Positions 1 to 33,834 of a stretch of 33,834 nucleotides of DNA are shown in pieces. How positions within the stretch are numbered: position 1 is the stretch's first letter; each line of letters begins with the position of its first letter. The stretch lies in contig JBFGZE010000025.1 in assembly GCA_041586955.1 (NCBI GenBank), positions 1-33,834 of the forward strand, written 5' to 3'. The position numbers and the translations under genes were made by a program. The notes below the pieces were generated by a model. The model saw only the letters and a program-made list of their open reading frames with translations, did no database searches and had not been told where the DNA came from. The stretch is from Bacteriovoracaceae bacterium (GTDB lineage: Bacteria > Bdellovibrionota > Bacteriovoracia > Bacteriovoracales > Bacteriovoracaceae).

Positions 1-1
1 C

Positions 2-823
2 GGTGGCAGTGTAGGTGATGCGCCCGTAAAATGCCCGCCATGTGCTCCCGGCCTTCCGGCATGGATGGCAACATTTTCAGATCTCGTGACACTTCTTTTG
101 ACCTTTTTCGTTTTGCTTTTGTCTTTTGCGAAGACGGAGTCTGCCAAGTATGAAGCGGCCTTAGGCTCTATTCGCAATGCCTTTGGTGGTAACGTATTAA
201 GGCCAGGTGATGTCTTACAAAAAGGAAAGTCCCCCGATAATTCCCCTACAATGTTGGATAGCCAAGAACCTATTCAACCTTTTCCAATTGACTTTCTCAC
301 AACTGAAGGGATTTTGGAGCAACACGAAATCAATCGTGAGTCAGATGAAGACCTTAAAGATATGCGCCAAGATTTAGCTGCAGAAGGGCTAGATGAATTT
401 GTTAATGTTTATGAAATGCCAGAGGGAATTAAGGTTCAAATTAAAGATAAGATTTATTTTAAAAAAGGTACTACAGATCCTGAATCAATCCCTACGGAGG
501 TTTTTAGTAAGTTAGTTAAGTTGCTTAGTAAAAACACATGGGTTGTTTATATTCAAGGACATGCTTCTCTTGGCGAAAGAACCAGTGATGGTAAAAACGA
601 TGCGTTTTATCTCTCGGGTCAACGATCAATGGAAGTGGCGCGCGCTCTTATTAGGAGAGGGGTTCCTCCTGAGAAGGTAATCCCCGTTTCTTTTGGGGAC
701 ACCAGGCCAAATAAAACTAGTGCAGGTGTGACAATTGATGATGTAACGAAAAGTCAAAGGGTCGAATTTCTTATGAGACGGCGTGATATTTCTAAAGAAG
801 GCCATAAAGTTCGGGCCAGGTAA
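2..823 (+). CDS. motB: Flagellar motor stator protein MotB (5' end lies outside the window)
   Basis: The frame is open from nt 2 (GGSVGDAPVKCPPCAPGLPAW) into MATFSDLVTLLLTFFVLL, the MotB TM helix with its conserved Asp. It has a C-terminal OmpA-like peptidoglycan-binding domain (IQGH...LSGQRS...SFGDTRP...RVEF). The ORF-track ATG at 65 is internal. Confidence 0.93.
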   Translation, partial: GGSVGDAPVKCPPCAPGLPAWMATFSDLVTLLLTFFVLLLSFAKTESAKYEAALGSIRNAFGGNVLRPGDVLQKGKSPDNSPTMLDSQEPIQPFPIDFLTTEGILEQHEINRESDEDLKDMRQDLAAEGLDEFVNVYEMPEGIKVQIKDKIYFKKGTTDPESIPTEVFSKLVKLLSKNTWVVYIQGHASLGERTSDGKNDAFYLSGQRSMEVARALIRRGVPPEKVIPVSFGDTRPNKTSAGVTIDDVTKSQRVEFLMRRRDISKEGHKVRAR

Positions 824-829
824 TTATAG

Positions 830-1693
830 ATGGCAAAGCTTTGCGTTTATCAATATTCAGGCGATGTGCAAAGTTTTGCTAAAGGTTTGGGCCTGAGCCG
901 CTCACAATTAAAAAAATTTCTTAAGTCATCTTTTTTAAAAAAGTCTCTTCGCCACGGAGATGAAATTGATTTACCTCTTAATATTCTTAATTACGGAAAC
1001 ATTAATCCTCATTTTCAGGGCAAAGAAGTCAAAATTCTACAAGAGACCGATGATTTTTTTGTTCTTGCCAAACCTCAAGGCATCCATTGTCATCCTTTAA
1101 GTTACGAAGAAAGTGATAATTGCTTGAGCTTTTTACGGCAACAAGGCCTAAACGACTATCTCATCGTTAATTGCGACTCTTATGATCGTGGACTTCTTTA
1201 TCGCTTAGATCAATTGACTTCAGGCCTACTTATTTTGAGTAAGAACTCAGATTTTTTAGAGCAATTAAAGATAAGACGGCACGATATCATTCGCAAGAAA
1301 GAGTATTTGGCCATCGTTCAAGGACAGACTCCTAGCGAAGGGGAGCTTGATCATTTTCTTTATGCTTCTGGTTATAAAGGTTTTAAAATGATTGAGGACG
1401 CTAGAGGAGACCAGGCGCAATTGAAGTTTAAACGCTTGAGATATTCACAAAGTGATAACCTTTCTTTGATTAAAGTGGAATTGGGAATAGGACTACGCCA
1501 TCAAATTCGTGCTCAAATGTCTTTGGCGGGTTTCCCTATTTTAGGGGACGAGCTGTATGGTGGACAATCAGCAGCGCGCTTATTTCTTCATTGCTTCCAT
1601 TATCAGATTGAATGGCAGGATAAAGTATGGGATTTTACCGCTCCAGATGCACCATTATTTGATCTTTTCTTGCACCTTAACTGTGACCTTTAA
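830..1693 (+). CDS. RluA/RluC/RluD-family RNA pseudouridine synthase
   Basis: Motifs KPQGIHCHP, YRLDQLTSGLLI (catalytic Asp), GLRHQIR, FPILGDELYG and RLFLH, plus a degenerate S4-like N-terminus. Confidence 0.9.
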   Translation: MAKLCVYQYSGDVQSFAKGLGLSRSQLKKFLKSSFLKKSLRHGDEIDLPLNILNYGNINPHFQGKEVKILQETDDFFVLAKPQGIHCHPLSYEESDNCLSFLRQQGLNDYLIVNCDSYDRGLLYRLDQLTSGLLILSKNSDFLEQLKIRRHDIIRKKEYLAIVQGQTPSEGELDHFLYASGYKGFKMIEDARGDQAQLKFKRLRYSQSDNLSLIKVELGIGLRHQIRAQMSLAGFPILGDELYGGQSAARLFLHCFHYQIEWQDKVWDFTAPDAPLFDLFLHLNCDL

Positions 1694-2146
1694 ATGCTCG
1701 GCGATTAGTTTAGGACTTGTCATCGTTTGCAATTTGACGAGGTGATGGCCTTCAACAATGGCATTAATATCCATGGTGTCTTCCATAAAATGAATTCTCA
1801 CCCAATCGGTACGCTCTAAATTATCGGAGGGCGAGTTAATTGCAATTAATTTGAGGTTATTGGCCAATTCTCGATAAAGGACTTTTTTAATGACCTGGGG
1901 GGAGCTACCAAGAGGAAAATTCCCAACATATTTGATGAAGACGGCCAAATTATTACCTTCGCATTTTGTCTGCCAATTGGCCGGGATACGGCGATCTAAT
2001 TTAACCAAAACTGCCTTACATGAAGTAGGGATCAATTTAGTACGAGTCCCTAAATAGCCCTTTTGCTTGGCCTGATAGAGAAAGATAATGCTGAGAAGAA
2101 TACCAATCATAAAAATGGGATTCTTTAAAAGTGTTTTCGCCCACAT
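1655..2146 (-). CDS. Hypothetical membrane-anchored periplasmic protein
   Basis: 184-aa ORF (track start 2209); the ATG at 2146 (MWAKTLLK) is more likely. It has one N-terminal TM helix and a Cys pair (PTSC...TKC). Its 3' end overlaps the pseudouridine synthase by 39 bp. Confidence 0.65.
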   Translation of the reverse strand: MWAKTLLKNPIFMIGILLSIIFLYQAKQKGYLGTRTKLIPTSCKAVLVKLDRRIPANWQTKCEGNNLAVFIKYVGNFPLGSSPQVIKKVLYRELANNLKLIAINSPSDNLERTDWVRIHFMEDTMDINAIVEGHHLVKLQTMTSPKLIAEHLKVTVKVQEKIK

Positions 2147-2181
2147 AGCTTCATTATGCCTAATATTGGAGTAAAAAGCAC

Positions 2182-2209
2182 TAAAGTTTACATAAATAAT
2201 ACCCGACAA
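2182..2209 (+). promoter_or_regulatory. Candidate sigma28 (FliA)-type promoter for the WYL gene
   Basis: TAAAGTTT-N12-CCCGACAA versus the consensus TAAAGTTT-N11-GCCGATAA. Confidence 0.45.
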
Positions 2210-2270
2210 GCTAACTAAGACATAGCTGTAGTACTAAGCTAAGTGATTGATATTGAATTAAAGGACCATT

Positions 2271-3272
2271 ATGTCGATTAACTTACCTCCAATGCAAGAA
2301 GCTTTTTGGCCATGGGTTGAGGCCTTATTAATGTTTAAAGGAAAAATGCCTCTCGCTGCTTTCCAAGACGAATACGGTTTACCGCTTTTAGAATTTGAAG
2401 AAGTTCAAGAAGTGGTGGGTGTCGTTAAAAACTTAGGGGCCGAAGTAACTCTTATATGGTCGGGTAGTGATTGCCTCATCAAAAAGAATAATCATGATAA
2501 CCAGCGAGTTGTCATTGATATGGATATTACTGAGTGGTTGGCCTTGCAGTCTCATTTTCCGACACTTTCTCAATTAAGGGGATCTTTTCCTCACGAGAAA
2601 GTCACTGAAGTCATGAAGAGAGTCGAAAAGCTTTACCCTAAATATGATTTTTTTCATTTAATGGATGATTGGAAACGTAAAAGAGATGTCAAAAAACAAA
2701 TGTGCCTTAAAGGTAAAGAATTAACTCAAAAATTAGAAACATATATTGAAGAAAAATCCGTCGTTGCCATCACGTATCAGGCCAGTGGAAACTTGATTAA
2801 TTTATTTCCCCATCGATTGGTTTATCTTGAAGGGTCTCTCGTTCTTATCGGTGAAGAAATAAGTGATAAAATGCTAATTAGTATTCCAATCGATGAAATT
2901 GCTAAATTAAAGATTAACAATGATAACTCTTATCAGGTGAACTTTTCGGGCTTTGAAGTTGATGAATTTATTTTTGCGATACGCTCTCTTTGTGAGAATG
3001 AGGAACGTTTGATTTTAAAGGTTAAAGAAAAGGAAGGGAGCCTTGATCTAAGTCCCGCACATCATTTTTTGGGAAATCCTTATATCACATCAAATCTTGA
3101 AGGGGAGATGATTTGGGCCGCTAGTGTTGAAGTTTCCACCCCATTATTTGAATGGCTTCACCGTATAGAGGGCACTATTGAAATTCTCGACCCGTTTCAT
3201 GTAAAGACCGCTTTTGAGCAATATAAAGAACAATGCCAAGTAAAGAATAAGAGTTTGAAAAAGGCTTCTTAG
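2271..3272 (+). CDS. WYL-domain (PafC-like HTH-WYL-WCX) transcriptional regulator
   Basis: 333 aa with an RBS AAGGA. Contains a helical/wing N-terminus, the linker MDITEWLAL, a WYL core (ITY...FPHRLVYLEGSLVLIG...IPIDEI) and a WCX-like C-terminus (LFEWLHRIEGTIEILDP). Confidence 0.8.
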   Translation: MSINLPPMQEAFWPWVEALLMFKGKMPLAAFQDEYGLPLLEFEEVQEVVGVVKNLGAEVTLIWSGSDCLIKKNNHDNQRVVIDMDITEWLALQSHFPTLSQLRGSFPHEKVTEVMKRVEKLYPKYDFFHLMDDWKRKRDVKKQMCLKGKELTQKLETYIEEKSVVAITYQASGNLINLFPHRLVYLEGSLVLIGEEISDKMLISIPIDEIAKLKINNDNSYQVNFSGFEVDEFIFAIRSLCENEERLILKVKEKEGSLDLSPAHHFLGNPYITSNLEGEMIWAASVEVSTPLFEWLHRIEGTIEILDPFHVKTAFEQYKEQCQVKNKSLKKAS

Positions 3273-3290
3273 CCGGGGTAAAATCAACCC

Positions 3291-3926
3291 ATGAATCAAC
3301 AACGTCAAATGAAGGGGCTCTTCCTTATTTCTTTTTTTCCGGCCTTGGCCTATTGGTATTTAGAATCCCAATATCCTATTTCGATTGCTGTTGCTGGTGG
3401 CATGGCCCTTTCTATTATAGAGATTGGCCTTGAAAAACTGATCAATAAGCACGTTCATACGATATCTAAAATTAATTTTTTCTTGATCGCCTTTTTGGGG
3501 GGACTCTCTTTGATTGGGGAAGATGGAGTATGGTTTAAATTGCAGCCATTCTTTACAGGTATGGGGATTGGCTCTTTTCTCTTTTATCGCATATATCGTG
3601 GTAGAGGTTTATTAAGAGAAATGGTGATGGGCAATGAGAAAATGCAGCATATTCCTTCTGAAATTTTAGAGATGATTGAACGGCATATGGCCTTATTCTT
3701 TTTAATCACCGGGTTCATGATGGGAGGGGTTGCCTTATGGACAAGCACTGAAACTTGGTTGTTTTTCAAAACCATTGGCAATAATATTCTTTTTGTTCTC
3801 TTTTTTATAGTGGAGTTTTTTTTAATCAGACAAAAGTCAAAAGAGTTGGCAGAGAATTTAGTGAAACAACAGGTTCTTTCCACGCTCTCTCCTCAGTTTC
3901 AACCTCGTGATTCGCGTTTACCCTAA
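3291..3926 (+). CDS. YciB/IspZ (intracellular septation protein A) family membrane protein
   Basis: About 5 TM helices; motifs FLGGLSL...WFKLQP and ETWLFFKT. Confidence 0.8.
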   Translation: MNQQRQMKGLFLISFFPALAYWYLESQYPISIAVAGGMALSIIEIGLEKLINKHVHTISKINFFLIAFLGGLSLIGEDGVWFKLQPFFTGMGIGSFLFYRIYRGRGLLREMVMGNEKMQHIPSEILEMIERHMALFFLITGFMMGGVALWTSTETWLFFKTIGNNILFVLFFIVEFFLIRQKSKELAENLVKQQVLSTLSPQFQPRDSRLP

Positions 3927-3941
3927 AAGGACATTCCTTTT

Positions 3942-5846
3942 TTACTCTTTCATAATTTTATTAAGATTAATATAGATTGATCTACCCTTAACTTTTACCC
4001 CTTCGAGGAGAGAATCAAATAAGTCCACGATGATAAGAATCAGTTTTGTACTGGGGATAAGTGGTAAAAAAGTTACTTTCTTGATGTCTAGGCGGATAAT
4101 ATTGGCCTTTTTATTATAAGAAATATCACCAAAGGCCTCGAGTTTTTTATCGATAAAGAGCGTCTTACCCTTCATCTTTAAGCTAAATGTTCCATTTTTT
4201 GTCTTATCTTTTGCAGGTTTTGCCTCAAGATTTATATTTCGAGAAAAATTAAAACCTGCCAATTGTAAGATGGACCCTGATTCTTTAACGTTTCCGAGTT
4301 CAATTTTAAGTTTAGAGATACATTTTTCAAGAATGACTTTATAGTCAAAATCTTCCATATCCTTGAAGCTTACGTTAGGGAAACAATTAAACTTAAAATT
4401 CTTAAGCGTTGTTTTATTTCCTTTATCATTTTTAAAAATGGCCTTTGGCACAGATAGATAAAAACTATTCTTATTAAGCTTTATTTTGTCAATTAGCACT
4501 TCTGTTTTATTTTTCTTCTCAATCATTTTAATATCTTTCACTGTGATATTGGCCCTTTCAAAGCATCCTTCCCTAAGGTCGGAAATTTGAACCGATTGGT
4601 CCTTACCTGTTCTTTTACAGTTCATATTAAGATTATTGATGAGAATATTCAGACCGTCTTTAGCATCAGATACCTGGTGAATCTTCTTTGCTTGTAGGTT
4701 AAAACTATTTTCTGAAAAGACAATATCATCAAGTTCAATTTTAGTTGTTCTTAAAAGTTCTTTATCACGGAAGTTAATTGTTGATATATTGGCAATTCCA
4801 TTATTGAGGCAATTGTCGGCAATATTATCTAATTTAATGGATTCAAACTTTTTCAGCTCATTACAGGTAAGCCCTAAACGATCAATTGCGACGTTATATG
4901 ATTCGTCATTATATAGAAGATTATCAAAATGAAGGTGAGACTTTTTATTAAGAGCGTAGAGCGATGCTTTTGTGAAGCTGATATCGGAATCTAAAGTCTC
5001 TTCAATCCCTGAGTCTATATTTTGTTGGGTTGATTGCACGTTTATCTGAATAGGTGCATTATGTTCTTGGCCAGATAGAATGGCATTATGAAGACATTTC
5101 TCTTGGAGCACTAGTTTAGATATCGTTTTAGAATGGTAAAGACTTGAACATCGCAATTTTAATTGTCTTGATTCAATATTTAACTTTTCACTTTTAAATC
5201 CCAATTCAGATGCTAGAAAATAAGAGTCACCCCGATCTTTTAGGGATTCAATTCCAATATCCTTTCCTGATATCGTTGAATCTTTTGTTCCTTCATCAGT
5301 ATCTCGAGAGTAATTTATCGTAAAGTGTGAGCCGTCGCGCCCCGTGAAATTTGACTTTTGAAGACAGTTTTGAATGAAGTTATCTGAATCGCCACCGCAA
5401 AAAAACTGATAGTTTTTAAATATTAGGTTGGTATCATCTTTATAATAATGGATGTATTTACCAATAAGAGATGCCTCAAATTTTTCCCATGAAATAATTG
5501 TATCTTTGATAATAAGGCCATCGGCCCATTCCTTAGAAATGGGGAATTGATTGGCATAATAAGTTTCAAATAAATCGTTTTTTAAGGATAACTCTTCTTG
5601 ATTGATAAAGTATTCAGCGTTAAAGATTTTATCTGAATTGCTTTTAAAGTGCCCATTGTCCAGTACAACTTCAATAAAGGGGCCAGTTAAATGACCTCTA
5701 AACCCACCGTTTTCTTTTGTCGCGACGAACTTTTCGATTTCAAGGTGAACCTTTTTGACACTGGATGGGTCTTTGATACTTTGATGGAGTCCTACCTCTG
5801 CAAAACTCGGAGCTGAAAGGAGAATGGATAATATTTGTAATTTCAA
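3942..5846 (-). CDS. Secreted beta-rich repeat protein with five Cys pairs (unknown function)
   Basis: Track ORF of 652 aa from 5900. A TTG at 5846 follows AGAGGG and gives a signal peptide (MKLQILSILLSAPSFA|E). All 10 Cys fall in periodic pairs. Confidence 0.75.
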   Translation of the reverse strand: MKLQILSILLSAPSFAEVGLHQSIKDPSSVKKVHLEIEKFVATKENGGFRGHLTGPFIEVVLDNGHFKSNSDKIFNAEYFINQEELSLKNDLFETYYANQFPISKEWADGLIIKDTIISWEKFEASLIGKYIHYYKDDTNLIFKNYQFFCGGDSDNFIQNCLQKSNFTGRDGSHFTINYSRDTDEGTKDSTISGKDIGIESLKDRGDSYFLASELGFKSEKLNIESRQLKLRCSSLYHSKTISKLVLQEKCLHNAILSGQEHNAPIQINVQSTQQNIDSGIEETLDSDISFTKASLYALNKKSHLHFDNLLYNDESYNVAIDRLGLTCNELKKFESIKLDNIADNCLNNGIANISTINFRDKELLRTTKIELDDIVFSENSFNLQAKKIHQVSDAKDGLNILINNLNMNCKRTGKDQSVQISDLREGCFERANITVKDIKMIEKKNKTEVLIDKIKLNKNSFYLSVPKAIFKNDKGNKTTLKNFKFNCFPNVSFKDMEDFDYKVILEKCISKLKIELGNVKESGSILQLAGFNFSRNINLEAKPAKDKTKNGTFSLKMKGKTLFIDKKLEAFGDISYNKKANIIRLDIKKVTFLPLIPSTKLILIIVDLFDSLLEGVKVKGRSIYINLNKIMKE

Positions 5847-6072
5847 TTCGTACCCTCTTAAGCTGAGTATAAAATTAATACTGTAAACTGAAATTAACAA
5901 AAATGCGCAGCGCGTAACAGGTGCTCACTATTAATTACAGAGTGATTGGAGTAAAAGGCCAAACAACTTTCTGTTAAAACGCCCTTTTTAACACTTTTCA
6001 GACAAGGTGGTAAAATAAAATTTATTTAACGCGAGGTGTTTTTCTGTTTAAGGGATGAATTCTCTATCGATA

Positions 6073-6909
6073 TTATTCCATCGATTGGCGTTTACCTTGA
6101 GCATAAGAGCCAATAATTTTTAATTGATTGACCTGCGACTGTAATTCATTAAAACAATCCTGAACATTCTTTTCCTGAATACCGCCGAGGAAATCGGTAT
6201 AAAAAATATAGGCGAAAGGGTTTTCGGGAATGGGCCGACTTTGAAGCTTCGTTAAGTTGAGGTTATGGTCAGCGAATATTTTGAGGCAATTGAGAAGAGC
6301 TCCAGGGTGGTGCTTACAAACAAAAGCGATAGATGTTTTTTCTTGCTTGAGCTGTCGCTCAGGACTTCCCTTTTGAAAGAGAAAAAAACGGGTGTAGTTA
6401 TTATTAAAGTCTTGAATATTACGCTTTAAAACATTCAGTCCATAAATTTCAGCGCATAATTCAGAGGCCACAGCACCAATCTTTGGGTTGGGGTCCTTAG
6501 TAATCGCCAGGCAAGAGCCAGCAGTATCATACTCTGAGTTGATCTTTATATTATGGGTGCGGAAAAAGTTTTTACATTGGGCCAAGGCTATAGGGTGTGA
6601 GTAAACACGCTTGATTTGCTCTAAAGACGAGCCGGGGATTCCCAAAAGACAATGGCGTATCGATAAATAAAATTCCTGTAAAACAAAAACATTTTCTTTG
6701 AAAAAAAGGTCAATATTAACATTAACGTTACCGACAATACTATTTTCTATGGGGAGGAGCCCGAGCTCACATCGATTACTGAGAACCGCTTCAAAAACTT
6801 CTTCACTAAGCGGGAAACCCTTGCTCTGGTAATCGTTGGAAGGAAAATGTTCATGAATTGTCATTTCACTATAGGCACCTGGTTTCCCCTGAAAGGCAAT
6901 GGTTTTCAT
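6073..6909 (-). CDS. pheA: Prephenate (or arogenate) dehydratase with C-terminal ACT domain
   Basis: Motifs FQGKPGAYSE, PIENSIVG, SHPIALAQC, NYTRF, PGAL and NLTKLQSRP. Confidence 0.95.
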   Translation of the reverse strand: MKTIAFQGKPGAYSEMTIHEHFPSNDYQSKGFPLSEEVFEAVLSNRCELGLLPIENSIVGNVNVNIDLFFKENVFVLQEFYLSIRHCLLGIPGSSLEQIKRVYSHPIALAQCKNFFRTHNIKINSEYDTAGSCLAITKDPNPKIGAVASELCAEIYGLNVLKRNIQDFNNNYTRFFLFQKGSPERQLKQEKTSIAFVCKHHPGALLNCLKIFADHNLNLTKLQSRPIPENPFAYIFYTDFLGGIQEKNVQDCFNELQSQVNQLKIIGSYAQGKRQSME

Positions 6910-7631
6910 GGTAAGCTTTCCTGCACATTTTTAAGTGATTCGGTAAACTTCTGGCGAACTTGTTCAGCATAGGGATTATATTGATTCATATCCACAAATA
7001 ATTGCCAGGAGTCATTTTCCACCGTTTCCAGAATTTTCATGAGACGGCGATGGCCAAGGGTATCGATCTCTTTGCTCTCTGCTTGAAAATCAATAAGGCC
7101 GCGACCAATATAATGAGTCAGGACTAAAGTCTCGGCGATTTGTTTATCATGGTCTTCGGCGCTGCTATTAATGACATAAAGTCCCATGGACTCCAAGTAA
7201 TTTTTAATATTGATCACTTTCTTCTCGGCAATCCGCACTGGGCAAAGGACCATTTTTTTGCCATAGAGAGTGGTTTTGGCACTATCGGGACCAAACATGG
7301 GATGGGTACCGAGAATTTCGACATGAGAAGGTAAGATTTCTTTCATCCATTGGATGGGATAGGTTTTAACGGAACAGACATCGATAAAAAGTGTTTCTTT
7401 TATCAGAAGAGGAGCGATGGCATTCAAGCTGGAGACCATTTCACTAATGGGTACCGCGGCAATAATCATATGGGAGGAGGCGAGTTCGGCCAAGGTTGCA
7501 GGAGTTCCTCCGGCATCTAAAATCGCTTGGTCGTTCTTTTTAATATCATAAATAAGGCATTTTGCATCTTGAGATAAAAAGCGGGTGATTAATTGGCCCA
7601 TACGGCCGAAACCAATAATTCCTATTTGCAT
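6906..7631 (-). CDS. tyrA: TyrA-family prephenate/arogenate dehydrogenase
   Basis: Rossmann motif GIIGFGRMG, DVCSVK, HPMFGP and HD...TH. The stop overlaps the pheA start (ATGA). Confidence 0.93.
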   Translation of the reverse strand: MQIGIIGFGRMGQLITRFLSQDAKCLIYDIKKNDQAILDAGGTPATLAELASSHMIIAAVPISEMVSSLNAIAPLLIKETLFIDVCSVKTYPIQWMKEILPSHVEILGTHPMFGPDSAKTTLYGKKMVLCPVRIAEKKVINIKNYLESMGLYVINSSAEDHDKQIAETLVLTHYIGRGLIDFQAESKEIDTLGHRRLMKILETVENDSWQLFVDMNQYNPYAEQVRQKFTESLKNVQESLP

Positions 7632-8782
7632 AAGACCTTCTTGATTTGGGCAAAGCCCTTTTTGATATTTTCTTCATTGGTAGCAAAGCAAATACGCAGA
7701 TGGCCTGGTTGGCCGAAGGCGCTACCTGGCAAGAGAGCGACTTGCGCCTCTTTGAGTATTTTTAAACTGAGGTCCGAGTCGGTAGGTGTCTCTTCATTTA
7801 AATATTGACTGACATCAGGAAAGAGATAAAAGGCCCCCTCTGGGTACACACAGGGGAAAATTTCGTGGCATAATTGATAGCTGAGGTCCCGTCGCTTTTC
7901 AAAAGTTTGTACCATTTCTTGGTAAAAATTGGATTGTAGCTCTAGAGAGGCAATACCGCCATATTGAGCAAAGGTACAATTATTACCTGTCATATGACCT
8001 TGTAATTTATTAATGTCTTTGATGATTGAAGCGTGAGAAATGACATAACCAAGACGGAAACCAGTGAGGCAATGAGATTTTGAAAAGCTGCGCACGATAA
8101 AGGTTCGCTCTAACGCTTTGGCACCCAATTGCGCCGGAGAGAAATGTTTTTTGTCTCCATAGACCAAGGTATCGTAGGCTTCATCACTAATAAGCCAAAG
8201 GTCGTGCTTTTCCGCCAATTGATAAATAGCTTTTATTTCCTCTTCACTGTAGACGATACCAGTTGGGTTATTGGGAGTATTGATCAAGATCGCTTTGGTT
8301 TGCTTTGTGATTTTATTTTCTAAGTCGCTAAGGTCGATTCGCAAGTTTTGATGATCGACAAATTTTGGCGTACCTGCTGCTAATTTAATGGACTCGGGAA
8401 AGGTTACCCAATAGGGGGTGGGAACGAGAACTTCGTCACCGGGATTGAGAATGGCCTGGAAAATATTATAGAGAACTTGTTTGGAGCCATTGCTAATGCA
8501 AATTTGATCACAATTAATCTCGCGATTCCATTCGGCGCTTAAATCCTTGGCCAATAATTCACGTAAGCGCAGCACTCCGGCAACTAAACTATAACGGGTT
8601 TCACCTGCCATGAGTGCTTGAGAGGTATGCTCTAAGACTTTTTGTGGCGGAAGAAAGTCGGGTTCTCCCACATTAAAAGGGATAATAGTTTGGCCCTGAT
8701 TTTTGAGGTCCTGGATAACTCTGGCAAGAGCAATGCTCTTGGACTCTTCAATGGCCAAGACGCGTTTTGAAATTGTTGGCAT
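7622..8782 (-). CDS. Class I (1-beta type) PLP aminotransferase, aspartate/aromatic or prephenate aminotransferase
   Basis: Motifs GEPDF, NGSKQ, NTPNNPTG, SDEAYD, SFSKSHCLTGFRLG (PLP Lys), PEGAFY and LRICFA. Confidence 0.93.
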   Translation of the reverse strand: MPTISKRVLAIEESKSIALARVIQDLKNQGQTIIPFNVGEPDFLPPQKVLEHTSQALMAGETRYSLVAGVLRLRELLAKDLSAEWNREINCDQICISNGSKQVLYNIFQAILNPGDEVLVPTPYWVTFPESIKLAAGTPKFVDHQNLRIDLSDLENKITKQTKAILINTPNNPTGIVYSEEEIKAIYQLAEKHDLWLISDEAYDTLVYGDKKHFSPAQLGAKALERTFIVRSFSKSHCLTGFRLGYVISHASIIKDINKLQGHMTGNNCTFAQYGGIASLELQSNFYQEMVQTFEKRRDLSYQLCHEIFPCVYPEGAFYLFPDVSQYLNEETPTDSDLSLKILKEAQVALLPGSAFGQPGHLRICFATNEENIKKGFAQIKKVLCK

Positions 8783-8788
8783 AAATTC

Positions 8789-9865
8789 CTACTTCTTAGT
8801 GATCTCTGTTTGTATTTTAACTGATTCGGCATGAATCACATCAAAGATTTTTTCAGCAAATTCCTCTTGGAGGTCCATTTCCTTGGCCCAAATCATACGT
8901 TGTTTCATTAATTGGGACATACGGCTTTTCTGGAGAGCGGTGACGTTATTTAAGGCCTTGGCCTTGCCAATAAGATCCACTATATCCATTCGTAATTGTA
9001 GGTTATGGAGAAGTTCTTGGTCGATGCGGTCAATTTTATGCCGTAAATCGTCTAATTCCTCTTCGAATGTTTTGTTGGGACAAAATTCAGTTTTATAGGA
9101 AAGGTTATCAAGAATTATTTTTAATTGTTCAGGTGTCACTTGTTGAGCGGGATCAGATAAGGCCTGGTCAGGTGTGATATGAGTTTCAATCATGAGTCCA
9201 TCAAAGTCGATATCCATTGCTTTTTGTGAGACGGCGGCAATTCGGTCACGGGCACCACTAATATGGCTTGGATCACAAATAAGAGGTAGGTCGGGCAGAC
9301 GTCTTTTTAATTCTATAGGCAATTGCCAGAGAGGCTCATTGCGGTATTTCTTAGTGTTCATAGTGGAAAAACCACGGTGAATGGCCCCCAGTTTGGTAAT
9401 ACCCACTTGATTCATGCGCTCTAGAGCACCCATCCATAAAGAAAGGTCGGCATTAATGGGATTTTTAACAAGCACAGGAACATCAACACCTCTAAGGACG
9501 TCGGCAATCTCTTGAACGGCAAAAGGGTTGACGGTGGTACGAGCTCCAATCCATAAAACATCGACACCAAACATTAATGCCAATTCAGCATGCTGGGCGT
9601 TGGCGACTTCGATTGTAATAGGGAGGCCCGTTTCTTTGCGAACACGGTCAAGCCATGGGAGCGCCTTGACGCCAATCCCTTCAAAGCTATTTGGTCGGGT
9701 GCGTGGCTTCCAAACGCCGGCCCTAAATAAATGAGTTTGATTGGCGGCCTTTAATTTTTTGGCAATCATCAGGCATTGTTCTTCACTTTCTGCACTACAG
9801 GGACCAGCTATGATTAAGGGACCGGTAAGACCGGGAAACCAAGAATTTAATTTTTCAATATTCAT
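8789..9865 (-). CDS. Bifunctional DAHP synthase (type I-beta) with C-terminal AroQ chorismate mutase
   Basis: IAGPCSAES, WKPRTRP, WIGART, KNP and CDPSH, followed by LDDLRHKIDRIDQELL...R...K...ES (AroQ). Confidence 0.93.
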   Translation of the reverse strand: MNIEKLNSWFPGLTGPLIIAGPCSAESEEQCLMIAKKLKAANQTHLFRAGVWKPRTRPNSFEGIGVKALPWLDRVRKETGLPITIEVANAQHAELALMFGVDVLWIGARTTVNPFAVQEIADVLRGVDVPVLVKNPINADLSLWMGALERMNQVGITKLGAIHRGFSTMNTKKYRNEPLWQLPIELKRRLPDLPLICDPSHISGARDRIAAVSQKAMDIDFDGLMIETHITPDQALSDPAQQVTPEQLKIILDNLSYKTEFCPNKTFEEELDDLRHKIDRIDQELLHNLQLRMDIVDLIGKAKALNNVTALQKSRMSQLMKQRMIWAKEMDLQEEFAEKIFDVIHAESVKIQTEITKK

Positions 9866-9896
9866 TTTTTGCCCCTCCAGAGCGCATTAAGGGGAC

Positions 9897-9925
9897 ATTA
9901 TACCTCAATCTTAGATATTTTCTAA
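9897..9925 (-). promoter_or_regulatory. Candidate sigma70 promoter of the aromatic amino-acid operon
   Basis: TTAGAA-N17-TATAAT on the minus strand, upstream of the RBS GGAGG. Confidence 0.45.
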
Positions 9926-10896
9926 CTCTGTGATAAATTTTTAAATCCCTCCTTTGGACAAAAACTATCTGTTGCCTGAATCAAATAGGAGGTTATGCCT
10001 TTTTCAGAGAGTGAATGGCCAGCATCATCAATCACCTTAAAATGTGCCTCGGGCCAGGCCTTATGTAACTCCCATGCGCTTTCCATCGGGCATACGACAT
10101 CGTAGCGTCCCTGAACAATAACGGTGGGGATATGACGGATAGAATCGATATGATTAAGGAGATAACCATCCTCAGAAAAAAATCCTTTATTTGTAAAATA
10201 ATGGCATTCAATGCGAGCGAAAGCGTCGGCAAATTGGTCTTCTCCATAATGACTAATGCTTTCATAATCGGGAATTAATTTAGAGGTGGAGCCTTCCCAT
10301 ATGGACCAGCATTTGGCCGCTTCCTGGCGGACGCTCGCCTGATCACTGGTGAGGCGTTTATAATATGCGGCGACGAGGTCGTGTCTTTCCTCCTCAGGTA
10401 TATGCTTTAGATAATAATCCCAGGCATCGGGATAAATTTTACTGGCGCCTTCTTGGTAGAACCAATTAATTTCCTTTTCTCGCAATAAAAAGATACCACG
10501 GAGAAAAAGTGCAGAGACTTTTGTGGGGTGAGTTTGAGCGTAGGCGAGAGCAAGGGTTGAGCCCCACGACCCGCCAAAAATTGCCCAGTTTTCTATTTTA
10601 AAGTGGACGCGAATTTTTTCGATATCGGCGACTAAATCCCAAGTGGTATTATCCTGGAGTTCAGCAAAAGGTGTGCTCTGGCCACAACCTCTTTGATCAA
10701 AGAGAATAATACGCCATTTTTTTGGATTGAAATATTGGCGGTAACTATCTTGAATCCCGCCGCCTGGGCCACCATGGAGGAAAACCACTGGTTGGCCATT
10801 AGGGTTACCACATTCTTCTATATGAAGGGTGTGGAGTTCTGACACTTTAAGTTGATGGACATAGTGGGGCCTAATTGCAGGGTAGAGCGGTTTCAT
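9922..10896 (-). CDS. pip: Proline iminopeptidase (prolyl aminopeptidase, S33)
   Basis: Motifs HGGPGGG, FDQRGCG, GGSWGS (nucleophile), ARIECHYF, GRYDVVCP and AGHS. Confidence 0.96.
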   Translation of the reverse strand: MKPLYPAIRPHYVHQLKVSELHTLHIEECGNPNGQPVVFLHGGPGGGIQDSYRQYFNPKKWRIILFDQRGCGQSTPFAELQDNTTWDLVADIEKIRVHFKIENWAIFGGSWGSTLALAYAQTHPTKVSALFLRGIFLLREKEINWFYQEGASKIYPDAWDYYLKHIPEEERHDLVAAYYKRLTSDQASVRQEAAKCWSIWEGSTSKLIPDYESISHYGEDQFADAFARIECHYFTNKGFFSEDGYLLNHIDSIRHIPTVIVQGRYDVVCPMESAWELHKAWPEAHFKVIDDAGHSLSEKGITSYLIQATDSFCPKEGFKNLSQS

Positions 10897-10954
10897 CGTA
10901 GCTTCCTCGTTAAAAAAGTAGGATTAAATTAAAAAAAACCACAGTTTTCGTCAA

Positions 10955-10983
10955 TTGTCTTTCTCTGCCACCAGTTCTATAAT
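10955..10983 (+). promoter_or_regulatory. sigma70 promoter of yggT
   Basis: TTGTCT-N17-TATAAT, followed by the RBS AAGGAG and a GTG start. Confidence 0.65.
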
Positions 10984-11004
10984 TATGCAAGCAAGGAGCG
11001 CATT

Positions 11005-11238
11005 GTGATTAGCAAACTTATTCATGAACTAATTGGTATTTATATTATCCTCATTATTATAGACGCCGTTTTGAGTTATTTTCCAGATCTGCGCTATAAA
11101 CGGCCAGTCATTATGATTAGAAAAATCGCGAATGCGATCAATGACCCAATTCGTAAAATAATGCCGAGGGATTTACCTTTTGATCCCTCTCCGCTTGTTG
11201 CCATCTTCGCGTTAAAATTTTTTCAGGCGCTATGGTAA
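11005..11238 (+). CDS. yggT: YggT family membrane protein
   Basis: 77 aa; IYIILIII.AVLSYFP...PIRKIMP...FDPSPLVAI pattern. Confidence 0.9.
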   Translation: MISKLIHELIGIYIILIIIDAVLSYFPDLRYKRPVIMIRKIANAINDPIRKIMPRDLPFDPSPLVAIFALKFFQALW

Positions 11239-11247
11239 AGGAGCGAC

Positions 11248-11276
11248 TTGTCAAAAGACTGACGTCTTTCTACAAT
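11248..11276 (+). promoter_or_regulatory. sigma70 promoter with a palindromic spacer
   Basis: TTGTCA-N17-TACAAT; the spacer holds the inverted repeat AAAGAC-TGAC-GTCTTT (11254-11269). Confidence 0.6.
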
Positions 11277-11323
11277 ATTAAGGAATTAAATACCTCAAAA
11301 AATTAAGTTAAGGGAGAAGAAGC

Positions 11324-12199
11324 ATGGACTCGCTGAATCTAGACCTTTTGGCCCTAGAGACGATGAAATTAGGCCAAAGCCTCGGTGAAGAAAAAACCGA
11401 TGATCAAATGGAGTTTTCACTCGCTTTTGGACAAGCAAGACACAATTCATCAGAGCAAACTCTAGCGTCATCCCTTCAAGTCGAACAAGAAGAATTTAAA
11501 TTTGTCCCCGATATTATCGAAGCTTCATTGCAATTACCGCAGTCGCCAGGGGTATTATATCGTCTCTTAAAAGGGGCCAATACTTTTATCATTCGTGGCA
11601 TTCCCGTTGATGATCTATCCCTTTTACAGGATGAAGTGGATGAGAAAAATGAGGATATGGCCAAATTATTGCGTATTAATGAAGATGAAGAGTGGCGAGA
11701 GGTCACCTATTTTTGTACAAAAAATCAGGCCGTTGCCGAGGTCCTTTGTGATGAATTAATCAACCGCCGCTTTCCCAAAGAAGAGGATCATTTATGCAAT
11801 TTAAGTGATCCGGGTTTTAGTTGGTGGATGGATCAATCAGATATTCATTTTAATATTTATTTTCAATCTCATGGTGTTGATCGCGCTAGCGAGTTAATCC
11901 AATTAGGTCCGCTAGGGGATTGTCAGATTGCCAGTCGCCGCCTAGATAATCTCAAAATGCTTTTACATCAATTTCTTCCCATTAGCGAAATGAGTATTAG
12001 TGAAAAGTACTTTTCGGTGAAAACGACGACTGCTAATGATCGTTTTGAAATGATCAGGAATTTATTTTTAAACGGGGATGATTCCTGGTGTGATACTTTT
12101 TTTGCGAGTCGTCATGAATATCGCACACTCTATCTTTATATCAAGGAGCTTGCTGCTCTGCGAAGGCTGTGGATAGAAGTCAAAGCACAAATAGACTAG
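11324..12199 (+). CDS. Hypothetical protein with a degenerate UvrC/Cho-like GIY-YIG region
   Basis: LPQSPGVLY, VTYFCTKNQAVAEVLCDELINRRFP, LGPL and LFLNG are collinear with the UvrC N-terminal half, but catalytic residues appear to be lost. Confidence 0.5.
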   Translation: MDSLNLDLLALETMKLGQSLGEEKTDDQMEFSLAFGQARHNSSEQTLASSLQVEQEEFKFVPDIIEASLQLPQSPGVLYRLLKGANTFIIRGIPVDDLSLLQDEVDEKNEDMAKLLRINEDEEWREVTYFCTKNQAVAEVLCDELINRRFPKEEDHLCNLSDPGFSWWMDQSDIHFNIYFQSHGVDRASELIQLGPLGDCQIASRRLDNLKMLLHQFLPISEMSISEKYFSVKTTTANDRFEMIRNLFLNGDDSWCDTFFASRHEYRTLYLYIKELAALRRLWIEVKAQID

Positions 12200-12239
12200 G
12201 GTACTTGTTCCATTTCTAAATTTGTCTATAATAGTAATT

Positions 12240-12270
12240 AACAGGATGTTAACACCAAAAACAGGATGTT
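12240..12270 (+). repeat. Tandem 11-bp direct repeat AACAGGATGTT (CsrA-site-like) in the ftsB leader
   Basis: Exact copies at 12240-12250 and 12260-12270, downstream of TATAAT (12227-12232). The second copy supplies the Shine-Dalgarno AGGA. Confidence 0.8.
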
Positions 12271-12273
12271 TTT

Positions 12274-13020
12274 GTGGAATTTGAATTTAATCACCCCAAT
12301 TTGGGAGGTGCCGGTGCACCTTCCCCCAATACTGATAACGTGGCCTCAGAGCGCCTAAGAAAGGCGATTGAGCGCAATCGCGCCAAGCAAACGAAGCGTG
12401 CAGGCGCTAGTGGGCCATCAGCAACACCTATTCATGCGCAGCGACCGGCGGCGAGACCAGGTCCCAGGGCCGCGGCCCAGTCTGGGCCCTCATGGGCGCC
12501 GCCGGGTGGCAATGTCCCCACGCGATCAAGTGCAGGGGGCAATCAGGTTCCGGCCACTAGGCGATCAGTCGTCAAGCAGCAAGAAGAAAGTGAGTTTGTG
12601 ACTCCAATTCGCCAACCGGCCAAAAAGGCTCCGGCGGCAGTGGGTTATACGACTCGTAAGAGCGCACCATCGAGCAGACGGGCACCTTCGCGTAGTACGC
12701 GAAAAACGGGTAATAAGCATGGCCTGATTTCCCTTTGGGGCCATCGTCTCGCTTGGGGCTTTTGCGTCTTCTTGTTAATTCGTCTTATTTTTTCTGGGGG
12801 CGGTATTATGGATTTCTATAATGCCAAAGATGAGCTTAATCTTCATCGCACTGAATTCAATAATATCGTACAAGAGAATAAAGATATTCAGCATGAGATT
12901 TTACAAATTGAGAAGAATGGCAGTTATCAGAGACAGATCGTTAGAGACCATCTAGGCTATATAGCTTCTGACGAATTTTTAATTCTATTTCCGGAAAAGG
13001 GGTCTTACTCTTCCAATTAA
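12274..13020 (+). CDS. ftsB: FtsB/DivIC septum formation initiator with a long disordered N-terminal extension
   Basis: C-terminal TM helix, then FSGGGIMDFY, a coiled coil and RDHLGYIASDEFLI (DivIC-like). The N-terminal ~155 aa are Pro/Ala/Arg/Ser-rich. Confidence 0.78.
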   Translation: MEFEFNHPNLGGAGAPSPNTDNVASERLRKAIERNRAKQTKRAGASGPSATPIHAQRPAARPGPRAAAQSGPSWAPPGGNVPTRSSAGGNQVPATRRSVVKQQEESEFVTPIRQPAKKAPAAVGYTTRKSAPSSRRAPSRSTRKTGNKHGLISLWGHRLAWGFCVFLLIRLIFSGGGIMDFYNAKDELNLHRTEFNNIVQENKDIQHEILQIEKNGSYQRQIVRDHLGYIASDEFLILFPEKGSYSSN

Positions 13021-13510
13021 GCTGATCCCCTACTTTGATTTCGCGGGCAAGTGGAGAGTCAGATCTCATTTCTAGGACGTAACGCGCTTTGTGCATTTTG
13101 GTACGAGCAATGGGTGGGGGCTCAATTGTTCCAGGATGCTGCTTTATATTTCGCTCTAGGGATGAAACTCGCAGATTCTCATCTAAAAAGAAAATATCGA
13201 GATTAAAATAGGTATCGGGCATCCAGAATTGGCGCATCTCTGATTTTGGGTAATAAAAAAAGAGCGCCTGGAATTTAGAGAAGTTCTGAACTTTCACGCC
13301 ACTAAGACCTTGTTGTTTTTCAGCGTGAGTGATGGCGAAGCGCACATCAAAAACTTTGCCATTGGGAATGGCCATAATACCGCGACGGACATCTGCAAAG
13401 GGGTCCACTTGCGTGCTTTTATGGCCCAGCGGTGTACATGCTCCTATAAGCAATGATAGAGCGAAAAAGAAGATGAGCTTTCTCGATATTTGAGATATAA
13501 CGATAATCAT
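12941..13510 (-). CDS. DUF192 family lipoprotein
   Basis: Lipobox LIGAC; motifs EKQQGLS, FWMPDTYFNLDIFFLD, ARYVLE and IKVGD. Confidence 0.88.
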   Translation of the reverse strand: MIIVISQISRKLIFFFALSLLIGACTPLGHKSTQVDPFADVRRGIMAIPNGKVFDVRFAITHAEKQQGLSGVKVQNFSKFQALFFYYPKSEMRQFWMPDTYFNLDIFFLDENLRVSSLERNIKQHPGTIEPPPIARTKMHKARYVLEMRSDSPLAREIKVGDQLNWKSKTPFPEIELKIRQKLYSLDGL

Positions 13511-13548
13511 AAGGCCAAAAATTTAGCTGATGAATGGAGAAATGGCAA

Positions 13549-15351
13549 ATGACTAATAAGACGACACAGATTAAACAAGGTTTACTCAGAACCCACCATT
13601 GCGGCGAGTTAAACGCCGAACACGCCGGACAAACGGTAACTCTGTGCGGTTGGGTAAATAAATACCGCGATTTGGGAAGCCTCCACTTTGTTGATGTTCG
13701 CGATAAGTATGGAGTGACTCAATTAGGCTTTGAAGAATTTAAAGGAGATCTCTCGATCCTCAAGTCCTGTGCTCTTGAGTCTGTTATTTTGGCCAAGGGA
13801 AAGGTTCAATTAAGACCAGCTGAAGCTCAAAATAATAAAATGGCCACCGGAGCTGTTGAAGTTTCAGTGGAGGAGCTGGAAGTCCTGTCGCAAAATAATA
13901 TTGACGAAATTCCTTTCCTACCATTTGGCCAAATTGAGGCATCTGAAGATTTACGATTGAAGTACCGGTATTTAGATTTACGCAGCACCCGTCTCCAGGA
14001 TATTTTGGCCTTGCGCTCGAAGGTTACAACTCGTGTTCGCCAAATTCTTAGTGATGAAAAGTTTGTCGAGGTAGAAACGCCTATCCTTTATAAATCAACG
14101 CCTGAAGGCGCGCGTGACTATCTCGTTCCCAGTCGCGTCCACCCGGGAGAAGCCTATGCTCTTCCTCAATCCCCGCAAACACTCAAGCAATTGTTAATGA
14201 TTGGCGGAACTGATCGTTATTTCCAGATTTGCCGTTGTTTCCGTGATGAAGATTTACGCGCAGATAGACAACCTGAATTTTCTCAAATTGATATTGAATG
14301 CTCATTTGTCTCTCAAGATTATATTAAGTCTTTAGTGGAAAAAATATTGGGGGACCTTTTTGACGAGGGAGACAATTTTTCTATGCCTGTCATGACTTTT
14401 CAACAAGCGATGGAAATGTATGGCAGTGATAAGCCTGACTTACGTTTTGGCCTTAAGCATATGAATGTCACCTCCTTATTTAAAGACAGTGAGTTTAAAG
14501 TCCTTTCAGGCCCGGCCAATAATAACGGACTTATTAAAGCGATTTTTATTACCAATGAAATGGGTAGCTTTTCGCGCAAAGATGTTGATGGATTGACTGA
14601 CGTGGTGAAACCCCACGGAGGTAAAGGTGTGGCCTTTTTTAAACAAGCTGCAGACTCTGTTAGCGGCGGAATTTCAAAATTTATTACCCCAGAGATTCTC
14701 GCCCAATTAGAGGAGTTGAAAGAAGATAAAGGTGATGGAACGTGGCTTTTTGTCGCGGATACTGATAGTGAAGTGGTCCACGCTAGTGCCGATGCTTTAC
14801 GTCGCTATTTAGGCCAGCATTTAAACCTTCTAAAAGACGGTTACCATTGGTTATGGGTTACTGATTTTCCTCTATTTGAATACGCAAAAGAAGAGGAGCG
14901 TTTTGTCGCACGCCACCATCCTTTTACTTCACCAAAATCAGATCATCTTCAGGCCTTTCTTGAAGGGGGAGATGAGAATTGGAGTAATTGCCTCGCGGAA
15001 GCTTATGATGTCGTTTGTAATGGCTATGAGATTGGCGGCGGCTCTATTAGAATTCACCAAAATGAAGTACAAGCACAAATGTTTAAGGCATTAGGAATGA
15101 GTGAAGAGGAGTGCCAGCATCAATTTGGTTTCTTTTTGGAAGCTCTGAAATATGGTGTACCACCGCATGGTGGCCTGGCCTTTGGCCTTGATCGAATCAT
15201 TATGCTTTTAGCGAAAACTGATTCTATCCGCGATGTGATCGCTTTTCCTAAAACAACAAAAGCTTCTGATTTAATGGCACAGGCGCCTTCAAGCCCAGGC
15301 GAAGCGCAATTAAGAGAGTTGCATTTTAAGTGGGATCTTCATCAGAAGTAA
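13549..15351 (+). CDS. aspS: Aspartate--tRNA ligase
   Basis: RTHHCGEL, RLKYRYLDLR, PEGARDYLVPSR, LPQSPQ, FRDEDLRADRQPEF and PPHGGLAFGLDR. The ATG at 13549 has the RBS GGAGA (track start 13534). RDLGS matches the discriminating-type signature. Confidence 0.98.
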   Translation: MTNKTTQIKQGLLRTHHCGELNAEHAGQTVTLCGWVNKYRDLGSLHFVDVRDKYGVTQLGFEEFKGDLSILKSCALESVILAKGKVQLRPAEAQNNKMATGAVEVSVEELEVLSQNNIDEIPFLPFGQIEASEDLRLKYRYLDLRSTRLQDILALRSKVTTRVRQILSDEKFVEVETPILYKSTPEGARDYLVPSRVHPGEAYALPQSPQTLKQLLMIGGTDRYFQICRCFRDEDLRADRQPEFSQIDIECSFVSQDYIKSLVEKILGDLFDEGDNFSMPVMTFQQAMEMYGSDKPDLRFGLKHMNVTSLFKDSEFKVLSGPANNNGLIKAIFITNEMGSFSRKDVDGLTDVVKPHGGKGVAFFKQAADSVSGGISKFITPEILAQLEELKEDKGDGTWLFVADTDSEVVHASADALRRYLGQHLNLLKDGYHWLWVTDFPLFEYAKEEERFVARHHPFTSPKSDHLQAFLEGGDENWSNCLAEAYDVVCNGYEIGGGSIRIHQNEVQAQMFKALGMSEEECQHQFGFFLEALKYGVPPHGGLAFGLDRIIMLLAKTDSIRDVIAFPKTTKASDLMAQAPSSPGEAQLRELHFKWDLHQK

Positions 15352-16205
15352 TTCTTGAGAACTCTTTTGGTAATTTGAGGTAATTCTCCTGGGTTGATGG
15401 CCCTATATTGGCCATGCCCAGGAAAGATCCAAGTGACATTTTGATAGACCTTGAGCTTTTCAATTGAATCTCTTTGTTTTTCCCAATCATACCAACAATA
15501 ATCTTTGGTGGCATAAAAGTCGCCCATTGTGCGACTATAATATAAATGGTCGCCGGTAAAAAGGTACTTATCTTGTAAAAGAAAACAGAGATGACCTTTG
15601 GTATGGCCTGGAGTGGGGATGATCTTTAGATCCTTCGTGATCTCTACCTCTTCTTCTCCTTTTATCACTATATCTGGGTTTTTAACCACATCGCTATCGT
15701 CAGCATGAATGAGAACCTGGGCCCCTAAGGCCTTTCGCCATTGTTCATAATCACTTACATCATCGCGATGGGTGAGCAGTATATAATCCACTTTTCCTAG
15801 CGTTTGGATTTTTTCCGCTAATGGGCGATAAAAACGGGGAGAATCAATCATGACAAGGTGAGTGCCAAGACGCGCGAGATAACTTTCGGCGGCAAAGGAT
15901 TTCTTGGAATGATAACCTAGAAGATAGACATCATCGTTGATGGTGAGAGGAAAAGAATCATGGGCCTTGGTGAGAGATCTTTTTTCCTTTTGACCTATTG
16001 ACCCCACCGGGCAGCAGATAAGGGCCCGGCCAGCATCTAATTCCTCTTCTTCATTGCGCGGTTGGGTTTTGACAAAGCTATGCTCTGGGCCTTCGCCAAA
16101 TATAGAGGGGGCCAATTTACGGCAGACATCACAATCGATACAGGTTAGATCAACAAATAGGTTACCTGGAGTATTTTCTGGAACTATTTTTTTAGGATCG
16201 GCCAT
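15342..16205 (-). CDS. Ferredoxin-fused metallo-beta-lactamase-fold hydrolase
   Basis: N-terminal CIDCDVC...CPVGSI Fe-S motif; MBL motifs THRDDVSD, PGHTKGH, FTGDH and PGHG. Confidence 0.88.
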   Translation of the reverse strand: MADPKKIVPENTPGNLFVDLTCIDCDVCRKLAPSIFGEGPEHSFVKTQPRNEEEELDAGRALICCPVGSIGQKEKRSLTKAHDSFPLTINDDVYLLGYHSKKSFAAESYLARLGTHLVMIDSPRFYRPLAEKIQTLGKVDYILLTHRDDVSDYEQWRKALGAQVLIHADDSDVVKNPDIVIKGEEEVEITKDLKIIPTPGHTKGHLCFLLQDKYLFTGDHLYYSRTMGDFYATKDYCWYDWEKQRDSIEKLKVYQNVTWIFPGHGQYRAINPGELPQITKRVLKNYF

Positions 16206-16266
16206 AATGACCTCCTTTGCTTGGTTATTACAGATCTTCTATGTCATTAAGATGAAGAGTCCGAAT

Positions 16267-16295
16267 TAGACTTTAATATAGATCTTAGTTATCAT
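16267..16295 (+). promoter_or_regulatory. Candidate sigma70 promoter of the DUF3015-DUF3015-DUF4105 operon
   Basis: TAGACT-N17-TATCAT, bracketed by the inverted 9-mers TTAAGATGA (16247-16255) and TCATCTTAA (16300-16308). Confidence 0.5.
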
Positions 16296-16332
16296 TGAGT
16301 CATCTTAAATTTCCAAGGATGGAGGAATCAAA

Positions 16333-16821
16333 ATGTTAAAATTATTGACAATGGTATTGGCAATGCATTCACTTTCGGCCTTCGCTGCAGATTCTAGTGA
16401 TGGTTGTGGTCTCGCTAATCTTGTTTACGACAAAAAATCGATGGTTGGGATTAGTACCCGCTCGACAATTAGAGGATCTTATAGTGGGATTCTTGATTGG
16501 ACGGGAACGACTTCAGGCAAATTTGGCTGTGCTAAGCATTCTATTGTAAAGGCCGAGAAGAGAGGCTTGCACTTTCTGAATGCCAATATTGATGCCGTAT
16601 TAACAGACGCCTCAACTGGCCGTGGCGAATATCTTCAGGGTCTCGCTCGTAGCCTCGGTTGCCAGGACGGAGTCTTTTCTCATTTTGCTTTAGAAGTTCA
16701 AGAGAATTTTGGGGATATCTTTTTTCCTGCCTCTGACGATCAGGCCCGAGCGATTAGAAAAATTCAAGATATCATTAAAAGCAATAAAACTTTAACCAAT
16801 AATTGCTTAAGTGCTGTTTAA
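16333..16821 (+). CDS. DUF3015 family secreted protein, copy 1
   Basis: Signal peptide (AFA|A); DGCGL...GTTSGKFGC, D...GRGEYL..LA..LGC and a C-terminal Cys. Confidence 0.88.
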   Translation: MLKLLTMVLAMHSLSAFAADSSDGCGLANLVYDKKSMVGISTRSTIRGSYSGILDWTGTTSGKFGCAKHSIVKAEKRGLHFLNANIDAVLTDASTGRGEYLQGLARSLGCQDGVFSHFALEVQENFGDIFFPASDDQARAIRKIQDIIKSNKTLTNNCLSAV

Positions 16822-16836
16822 TTGAGGAGAAAATTG

Positions 16837-17319
16837 ATGAAGCTATTATTATTTATTATTTTAACGACTCTCATTTCTCCCATTGCTATGGCCGGGAAAG
16901 GAGATAAAAGTCTTGGTGGTTGTGGACTGGGTTGGGCCGTGGCCCCTCGTAATTCAATGGTCTCAAGTACAACAAGAGGAACAACGAATTCCTCGACATT
17001 GCCTTTTGGCACAACTTCTGGAACCAGTGGCTGTGCTCAACATAGTATCGTTTTTAATCATAAGCTTAAGCAGCATATGGCGACGGTCAGTTTTGACGAA
17101 TTAATGACAGAAATGTCCAAGGGGCGTGGAGAAAACTTGATCGCTTTTTCTCGGGCCGTCGGATGTTCAGATAATTTAATAGAGCAATTTTCATCGGTTG
17201 CTAAGAGTGAATTTTCTTCTCGATTAGGAAGAAGTGAAACGCCCATCCAGCTGGTTAAGCAAGTTGAAGTAATGATTCAAAATAATTCATCACTTGCTCA
17301 GGGTTGTGTTGTTTTATAA
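16837..17319 (+). CDS. DUF3015 family secreted protein, copy 2
   Basis: RBS AGGAG then ATG at 16837 (track start 16822). Signal peptide (AMA|G); GGCGLG...FGTTSGTSGC, EMSKGRGENL.A....GC and a C-terminal Cys. Confidence 0.9.
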   Translation: MKLLLFIILTTLISPIAMAGKGDKSLGGCGLGWAVAPRNSMVSSTTRGTTNSSTLPFGTTSGTSGCAQHSIVFNHKLKQHMATVSFDELMTEMSKGRGENLIAFSRAVGCSDNLIEQFSSVAKSEFSSRLGRSETPIQLVKQVEVMIQNNSSLAQGCVVL

Positions 17320-17362
17320 ATTAGTTTTCAATGCCAAGAAAGTCTCATAAGATTTTTATTCT

Positions 17363-19258
17363 ATGAGACTTTTTTTATTTCTGCTATTTTCATTTCCCAC
17401 TTTTTCATCAGAGCTTGATGAAACTCTCTTTAAAAAAATATCAACATCACGACAATGGCATTCTCTTATGCATTACGAACCTCATTGGGGTGGGTTTGAA
17501 AGCCGTGCTGATGCGGTCAGTTTTTTCTTTGCAAAAGAGGGGAAGTATAAACCGCTGCAAGAGCTTAAGGCATCTTATCAAGCTTTTAAAAAGAGGGCTC
17601 TCGTTAAAGATTTAAATAATGATCCTCGTTGTCGTTTTCCCGCTCGCTTTGAGTATATTAAAAAGAATCTTGACCCAGGGTTAGAAAATGCCATTTGTCC
17701 CGATTTTGAGCAATGGATAAGCTCACTAGACCCTCAAACACTGTCCTTAGTCTATACCAGTAGCTTTCCCAATAACCCTGCTTCAACCTTTGGCCATACT
17801 TTTATTAAAATCGTGTCTAAAAAGTCCGCTGCTATCCAGAACGCAAAAGGTAATAATAAAAAATTAGATCTTCTCGATTATTACGTGGGGTTTTCCGCTC
17901 AAATTGCTGATCCCAATCCGATTGAATATATCATTAAAGGCCTGACCGGCGGTTTTCCTGGAAAATTTGAAATGGGGCCTTATTACCTTAAGGTCAATGA
18001 ATATAATAATATGGAAAGCCGGGATCTTTGGGAATTTCAATTGAATTTCACAGTGGAGCAAACCAGACGGATGCTTGCTCATATTTGGGAACTCTCGCGC
18101 AATACTCATTTTGACTATTTTTTTATGGATGAAAATTGTTCATCGCTTTTACTCAAAATATTTGAAGTCGGGCGCCCGGACTGGCAATTACTTCATCCTT
18201 GGACCATGACTGTTCCACCTCCTGAAACAATTAAGCCGCTAGCAGAAATTAATGGGGCGATTAAGGCCATTCATTTTAGGCCTTCGCTTTTTAAACGCTT
18301 CCGTCATCAATATAATTTTCTCACATCATTACAAAAGAAAAGATACCACCAGGTGATTCAAAAGAAAGTAGATGTTAAGGACATTAAAGATCCCTATCTT
18401 ATTGAGGTGGCGATGGGGAATTTTATGGTGGCCAAGAAAAAAGACCCTATAAAGTTTAAAAGAGAAGACCAACGTTTTTATACTCAGCTTTTGATTCAGC
18501 GCTCAAGGTTACCTATTATTGACAATACAGAGTTCGACCGCGTGACCTCTGACTCTCGGCCCGACTTATCTCATGGGGATAATCTTGTGGCGATAGGAAT
18601 GGGGGCAGTTAAAGATTCTCTCTTTCAAGAAATTTGGTTACGACCATTTCTTCATGACTTCCTATCACATGATATTGGTCAACCCCAATATTCTCATATT
18701 GAAGGTTTTTCAGCGAAGCTTCGTTATTATTTTGAAAAGAATAAATTAAAAAATAAATTACAATTAGATGAATTAACAGTGCTATCAATAGGTTCACTTT
18801 TTCCTTCGACTGAATTTTCCAGAAAATTTTCTTACGATGCTGGTTTAACATTATTTACACCTGATGATCTTAATTGCTTGGACTGTCGCTCATGGCGATT
18901 ACAGGGGCGCGGAGGGCATGCCTTTGAGCTTATTGCAGACTCTCTTTTACTTTATGCTCTTGGGGGGGCCCAAGTTGAATATAATGATCTTTTTAATCAT
19001 AACTTTCGCTATGGGCCCAATGCTCGTCTAGGCGTGCACTTTAAAGGAAGACGCTACCGAAATCATTTCTTTATTGATTCTTTTTGGGATCTCGGGCAGC
19101 ATGAGCGCTTGAAGTTTCATCAAGTCACACATTTTGACCAATCATTGAGCTTAGGTCGCAATAAAGAATTACGCCTTGAGATGAGTTTCTATCAAAATCA
19201 TCACGATTTTGATTTCAATAAGTATGAGCATAAGCTTTCACTACTTTTTCATTTTTAG
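17363..19258 (+). CDS. DUF4105 (Lnb N-terminal-like) Cys-His domain protein with a predicted C-terminal outer-membrane beta-barrel
   Basis: Signal peptide; W..LMHY, CRFPARF, NNPASTFGHTF (His145), ESRDLWE and YFFMDENCS (Cys259). The C-terminal strands are amphipathic and end in ...KLSLLFHF. Confidence 0.88.
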   Translation: MRLFLFLLFSFPTFSSELDETLFKKISTSRQWHSLMHYEPHWGGFESRADAVSFFFAKEGKYKPLQELKASYQAFKKRALVKDLNNDPRCRFPARFEYIKKNLDPGLENAICPDFEQWISSLDPQTLSLVYTSSFPNNPASTFGHTFIKIVSKKSAAIQNAKGNNKKLDLLDYYVGFSAQIADPNPIEYIIKGLTGGFPGKFEMGPYYLKVNEYNNMESRDLWEFQLNFTVEQTRRMLAHIWELSRNTHFDYFFMDENCSSLLLKIFEVGRPDWQLLHPWTMTVPPPETIKPLAEINGAIKAIHFRPSLFKRFRHQYNFLTSLQKKRYHQVIQKKVDVKDIKDPYLIEVAMGNFMVAKKKDPIKFKREDQRFYTQLLIQRSRLPIIDNTEFDRVTSDSRPDLSHGDNLVAIGMGAVKDSLFQEIWLRPFLHDFLSHDIGQPQYSHIEGFSAKLRYYFEKNKLKNKLQLDELTVLSIGSLFPSTEFSRKFSYDAGLTLFTPDDLNCLDCRSWRLQGRGGHAFELIADSLLLYALGGAQVEYNDLFNHNFRYGPNARLGVHFKGRRYRNHFFIDSFWDLGQHERLKFHQVTHFDQSLSLGRNKELRLEMSFYQNHHDFDFNKYEHKLSLLFHF

Positions 19259-19386
19259 CCACTTAAAGGTAGATAAGAATGATAATGCGAAATTGTATCA
19301 TTTAGAAGAATTAATCAAATGAGCAGATAATTGTTAGGTAACCTTAATTTCTGGCCTTAGCGATAAGACAGTTCTAGAATATTTAA

Positions 19387-19821
19387 ATGGAATATTTTAA
19401 AGATAAAGACAGATATTTTATACGAATTGATAAAGACGAGGATCTTTTTGGCAGCTTAGAAGAGTTTGCTCGACAAGAGAATCTCAAGGCCGGGCATCTA
19501 AGTGGTATTGGCGCTTTAAAAGATACGGAATTGGGTTTTTATCATTTGAAGAGCAAAACCTATGACCGCAAGATGGTGCCAGAAGAAGCGGAGCTTTTAA
19601 GCTTAGACGGTAATTTATCGCTTTTTGAGGGGAAACCATTTTTTCATATCCATACCGTTTTAGGAGGATCTGATTTCAAATGTTATGGAGGCCATCTCTT
19701 CTCTGCAAAAGTCGCAGTCACTTGCGAAGTCAACTTTCGCCCTTTAGATATTGATGTGGAAAGGCGAATGAATGAGAAAATCGGACTTAATCTTCTCCAT
19801 TTTTGCGGCATTAATCATTAA
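19387..19821 (+). CDS. PPC/DUF296 domain protein
   Basis: Motifs SGIGAL, ELLSLDGN, FHIH, GGHL and TCEV. Confidence 0.92.
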   Translation: MEYFKDKDRYFIRIDKDEDLFGSLEEFARQENLKAGHLSGIGALKDTELGFYHLKSKTYDRKMVPEEAELLSLDGNLSLFEGKPFFHIHTVLGGSDFKCYGGHLFSAKVAVTCEVNFRPLDIDVERRMNEKIGLNLLHFCGINH

Positions 19822-19827
19822 CAACTC

Positions 19828-20424
19828 TTAGGCCGCGAAAAAGTCCCTTTGGGTCTCTTTCGCCTCTGCTTCCATTTTTAATTGGCCATGATAACTGGCC
19901 AGGAAACGATCGTAGTTTTCTTGTGGGATACTATAGGTTGCGCTGAGCATATCCGGAAGGCCGGATTTATCACGTCTAAAAAATGAGATAAAAAAGGGCA
20001 AGCAAAAAAGAGTATAATTTATATAATAAGCGGTGGTTCTAAGCAGGGCATCTTTCATTGTTAATGGTTTCAAGACTTGTCGTCTGTTCACGATTCGCAA
20101 CCCCATGAGTAGTTTTCCAAAAGTTTGGCCACTTGAGAGATATAAACTTAAAAAGAAATAACCAAACAAGTTAATAGAATTAAGAACAAATCTAAGGTGA
20201 TGATGACTGGTATGATTGAGAATATTCCATTGAGTCTTCCCCGCTAGGCCGAATAAGTGTAATTGCACATACTCTTCAAAGCTATTCACCATTAATTGGC
20301 CAATAAGAGAAATAACAAATAGGTCGATGATAAAGGCATAAACTCTTTTGCGTAGAACCTTTTTCGACTGAAAGGGACGCGTGGGTTTAAAAAAGAGAAT
20401 ATGGCCAGTTTTAGTCTCGGTCAT
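19828..20424 (-). CDS. RDD family membrane protein
   Basis: KRVYAFIID, GQTFGKLLMGLRIV, LLR and LPDMLSAT. Confidence 0.9.
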   Translation of the reverse strand: MTETKTGHILFFKPTRPFQSKKVLRKRVYAFIIDLFVISLIGQLMVNSFEEYVQLHLFGLAGKTQWNILNHTSHHHLRFVLNSINLFGYFFLSLYLSSGQTFGKLLMGLRIVNRRQVLKPLTMKDALLRTTAYYINYTLFCLPFFISFFRRDKSGLPDMLSATYSIPQENYDRFLASYHGQLKMEAEAKETQRDFFAA

Positions 20425-20431
20425 AAATCTC

Positions 20432-20458
20432 TTTTCGGAAAATTAAGGCCAAACTTGA
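20432..20458 (-). promoter_or_regulatory. Candidate sigma28 promoter for the RDD gene (possibly leaderless)
   Basis: TCAAGTTT-N11-TCCGAAAA fills the 34-bp mutS-RDD gap, and the ATG lies 7 nt after the -10 element. Confidence 0.55.
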
Positions 20459-23167
20459 TTAATGAAGGGCCTTGCCTTGAAGCATTTGCTGTTTGATATT
20501 ATCCAACTTGCTAAGTGCTTGAATAGGAGTTAAATGCATCGGATCCAGCTTGGAAATTTCTTCCTCCAGTTGAGTAAGATACTCGGGGATTTGTGGAGGG
20601 TTTATATTTTCTTGGCCCAAAAAGCATAATTGAGTGCCTGGTAGGGTTTGAAGACAGGGGATGATTTCTTCTGGAGGAATGGCAATAGTCTGTGAAAAGG
20701 CGACAGGACTTTGACTGTCTTGATCCTCTAGGTGACCTAAAAGATTTTCTGAACGCTTGAGAATAGATTGCGGGATACCTGCTAATTTAGCGACATAAAG
20801 CCCAAAGCTTTGGGAGGCCCCTTGCTCAATAAGACGATAGAGGAATTGCACATCACCATTTTCATTATGGGTTTCAACGGTAAAGTTTTTCGCCCCTTCC
20901 AGTTCTTCGGCCACTTCAATTAATTCATGGTAATGGGTCGCAAAGAGAGTAATGGGCTTAATTTCATTGACGAAATGTTCAACTAACGCCCAGGCAATAC
21001 TGAGTCCATCAAAGGTTGAGGTTCCGCGGCCAACTTCATCAAGAATAACAAGTGAATGTTCAGAAGCGTGGCGTAGGATTTCTGCCGTTTCTGCCATTTC
21101 AACCATGAAGGTTGATTGACCTTTAAGAATATCATCGCTCGCACCTAAGCGGCTAAAGAGATAATCGCAAACACCTAAGTTGGCCTGATCACAGGGGACA
21201 AAAGATCCCAATTGGGCCAGGTGTTGAATGATCGCTACTTCACGCATCACGGTCGTTTTACCGGCCATATTGGGACCGGTAATAAGACCAAAATAATTTT
21301 CTTTATCTAATTGAATATCATGGCAGATAAATTGATCTTTAATAATTGATTTAATAAGGGGATGCCAGGCACCTTTTAATTCTAAAACCTTTTTATTGGC
21401 CGTTAGCGTAGGTTTCTTAAAGTCCTCCTGAAAGGCAACCCAGGCCAATGATGTAAAGGCATCAAGTAGACCAATGAATTGGGACAATTCCAGGAAGTGA
21501 TCAGCGAGTTGCGCCACTTTTTTGACCAAGTCGCGAAATATTTTTCGCTCAAGAGTTTCAAGTTTATCCTTGGCCGATAACATATCTTTTTCAAAGGAGA
21601 TCAATTCGTCTGACGAATAGCGCTCTGAATTGACTAATGTTTGGCGACGCTGAAAATGCTTCGGCATTTTATCACTATGAAGTTTTGATACTTCAATAAA
21701 ATATCCAGCAACATTATTGGATTTGACTCTTAGTTTGAGAATTCCCGTCTCTTGGCGGTAGCGCTCCTCTAGTTGAGTTAATTCTTCCTGAGCAGATGTG
21801 GTTAAGCGGGCGAGGCGATCTCGACTTTTGTTGAAACCTGGTTTGATCAGGTTACCTTTATCGAGGGATGCCCCAATTTCCTCATTAATTGTTCCGATGA
21901 TTTCATCAGATAATTCTTGGAGCGCTATAATTTTTTTATTGGGCAAGGGCCTAAGCCAGGAATGTGGCACTTGTTTTAATTCTTGAATCAAGAGGTTGTA
22001 TTGGAGAACCGCTTCTTTTAGATTCACCAAATCACTGGCCGTCATTTTCTGGGTTGAGACTTTTGCCAGGATGCGTTCGATATCACGAATCGGTGCGAGA
22101 ATTTCTCTTATTTCTTCCATGCGATCAGGGTTTGTGACAAGATCGCCAATAAAGGCCTGGCGTTTTTGAATTTCCTTGAGATCCATTAAGGGTTCAAGAA
22201 AAAGGTGGCGCAGAGAGCGGGCACCCATTGAACATTTGGTCTTATCCATAAACCCTAAAAGCGAGTCCTTATAAGTCTCACGATTCTTGGGGAGGATTTC
22301 TAACCCTTGGAGAGTCGGGAGAGTCGCCTGAAGGTGGCCTTCTGGATTGATAATCCGAAAGGGCCTTAAATGAAATAATTCATCTAATTGTTGAGTGGAG
22401 AGAACGTAATAGGCGAGAGCGCCCATAGGGCCTAAAAGCCCCGGGCTCTTTTTAAGGATACGGTCTCTTTTATAATTGGGAATTAATTTACTAATATAAA
22501 TTTCAGTGAACTGCTCATCAAAATAATCTTTGCTCAGGTGGGTTTTTAAGATGCCCTTGGTCTCCATCAGAGTAGACCATTCGGGGAAATCTTCCCATTG
22601 ACCCATAAAGGTGACCCATTCTTTGGGCATACGTAATTGGATCGCCTCCAATAGCTTTTGTTTAGAGCTTATGATTCGCCCCTCAAATTCACCGGTAGTG
22701 AAGTCCAAGCTAATAAGGAAAAACTGCTCACCAATTTTGCTGGCGGCCATCATATAACGGGCCTCTTTACTGTCGGCCTTATCAAGGTCATAGGGAATAC
22801 TTGGACTGACCACCTGAGTAACGGCGCGTTTAACAATGCCCTTGGCCTCTTTGGGGTCTTCTACTTGTTCACAAATGGCAACCTTGAGACCAACGCTGGT
22901 GAGGCGATCAATATAGGCCGAGGCGGCATGGTGAGGAATACCGGCCATAGGGATTTTAATTTCCCCTAATTTTCCGCGATGGGTTTGGGTAATGTTGAGA
23001 ACTTTACTCGCATGAACTGCATCTTCGAAAAATAATTCGTAAAAATCACCCATGCGAAAGAGGACTAAATGTTCATTATAGAGTTTTTTAATAGCGTAAA
23101 ATTGTTCCATCATAGGGGTGAGCTTTACGCCTTGCTCGACGAGATTCTGCAGAGTTATTGCCTTCAC
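20459..23167 (-). CDS. mutS: DNA mismatch repair protein MutS
   Basis: TPMMEQF, FRMGDFYELF, Walker A GPNMAGKT, STFMVEM, DEVGRGTS and FATHYHEL, plus a clamp-motif-like QLCFL. GTG start. Confidence 0.98.
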   Translation of the reverse strand: MKAITLQNLVEQGVKLTPMMEQFYAIKKLYNEHLVLFRMGDFYELFFEDAVHASKVLNITQTHRGKLGEIKIPMAGIPHHAASAYIDRLTSVGLKVAICEQVEDPKEAKGIVKRAVTQVVSPSIPYDLDKADSKEARYMMAASKIGEQFFLISLDFTTGEFEGRIISSKQKLLEAIQLRMPKEWVTFMGQWEDFPEWSTLMETKGILKTHLSKDYFDEQFTEIYISKLIPNYKRDRILKKSPGLLGPMGALAYYVLSTQQLDELFHLRPFRIINPEGHLQATLPTLQGLEILPKNRETYKDSLLGFMDKTKCSMGARSLRHLFLEPLMDLKEIQKRQAFIGDLVTNPDRMEEIREILAPIRDIERILAKVSTQKMTASDLVNLKEAVLQYNLLIQELKQVPHSWLRPLPNKKIIALQELSDEIIGTINEEIGASLDKGNLIKPGFNKSRDRLARLTTSAQEELTQLEERYRQETGILKLRVKSNNVAGYFIEVSKLHSDKMPKHFQRRQTLVNSERYSSDELISFEKDMLSAKDKLETLERKIFRDLVKKVAQLADHFLELSQFIGLLDAFTSLAWVAFQEDFKKPTLTANKKVLELKGAWHPLIKSIIKDQFICHDIQLDKENYFGLITGPNMAGKTTVMREVAIIQHLAQLGSFVPCDQANLGVCDYLFSRLGASDDILKGQSTFMVEMAETAEILRHASEHSLVILDEVGRGTSTFDGLSIAWALVEHFVNEIKPITLFATHYHELIEVAEELEGAKNFTVETHNENGDVQFLYRLIEQGASQSFGLYVAKLAGIPQSILKRSENLLGHLEDQDSQSPVAFSQTIAIPPEEIIPCLQTLPGTQLCFLGQENINPPQIPEYLTQLEEEISKLDPMHLTPIQALSKLDNIKQQMLQGKALH

Positions 23168-23267
23168 ATCTTTTCCTTAAGCACTGAAATCCTCAAAATT
23201 AGAAGCGCAAGAATAGCATAAAGGAAAATCTTATTGCAAACGCCGATGGCGATAAAAGTCTATAGTA

Positions 23268-23276
23268 TGCTATAAT
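23268..23276 (+). promoter_or_regulatory. Extended -10 promoter of the lpt-rpoN operon
   Basis: TGCTATAAT, 21 nt before the ATG, with the RBS GAGGGG. Confidence 0.55.
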
Positions 23277-23297
23277 TATGGGACATTTGAGGGGTCT

Positions 23298-24275
23298 ATG
23301 AATCTGCGGCGTGTTATTTTATTCTCTTTTGGATTAGGGTCCCTTTCCTTGGTTTTACTCGCCTTTTTAGGTGATTTTGAAGTACAGAACTATGCTCTAG
23401 GTGCAGCTGGCAGTAAAGAGCAAATGCCCGCTCAAAGTTATTTTACCCATGCCACTTATTTTTCTATTGGCGAAAAAAGCAAAGACTTTAAATTAAAAAG
23501 TAAGGAATTAATGTTGAGTGGCAAAGATTATTTTCTTTTTGTCAGCCCCTCAGGTGAGGTTCTACCTAAAGGTGAAGGTGAAACTATCTTCTTTAAAGGC
23601 AAATTGGGAAAATTTGAAAATGGGCCAGGTGAATTGCGATTAGAGCGTGATGTTGAAGTCTATACAGCGAACTCGAGTATTTCCGCTAACGAAATTGTTT
23701 ATGACGTGAAGCGAGGAGGGGTTCATGCCATGGGAAAGGTGAAGTCTGAACATCGATCCCTAAAAGATGGTGGTAAGATTAAAATTAAATCCCAGGATTT
23801 AAGATTTTGGCCTAAATCGAATAAGGCCCGTTACGAAGGTAATGTAGAGGGGATGATTTTTCGGCGTCGCCTCTATGAGGAGAGGATCACCTTTGCTGGA
23901 GATACTGTTTTTTTGGATCTTAATATAGAGAAAGCGACCTTAGACGGCAATGTTCGGGTCAGTCGCAAAAAAACGGATGCAACTGCCCGAAAAGGTGAAG
24001 TTTTCTTGGAAAACTATAATAAAAAGCTCAAGTATTTTGTACTTGTTGACGATGTGAAAGTAGTGGAGAGAGTTGAAATTCAAGGAAAACTCCATACGCG
24101 TAAGGCCTTTAGTGAAAAACTTGAAGGATTTATGCGTGAAAGGAAATTGGTGCTGACAGGGTATCCCAAAGTCTATCAATTAAATGATATGATCAAAGGG
24201 AATCGCATAACGCTGAGAGAGGATATTGAAGTTGTTGAAGTGGATGATGCTCTTACCAATTTTAGGGTGAAATAA
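23298..24275 (+). CDS. LPS transport periplasmic protein, LptC/LptA-like (likely fusion)
   Basis: N-terminal hydrophobic anchor followed by repeated OstA-type beta-jellyroll strands (LRLERDVEV, ARYEGNV, ATLDGNVRV, LVLTGYPKV...IKGNRITL). It sits directly upstream of lptB. Confidence 0.8.
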   Translation: MNLRRVILFSFGLGSLSLVLLAFLGDFEVQNYALGAAGSKEQMPAQSYFTHATYFSIGEKSKDFKLKSKELMLSGKDYFLFVSPSGEVLPKGEGETIFFKGKLGKFENGPGELRLERDVEVYTANSSISANEIVYDVKRGGVHAMGKVKSEHRSLKDGGKIKIKSQDLRFWPKSNKARYEGNVEGMIFRRRLYEERITFAGDTVFLDLNIEKATLDGNVRVSRKKTDATARKGEVFLENYNKKLKYFVLVDDVKVVERVEIQGKLHTRKAFSEKLEGFMRERKLVLTGYPKVYQLNDMIKGNRITLREDIEVVEVDDALTNFRVK

Positions 24276-24276
24276 C

Positions 24277-25002
24277 ATGGAAAAAGTTTTAGAGGCCAAA
24301 AATTTACAAAAATCCTATAATGGCCGCATGGTGGTTAAGGATGTAAGTTTAAAGGTTACCCAAGGTGAAATAGTGGGACTTTTGGGCCCTAACGGCGCAG
24401 GAAAGACAACCTCATTTTATATGATGGTTGGGTTAGTGAAAACCGATAATGGTTGCATTAATTTATCAGGGGAAGACTTAACCACTTTCCCGATTCATAT
24501 TAGGGCCACAAAGGGCGTGGGTTATTTGCCTCAAGAGGCATCGGTTTTTCGAGATTTGACGGTGGAAGAAAATATATATGCTTCCCTGGAGCACCGACCA
24601 ATTCCGAAAACCAAGAAGAAAAACTTATTAAATAATTTGATCCAAGATTTTGGATTAGATCATATACGCACTTCTAAAGGTGGCGCTCTCTCTGGAGGGG
24701 AGCGGCGACGAGTGGAGATTGCACGGGCGCTGGGAATGGAGCCCGCATTTATTTTGCTGGATGAACCCTTTGCGGGTGTTGACCCTTTAGCGGTGAGCGA
24801 TATTCAGCAAATTATTAAAGGATTAAAAACTCGGAATATTGGAGTTTTGATTACCGATCATAATGTCAGGGAGACCCTTGGTATTGTTGATCGAGCATAT
24901 ATTATGAATAGTGGGGAATTACTTGTCAGTGGCAGGCCCGACGAAATCATTAACGATCCCAGAGCAAGGAAGTTCTATTTAGGGGAAGAATTCAGGATGT
25001 AA
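24277..25002 (+). CDS. lptB: LPS export ABC transporter ATPase LptB
   Basis: GPNGAGKTT, YLPQEASVFR, LSGGERRRVEIARAL, LDEPFAGVDP, ITDHNVRETL and YLGEEFRM. Confidence 0.98.
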   Translation: MEKVLEAKNLQKSYNGRMVVKDVSLKVTQGEIVGLLGPNGAGKTTSFYMMVGLVKTDNGCINLSGEDLTTFPIHIRATKGVGYLPQEASVFRDLTVEENIYASLEHRPIPKTKKKNLLNNLIQDFGLDHIRTSKGGALSGGERRRVEIARALGMEPAFILLDEPFAGVDPLAVSDIQQIIKGLKTRNIGVLITDHNVRETLGIVDRAYIMNSGELLVSGRPDEIINDPRARKFYLGEEFRM

Positions 25003-25029
25003 TTCGCCATAACCTTTTGAGGTCATTGT

Positions 25030-26481
25030 ATGGCAGTTAAATTACAGCAAGGTTTAAAGCAATCGCAAAGTTTGATGATGACTCCGCAATTGCAGCAGGC
25101 CATTAAGCTTCTCACCTTAACTCATTTAGAGATGACCAATGTTATCGCCGAGGAAATGGTTGAAAACCCGATGCTGGAAGAGATTGAACCTAGTCAAAAT
25201 GCCGAAGATTATAGCGGCGAAAACCTTGAGAATCAGAATAAAGAAGCATCCTCAGATAATTTTAATGAGGAGGGAGTCGTTAAACAAGACGACTTTGATT
25301 GGCAAAACTATATAGAAACTTATAATAGCCATTCATCTACGCCCAATATGGCCACCGCTGATATGGACGAGATGCCTAATTATGAAAATATGGTTACCGT
25401 TGGCCAGACTTTGGTGGAGCATCTCGAATGGCAATTGCGAATGGAAGATCTGGGAGCTGATGATCTCAACTTTGCTCTAACTATCATCCATAATATAAAT
25501 GATGACGGTTATCTTGAAGTGCCCTTTGAAGAATTAATTGAAAAATCTGAACTTAATCGTGATCGTGCTTTTAATATTATGGAAATTGTTCAACGCCTAG
25601 ACCCCGTTGGATGTGGTGCCGAAAATCTGGTCGATTGTCTTTTGGCCCAGGCGCGTATCGCCGAGGAGCGTTCACCTTTATTAGAAAAAATCATTCGTGA
25701 CCATTTGCCGGATCTACGCAATAAAGATCAGGCGAAAATAGCCAAGGCCCTCAGTGTTTCCGAGGAGTCAGTAAAATATTCGGAAGAGGTCCTTAAAAAC
25801 TTTCATCCTAAGCCAGGCCGGCAAGTGTCTAATCAGAAAACTCATTATGTGGTTCCTGATATTTATGTGGTGCAAGTTGGTGGAGAATTTGTTGTAAAGG
25901 TTAATGATGAAGGGGTTCCGCGTTTAAAGGTATCTCAGCTGTATCAACAAATGTTACAAACAAAGGGAGATTCTGCTGGCGCCAAAGAGGCCAAGGATTA
26001 TGTCCAAGATAAGCTGCGCTCGGCCCTATGGTTAATCAAATCTATTCAAAACAGACAAAAGACAATTAATAAAGTCGCCAAGGCAATTGTTAGCCAACAA
26101 CAGGACTTTTTTAAGAAAGGATCGAAATATCTCAAACCGATGATTCTTAAAGACATTGCCAACGAAATAGGTATGCATGAATCAACAGTCTCTCGAGTGA
26201 CAACTAATAAGTATATGCATACACCTATTGGTTTGTTCGAGCTGAAGTATTTTTTTAATGCGGGGATTGGCGGTAAGAATGGAGGAATCGATGTCTCCGG
26301 TGAAGTCCTTAAAATTAAAATTAAAGAATTGATCGCTAATGAGGCCCCGAAAAAGCCATTATCCGATCAGAAAATTGCAGATTTATTAAGCCGTGATGAT
26401 GTTAAGGTTGCCCGCCGAACTGTTGCGAAGTACCGCGAAATGTTGGGAATTTTATCATCATCAAAGAGAAAGAAAAAATAG
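25030..26481 (+). CDS. rpoN: RNA polymerase sigma-54 factor
   Basis: MTPQLQQAIKLL, HESTVSRVT and the RpoN box ARRTVAKYRE. Confidence 0.99.
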   Translation: MAVKLQQGLKQSQSLMMTPQLQQAIKLLTLTHLEMTNVIAEEMVENPMLEEIEPSQNAEDYSGENLENQNKEASSDNFNEEGVVKQDDFDWQNYIETYNSHSSTPNMATADMDEMPNYENMVTVGQTLVEHLEWQLRMEDLGADDLNFALTIIHNINDDGYLEVPFEELIEKSELNRDRAFNIMEIVQRLDPVGCGAENLVDCLLAQARIAEERSPLLEKIIRDHLPDLRNKDQAKIAKALSVSEESVKYSEEVLKNFHPKPGRQVSNQKTHYVVPDIYVVQVGGEFVVKVNDEGVPRLKVSQLYQQMLQTKGDSAGAKEAKDYVQDKLRSALWLIKSIQNRQKTINKVAKAIVSQQQDFFKKGSKYLKPMILKDIANEIGMHESTVSRVTTNKYMHTPIGLFELKYFFNAGIGGKNGGIDVSGEVLKIKIKELIANEAPKKPLSDQKIADLLSRDDVKVARRTVAKYREMLGILSSSKRKKK

Positions 26482-26530
26482 GTACCTAGCACAATAAAGT
26501 GCTAGTTCCGCCCTTAGGTTAGGAGAGAGT

Positions 26531-26905
26531 ATGAAAATTACAGTTTCCTTTATCAACTTGGAGCACACACCAAGCCTTGATGAAAGAATCCAGGAAAAAT
26601 CGCAGAAGTTGGCCAAATATTTAGGAGGGAAGACGCATGTTAAATGGTCCTGTTATATTAAAGATAACTACCATTACGCTGAAATAGATTTAGTCGGGCC
26701 TTCAATTGAATGTCATGCAACCGGCAAATCACAGACAATGTATAAAACAATCGATCAGGCAATCAATAAACTTGAGCGCCAATTAAATAAGAAAAAAGAA
26801 ATTTTTAAAAATAGAATGCATCGTAAGGGAGCTGACTTAGTCATTCTTGACCCCGAAATGGCGTGGGCCGAATATGACGAAGATTATATAGAAGAAGCCG
26901 CTTAA
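26531..26905 (+). CDS. hpf: Ribosome hibernation promoting factor (HPF/RaiA)
   Basis: MKITVS...LEHTPSL...MYKTIDQAINKLERQL.K.K, in the canonical position after rpoN. Confidence 0.92.
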   Translation: MKITVSFINLEHTPSLDERIQEKSQKLAKYLGGKTHVKWSCYIKDNYHYAEIDLVGPSIECHATGKSQTMYKTIDQAINKLERQLNKKKEIFKNRMHRKGADLVILDPEMAWAEYDEDYIEEAA

Positions 26906-26917
26906 GCCCATAAGCGT

Positions 26918-26949
26918 ATAGGGTCAGTTGCTTTGGTGACTGGCCCTAT
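26918..26949 (+). terminator. Stem-loop after hpf, probable intrinsic terminator
   Basis: ATAGGGTCAGTTGC-TTTG-GTGACTGGCCCTAT; the G-U pairs favour folding on the + strand, and an AT-rich tail follows. Confidence 0.65.
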
Positions 26950-27096
26950 TATAAAATTACCCTATCAAAATAATTCAAAAGTCATCTTCAGAATAAGTCA
27001 TAAATGTCTTGGAAGTCCAAGGTGATATTTACCATAATCATTTCGAGTCTAACGAACTCTTTTTCCATCACTGATTTTTTGGGTTATGGGTATCCT

Positions 27097-27828
27097 TTAC
27101 TTGCTCGATGATAACTTTGATTTTTTCATTAAATAAAGGCAATAAACAGCAGCTGCGGCCAAAATATGTTTAATAGAATGCCCACTGAAACATAAGTTGG
27201 TGAATTGAAAAATTTGAAGATCAAAGTTTTCTGTTAATTTGGCGGCTGAATAAAAGAAAAAAGTCAAAAAAAGATATTTGGGTGTTAAACCGTTTTTTTT
27301 ATAAAGGCAGGCCAATAATAGCACACAGATAATAGGTGTTAGCTGAACCCAAGCATAAGGCCTGAGATCGTTAAAAATCTGCCAATGAAGGATGCTATAG
27401 GCTCCCACCAGAGGCAGAGCGATTAAGAGTGGTGTTTCATATTTCCAATGAAAGGTATCTGTTAAGATAGCGACTGTTAGTGATGTAAACGCCAGGGTCA
27501 TGGGGAGACGGTCCCATATCATTGCAAAGTCGTTAGGCCCATAATGATAAAATACTGAGCCCGGAGCGACCAGGCAGACTGATAGGAAGAAAAGCTTCCA
27601 CGAGATATTGAATTGAGCATTTTTGGCCATGCAAAGGCGAATGCCTAAAATTCCAGGAATAAAAAAGAAGATATTGCTAAAGATATCAAAAAAATTGGGA
27701 AGGCCAAAAAATGACCTTTGATCGGCAAAGGAGTGGTAGGCCTGATCTTGGGGAATCGGTCCGCTTAAAGTGTAGAGTAGGATCAAGGGGGCAATAATGG
27801 CAAAAATAAGAAGATAGTGCTTTTTCAT
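27097..27828 (-). CDS. Ceramidase/CREST-superfamily membrane hydrolase (alkaline phytoceramidase-like)
   Basis: PIPQDQAYHSFADQR, SN, GSVFYH...WDRLPM, DLRPY and SGHSIKH; about 7 TM helices. The ATG at 27828 is preferred over the track start 27903. Confidence 0.85.
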   Translation of the reverse strand: MKKHYLLIFAIIAPLILLYTLSGPIPQDQAYHSFADQRSFFGLPNFFDIFSNIFFFIPGILGIRLCMAKNAQFNISWKLFFLSVCLVAPGSVFYHYGPNDFAMIWDRLPMTLAFTSLTVAILTDTFHWKYETPLLIALPLVGAYSILHWQIFNDLRPYAWVQLTPIICVLLLACLYKKNGLTPKYLFLTFFFYSAAKLTENFDLQIFQFTNLCFSGHSIKHILAAAAVYCLYLMKKSKLSSSK

Positions 27829-27945
27829 CTCTTTATTATTAAATAGAAGAGTGGCCAATAGCAATCTCAATAAAGAAGCAGTGCGCCGCATCTGCGGAGT
27901 CATCTTTTGATATAATCCATTTGAACTACACTTTAAGGAGAATCA

Positions 27946-28704
27946 ATGAAATTTTTCACTTTATTTTTGGCGATTACTTTTAGCATTTCGACAATCCATG
28001 CTGTCGGTAATTTACAAAAGCAAATTGATGAGAAAAAGAAAAAAATGACTATTACCTCCGACGTGGTACAAACCATGAAAAAGGGAATTGAAGATCTTAA
28101 AAGTAGCGGTATTGTCGCCAAGGCCATTAAAACGGGCCAGTATATTCCACCTTTTTACTTGTCTAAAAGAAAAGGTCATGAAGTTTCTATCAAAAAATTA
28201 TACCGAAATGCTCCTCTTGTTCTCACCTTCTATCGTGGTGGCTGGTGCAGCTATTGTAAATTAGAGCTAAAAGAATATGAAAGACTCCGCATCGATTTTG
28301 AAAAGGCCGGCGCGCAGATTATTGCTGTAGGGCCTGATTCCTATCGGGAAATTCGCAAATTAAAAGATAAATTGCGTTTAGGTTTTGATATTTATCGGGA
28401 CAAGGATAATGCGATCGCCAAAAAAATGGGAATTGCCTTTAAATTAGATGAAGGAACCACCAAGCTCTATAAGAGCTTTGGCATCAATTTAGCGCGATCT
28501 CAAGGGAATAATAATAATGAACTCCCTATGCCAGGTACTTATGTGATTAATCAACGCGGGCAAATTATCTATGCCTTTATCGATCCCGATTATCGCAAGC
28601 GCGCCGAGCCGGCCGATGTTCTTAAATTTGTCTACGAATATAAGAAAGAGGAGCGCGCTCGCAAGAGATTAATGAAAAAATCATCAAAAAAGCTAACTCA
28701 ATAA
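27946..28704 (+). CDS. Exported peroxiredoxin-like AhpC/TSA (redoxin) protein
   Basis: Signal peptide; FYRGGWCSYC, LPMPGTYVI and DYRKRAEP. An extended -10 TGATATAAT lies at 27908-27916, with the RBS AAGGAG. Confidence 0.9.
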   Translation: MKFFTLFLAITFSISTIHAVGNLQKQIDEKKKKMTITSDVVQTMKKGIEDLKSSGIVAKAIKTGQYIPPFYLSKRKGHEVSIKKLYRNAPLVLTFYRGGWCSYCKLELKEYERLRIDFEKAGAQIIAVGPDSYREIRKLKDKLRLGFDIYRDKDNAIAKKMGIAFKLDEGTTKLYKSFGINLARSQGNNNNELPMPGTYVINQRGQIIYAFIDPDYRKRAEPADVLKFVYEYKKEERARKRLMKKSSKKLTQ

Positions 28705-28953
28705 CTGGACCTCATCAATGGTGTTAAAATTTCTCAAAATTTTTTCACCACTCCACTCAAAGTTCCTATGTTTTTAGGTGCTCGCATTTAACCAATTAGG
28801 GTAAGCATTGCTCTTAGCTTAGTATGAATCTATGCTGCCCAAAAAAGTCATGCAAAAACTCAAATTCCATTATTAAAGATGGCATCAGAATTGAACTAAT
28901 AAGGCAATAAAGAGTGAAACCAAAGGCCGAAGACGCCTTTATTGTGAGAATTA

Positions 28954-30102
28954 ATGATTTTATGTCAAAAGTTTAGACATTTTAATTACCTATGGGGATT
29001 GTTCTTTTTATCGCTCTTCTCCTGTATCGGCCCCATTGGACCTCAAAAAACTTCCTCACCACCTCTTAAAGATCCTTTTTTGTCCAATTGTAGTAGTCAA
29101 GAAATTGATCAATTCCAAAAGCAAAAGGCCCGCTTAGATAAAATAAAGAGTAAATATGGCTTTTTAGGCCAAAGCGTAACTGGCCCTTTAAACTTTTCTC
29201 CCGATCAGGCCATGAAAATCAATACTTCGATTATCGATCATGCACTTGATTATTTAGAGCGACTTTTATTGAAAGGAGCGCCTTTAGGTGAGAGCTTGAG
29301 ATCATTTAATACCATTAAGCATATGTTGAATCGCTGGCAGGCGCGTGTTTGTCAGAAAACACAAATGGTCGAGCGACAAGAGTATGATGGGCGAGCGTTT
29401 TTAACCATTAAGGCAATGAAAGATGCCAATCAACCTCTCAACCGCGGTCAATTAGTAATGGAATTGGCGAGTGACTTATGTGCTAAGTTTAAATCACGAA
29501 CTATTTGCTTATCTGAGGCATTGTTTTATCAAAGACAGGGAAGCTTACGTGATTTTGTCGATCATTGGTATCAAAAATTTGAAAAGAAGATATGGCGTAA
29601 AATGTTTATTATTCGTCACAAAAATAACTTAATTAATTGTGAGCAGGAAGGAGATAAGCTTATTTTGCAAATCCCGCTCTCTCTTGCTGAGTTGCCGGCC
29701 AGTTGGCCTTTGAATGCGGAGGAAATAAAGGAGGCGATAGAGAGCAAATGGTCTTATTCCAATTTAGAGGTACAGGTTTTTTGGGATGAGCAGGGAATTC
29801 TTTTAGAAGAAGCAAAAAATAATATCAGTCATGTTCATGGGTTAGGTCAGAGAAGTATTTATTTGGGCCGCCAGGTTAAAACTAAAGATCGTGCCCGCTT
29901 GGTTATTGCTCACGAAATTGGCCATTCTTTAGGCTTTCCGGATTGTTATGTCGAATTCTACGACCGTGATACGCGTGAATTAATTTATTATGAATTGGAT
30001 CGTGATGATCTCATGTGTTCATTTCAAGGGCAGCACGAGCTTGGGGAAAAGCGCTTTAAGCAATTAAAGAGTCATTATTGCGCTTTTAATGATTTAATGT
30101 AG
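28954..30102 (+). CDS. Lipoprotein with a C-terminal zinc metallopeptidase (metzincin-like) motif
   Basis: Lipobox LFSC (Cys24); HEIGHSLGFPD (HExxHxxGxxD) and a downstream DLM Met-turn. Confidence 0.75.
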   Translation: MILCQKFRHFNYLWGLFFLSLFSCIGPIGPQKTSSPPLKDPFLSNCSSQEIDQFQKQKARLDKIKSKYGFLGQSVTGPLNFSPDQAMKINTSIIDHALDYLERLLLKGAPLGESLRSFNTIKHMLNRWQARVCQKTQMVERQEYDGRAFLTIKAMKDANQPLNRGQLVMELASDLCAKFKSRTICLSEALFYQRQGSLRDFVDHWYQKFEKKIWRKMFIIRHKNNLINCEQEGDKLILQIPLSLAELPASWPLNAEEIKEAIESKWSYSNLEVQVFWDEQGILLEEAKNNISHVHGLGQRSIYLGRQVKTKDRARLVIAHEIGHSLGFPDCYVEFYDRDTRELIYYELDRDDLMCSFQGQHELGEKRFKQLKSHYCAFNDLM

Positions 30103-30587
30103 TCGAGGACTGTCGCACGCGCCGCTAAAAAATGGTTTTGTTCTAGTAAAAGGCCACGGGTTATGATCCGAATTTCTTCTGTTTCACATTCTTCGACATG
30201 GCCATCAGCAGCGGCCAAATGAAAAAGCGACTCCAATAACTGATACTTATGGTTATTATCGAGGATTTCATTAAGAGGATCACAATATTTATGATTTTCT
30301 AGTCCTGCTAATTCCGTCACCTCTTCGAGGGAAAGAGTGACTATTGCCTCGACCATCTGTTGATCGAGGTGTGACCAACGAGTAAGGCTTGCTTTCATAT
30401 CTTTGACTTCTGTTTTATGAACCTTTAAATCGGAGTAAGCGATACGTGCATGGAGACCTGCGACACAAGCAACAAGAATTTGCTCTTCATTTGTGGAGTC
30501 GGGCATTAATTTTGATATTTTTTCATGCAAGCGTGAGCGATAATCATTTTTCGAGTGACCGGCGCTAAAAAGATCCCAAAAGGTCAT
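30075..30587 (-). CDS. TerB-family protein
   Basis: ARIAYSD..V...E and LFHLAAADGHV...E...IR.I. The ATG at 30587 follows GAGGA (track start 30599). Confidence 0.85.
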   Translation of the reverse strand: MTFWDLFSAGHSKNDYRSRLHEKISKLMPDSTNEEQILVACVAGLHARIAYSDLKVHKTEVKDMKASLTRWSHLDQQMVEAIVTLSLEEVTELAGLENHKYCDPLNEILDNNHKYQLLESLFHLAAADGHVEECETEEIRIITRGLLLEQNHFLAARATVLDYIKSLKAQ

Positions 30588-30744
30588 ATTTTTCCTCAAT
30601 TTTTAAAGTTTCTTATTCATCTTAGACAATTAAAGACGTTTTTGCGAAGAGAGTTATCAAAAAATCTTAATTTCCTTTCGCTATTGTTATATTATGGGAA
30701 TGGAGACCGATGTGAGTACTCGTAAAAAATGGATGCCTATTATT

Positions 30745-31062
30745 ATGTCGACAAAAGAACGCCCAGAAGAGGAAGGTGGTATTGCCACTATTGAACGGAA
30801 CAAAACGAAGCGACCAAAACGGTACAAAGTTTTGCTCCACAATGATGATTACACGACCATGGAGTTTGTGGTTTATATACTGCAGCAGTTTTTTTCTAAA
30901 AATGCAGAGCAAGCTCATGCTATAATGCTTCAGGTTCACCACAAAGGAGTGGGGATATGTGGGGTTTTTACTCACGAAATTGCGGAAACAAAAGTGGACA
31001 AAGTGCGAAGAGAAGCTGAAGAAAACGGTCACCCTCTTATGTGTACTATGGAGCCTGTTTAG
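30745..31062 (+). CDS. clpS: ATP-dependent Clp protease adaptor ClpS
   Basis: [26 protein letters not shown] and EIAETKV...HPL. The start is uncertain (30694-30745). Confidence 0.96.
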
Positions 31063-31073
31063 CGAGGATATCT

Positions 31074-33416
31074 ATGATGTCACAAAAACTTGAAATGATC
31101 ATAAATTCTGCCATTAAAAAGGCAAATGAATTAAAGCATGAGTATCTCACGCTAGAAGGCGTTTTCTACGCCATGCTGGAAGATGCCCAAGTGAGAGAGA
31201 TCTTGCAGGAGAGTGGTGCTGATGTGGAAGAAATTCGTGAAGAATTGGATCAGTTTATCAACGATGAAGAAAACTTCTCGATCCTTACGCAAGATCGTAT
31301 TGAAGAATTAAGCAAAAAACAATTTGTTGATGAAGATTTACGCCGTTTGGCGCGAGAAAGTGGAATTAGTTACCAACCAGAAATTAGTTTAGGACTTCAA
31401 CGAGTCATTCAACGGGCCGCTATTCATGTGCAATCGGCCGGAAAAAGAGATATTCGTGGTATCAATTTATTAGTCGCGATGTTTCAAGAAAAAGAATCAT
31501 TTGCTCTTTATACCCTAGAAAAAAGAGGAATCAGTCGTTTTAGTATTGTTAAATTGATTAGCCTTGGAATGGATACTCAAGGTGTATCAGAAGAAGAGCA
31601 ATTCATTGATGCCCCTCAACCAGGGGATTCGCTTAGAAAGGGAAGTAAAGCGCTTGAACAGTATTGTATTAACTTGAACCAATTGGCCCAAAAGGGCAGA
31701 CTCGATCCTCTTATTGGCCGAAAAGATGAATTGAAGCGCATGATGGAAATTTTATGCCGCCGCCGTAAAAATAACCCTCTTTTGGTGGGGGAGGCGGGAG
31801 TGGGGAAAACTGCCTTGGCCGAAGGTCTCGCTTCTTCCATTGAAAAGAAATTAGTACCAAAGATATTAGAAAAAGCTGAAATTTATTCTCTTGATTTAGC
31901 ATCACTATTAGCGGGAGCAAAATTTCGTGGTGATTTTGAAGAGCGTTTTAAAAGAGTGCTTAAGGAATTGGCGCAAAGGAAGGAAGAAGGGCGTGAGCCA
32001 ATTCTTTTTATTGATGAAATGCATACTTTAATGGGAGCTGGTGCGACTAATGGTGGCAGTATGGACGCTAGTAATCTATTAAAACCGGCCCTGACTCGAG
32101 GACAAATTAAGGTGCTAGGGTCAACCACTTATGAAGAATATCGCAAGTTTATTGAAAAAGACCCGGCCTTTAATCGCCGATTACAAAAGGTTGATGTTCA
32201 TGAACCTTCTGAGGAGGATAATTTACGCATTTTAAAAGGTCTTAAAAGTAAATTTGAAGATTTTCATCAAGTCACCTATCCTGATTCTGTATTAAAGGAT
32301 TGTGTAGACTTAACGAGCCGTTATTTACCTGATCGGAAAAACCCTGATAAATCTCTCGATGTTCTGGATGAAATTGGTGCGAGCTTTCAATTAATGGAAC
32401 CGGAAGAGAGAAAAACTCACGTTACAAAGCAAGATATTGAGTCGATTGTGGCAAAATTGGCAAATATTCCCAAGATTTCCGTTGCCAGTGATGAAATAAC
32501 TAAACTAAAAGACCTTATGCCATCATTGAAACGAATGATTTTTGGCCAAGATCAGGCCTTAGACGTCGTGGTTGATGCCATTATGCTTTCCAAATCCGGT
32601 TTACGAGATGCAAATAAGCCTTTGGCCAACTTTTTATTTGCTGGACCAACAGGAGTAGGGAAGACAGAGCTCGCTCGCCAATTGGCGATGCAATTGGATT
32701 GTCATCTCGAACGATTTGATATGTCTGAGTATATGGAAAAACACTCTGTCTCTAAGTTGATTGGAGCGCCTCCAGGCTATGTGGGTTTTGATCAAGGTGG
32801 TCTTTTAACTGATTCCTTAAAAAAGAACCCTCATTGTGTGCTTTTATTGGATGAAATCGAAAAAGCGCATACCGACCTCTATAATATCCTTCTACAAATC
32901 ATGGATTATGGAAAGCTAACAGATTCTCAGGGCCGCGTAACGGACTTTCGCCACTGTATTGTCATAATGACCACCAATGCAGGTGCAAAAGATATGGAAA
33001 GTGGCAGTATCGGGCTAGGAAAAGGTGTGCAATTGGGGCATGCAAAGAGAGATCTGGCATTAAAGAATCAATTTTCACCCGAATTTCGTAACAGATTAGA
33101 TGCAATCGTTCATTTTAATAAGCTTGAAGAAGCGCAAATCATGAATATTGTCGAAAAGTTTGTGACGGCACTTGAAGCACAATTAATGGTAAAAAATGTG
33201 GAAATTGAAGTGACTTCAGCCGCAAAATCATGGTTAGCGAAAAAGGGATATGACCCTAAAATGGGTGCTAGACCTCTTCAGAGACTAGTTGATCAAAAAT
33301 TGAAGAAGCCTTTATCACGAGAAATTCTATTTGGAAAATTAGTGAAAGGTGGTAAGGCGATAATAGATATAGACGCGAATGACGAGCTACAATTTATTTT
33401 TTTAAAAGAAGAATAA
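31074..33416 (+). CDS. clpA: ATP-dependent Clp protease ATP-binding subunit ClpA
   Basis: Two AAA+ modules (GEAGVGKT, GPTGVGKTE), RRRKNNPLL and a tripeptide loop SIGL. No ClpB coiled coil; follows clpS. The RBS GAGGA precedes the ATG at 31074. Confidence 0.97.
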   Translation: MMSQKLEMIINSAIKKANELKHEYLTLEGVFYAMLEDAQVREILQESGADVEEIREELDQFINDEENFSILTQDRIEELSKKQFVDEDLRRLARESGISYQPEISLGLQRVIQRAAIHVQSAGKRDIRGINLLVAMFQEKESFALYTLEKRGISRFSIVKLISLGMDTQGVSEEEQFIDAPQPGDSLRKGSKALEQYCINLNQLAQKGRLDPLIGRKDELKRMMEILCRRRKNNPLLVGEAGVGKTALAEGLASSIEKKLVPKILEKAEIYSLDLASLLAGAKFRGDFEERFKRVLKELAQRKEEGREPILFIDEMHTLMGAGATNGGSMDASNLLKPALTRGQIKVLGSTTYEEYRKFIEKDPAFNRRLQKVDVHEPSEEDNLRILKGLKSKFEDFHQVTYPDSVLKDCVDLTSRYLPDRKNPDKSLDVLDEIGASFQLMEPEERKTHVTKQDIESIVAKLANIPKISVASDEITKLKDLMPSLKRMIFGQDQALDVVVDAIMLSKSGLRDANKPLANFLFAGPTGVGKTELARQLAMQLDCHLERFDMSEYMEKHSVSKLIGAPPGYVGFDQGGLLTDSLKKNPHCVLLLDEIEKAHTDLYNILLQIMDYGKLTDSQGRVTDFRHCIVIMTTNAGAKDMESGSIGLGKGVQLGHAKRDLALKNQFSPEFRNRLDAIVHFNKLEEAQIMNIVEKFVTALEAQLMVKNVEIEVTSAAKSWLAKKGYDPKMGARPLQRLVDQKLKKPLSREILFGKLVKGGKAIIDIDANDELQFIFLKEE

Positions 33417-33437
33417 AGGCTTATTGGCCATAAAATG

Positions 33438-33464
33438 AGGCATTTTTCCTTCTGTAAAATGCCT
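33438..33464 (+). terminator. Possible terminator hairpin after clpA
   Basis: AGGCATTTT-N9-AAAATGCCT, with a T-run shortly downstream. Confidence 0.4.
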
Positions 33465-33642
33465 TCGTAGGGATTTTTTTTCCTATTCCCAAAAAAAAAT
33501 AATAATAAATTCTAATAAAAAATTTCACCTAATCTAGAGCGTGAAAAGGCTCTACCATTGTGATTTGAGTGTTCACATTTTTTGTTCTTACAAAATAAGA
33601 AGCTTTATTAATGGGCGTGAAAGCAATTATCAAAAAAAAAAA

Positions 33643-33670
33643 TAAAGTGAACTTTAATTTTTTCCGAAAG
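33643..33670 (+). promoter_or_regulatory. Candidate sigma28-type promoter upstream of the Lys/Ala-rich ORF
   Basis: TAAAGTGA-N12-TCCGAAAG. Confidence 0.35.
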
Positions 33671-33793
33671 TATTTTTAACTAAGAAAAATGTTTTTATGT
33701 TTGAAGAGTAGATAAAAACTGTGTTTTTTTGTTTGCGTTAAAACAAATTTATGTTTATTCTTTAAACAAGTATTTAAAACCAGGAGGACGTCA

Positions 33794-33834
33794 ATGGCCG
33801 TTAAGAAAAAAGCTGCTAAAAAAGCAACTAAGAA
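33794..33834 (+). CDS. Start of a protein with a Lys/Ala-rich, histone H1-like N-terminus (truncated by the window)
   Basis: Perfect RBS AGGAGG (33782-33787), then ATG reading MAVKKKAAKKATK...; not in the ORF track. Confidence 0.75.
   Translation, partial: MAVKKKAAKKATK

Follow-up and report, generated by a model that had tools for sequence, protein, structure and literature searches.

Which task could bring together two small secreted proteins and a cysteine enzyme that is predicted to sit in the outer membrane? This question is raised by one locus in the window, the whole 33,834-nucleotide stretch of Bacteriovoracaceae DNA that was analysed. The features of the locus are listed below, with the basis of each assignment in brackets.

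16333-16821, + strand: DUF3015 paralogue 1, 162 aa (ORF list, Pfam PF11220, sequence)
16837-17319, + strand: DUF3015 paralogue 2, 160 aa counted from the ATG at 16837 (Pfam, alignment, sequence)
17336-17378, + strand: stem-loop at 17336-17375, with a U run (folding energy against shuffles)
17363-19258, + strand: whole gene of the Lnb-like, predicted outer-membrane protein, 631 aa (Pfam, alignment, model)
17435-17665, + strand: N-terminal domain DUF7843, aa 25-101 (Pfam, alignment)
17705-18220, + strand: catalytic domain Lnb_N (formerly DUF4105), permuted NlpC/P60 type, aa 115-286 (Pfam, alignment, model)
18221-18568, + strand: linker region, mostly helical, aa 287-402 (model)
18569-19258, + strand: DUF7840, a predicted 12-stranded outer-membrane beta-barrel with a Phe end, aa 403-631 (Pfam, model, structure alignment)

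The initial annotation had described a block of three genes at 16333-19258, on the same strand and with intergenic gaps of 15 and 43 nt, and this observation is confirmed by the rechecked coordinates. For paralogue 2 the ORF lister gives a TTG start at 16822; the database entry is the 160-aa form from ATG 16837. Shine-Dalgarno sequences precede both small genes (GGAGG for paralogue 1, GAGGAG for paralogue 2), and the enzyme-gene ATG (17363-17365) has none upstream of it. This ATG sits inside the 3' arm of the hairpin, which has a folding energy of -16.3 kcal/mol (z -3.55), and none of 200 shuffles folds as well. Of 37 modules, 29 carry a terminator-like hairpin of -13 kcal/mol or stronger 3' of their final DUF3015 gene, compared with 8 of 106 control windows taken within the enzyme gene; at -15 kcal/mol the counts are 23 of 37 and 1 of 106. 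We read the hairpin as a terminator or attenuator that would hold expression of the enzyme low. Given the strong ribosome-binding sites and the terminator-like hairpin after their genes, the DUF3015 proteins would be made in excess.

The initial annotation had proposed one dedicated module, and genomic linkage of DUF3015 with the barrel-type DUF4105 family is indeed found. Across 41 genomes of the phylum, 41 of 44 DUF7840 matches lie no more than 3 kb from a DUF3015 gene, which is upstream on the same strand in 36 cases, downstream on the same strand in 4 and on the opposite strand in 1; conversely, 47 of the 53 DUF3015 matches in these genomes are near DUF7840. The enzyme gene also adjoins DUF3015 at 37 of 41 loci from several phyla (Bdellovibrionota, Nitrospirota, Elusimicrobiota, Campylobacterota, Gamma- and Zetaproteobacteria, and others), and in three of the four remaining cases a contig end truncates the locus. 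Enzyme homologues occur in Spirochaetota and Myxococcota as well. Among 201 genomes of the class of Pleionea locus L032, which we take to be Gammaproteobacteria, all 25 genomes with DUF3015 fall among the 32 with DUF7840, and 9 of the 37 DUF7840 matches in this sample are without DUF3015 inside 3 kb. At locus L027 two DUF3015 genes are present, but the surrounding 5 kb contain no gene for the enzyme. The association of the two genes is far beyond chance. A second module is present on contig C61 of the same genome, and each of the two modules is closest, in enzyme and small protein alike, to a different module of one other genome. Conserved synteny and this paired inheritance of paralogous modules bear out the proposal that the genes form one dedicated module.

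The composition of the module varies around the enzyme. Two DUF3015 copies are present in only 10 of 33 complete modules, that of the window among them, which makes the second copy optional. In several clades the proximal and the distal copy have stayed apart as lineages of their own, which is compatible with the two paralogues being distinct subunits or cargoes. A gene for an alpha/beta-hydrolase lipoprotein follows in 14 of the 30 modules with enough downstream sequence. In each of the three DUF3015-less modules inspected, a small true lipoprotein gene lies beside the enzyme gene, which suggests that an N-proximal Cys region is the common theme of the small partner. No paper describing the DUF3015-enzyme module was found in a literature search, and this widespread gene set probably marks an undescribed way to modify envelope proteins or lipids.

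In the enzyme, Lnb_N (PF13387) matches aa 115-286 with an E-value of 3.3e-49 and 167.2 bits against a cut-off of 22.2, and Pfam places DUF7843 at aa 25-101 and DUF7840 at aa 398-620 (E 3.7e-34). Homologues of the enzyme number 699, and the order DUF7843, Lnb_N, DUF7840 seen in the 631-aa protein is common to 120 of the 120 homologues listed. The catalytic motifs pointed out in the initial annotation, FGH145 and ENC259, are intact, and 70 of 70 homologues keep both His145 and Cys259. The AlphaFold2 model of the 631-aa protein has a pLDDT of 91.9 and a pTM of 0.89. In this model His145 (codon 17795-17797) stands at the start of strand 145-152 and Cys259 (codon 18137-18139) at the start of helix 259-270; a His at a strand start with a Cys at a helix N-terminus is a papain-like layout. 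The candidate for a third catalytic residue, Asp172, is Asp in only 51 of 70 homologues. Cys90 within DUF7843 and Cys112 just past it are both invariant, which suggests that the two pair as a disulfide. The linker, aa 287-402, is modelled as strand 300-306 and helices 309-319, 322-332, 344-360, 367-382 and 389-392.

Downstream of the linker, the model bears out the earlier guess of a C-terminal barrel, with 12 strands at 408-630. Residues 403-631 align to the 12-stranded barrels Tsx, EstA, NanC and KdgM with Z scores of 13.5-14.4 (Tsx 14.4, NanC 14.2, and 14.2 over 198 residues for the EstA barrel). The protein ends LSLLFHF, with the terminal Phe that had been noted; in the last column of the alignment 70 of 70 homologues have an aromatic residue (F 59, Y 10, W 1), and in 59 of the 70 the chain itself ends with F, Y or W. 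The predicted barrel thus has the even number of antiparallel strands and the aromatic C-terminus of a BAM substrate. Besides DUF7840, no Pfam family matches aa 398-631 at E-values up to 10, and no transmembrane helix follows the leader, the top 19-residue hydropathy being 1.28. Pfam, hydropathy and the model agree with the claim that an Lnb_N Cys-His domain is here fused to a barrel in place of the transmembrane helices of Lnb. The invariant residues His404, His431/Asp432, Ser478 and Pro481 are found ahead of strand 1 and within the long connections that follow strands 2 and 4, and they gather at one rim of the barrel. DUF7843 and Lnb_N most probably hang on the periplasmic rim. This orientation follows from barrel topology rules and from the lack of overlap with autotransporter pore helices: alignments to EstA, NalP, EspP and Hbp begin at model residue 403-408, past their pore helices, and so give no sign of a helix through the pore or of exposure at the cell surface.

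Both small proteins match DUF3015 (PF11220; cut-off 25), paralogue 1 with an E-value of 6.7e-23 and 81.6 bits and paralogue 2 with 1.3e-25 and 90.4 bits, in a family of 2691 cluster representatives at E-values up to 0.001. Paralogue 1 is divergent, with 34% identity to paralogue 2 and no more than 37% to each of the other copies collected. The genome also holds an orphan, divergent DUF3015. As the initial annotation had stated, each protein has four Cys, at 25, 66, 110 and 158 in paralogue 1 and at 29, 66, 110 and 157 in paralogue 2; 104 of 104 family members in the alignment keep all four. The hydrophobic N-terminal leaders, read from the sequence by eye, end in AFA (paralogue 1) and AMA (paralogue 2), and the first Cys lies 6 and 9 residues past these ends, again as described. 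After the leader, paralogue 1 continues ADSSDGCGL... and paralogue 2 continues GKGDKSLGGCGLGW...FGTTSGTSGC. The stretch ahead of Cys1 does not read as a lipobox L-[AS]-[GA]-C placed directly after the hydrophobic core: across 103 sequences, position -3 is Ser in 71 and Leu in 5, and the spacer is 10 residues long at the median and contains one or more charged residues in 95 of the 103. In this respect DUF3015 does not fit a classical bacterial lipoprotein.

The segment between Cys1 and Cys2 is the best-conserved part of DUF3015, with a mean top-residue frequency of 0.58 against 0.40 in the helical domain, and it is rich in Gly, Ser, Thr and Asn. The model of paralogue 2 (pLDDT 80.9) reaches 97-98 in the helical domain at 69-157, where Cys110 and Cys157 are bridged, and 50-76 in the N-terminal segment. 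Such low confidence in the conserved Cys1-Cys2 segment is expected if the segment orders on binding. The four invariant Cys probably form two disulfides, so that Cys1 is perhaps paired with Cys2 and not free for acylation.

The reading that we put first, though only tentatively, is that abundant DUF3015 proteins receive acyl chains from an outer-membrane acyl-enzyme that is scarce and probably faces the periplasm. The DUF3015 proteins would be made in excess and reach the periplasm through the Sec pathway, while little of the 631-aa protein would be made, and it would insert into the outer membrane through the 12-stranded barrel at its C-terminus. On the pattern of Lnb and its lipid-targeting relatives, Cys259, activated by His145, would pick up a fatty acyl chain from an outer-membrane glycerophospholipid as a thioester. 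The chain would then be handed from Cys259 to DUF3015 as dedicated acceptor, at a putative site in the N-terminal segment G-C-G-L-G-W ... F-G-T-T-S-G-T-S-G-C, the most conserved part of the family. The abundant soluble DUF3015 would thereby become a lipid-anchored outer-membrane protein, and the co-encoded alpha/beta-hydrolase lipoprotein of about half of the modules may clear the leftover lysophospholipid. We infer the periplasmic orientation, the phospholipid donor and the acceptor role of DUF3015, and DUF3015 as substrate of the enzyme would be the most economical reading. The fuller claim, an outer-membrane protein lipidation independent of Lgt, Lsp and Lnt that moves a phospholipid acyl chain to the N-terminal loop of a Sec-exported DUF3015 cleaved by signal peptidase I, appears doubtful at present.

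A possible, if somewhat unlikely, explanation is that the enzyme remodels lipids. As a phospholipase or a transacylase, in the manner of OMPLA, PagP or LpxR, it would have outer-membrane glycerophospholipids, lipid A or resident lipoproteins as its targets, and DUF3015 would be an abundant periplasmic regulator or inhibitor that restrains the enzyme, or a carrier of the released fatty acids or lysolipids, instead of a substrate. The closest characterised relatives act on lipids (PMC12994826, PMC11573676), and the sister clades appear in the former paper as toxins in conflict-system contexts. In fold, the barrel is similar to OMPLA (Z 10.7) and LpxR (Z 11.9), an alpha/beta-hydrolase lipoprotein is often co-encoded, and the DUF3015 helical domain is compact. 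A small protein in excess of the enzyme, as the gene signals suggest, would be usual for an inhibitor and its enzyme. However, conservation is highest in the poorly ordered N-terminal segment and not in the helical domain, which suits a recognised substrate better than a lipid pocket. The structural matches of DUF3015, whether to helical lipid binders or to immunity proteins of type VI amidases, do not rise above noise (Z 3.2-4.4), and an unrelated small lipoprotein as partner in the variant modules is hard to square with a specific lipid carrier.

We consider it unlikely that the small protein is a fixed structural subunit, in which case DUF3015 or the variant lipoprotein would plug or cap the barrel or help it to assemble, as LptE does with LptD, and the enzyme would have another target. 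The gathering of invariant residues at one barrel rim would fit such a contact. At locus L055 a lone DUF7840 barrel gene without the catalytic domain still has a small lipoprotein gene ahead of it, but this arrangement rests on a single locus. Enzyme and small protein also co-diverge, with a Pearson coefficient of 0.76 that is reached by 0 of 2000 permutations and that is in part shared species history. A conserved terminator that yields an excess of the small protein would be needless for a one-to-one subunit.

The interpretation offered in the initial annotation had combined an enzyme with a transporter. In the version weighed here, a Cys-His peptidase or transpeptidase would trim DUF3015 at G-C-G, and the barrel would export the product or let it polymerise, like FapF and FapD or the pilus ushers. 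From the initial annotation, the dedicated module, barrel-fused Cys-His enzyme and intact catalytic pair have held; export and polymerisation have not, as the barrel is narrow and the DUF3015 helical domain is folded with probable disulfides. The best Foldseek match of the barrel is FapF, a 12-stranded amyloid secretion channel (E 9.7e-7), yet its Z score of 12.5 is not above those of other 12-stranded barrels such as Tsx and NanC. A hairpin follows the gene of the abundant subunit in pilin operons, and the hairpin of the module is reminiscent of them. The Gly/Ser/Thr/Asn-rich segment could also suit a polymerising subunit, but DUF3015 showed neither fibre-like features nor repeats, and neither longer nor fused forms of it turned up, which is weak evidence. 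The confidently folded helical domain and the invariant Cys pairs are ill suited to passage through a narrow barrel. The catalytic domain does belong to the papain-like superfamily (PMC10318531), but the permuted NlpC/P60 enzymes of known activity use acyl esters, not peptides (PMC12994826). Export or polymerisation of trimmed DUF3015 is therefore quite improbable.

That the protein is the Lnb orthologue doing the Lnt job of this organism is, despite its Lnb_N domain and intact His/Cys pair, very improbable, because a canonical Lnt (TIGR00546, 223.4 bits, cut-off 132.9) is encoded in the genome alongside Lgt, the protein scores 12.5 bits on the NCBIfam Lnb equivalog NF051878 against a cut-off of 550, it lacks transmembrane helices and has a predicted outer-membrane site away from lipoprotein maturation, and the genome holds two copies, each with its own small partner.

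To our knowledge, diderm bacteria lipidate their proteins entirely at the inner membrane, where Lgt acts first, Lsp next and either Lnt or Lnb last. An Lnb-type acyl-enzyme of the outer membrane with an abundant partner would mean either a second site of lipidation or a new form of outer-membrane lipid editing. If DUF3015 acylation is true, it would define a new class of lipid-anchored envelope proteins that are invisible to lipobox-based predictors. The module is large, widespread and without described function, and through it DUF3015, DUF7843 and DUF7840 gain a context in which their roles can be tested.

Among known systems, Lnb shares the Lnb_N catalytic family with the 631-aa protein, together with the conserved His and Cys in the permuted order of His before Cys, and acyl-thioester chemistry on lipids by a non-cytoplasmic domain would be expected in both. 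The weak alignment to NF051878 places residues 201-260 on profile positions 88-148. The Lnb of Bacteroides is a 398-aa inner-membrane protein with five predicted transmembrane helices that N-acylates lipoproteins and requires its Cys148 (PMC11573676). The 631-aa protein, in contrast, is without transmembrane helices and is predicted to end in a 12-stranded barrel; it adds DUF7843, coexists with a canonical Lnt and comes together with a small partner that is secreted. Tox-Act1 and TseH are type VI effectors with a permuted NlpC/P60 core, from sister clades of DUF4105, and Tox-Act1 was shown to be a phospholipase that cleaves acyl chains of PG and PE (PMC12994826). According to the same paper, both have the catalytic His and Cys in common with the 631-aa protein, but they are secreted toxins in conflict contexts, whereas the latter would be anchored in the outer membrane of its producer and is housekeeping-like across many phyla.

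OMPLA (PldA), LpxR and PagP are, like the 631-aa protein, enzymes held by a small outer-membrane barrel, and they use or edit outer-membrane lipids in place. Their active site is part of the barrel, while a separate globular Cys-His domain is predicted here, and none of them has a sequence-family match to the barrel at aa 398-631 (Pfam, E up to 10). We know of no dedicated small protein partner for any of the three. EstA of Pseudomonas aeruginosa is built along similar lines, its N-terminal acyl-hydrolase domain being joined through a helical linker to a 12-stranded barrel at the C-terminus; the lipolytic autotransporters of this type differ in their catalytic family, and the 631-aa protein has no Pfam Autotransporter match. 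In the Fap system, too, one operon encodes a 12-stranded barrel, a cysteine enzyme of papain-like type and small secreted proteins that are abundant. Enzyme and barrel form a single chain here, whereas the FapF barrel and the FapD cysteine peptidase are separate, and DUF3015 is a folded, helical protein with invariant Cys, whereas the Fap subunit is a repeat amyloid.

In the window, three co-oriented genes are packed together with gaps of 15 and 43 nt, and they encode two DUF3015 proteins followed by a protein of 631 aa, here called the enzyme, which joins an Lnb-type catalytic domain to a predicted outer-membrane barrel. This arrangement had been proposed in the initial annotation, and it was confirmed by the open reading frames, the gaps and the Pfam matches.

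Genes of the module, domains of the enzyme and flanking genes in the window
15342-16205, minus strand: ferredoxin (Fer4_13, single-cluster)/metallo-beta-lactamase-fold hydrolase fusion, 287 aa, divergent from the module
16333-16821, plus strand: DUF3015 paralogue 1, 162 aa, Pfam E 6.7e-23
16837-17319, plus strand: DUF3015 paralogue 2, 160 aa from ATG, Pfam E 1.3e-25
17363-19258, plus strand: Lnb-like enzyme gene, 631 aa
Enzyme aa 25-101: DUF7843 domain (Pfam)
Enzyme aa 115-286: Lnb_N domain, formerly DUF4105 (Pfam E 3.3e-49)
Enzyme aa 398-620: DUF7840 domain (Pfam)
19387-19821, plus strand: PCC-domain protein, 144 aa, 128 nt downstream of the enzyme gene
19828-20424, minus strand: RDD-family membrane protein, convergent with the PCC-domain gene

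For paralogue 2, the open reading frame listing starts at a TTG (16822), against the 160-aa form in a public protein collection. None of the three module proteins matched an NCBIfam model at E up to 0.01. The three flanking genes are not counted as parts of the module, since none of them is found beside it again in other loci. The locus is contained in four sequencing runs, all of DNA, from one marine-metagenome study.

The module is real, widespread and unstudied. A sample of 41 genomes of the phylum, including that of the window, holds DUF3015 in 24 and DUF7840 in 23, and the single mismatch between the two sets is a DUF3015 gene at a contig end. A DUF3015 gene lies within 3 kb of 41 of the 44 DUF7840 matches, being upstream on the same strand in 36, downstream on the same strand in 4 and on the opposite strand in 1; conversely, 47 of 53 DUF3015 matches are near DUF7840. 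Using a conserved stretch of an eight-sequence alignment, we also retrieved 41 DUF3015 loci from public genomes of Bdellovibrionota, Nitrospirota, Elusimicrobiota, SAR324, Campylobacterota, several gammaproteobacterial genera and Mariprofundus. The enzyme gene adjoins DUF3015 on the same strand in 37 of these loci. Three of the remaining four are cut by contig ends. The last (L027, 4938-6046) comes from Nitrospirota and is the only clear exception in the set: its two DUF3015 genes stand in tandem, and the 5 kb to either side contain no enzyme gene. Among 201 genomes from the class of a Pleionea locus (L032), which we take to be Gammaproteobacteria, DUF7840 occurs in 32 and DUF3015 in 25, all within those 32, with linkage for 28 of 37 DUF7840 and 32 of 35 DUF3015 matches. 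The claimed genomic linkage of DUF3015 with a barrel-type enzyme was thus borne out by the neighbourhood survey. At a Manganitrophaceae locus (L031, 5721-7743), two overlapping frames (470 and 258 aa) take the place of a single enzyme gene, perhaps because of a frameshift or an assembly error.

A profile search of the window's own genome returned four DUF3015 and two Lnb_N matches, with the following loci on other contigs.

Further DUF3015 loci of the same genome
Contig C61 (L007), 5853-8251, minus strand: second module, a 149-aa DUF3015 protein (7802-8251) and a 631-aa enzyme (5853-7748)
Contig C33 (L008), 6312-6791, minus strand: orphan divergent DUF3015 protein, 159 aa, 18% identity to paralogue 2

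The second module, with a single small gene, is of another lineage than the window module; its DUF3015 gene lies 53 nt upstream of the enzyme gene, with a hairpin of -20.9 kcal/mol and a T8 run between them. The orphan lacks the G-C-G-L-G motif and an adjoining Lnb_N gene, and divergent from it a secreted Ser/Thr-rich protein of 199 aa is encoded (7322-7921). For both proteins, the nearest relatives of the window module are at L009 and those of the second module at L046, two loci of the same other genome, which argues that the module was duplicated and inherited as a unit. This paired inheritance is more telling for the bond between the enzyme and DUF3015 than the correlation of enzyme distances with those of the adjoining small proteins (Pearson 0.76, reached by none of 2000 permutations), which is in part shared species history. 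Two DUF3015 genes are present in 10 of 33 complete modules, the window module among them; in one of the 10, the second copy belongs to an adjacent module of the same contig. Proximal copies group with proximal ones and distal with distal in three clade pairs.

The small genes are preceded by Shine-Dalgarno sequences, GGAGG and GAGGAG, and nothing comparable precedes the enzyme gene, whose ATG lies within the 3' arm of a hairpin (17336-17375; -16.3 kcal/mol, z -3.55, with 0 of 200 shuffles as stable) ending in a U run. We scored a hairpin with a T-run within 150 nt past the last DUF3015 stop codon, taking windows of enzyme genes as controls. A cut-off of -8 kcal/mol is too lax, since 38 of 106 control windows pass it, and stricter limits were used. 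With a limit of -13 kcal/mol, the structure is present in 29 of 37 modules and 8 of 106 controls; tightening the limit to -15 kcal/mol leaves 23 modules and 1 control. The anatomy of the module suggests a scarce acyl-enzyme at the outer membrane with an abundant small partner.

Further genes accompany the module elsewhere. A lipoprotein alpha/beta hydrolase (Hydrolase_4, lipobox, about 290 aa) directly follows 14 of the 30 modules whose downstream sequence extends to 900 nt or more; in the window's own genome, a 50%-identical homologue is unlinked to the module. Five DUF7840 loci without DUF3015 (L051 to L055) were also inspected. In three of them, a small lipoprotein (128-140 aa, of no Pfam family) adjoins the DUF7840 gene; these proteins are mutually homologous, carry a conserved NILSGGxFGS..KMW motif, and are an alternative partner family of modules lacking DUF3015.

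Accompanying genes at other loci
L013, 7903-8808: alpha/beta-hydrolase lipoprotein
L016, 7214-8041: alpha/beta-hydrolase lipoprotein
L032, 7325-8248: alpha/beta-hydrolase lipoprotein
L039, 7313-8182: alpha/beta-hydrolase lipoprotein
L050 (own genome, contig C62), 1471-2319: unlinked hydrolase homologue
L053, 4197-4616: variant small lipoprotein, lipobox ..SGC
L052, 5460-5843: variant small lipoprotein, lipobox ..SGC
L055, 3103-3519: variant small lipoprotein, lipobox ..SGC
L055, 3896-4717: DUF7840 barrel alone, 274 aa, without DUF7843 and Lnb_N

At L055 the small lipoprotein gene precedes that of the solitary barrel, and the pairing of barrel and partner can apparently exist without the enzyme domain. 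No small partner was seen at L051, and L054 ends too near the DUF7840 gene to show any.

A profile search for DUF3015 gave 2691 cluster representatives at an E limit of 0.001, of which 1495 also pass 1e-10, and the 150 matches listed range from 107 to 230 aa. Fused or longer forms were absent among proteins of 281-2000 aa, which is weak evidence, and two "long frames" (836 and 890 aa) with a DUF3015 match at their ends were rejected as chance open frames in high-GC DNA. All four cysteines are unchanged in 104 of 104 aligned members, the first (Cys1) lying in the consensus A-A-D-S-S-x-G-C-G-L-G-W-x-V. The residue at -3 to Cys1 is Ser in 71 of 103 sequences and Leu in 5. Between the hydrophobic core and Cys1 lies a polar spacer with a median length of 10 residues, which carries one charge or more in 95 of 103 sequences. 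The DUF3015 proteins thus do not qualify as classical lipoproteins. Conservation is highest between Cys1 and Cys2 (mean top-residue frequency 0.58 against 0.40 elsewhere), in a segment that is also the least confident part of the monomer model (pLDDT 50-76), where the helical domain 69-157 reaches 97-98. In the model of paralogue 2, a Cys110-Cys157 bridge suggests a disulfide, and by elimination Cys29 would pair with Cys66. No PDB structure matched the fold in Foldseek at an E below 3.2, and the best match of a wide VIA structure search (Z 5.0) is within noise for helical proteins; no kinship can be read from the matches to Sol i 2, odorant-binding proteins, Tai4 and Rap1a (Z 3.2-4.4). A PDB sequence search gave no match, and a feature search returned the DUF3015 family alone.

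The enzyme begins with a hydrophobic leader, and no later transmembrane helix was found in it (best 19-residue hydropathy 1.28). It has 699 homologues, of which the 120 listed all contain the three domains; the best name among these is "DUF4105 domain-containing protein", and the named sources are Bacteriovoracaceae, Halobacteriovorax, Leptospira, Spirochaetia, Myxococcota and Polyangia. In an alignment of 70 sequences, His145, Asn258-Cys259-Ser260, Arg220-Asp221, Cys90 and Cys112 are invariant. The AlphaFold2 model (mean pLDDT 91.9, pTM 0.89) places His145 at the start of a strand (145-152) and Cys259 at the start of a helix (259-270), a predicted papain-like arrangement in permuted order, with His before Cys. 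A mostly helical linker (287-402) leads to twelve strands spanning 408-630.

With the whole model as query, Foldseek gave matches to 127 PDB chains (E 0.001 or lower). The barrel filled the lists, which are headed by 12-stranded barrels of the outer membrane, among them FapF, KdgM and NanC. Structural alignment of residues 403-631 gave Z 14.4 over 198 residues for Tsx, 14.2 for the EstA barrel, 14.2 for NanC, 13.6 for KdgM, 12.6 for NalP, 12.5 for FapF, 11.9 for LpxR and 10.7 for OMPLA, and the final alignment column is aromatic in 70 of 70 sequences. Together, the strands, these alignments and the aromatic end support, as a prediction, the C-terminal outer-membrane barrel claimed at the outset. 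A crude hydrophobic-alternation strand scan was weakly informative and is superseded by the model; in a feature search, the barrel region matched families of outer-membrane barrels at 0.82-0.85, which is under the level taken as meaningful, and a PDB sequence search with the enzyme gave chance matches to Max alone (E about 0.1). A Cys-x-x-Cys pair (Cys505, Cys508; 18875-18886) is situated in the stretch that joins strands 5 and 6, an external loop on the assumed topology.

An even-stranded barrel has both of its ends in the periplasm. Alignments to the pore-helix autotransporters EstA, NalP, EspP and Hbp start at model residue 403-408, past those helices, and this, with the even strand number, favours a periplasmic catalytic domain. 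The invariant barrel residues (His404, His431/Asp432, Ser478, Pro481) are located ahead of strand 1 or in two unusually long connections, those that follow strands 2 and 4; on this topology, they quite probably lie on the periplasmic rim, which would be the docking site of the catalytic domain.

Our best explanation, offered tentatively, is that the enzyme acylates DUF3015. Cys259 would take an acyl chain from an outer-membrane phospholipid and pass it to DUF3015, whose most conserved part is its flexible N-terminal segment, and the alpha/beta hydrolase would clear the lysolipid left behind. Counting against such acyl transfer, Cys1 is probably held in a disulfide, solitary cases exist both of modules and of DUF3015 genes, and the third catalytic residue is unsettled, the candidate Asp172 being Asp in 51 of 70 sequences.

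DUF4105 figured in an earlier survey as one of the papain-like families whose role was unknown (PMC10318531); the family has been placed in the permuted, lipid-targeting branch of NlpC/P60, where its sister clade Tox-Act1 cleaves the acyl chains of PG and PE (PMC12994826). The main rival is lipid editing by the enzyme, with DUF3015 as its inhibitor or carrier, which we consider only slightly less likely than the best explanation. It is improbable that DUF3015 is a fixed structural subunit, and more doubtful still that, as in the fuller idea of the initial annotation, the enzyme is a peptidase that also exports DUF3015. That the enzyme is the housekeeping Lnb is very improbable, as the genome has a canonical Lnt (223.4 bits, cut-off 132.9) and Lgt, the NCBIfam Lnb model scored 12.5 bits against a cut-off of 550, and the predicted barrel takes the place of Lnb's five transmembrane helices.

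A search for DUF3015 gave nothing beyond a Leptospira transcriptome table, in which a DUF3015 gene is down-regulated in vivo (PMC13066512). In the passages covered, the DUF4105 literature mentions neither the barrel form nor DUF3015; supplementary tables, such as the homologue list of PMC12994826, may include barrel forms. "DUF7840", "DUF7843" and "PF25222" had no occurrence in the searched literature, the searchable text matching "PF11220" came solely from an unrelated fungal secretome paper, and the matches listed for "Lnb", "lipoprotein N-acyltransferase" and "beta-barrel" combined concerned Lol transport.

The earlier interpretation holds in part: the barrel-fused Lnb-type enzyme in a module with DUF3015 stands, and the function of the module we infer. 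The known relative, Lnb, N-acylates lipoproteins, requires Cys148 and is described with five transmembrane helices (PMC11573676), whereas the window enzyme has a predicted barrel. The module is an Lnb-type acyl-enzyme variant that is new in both its architecture and its context.
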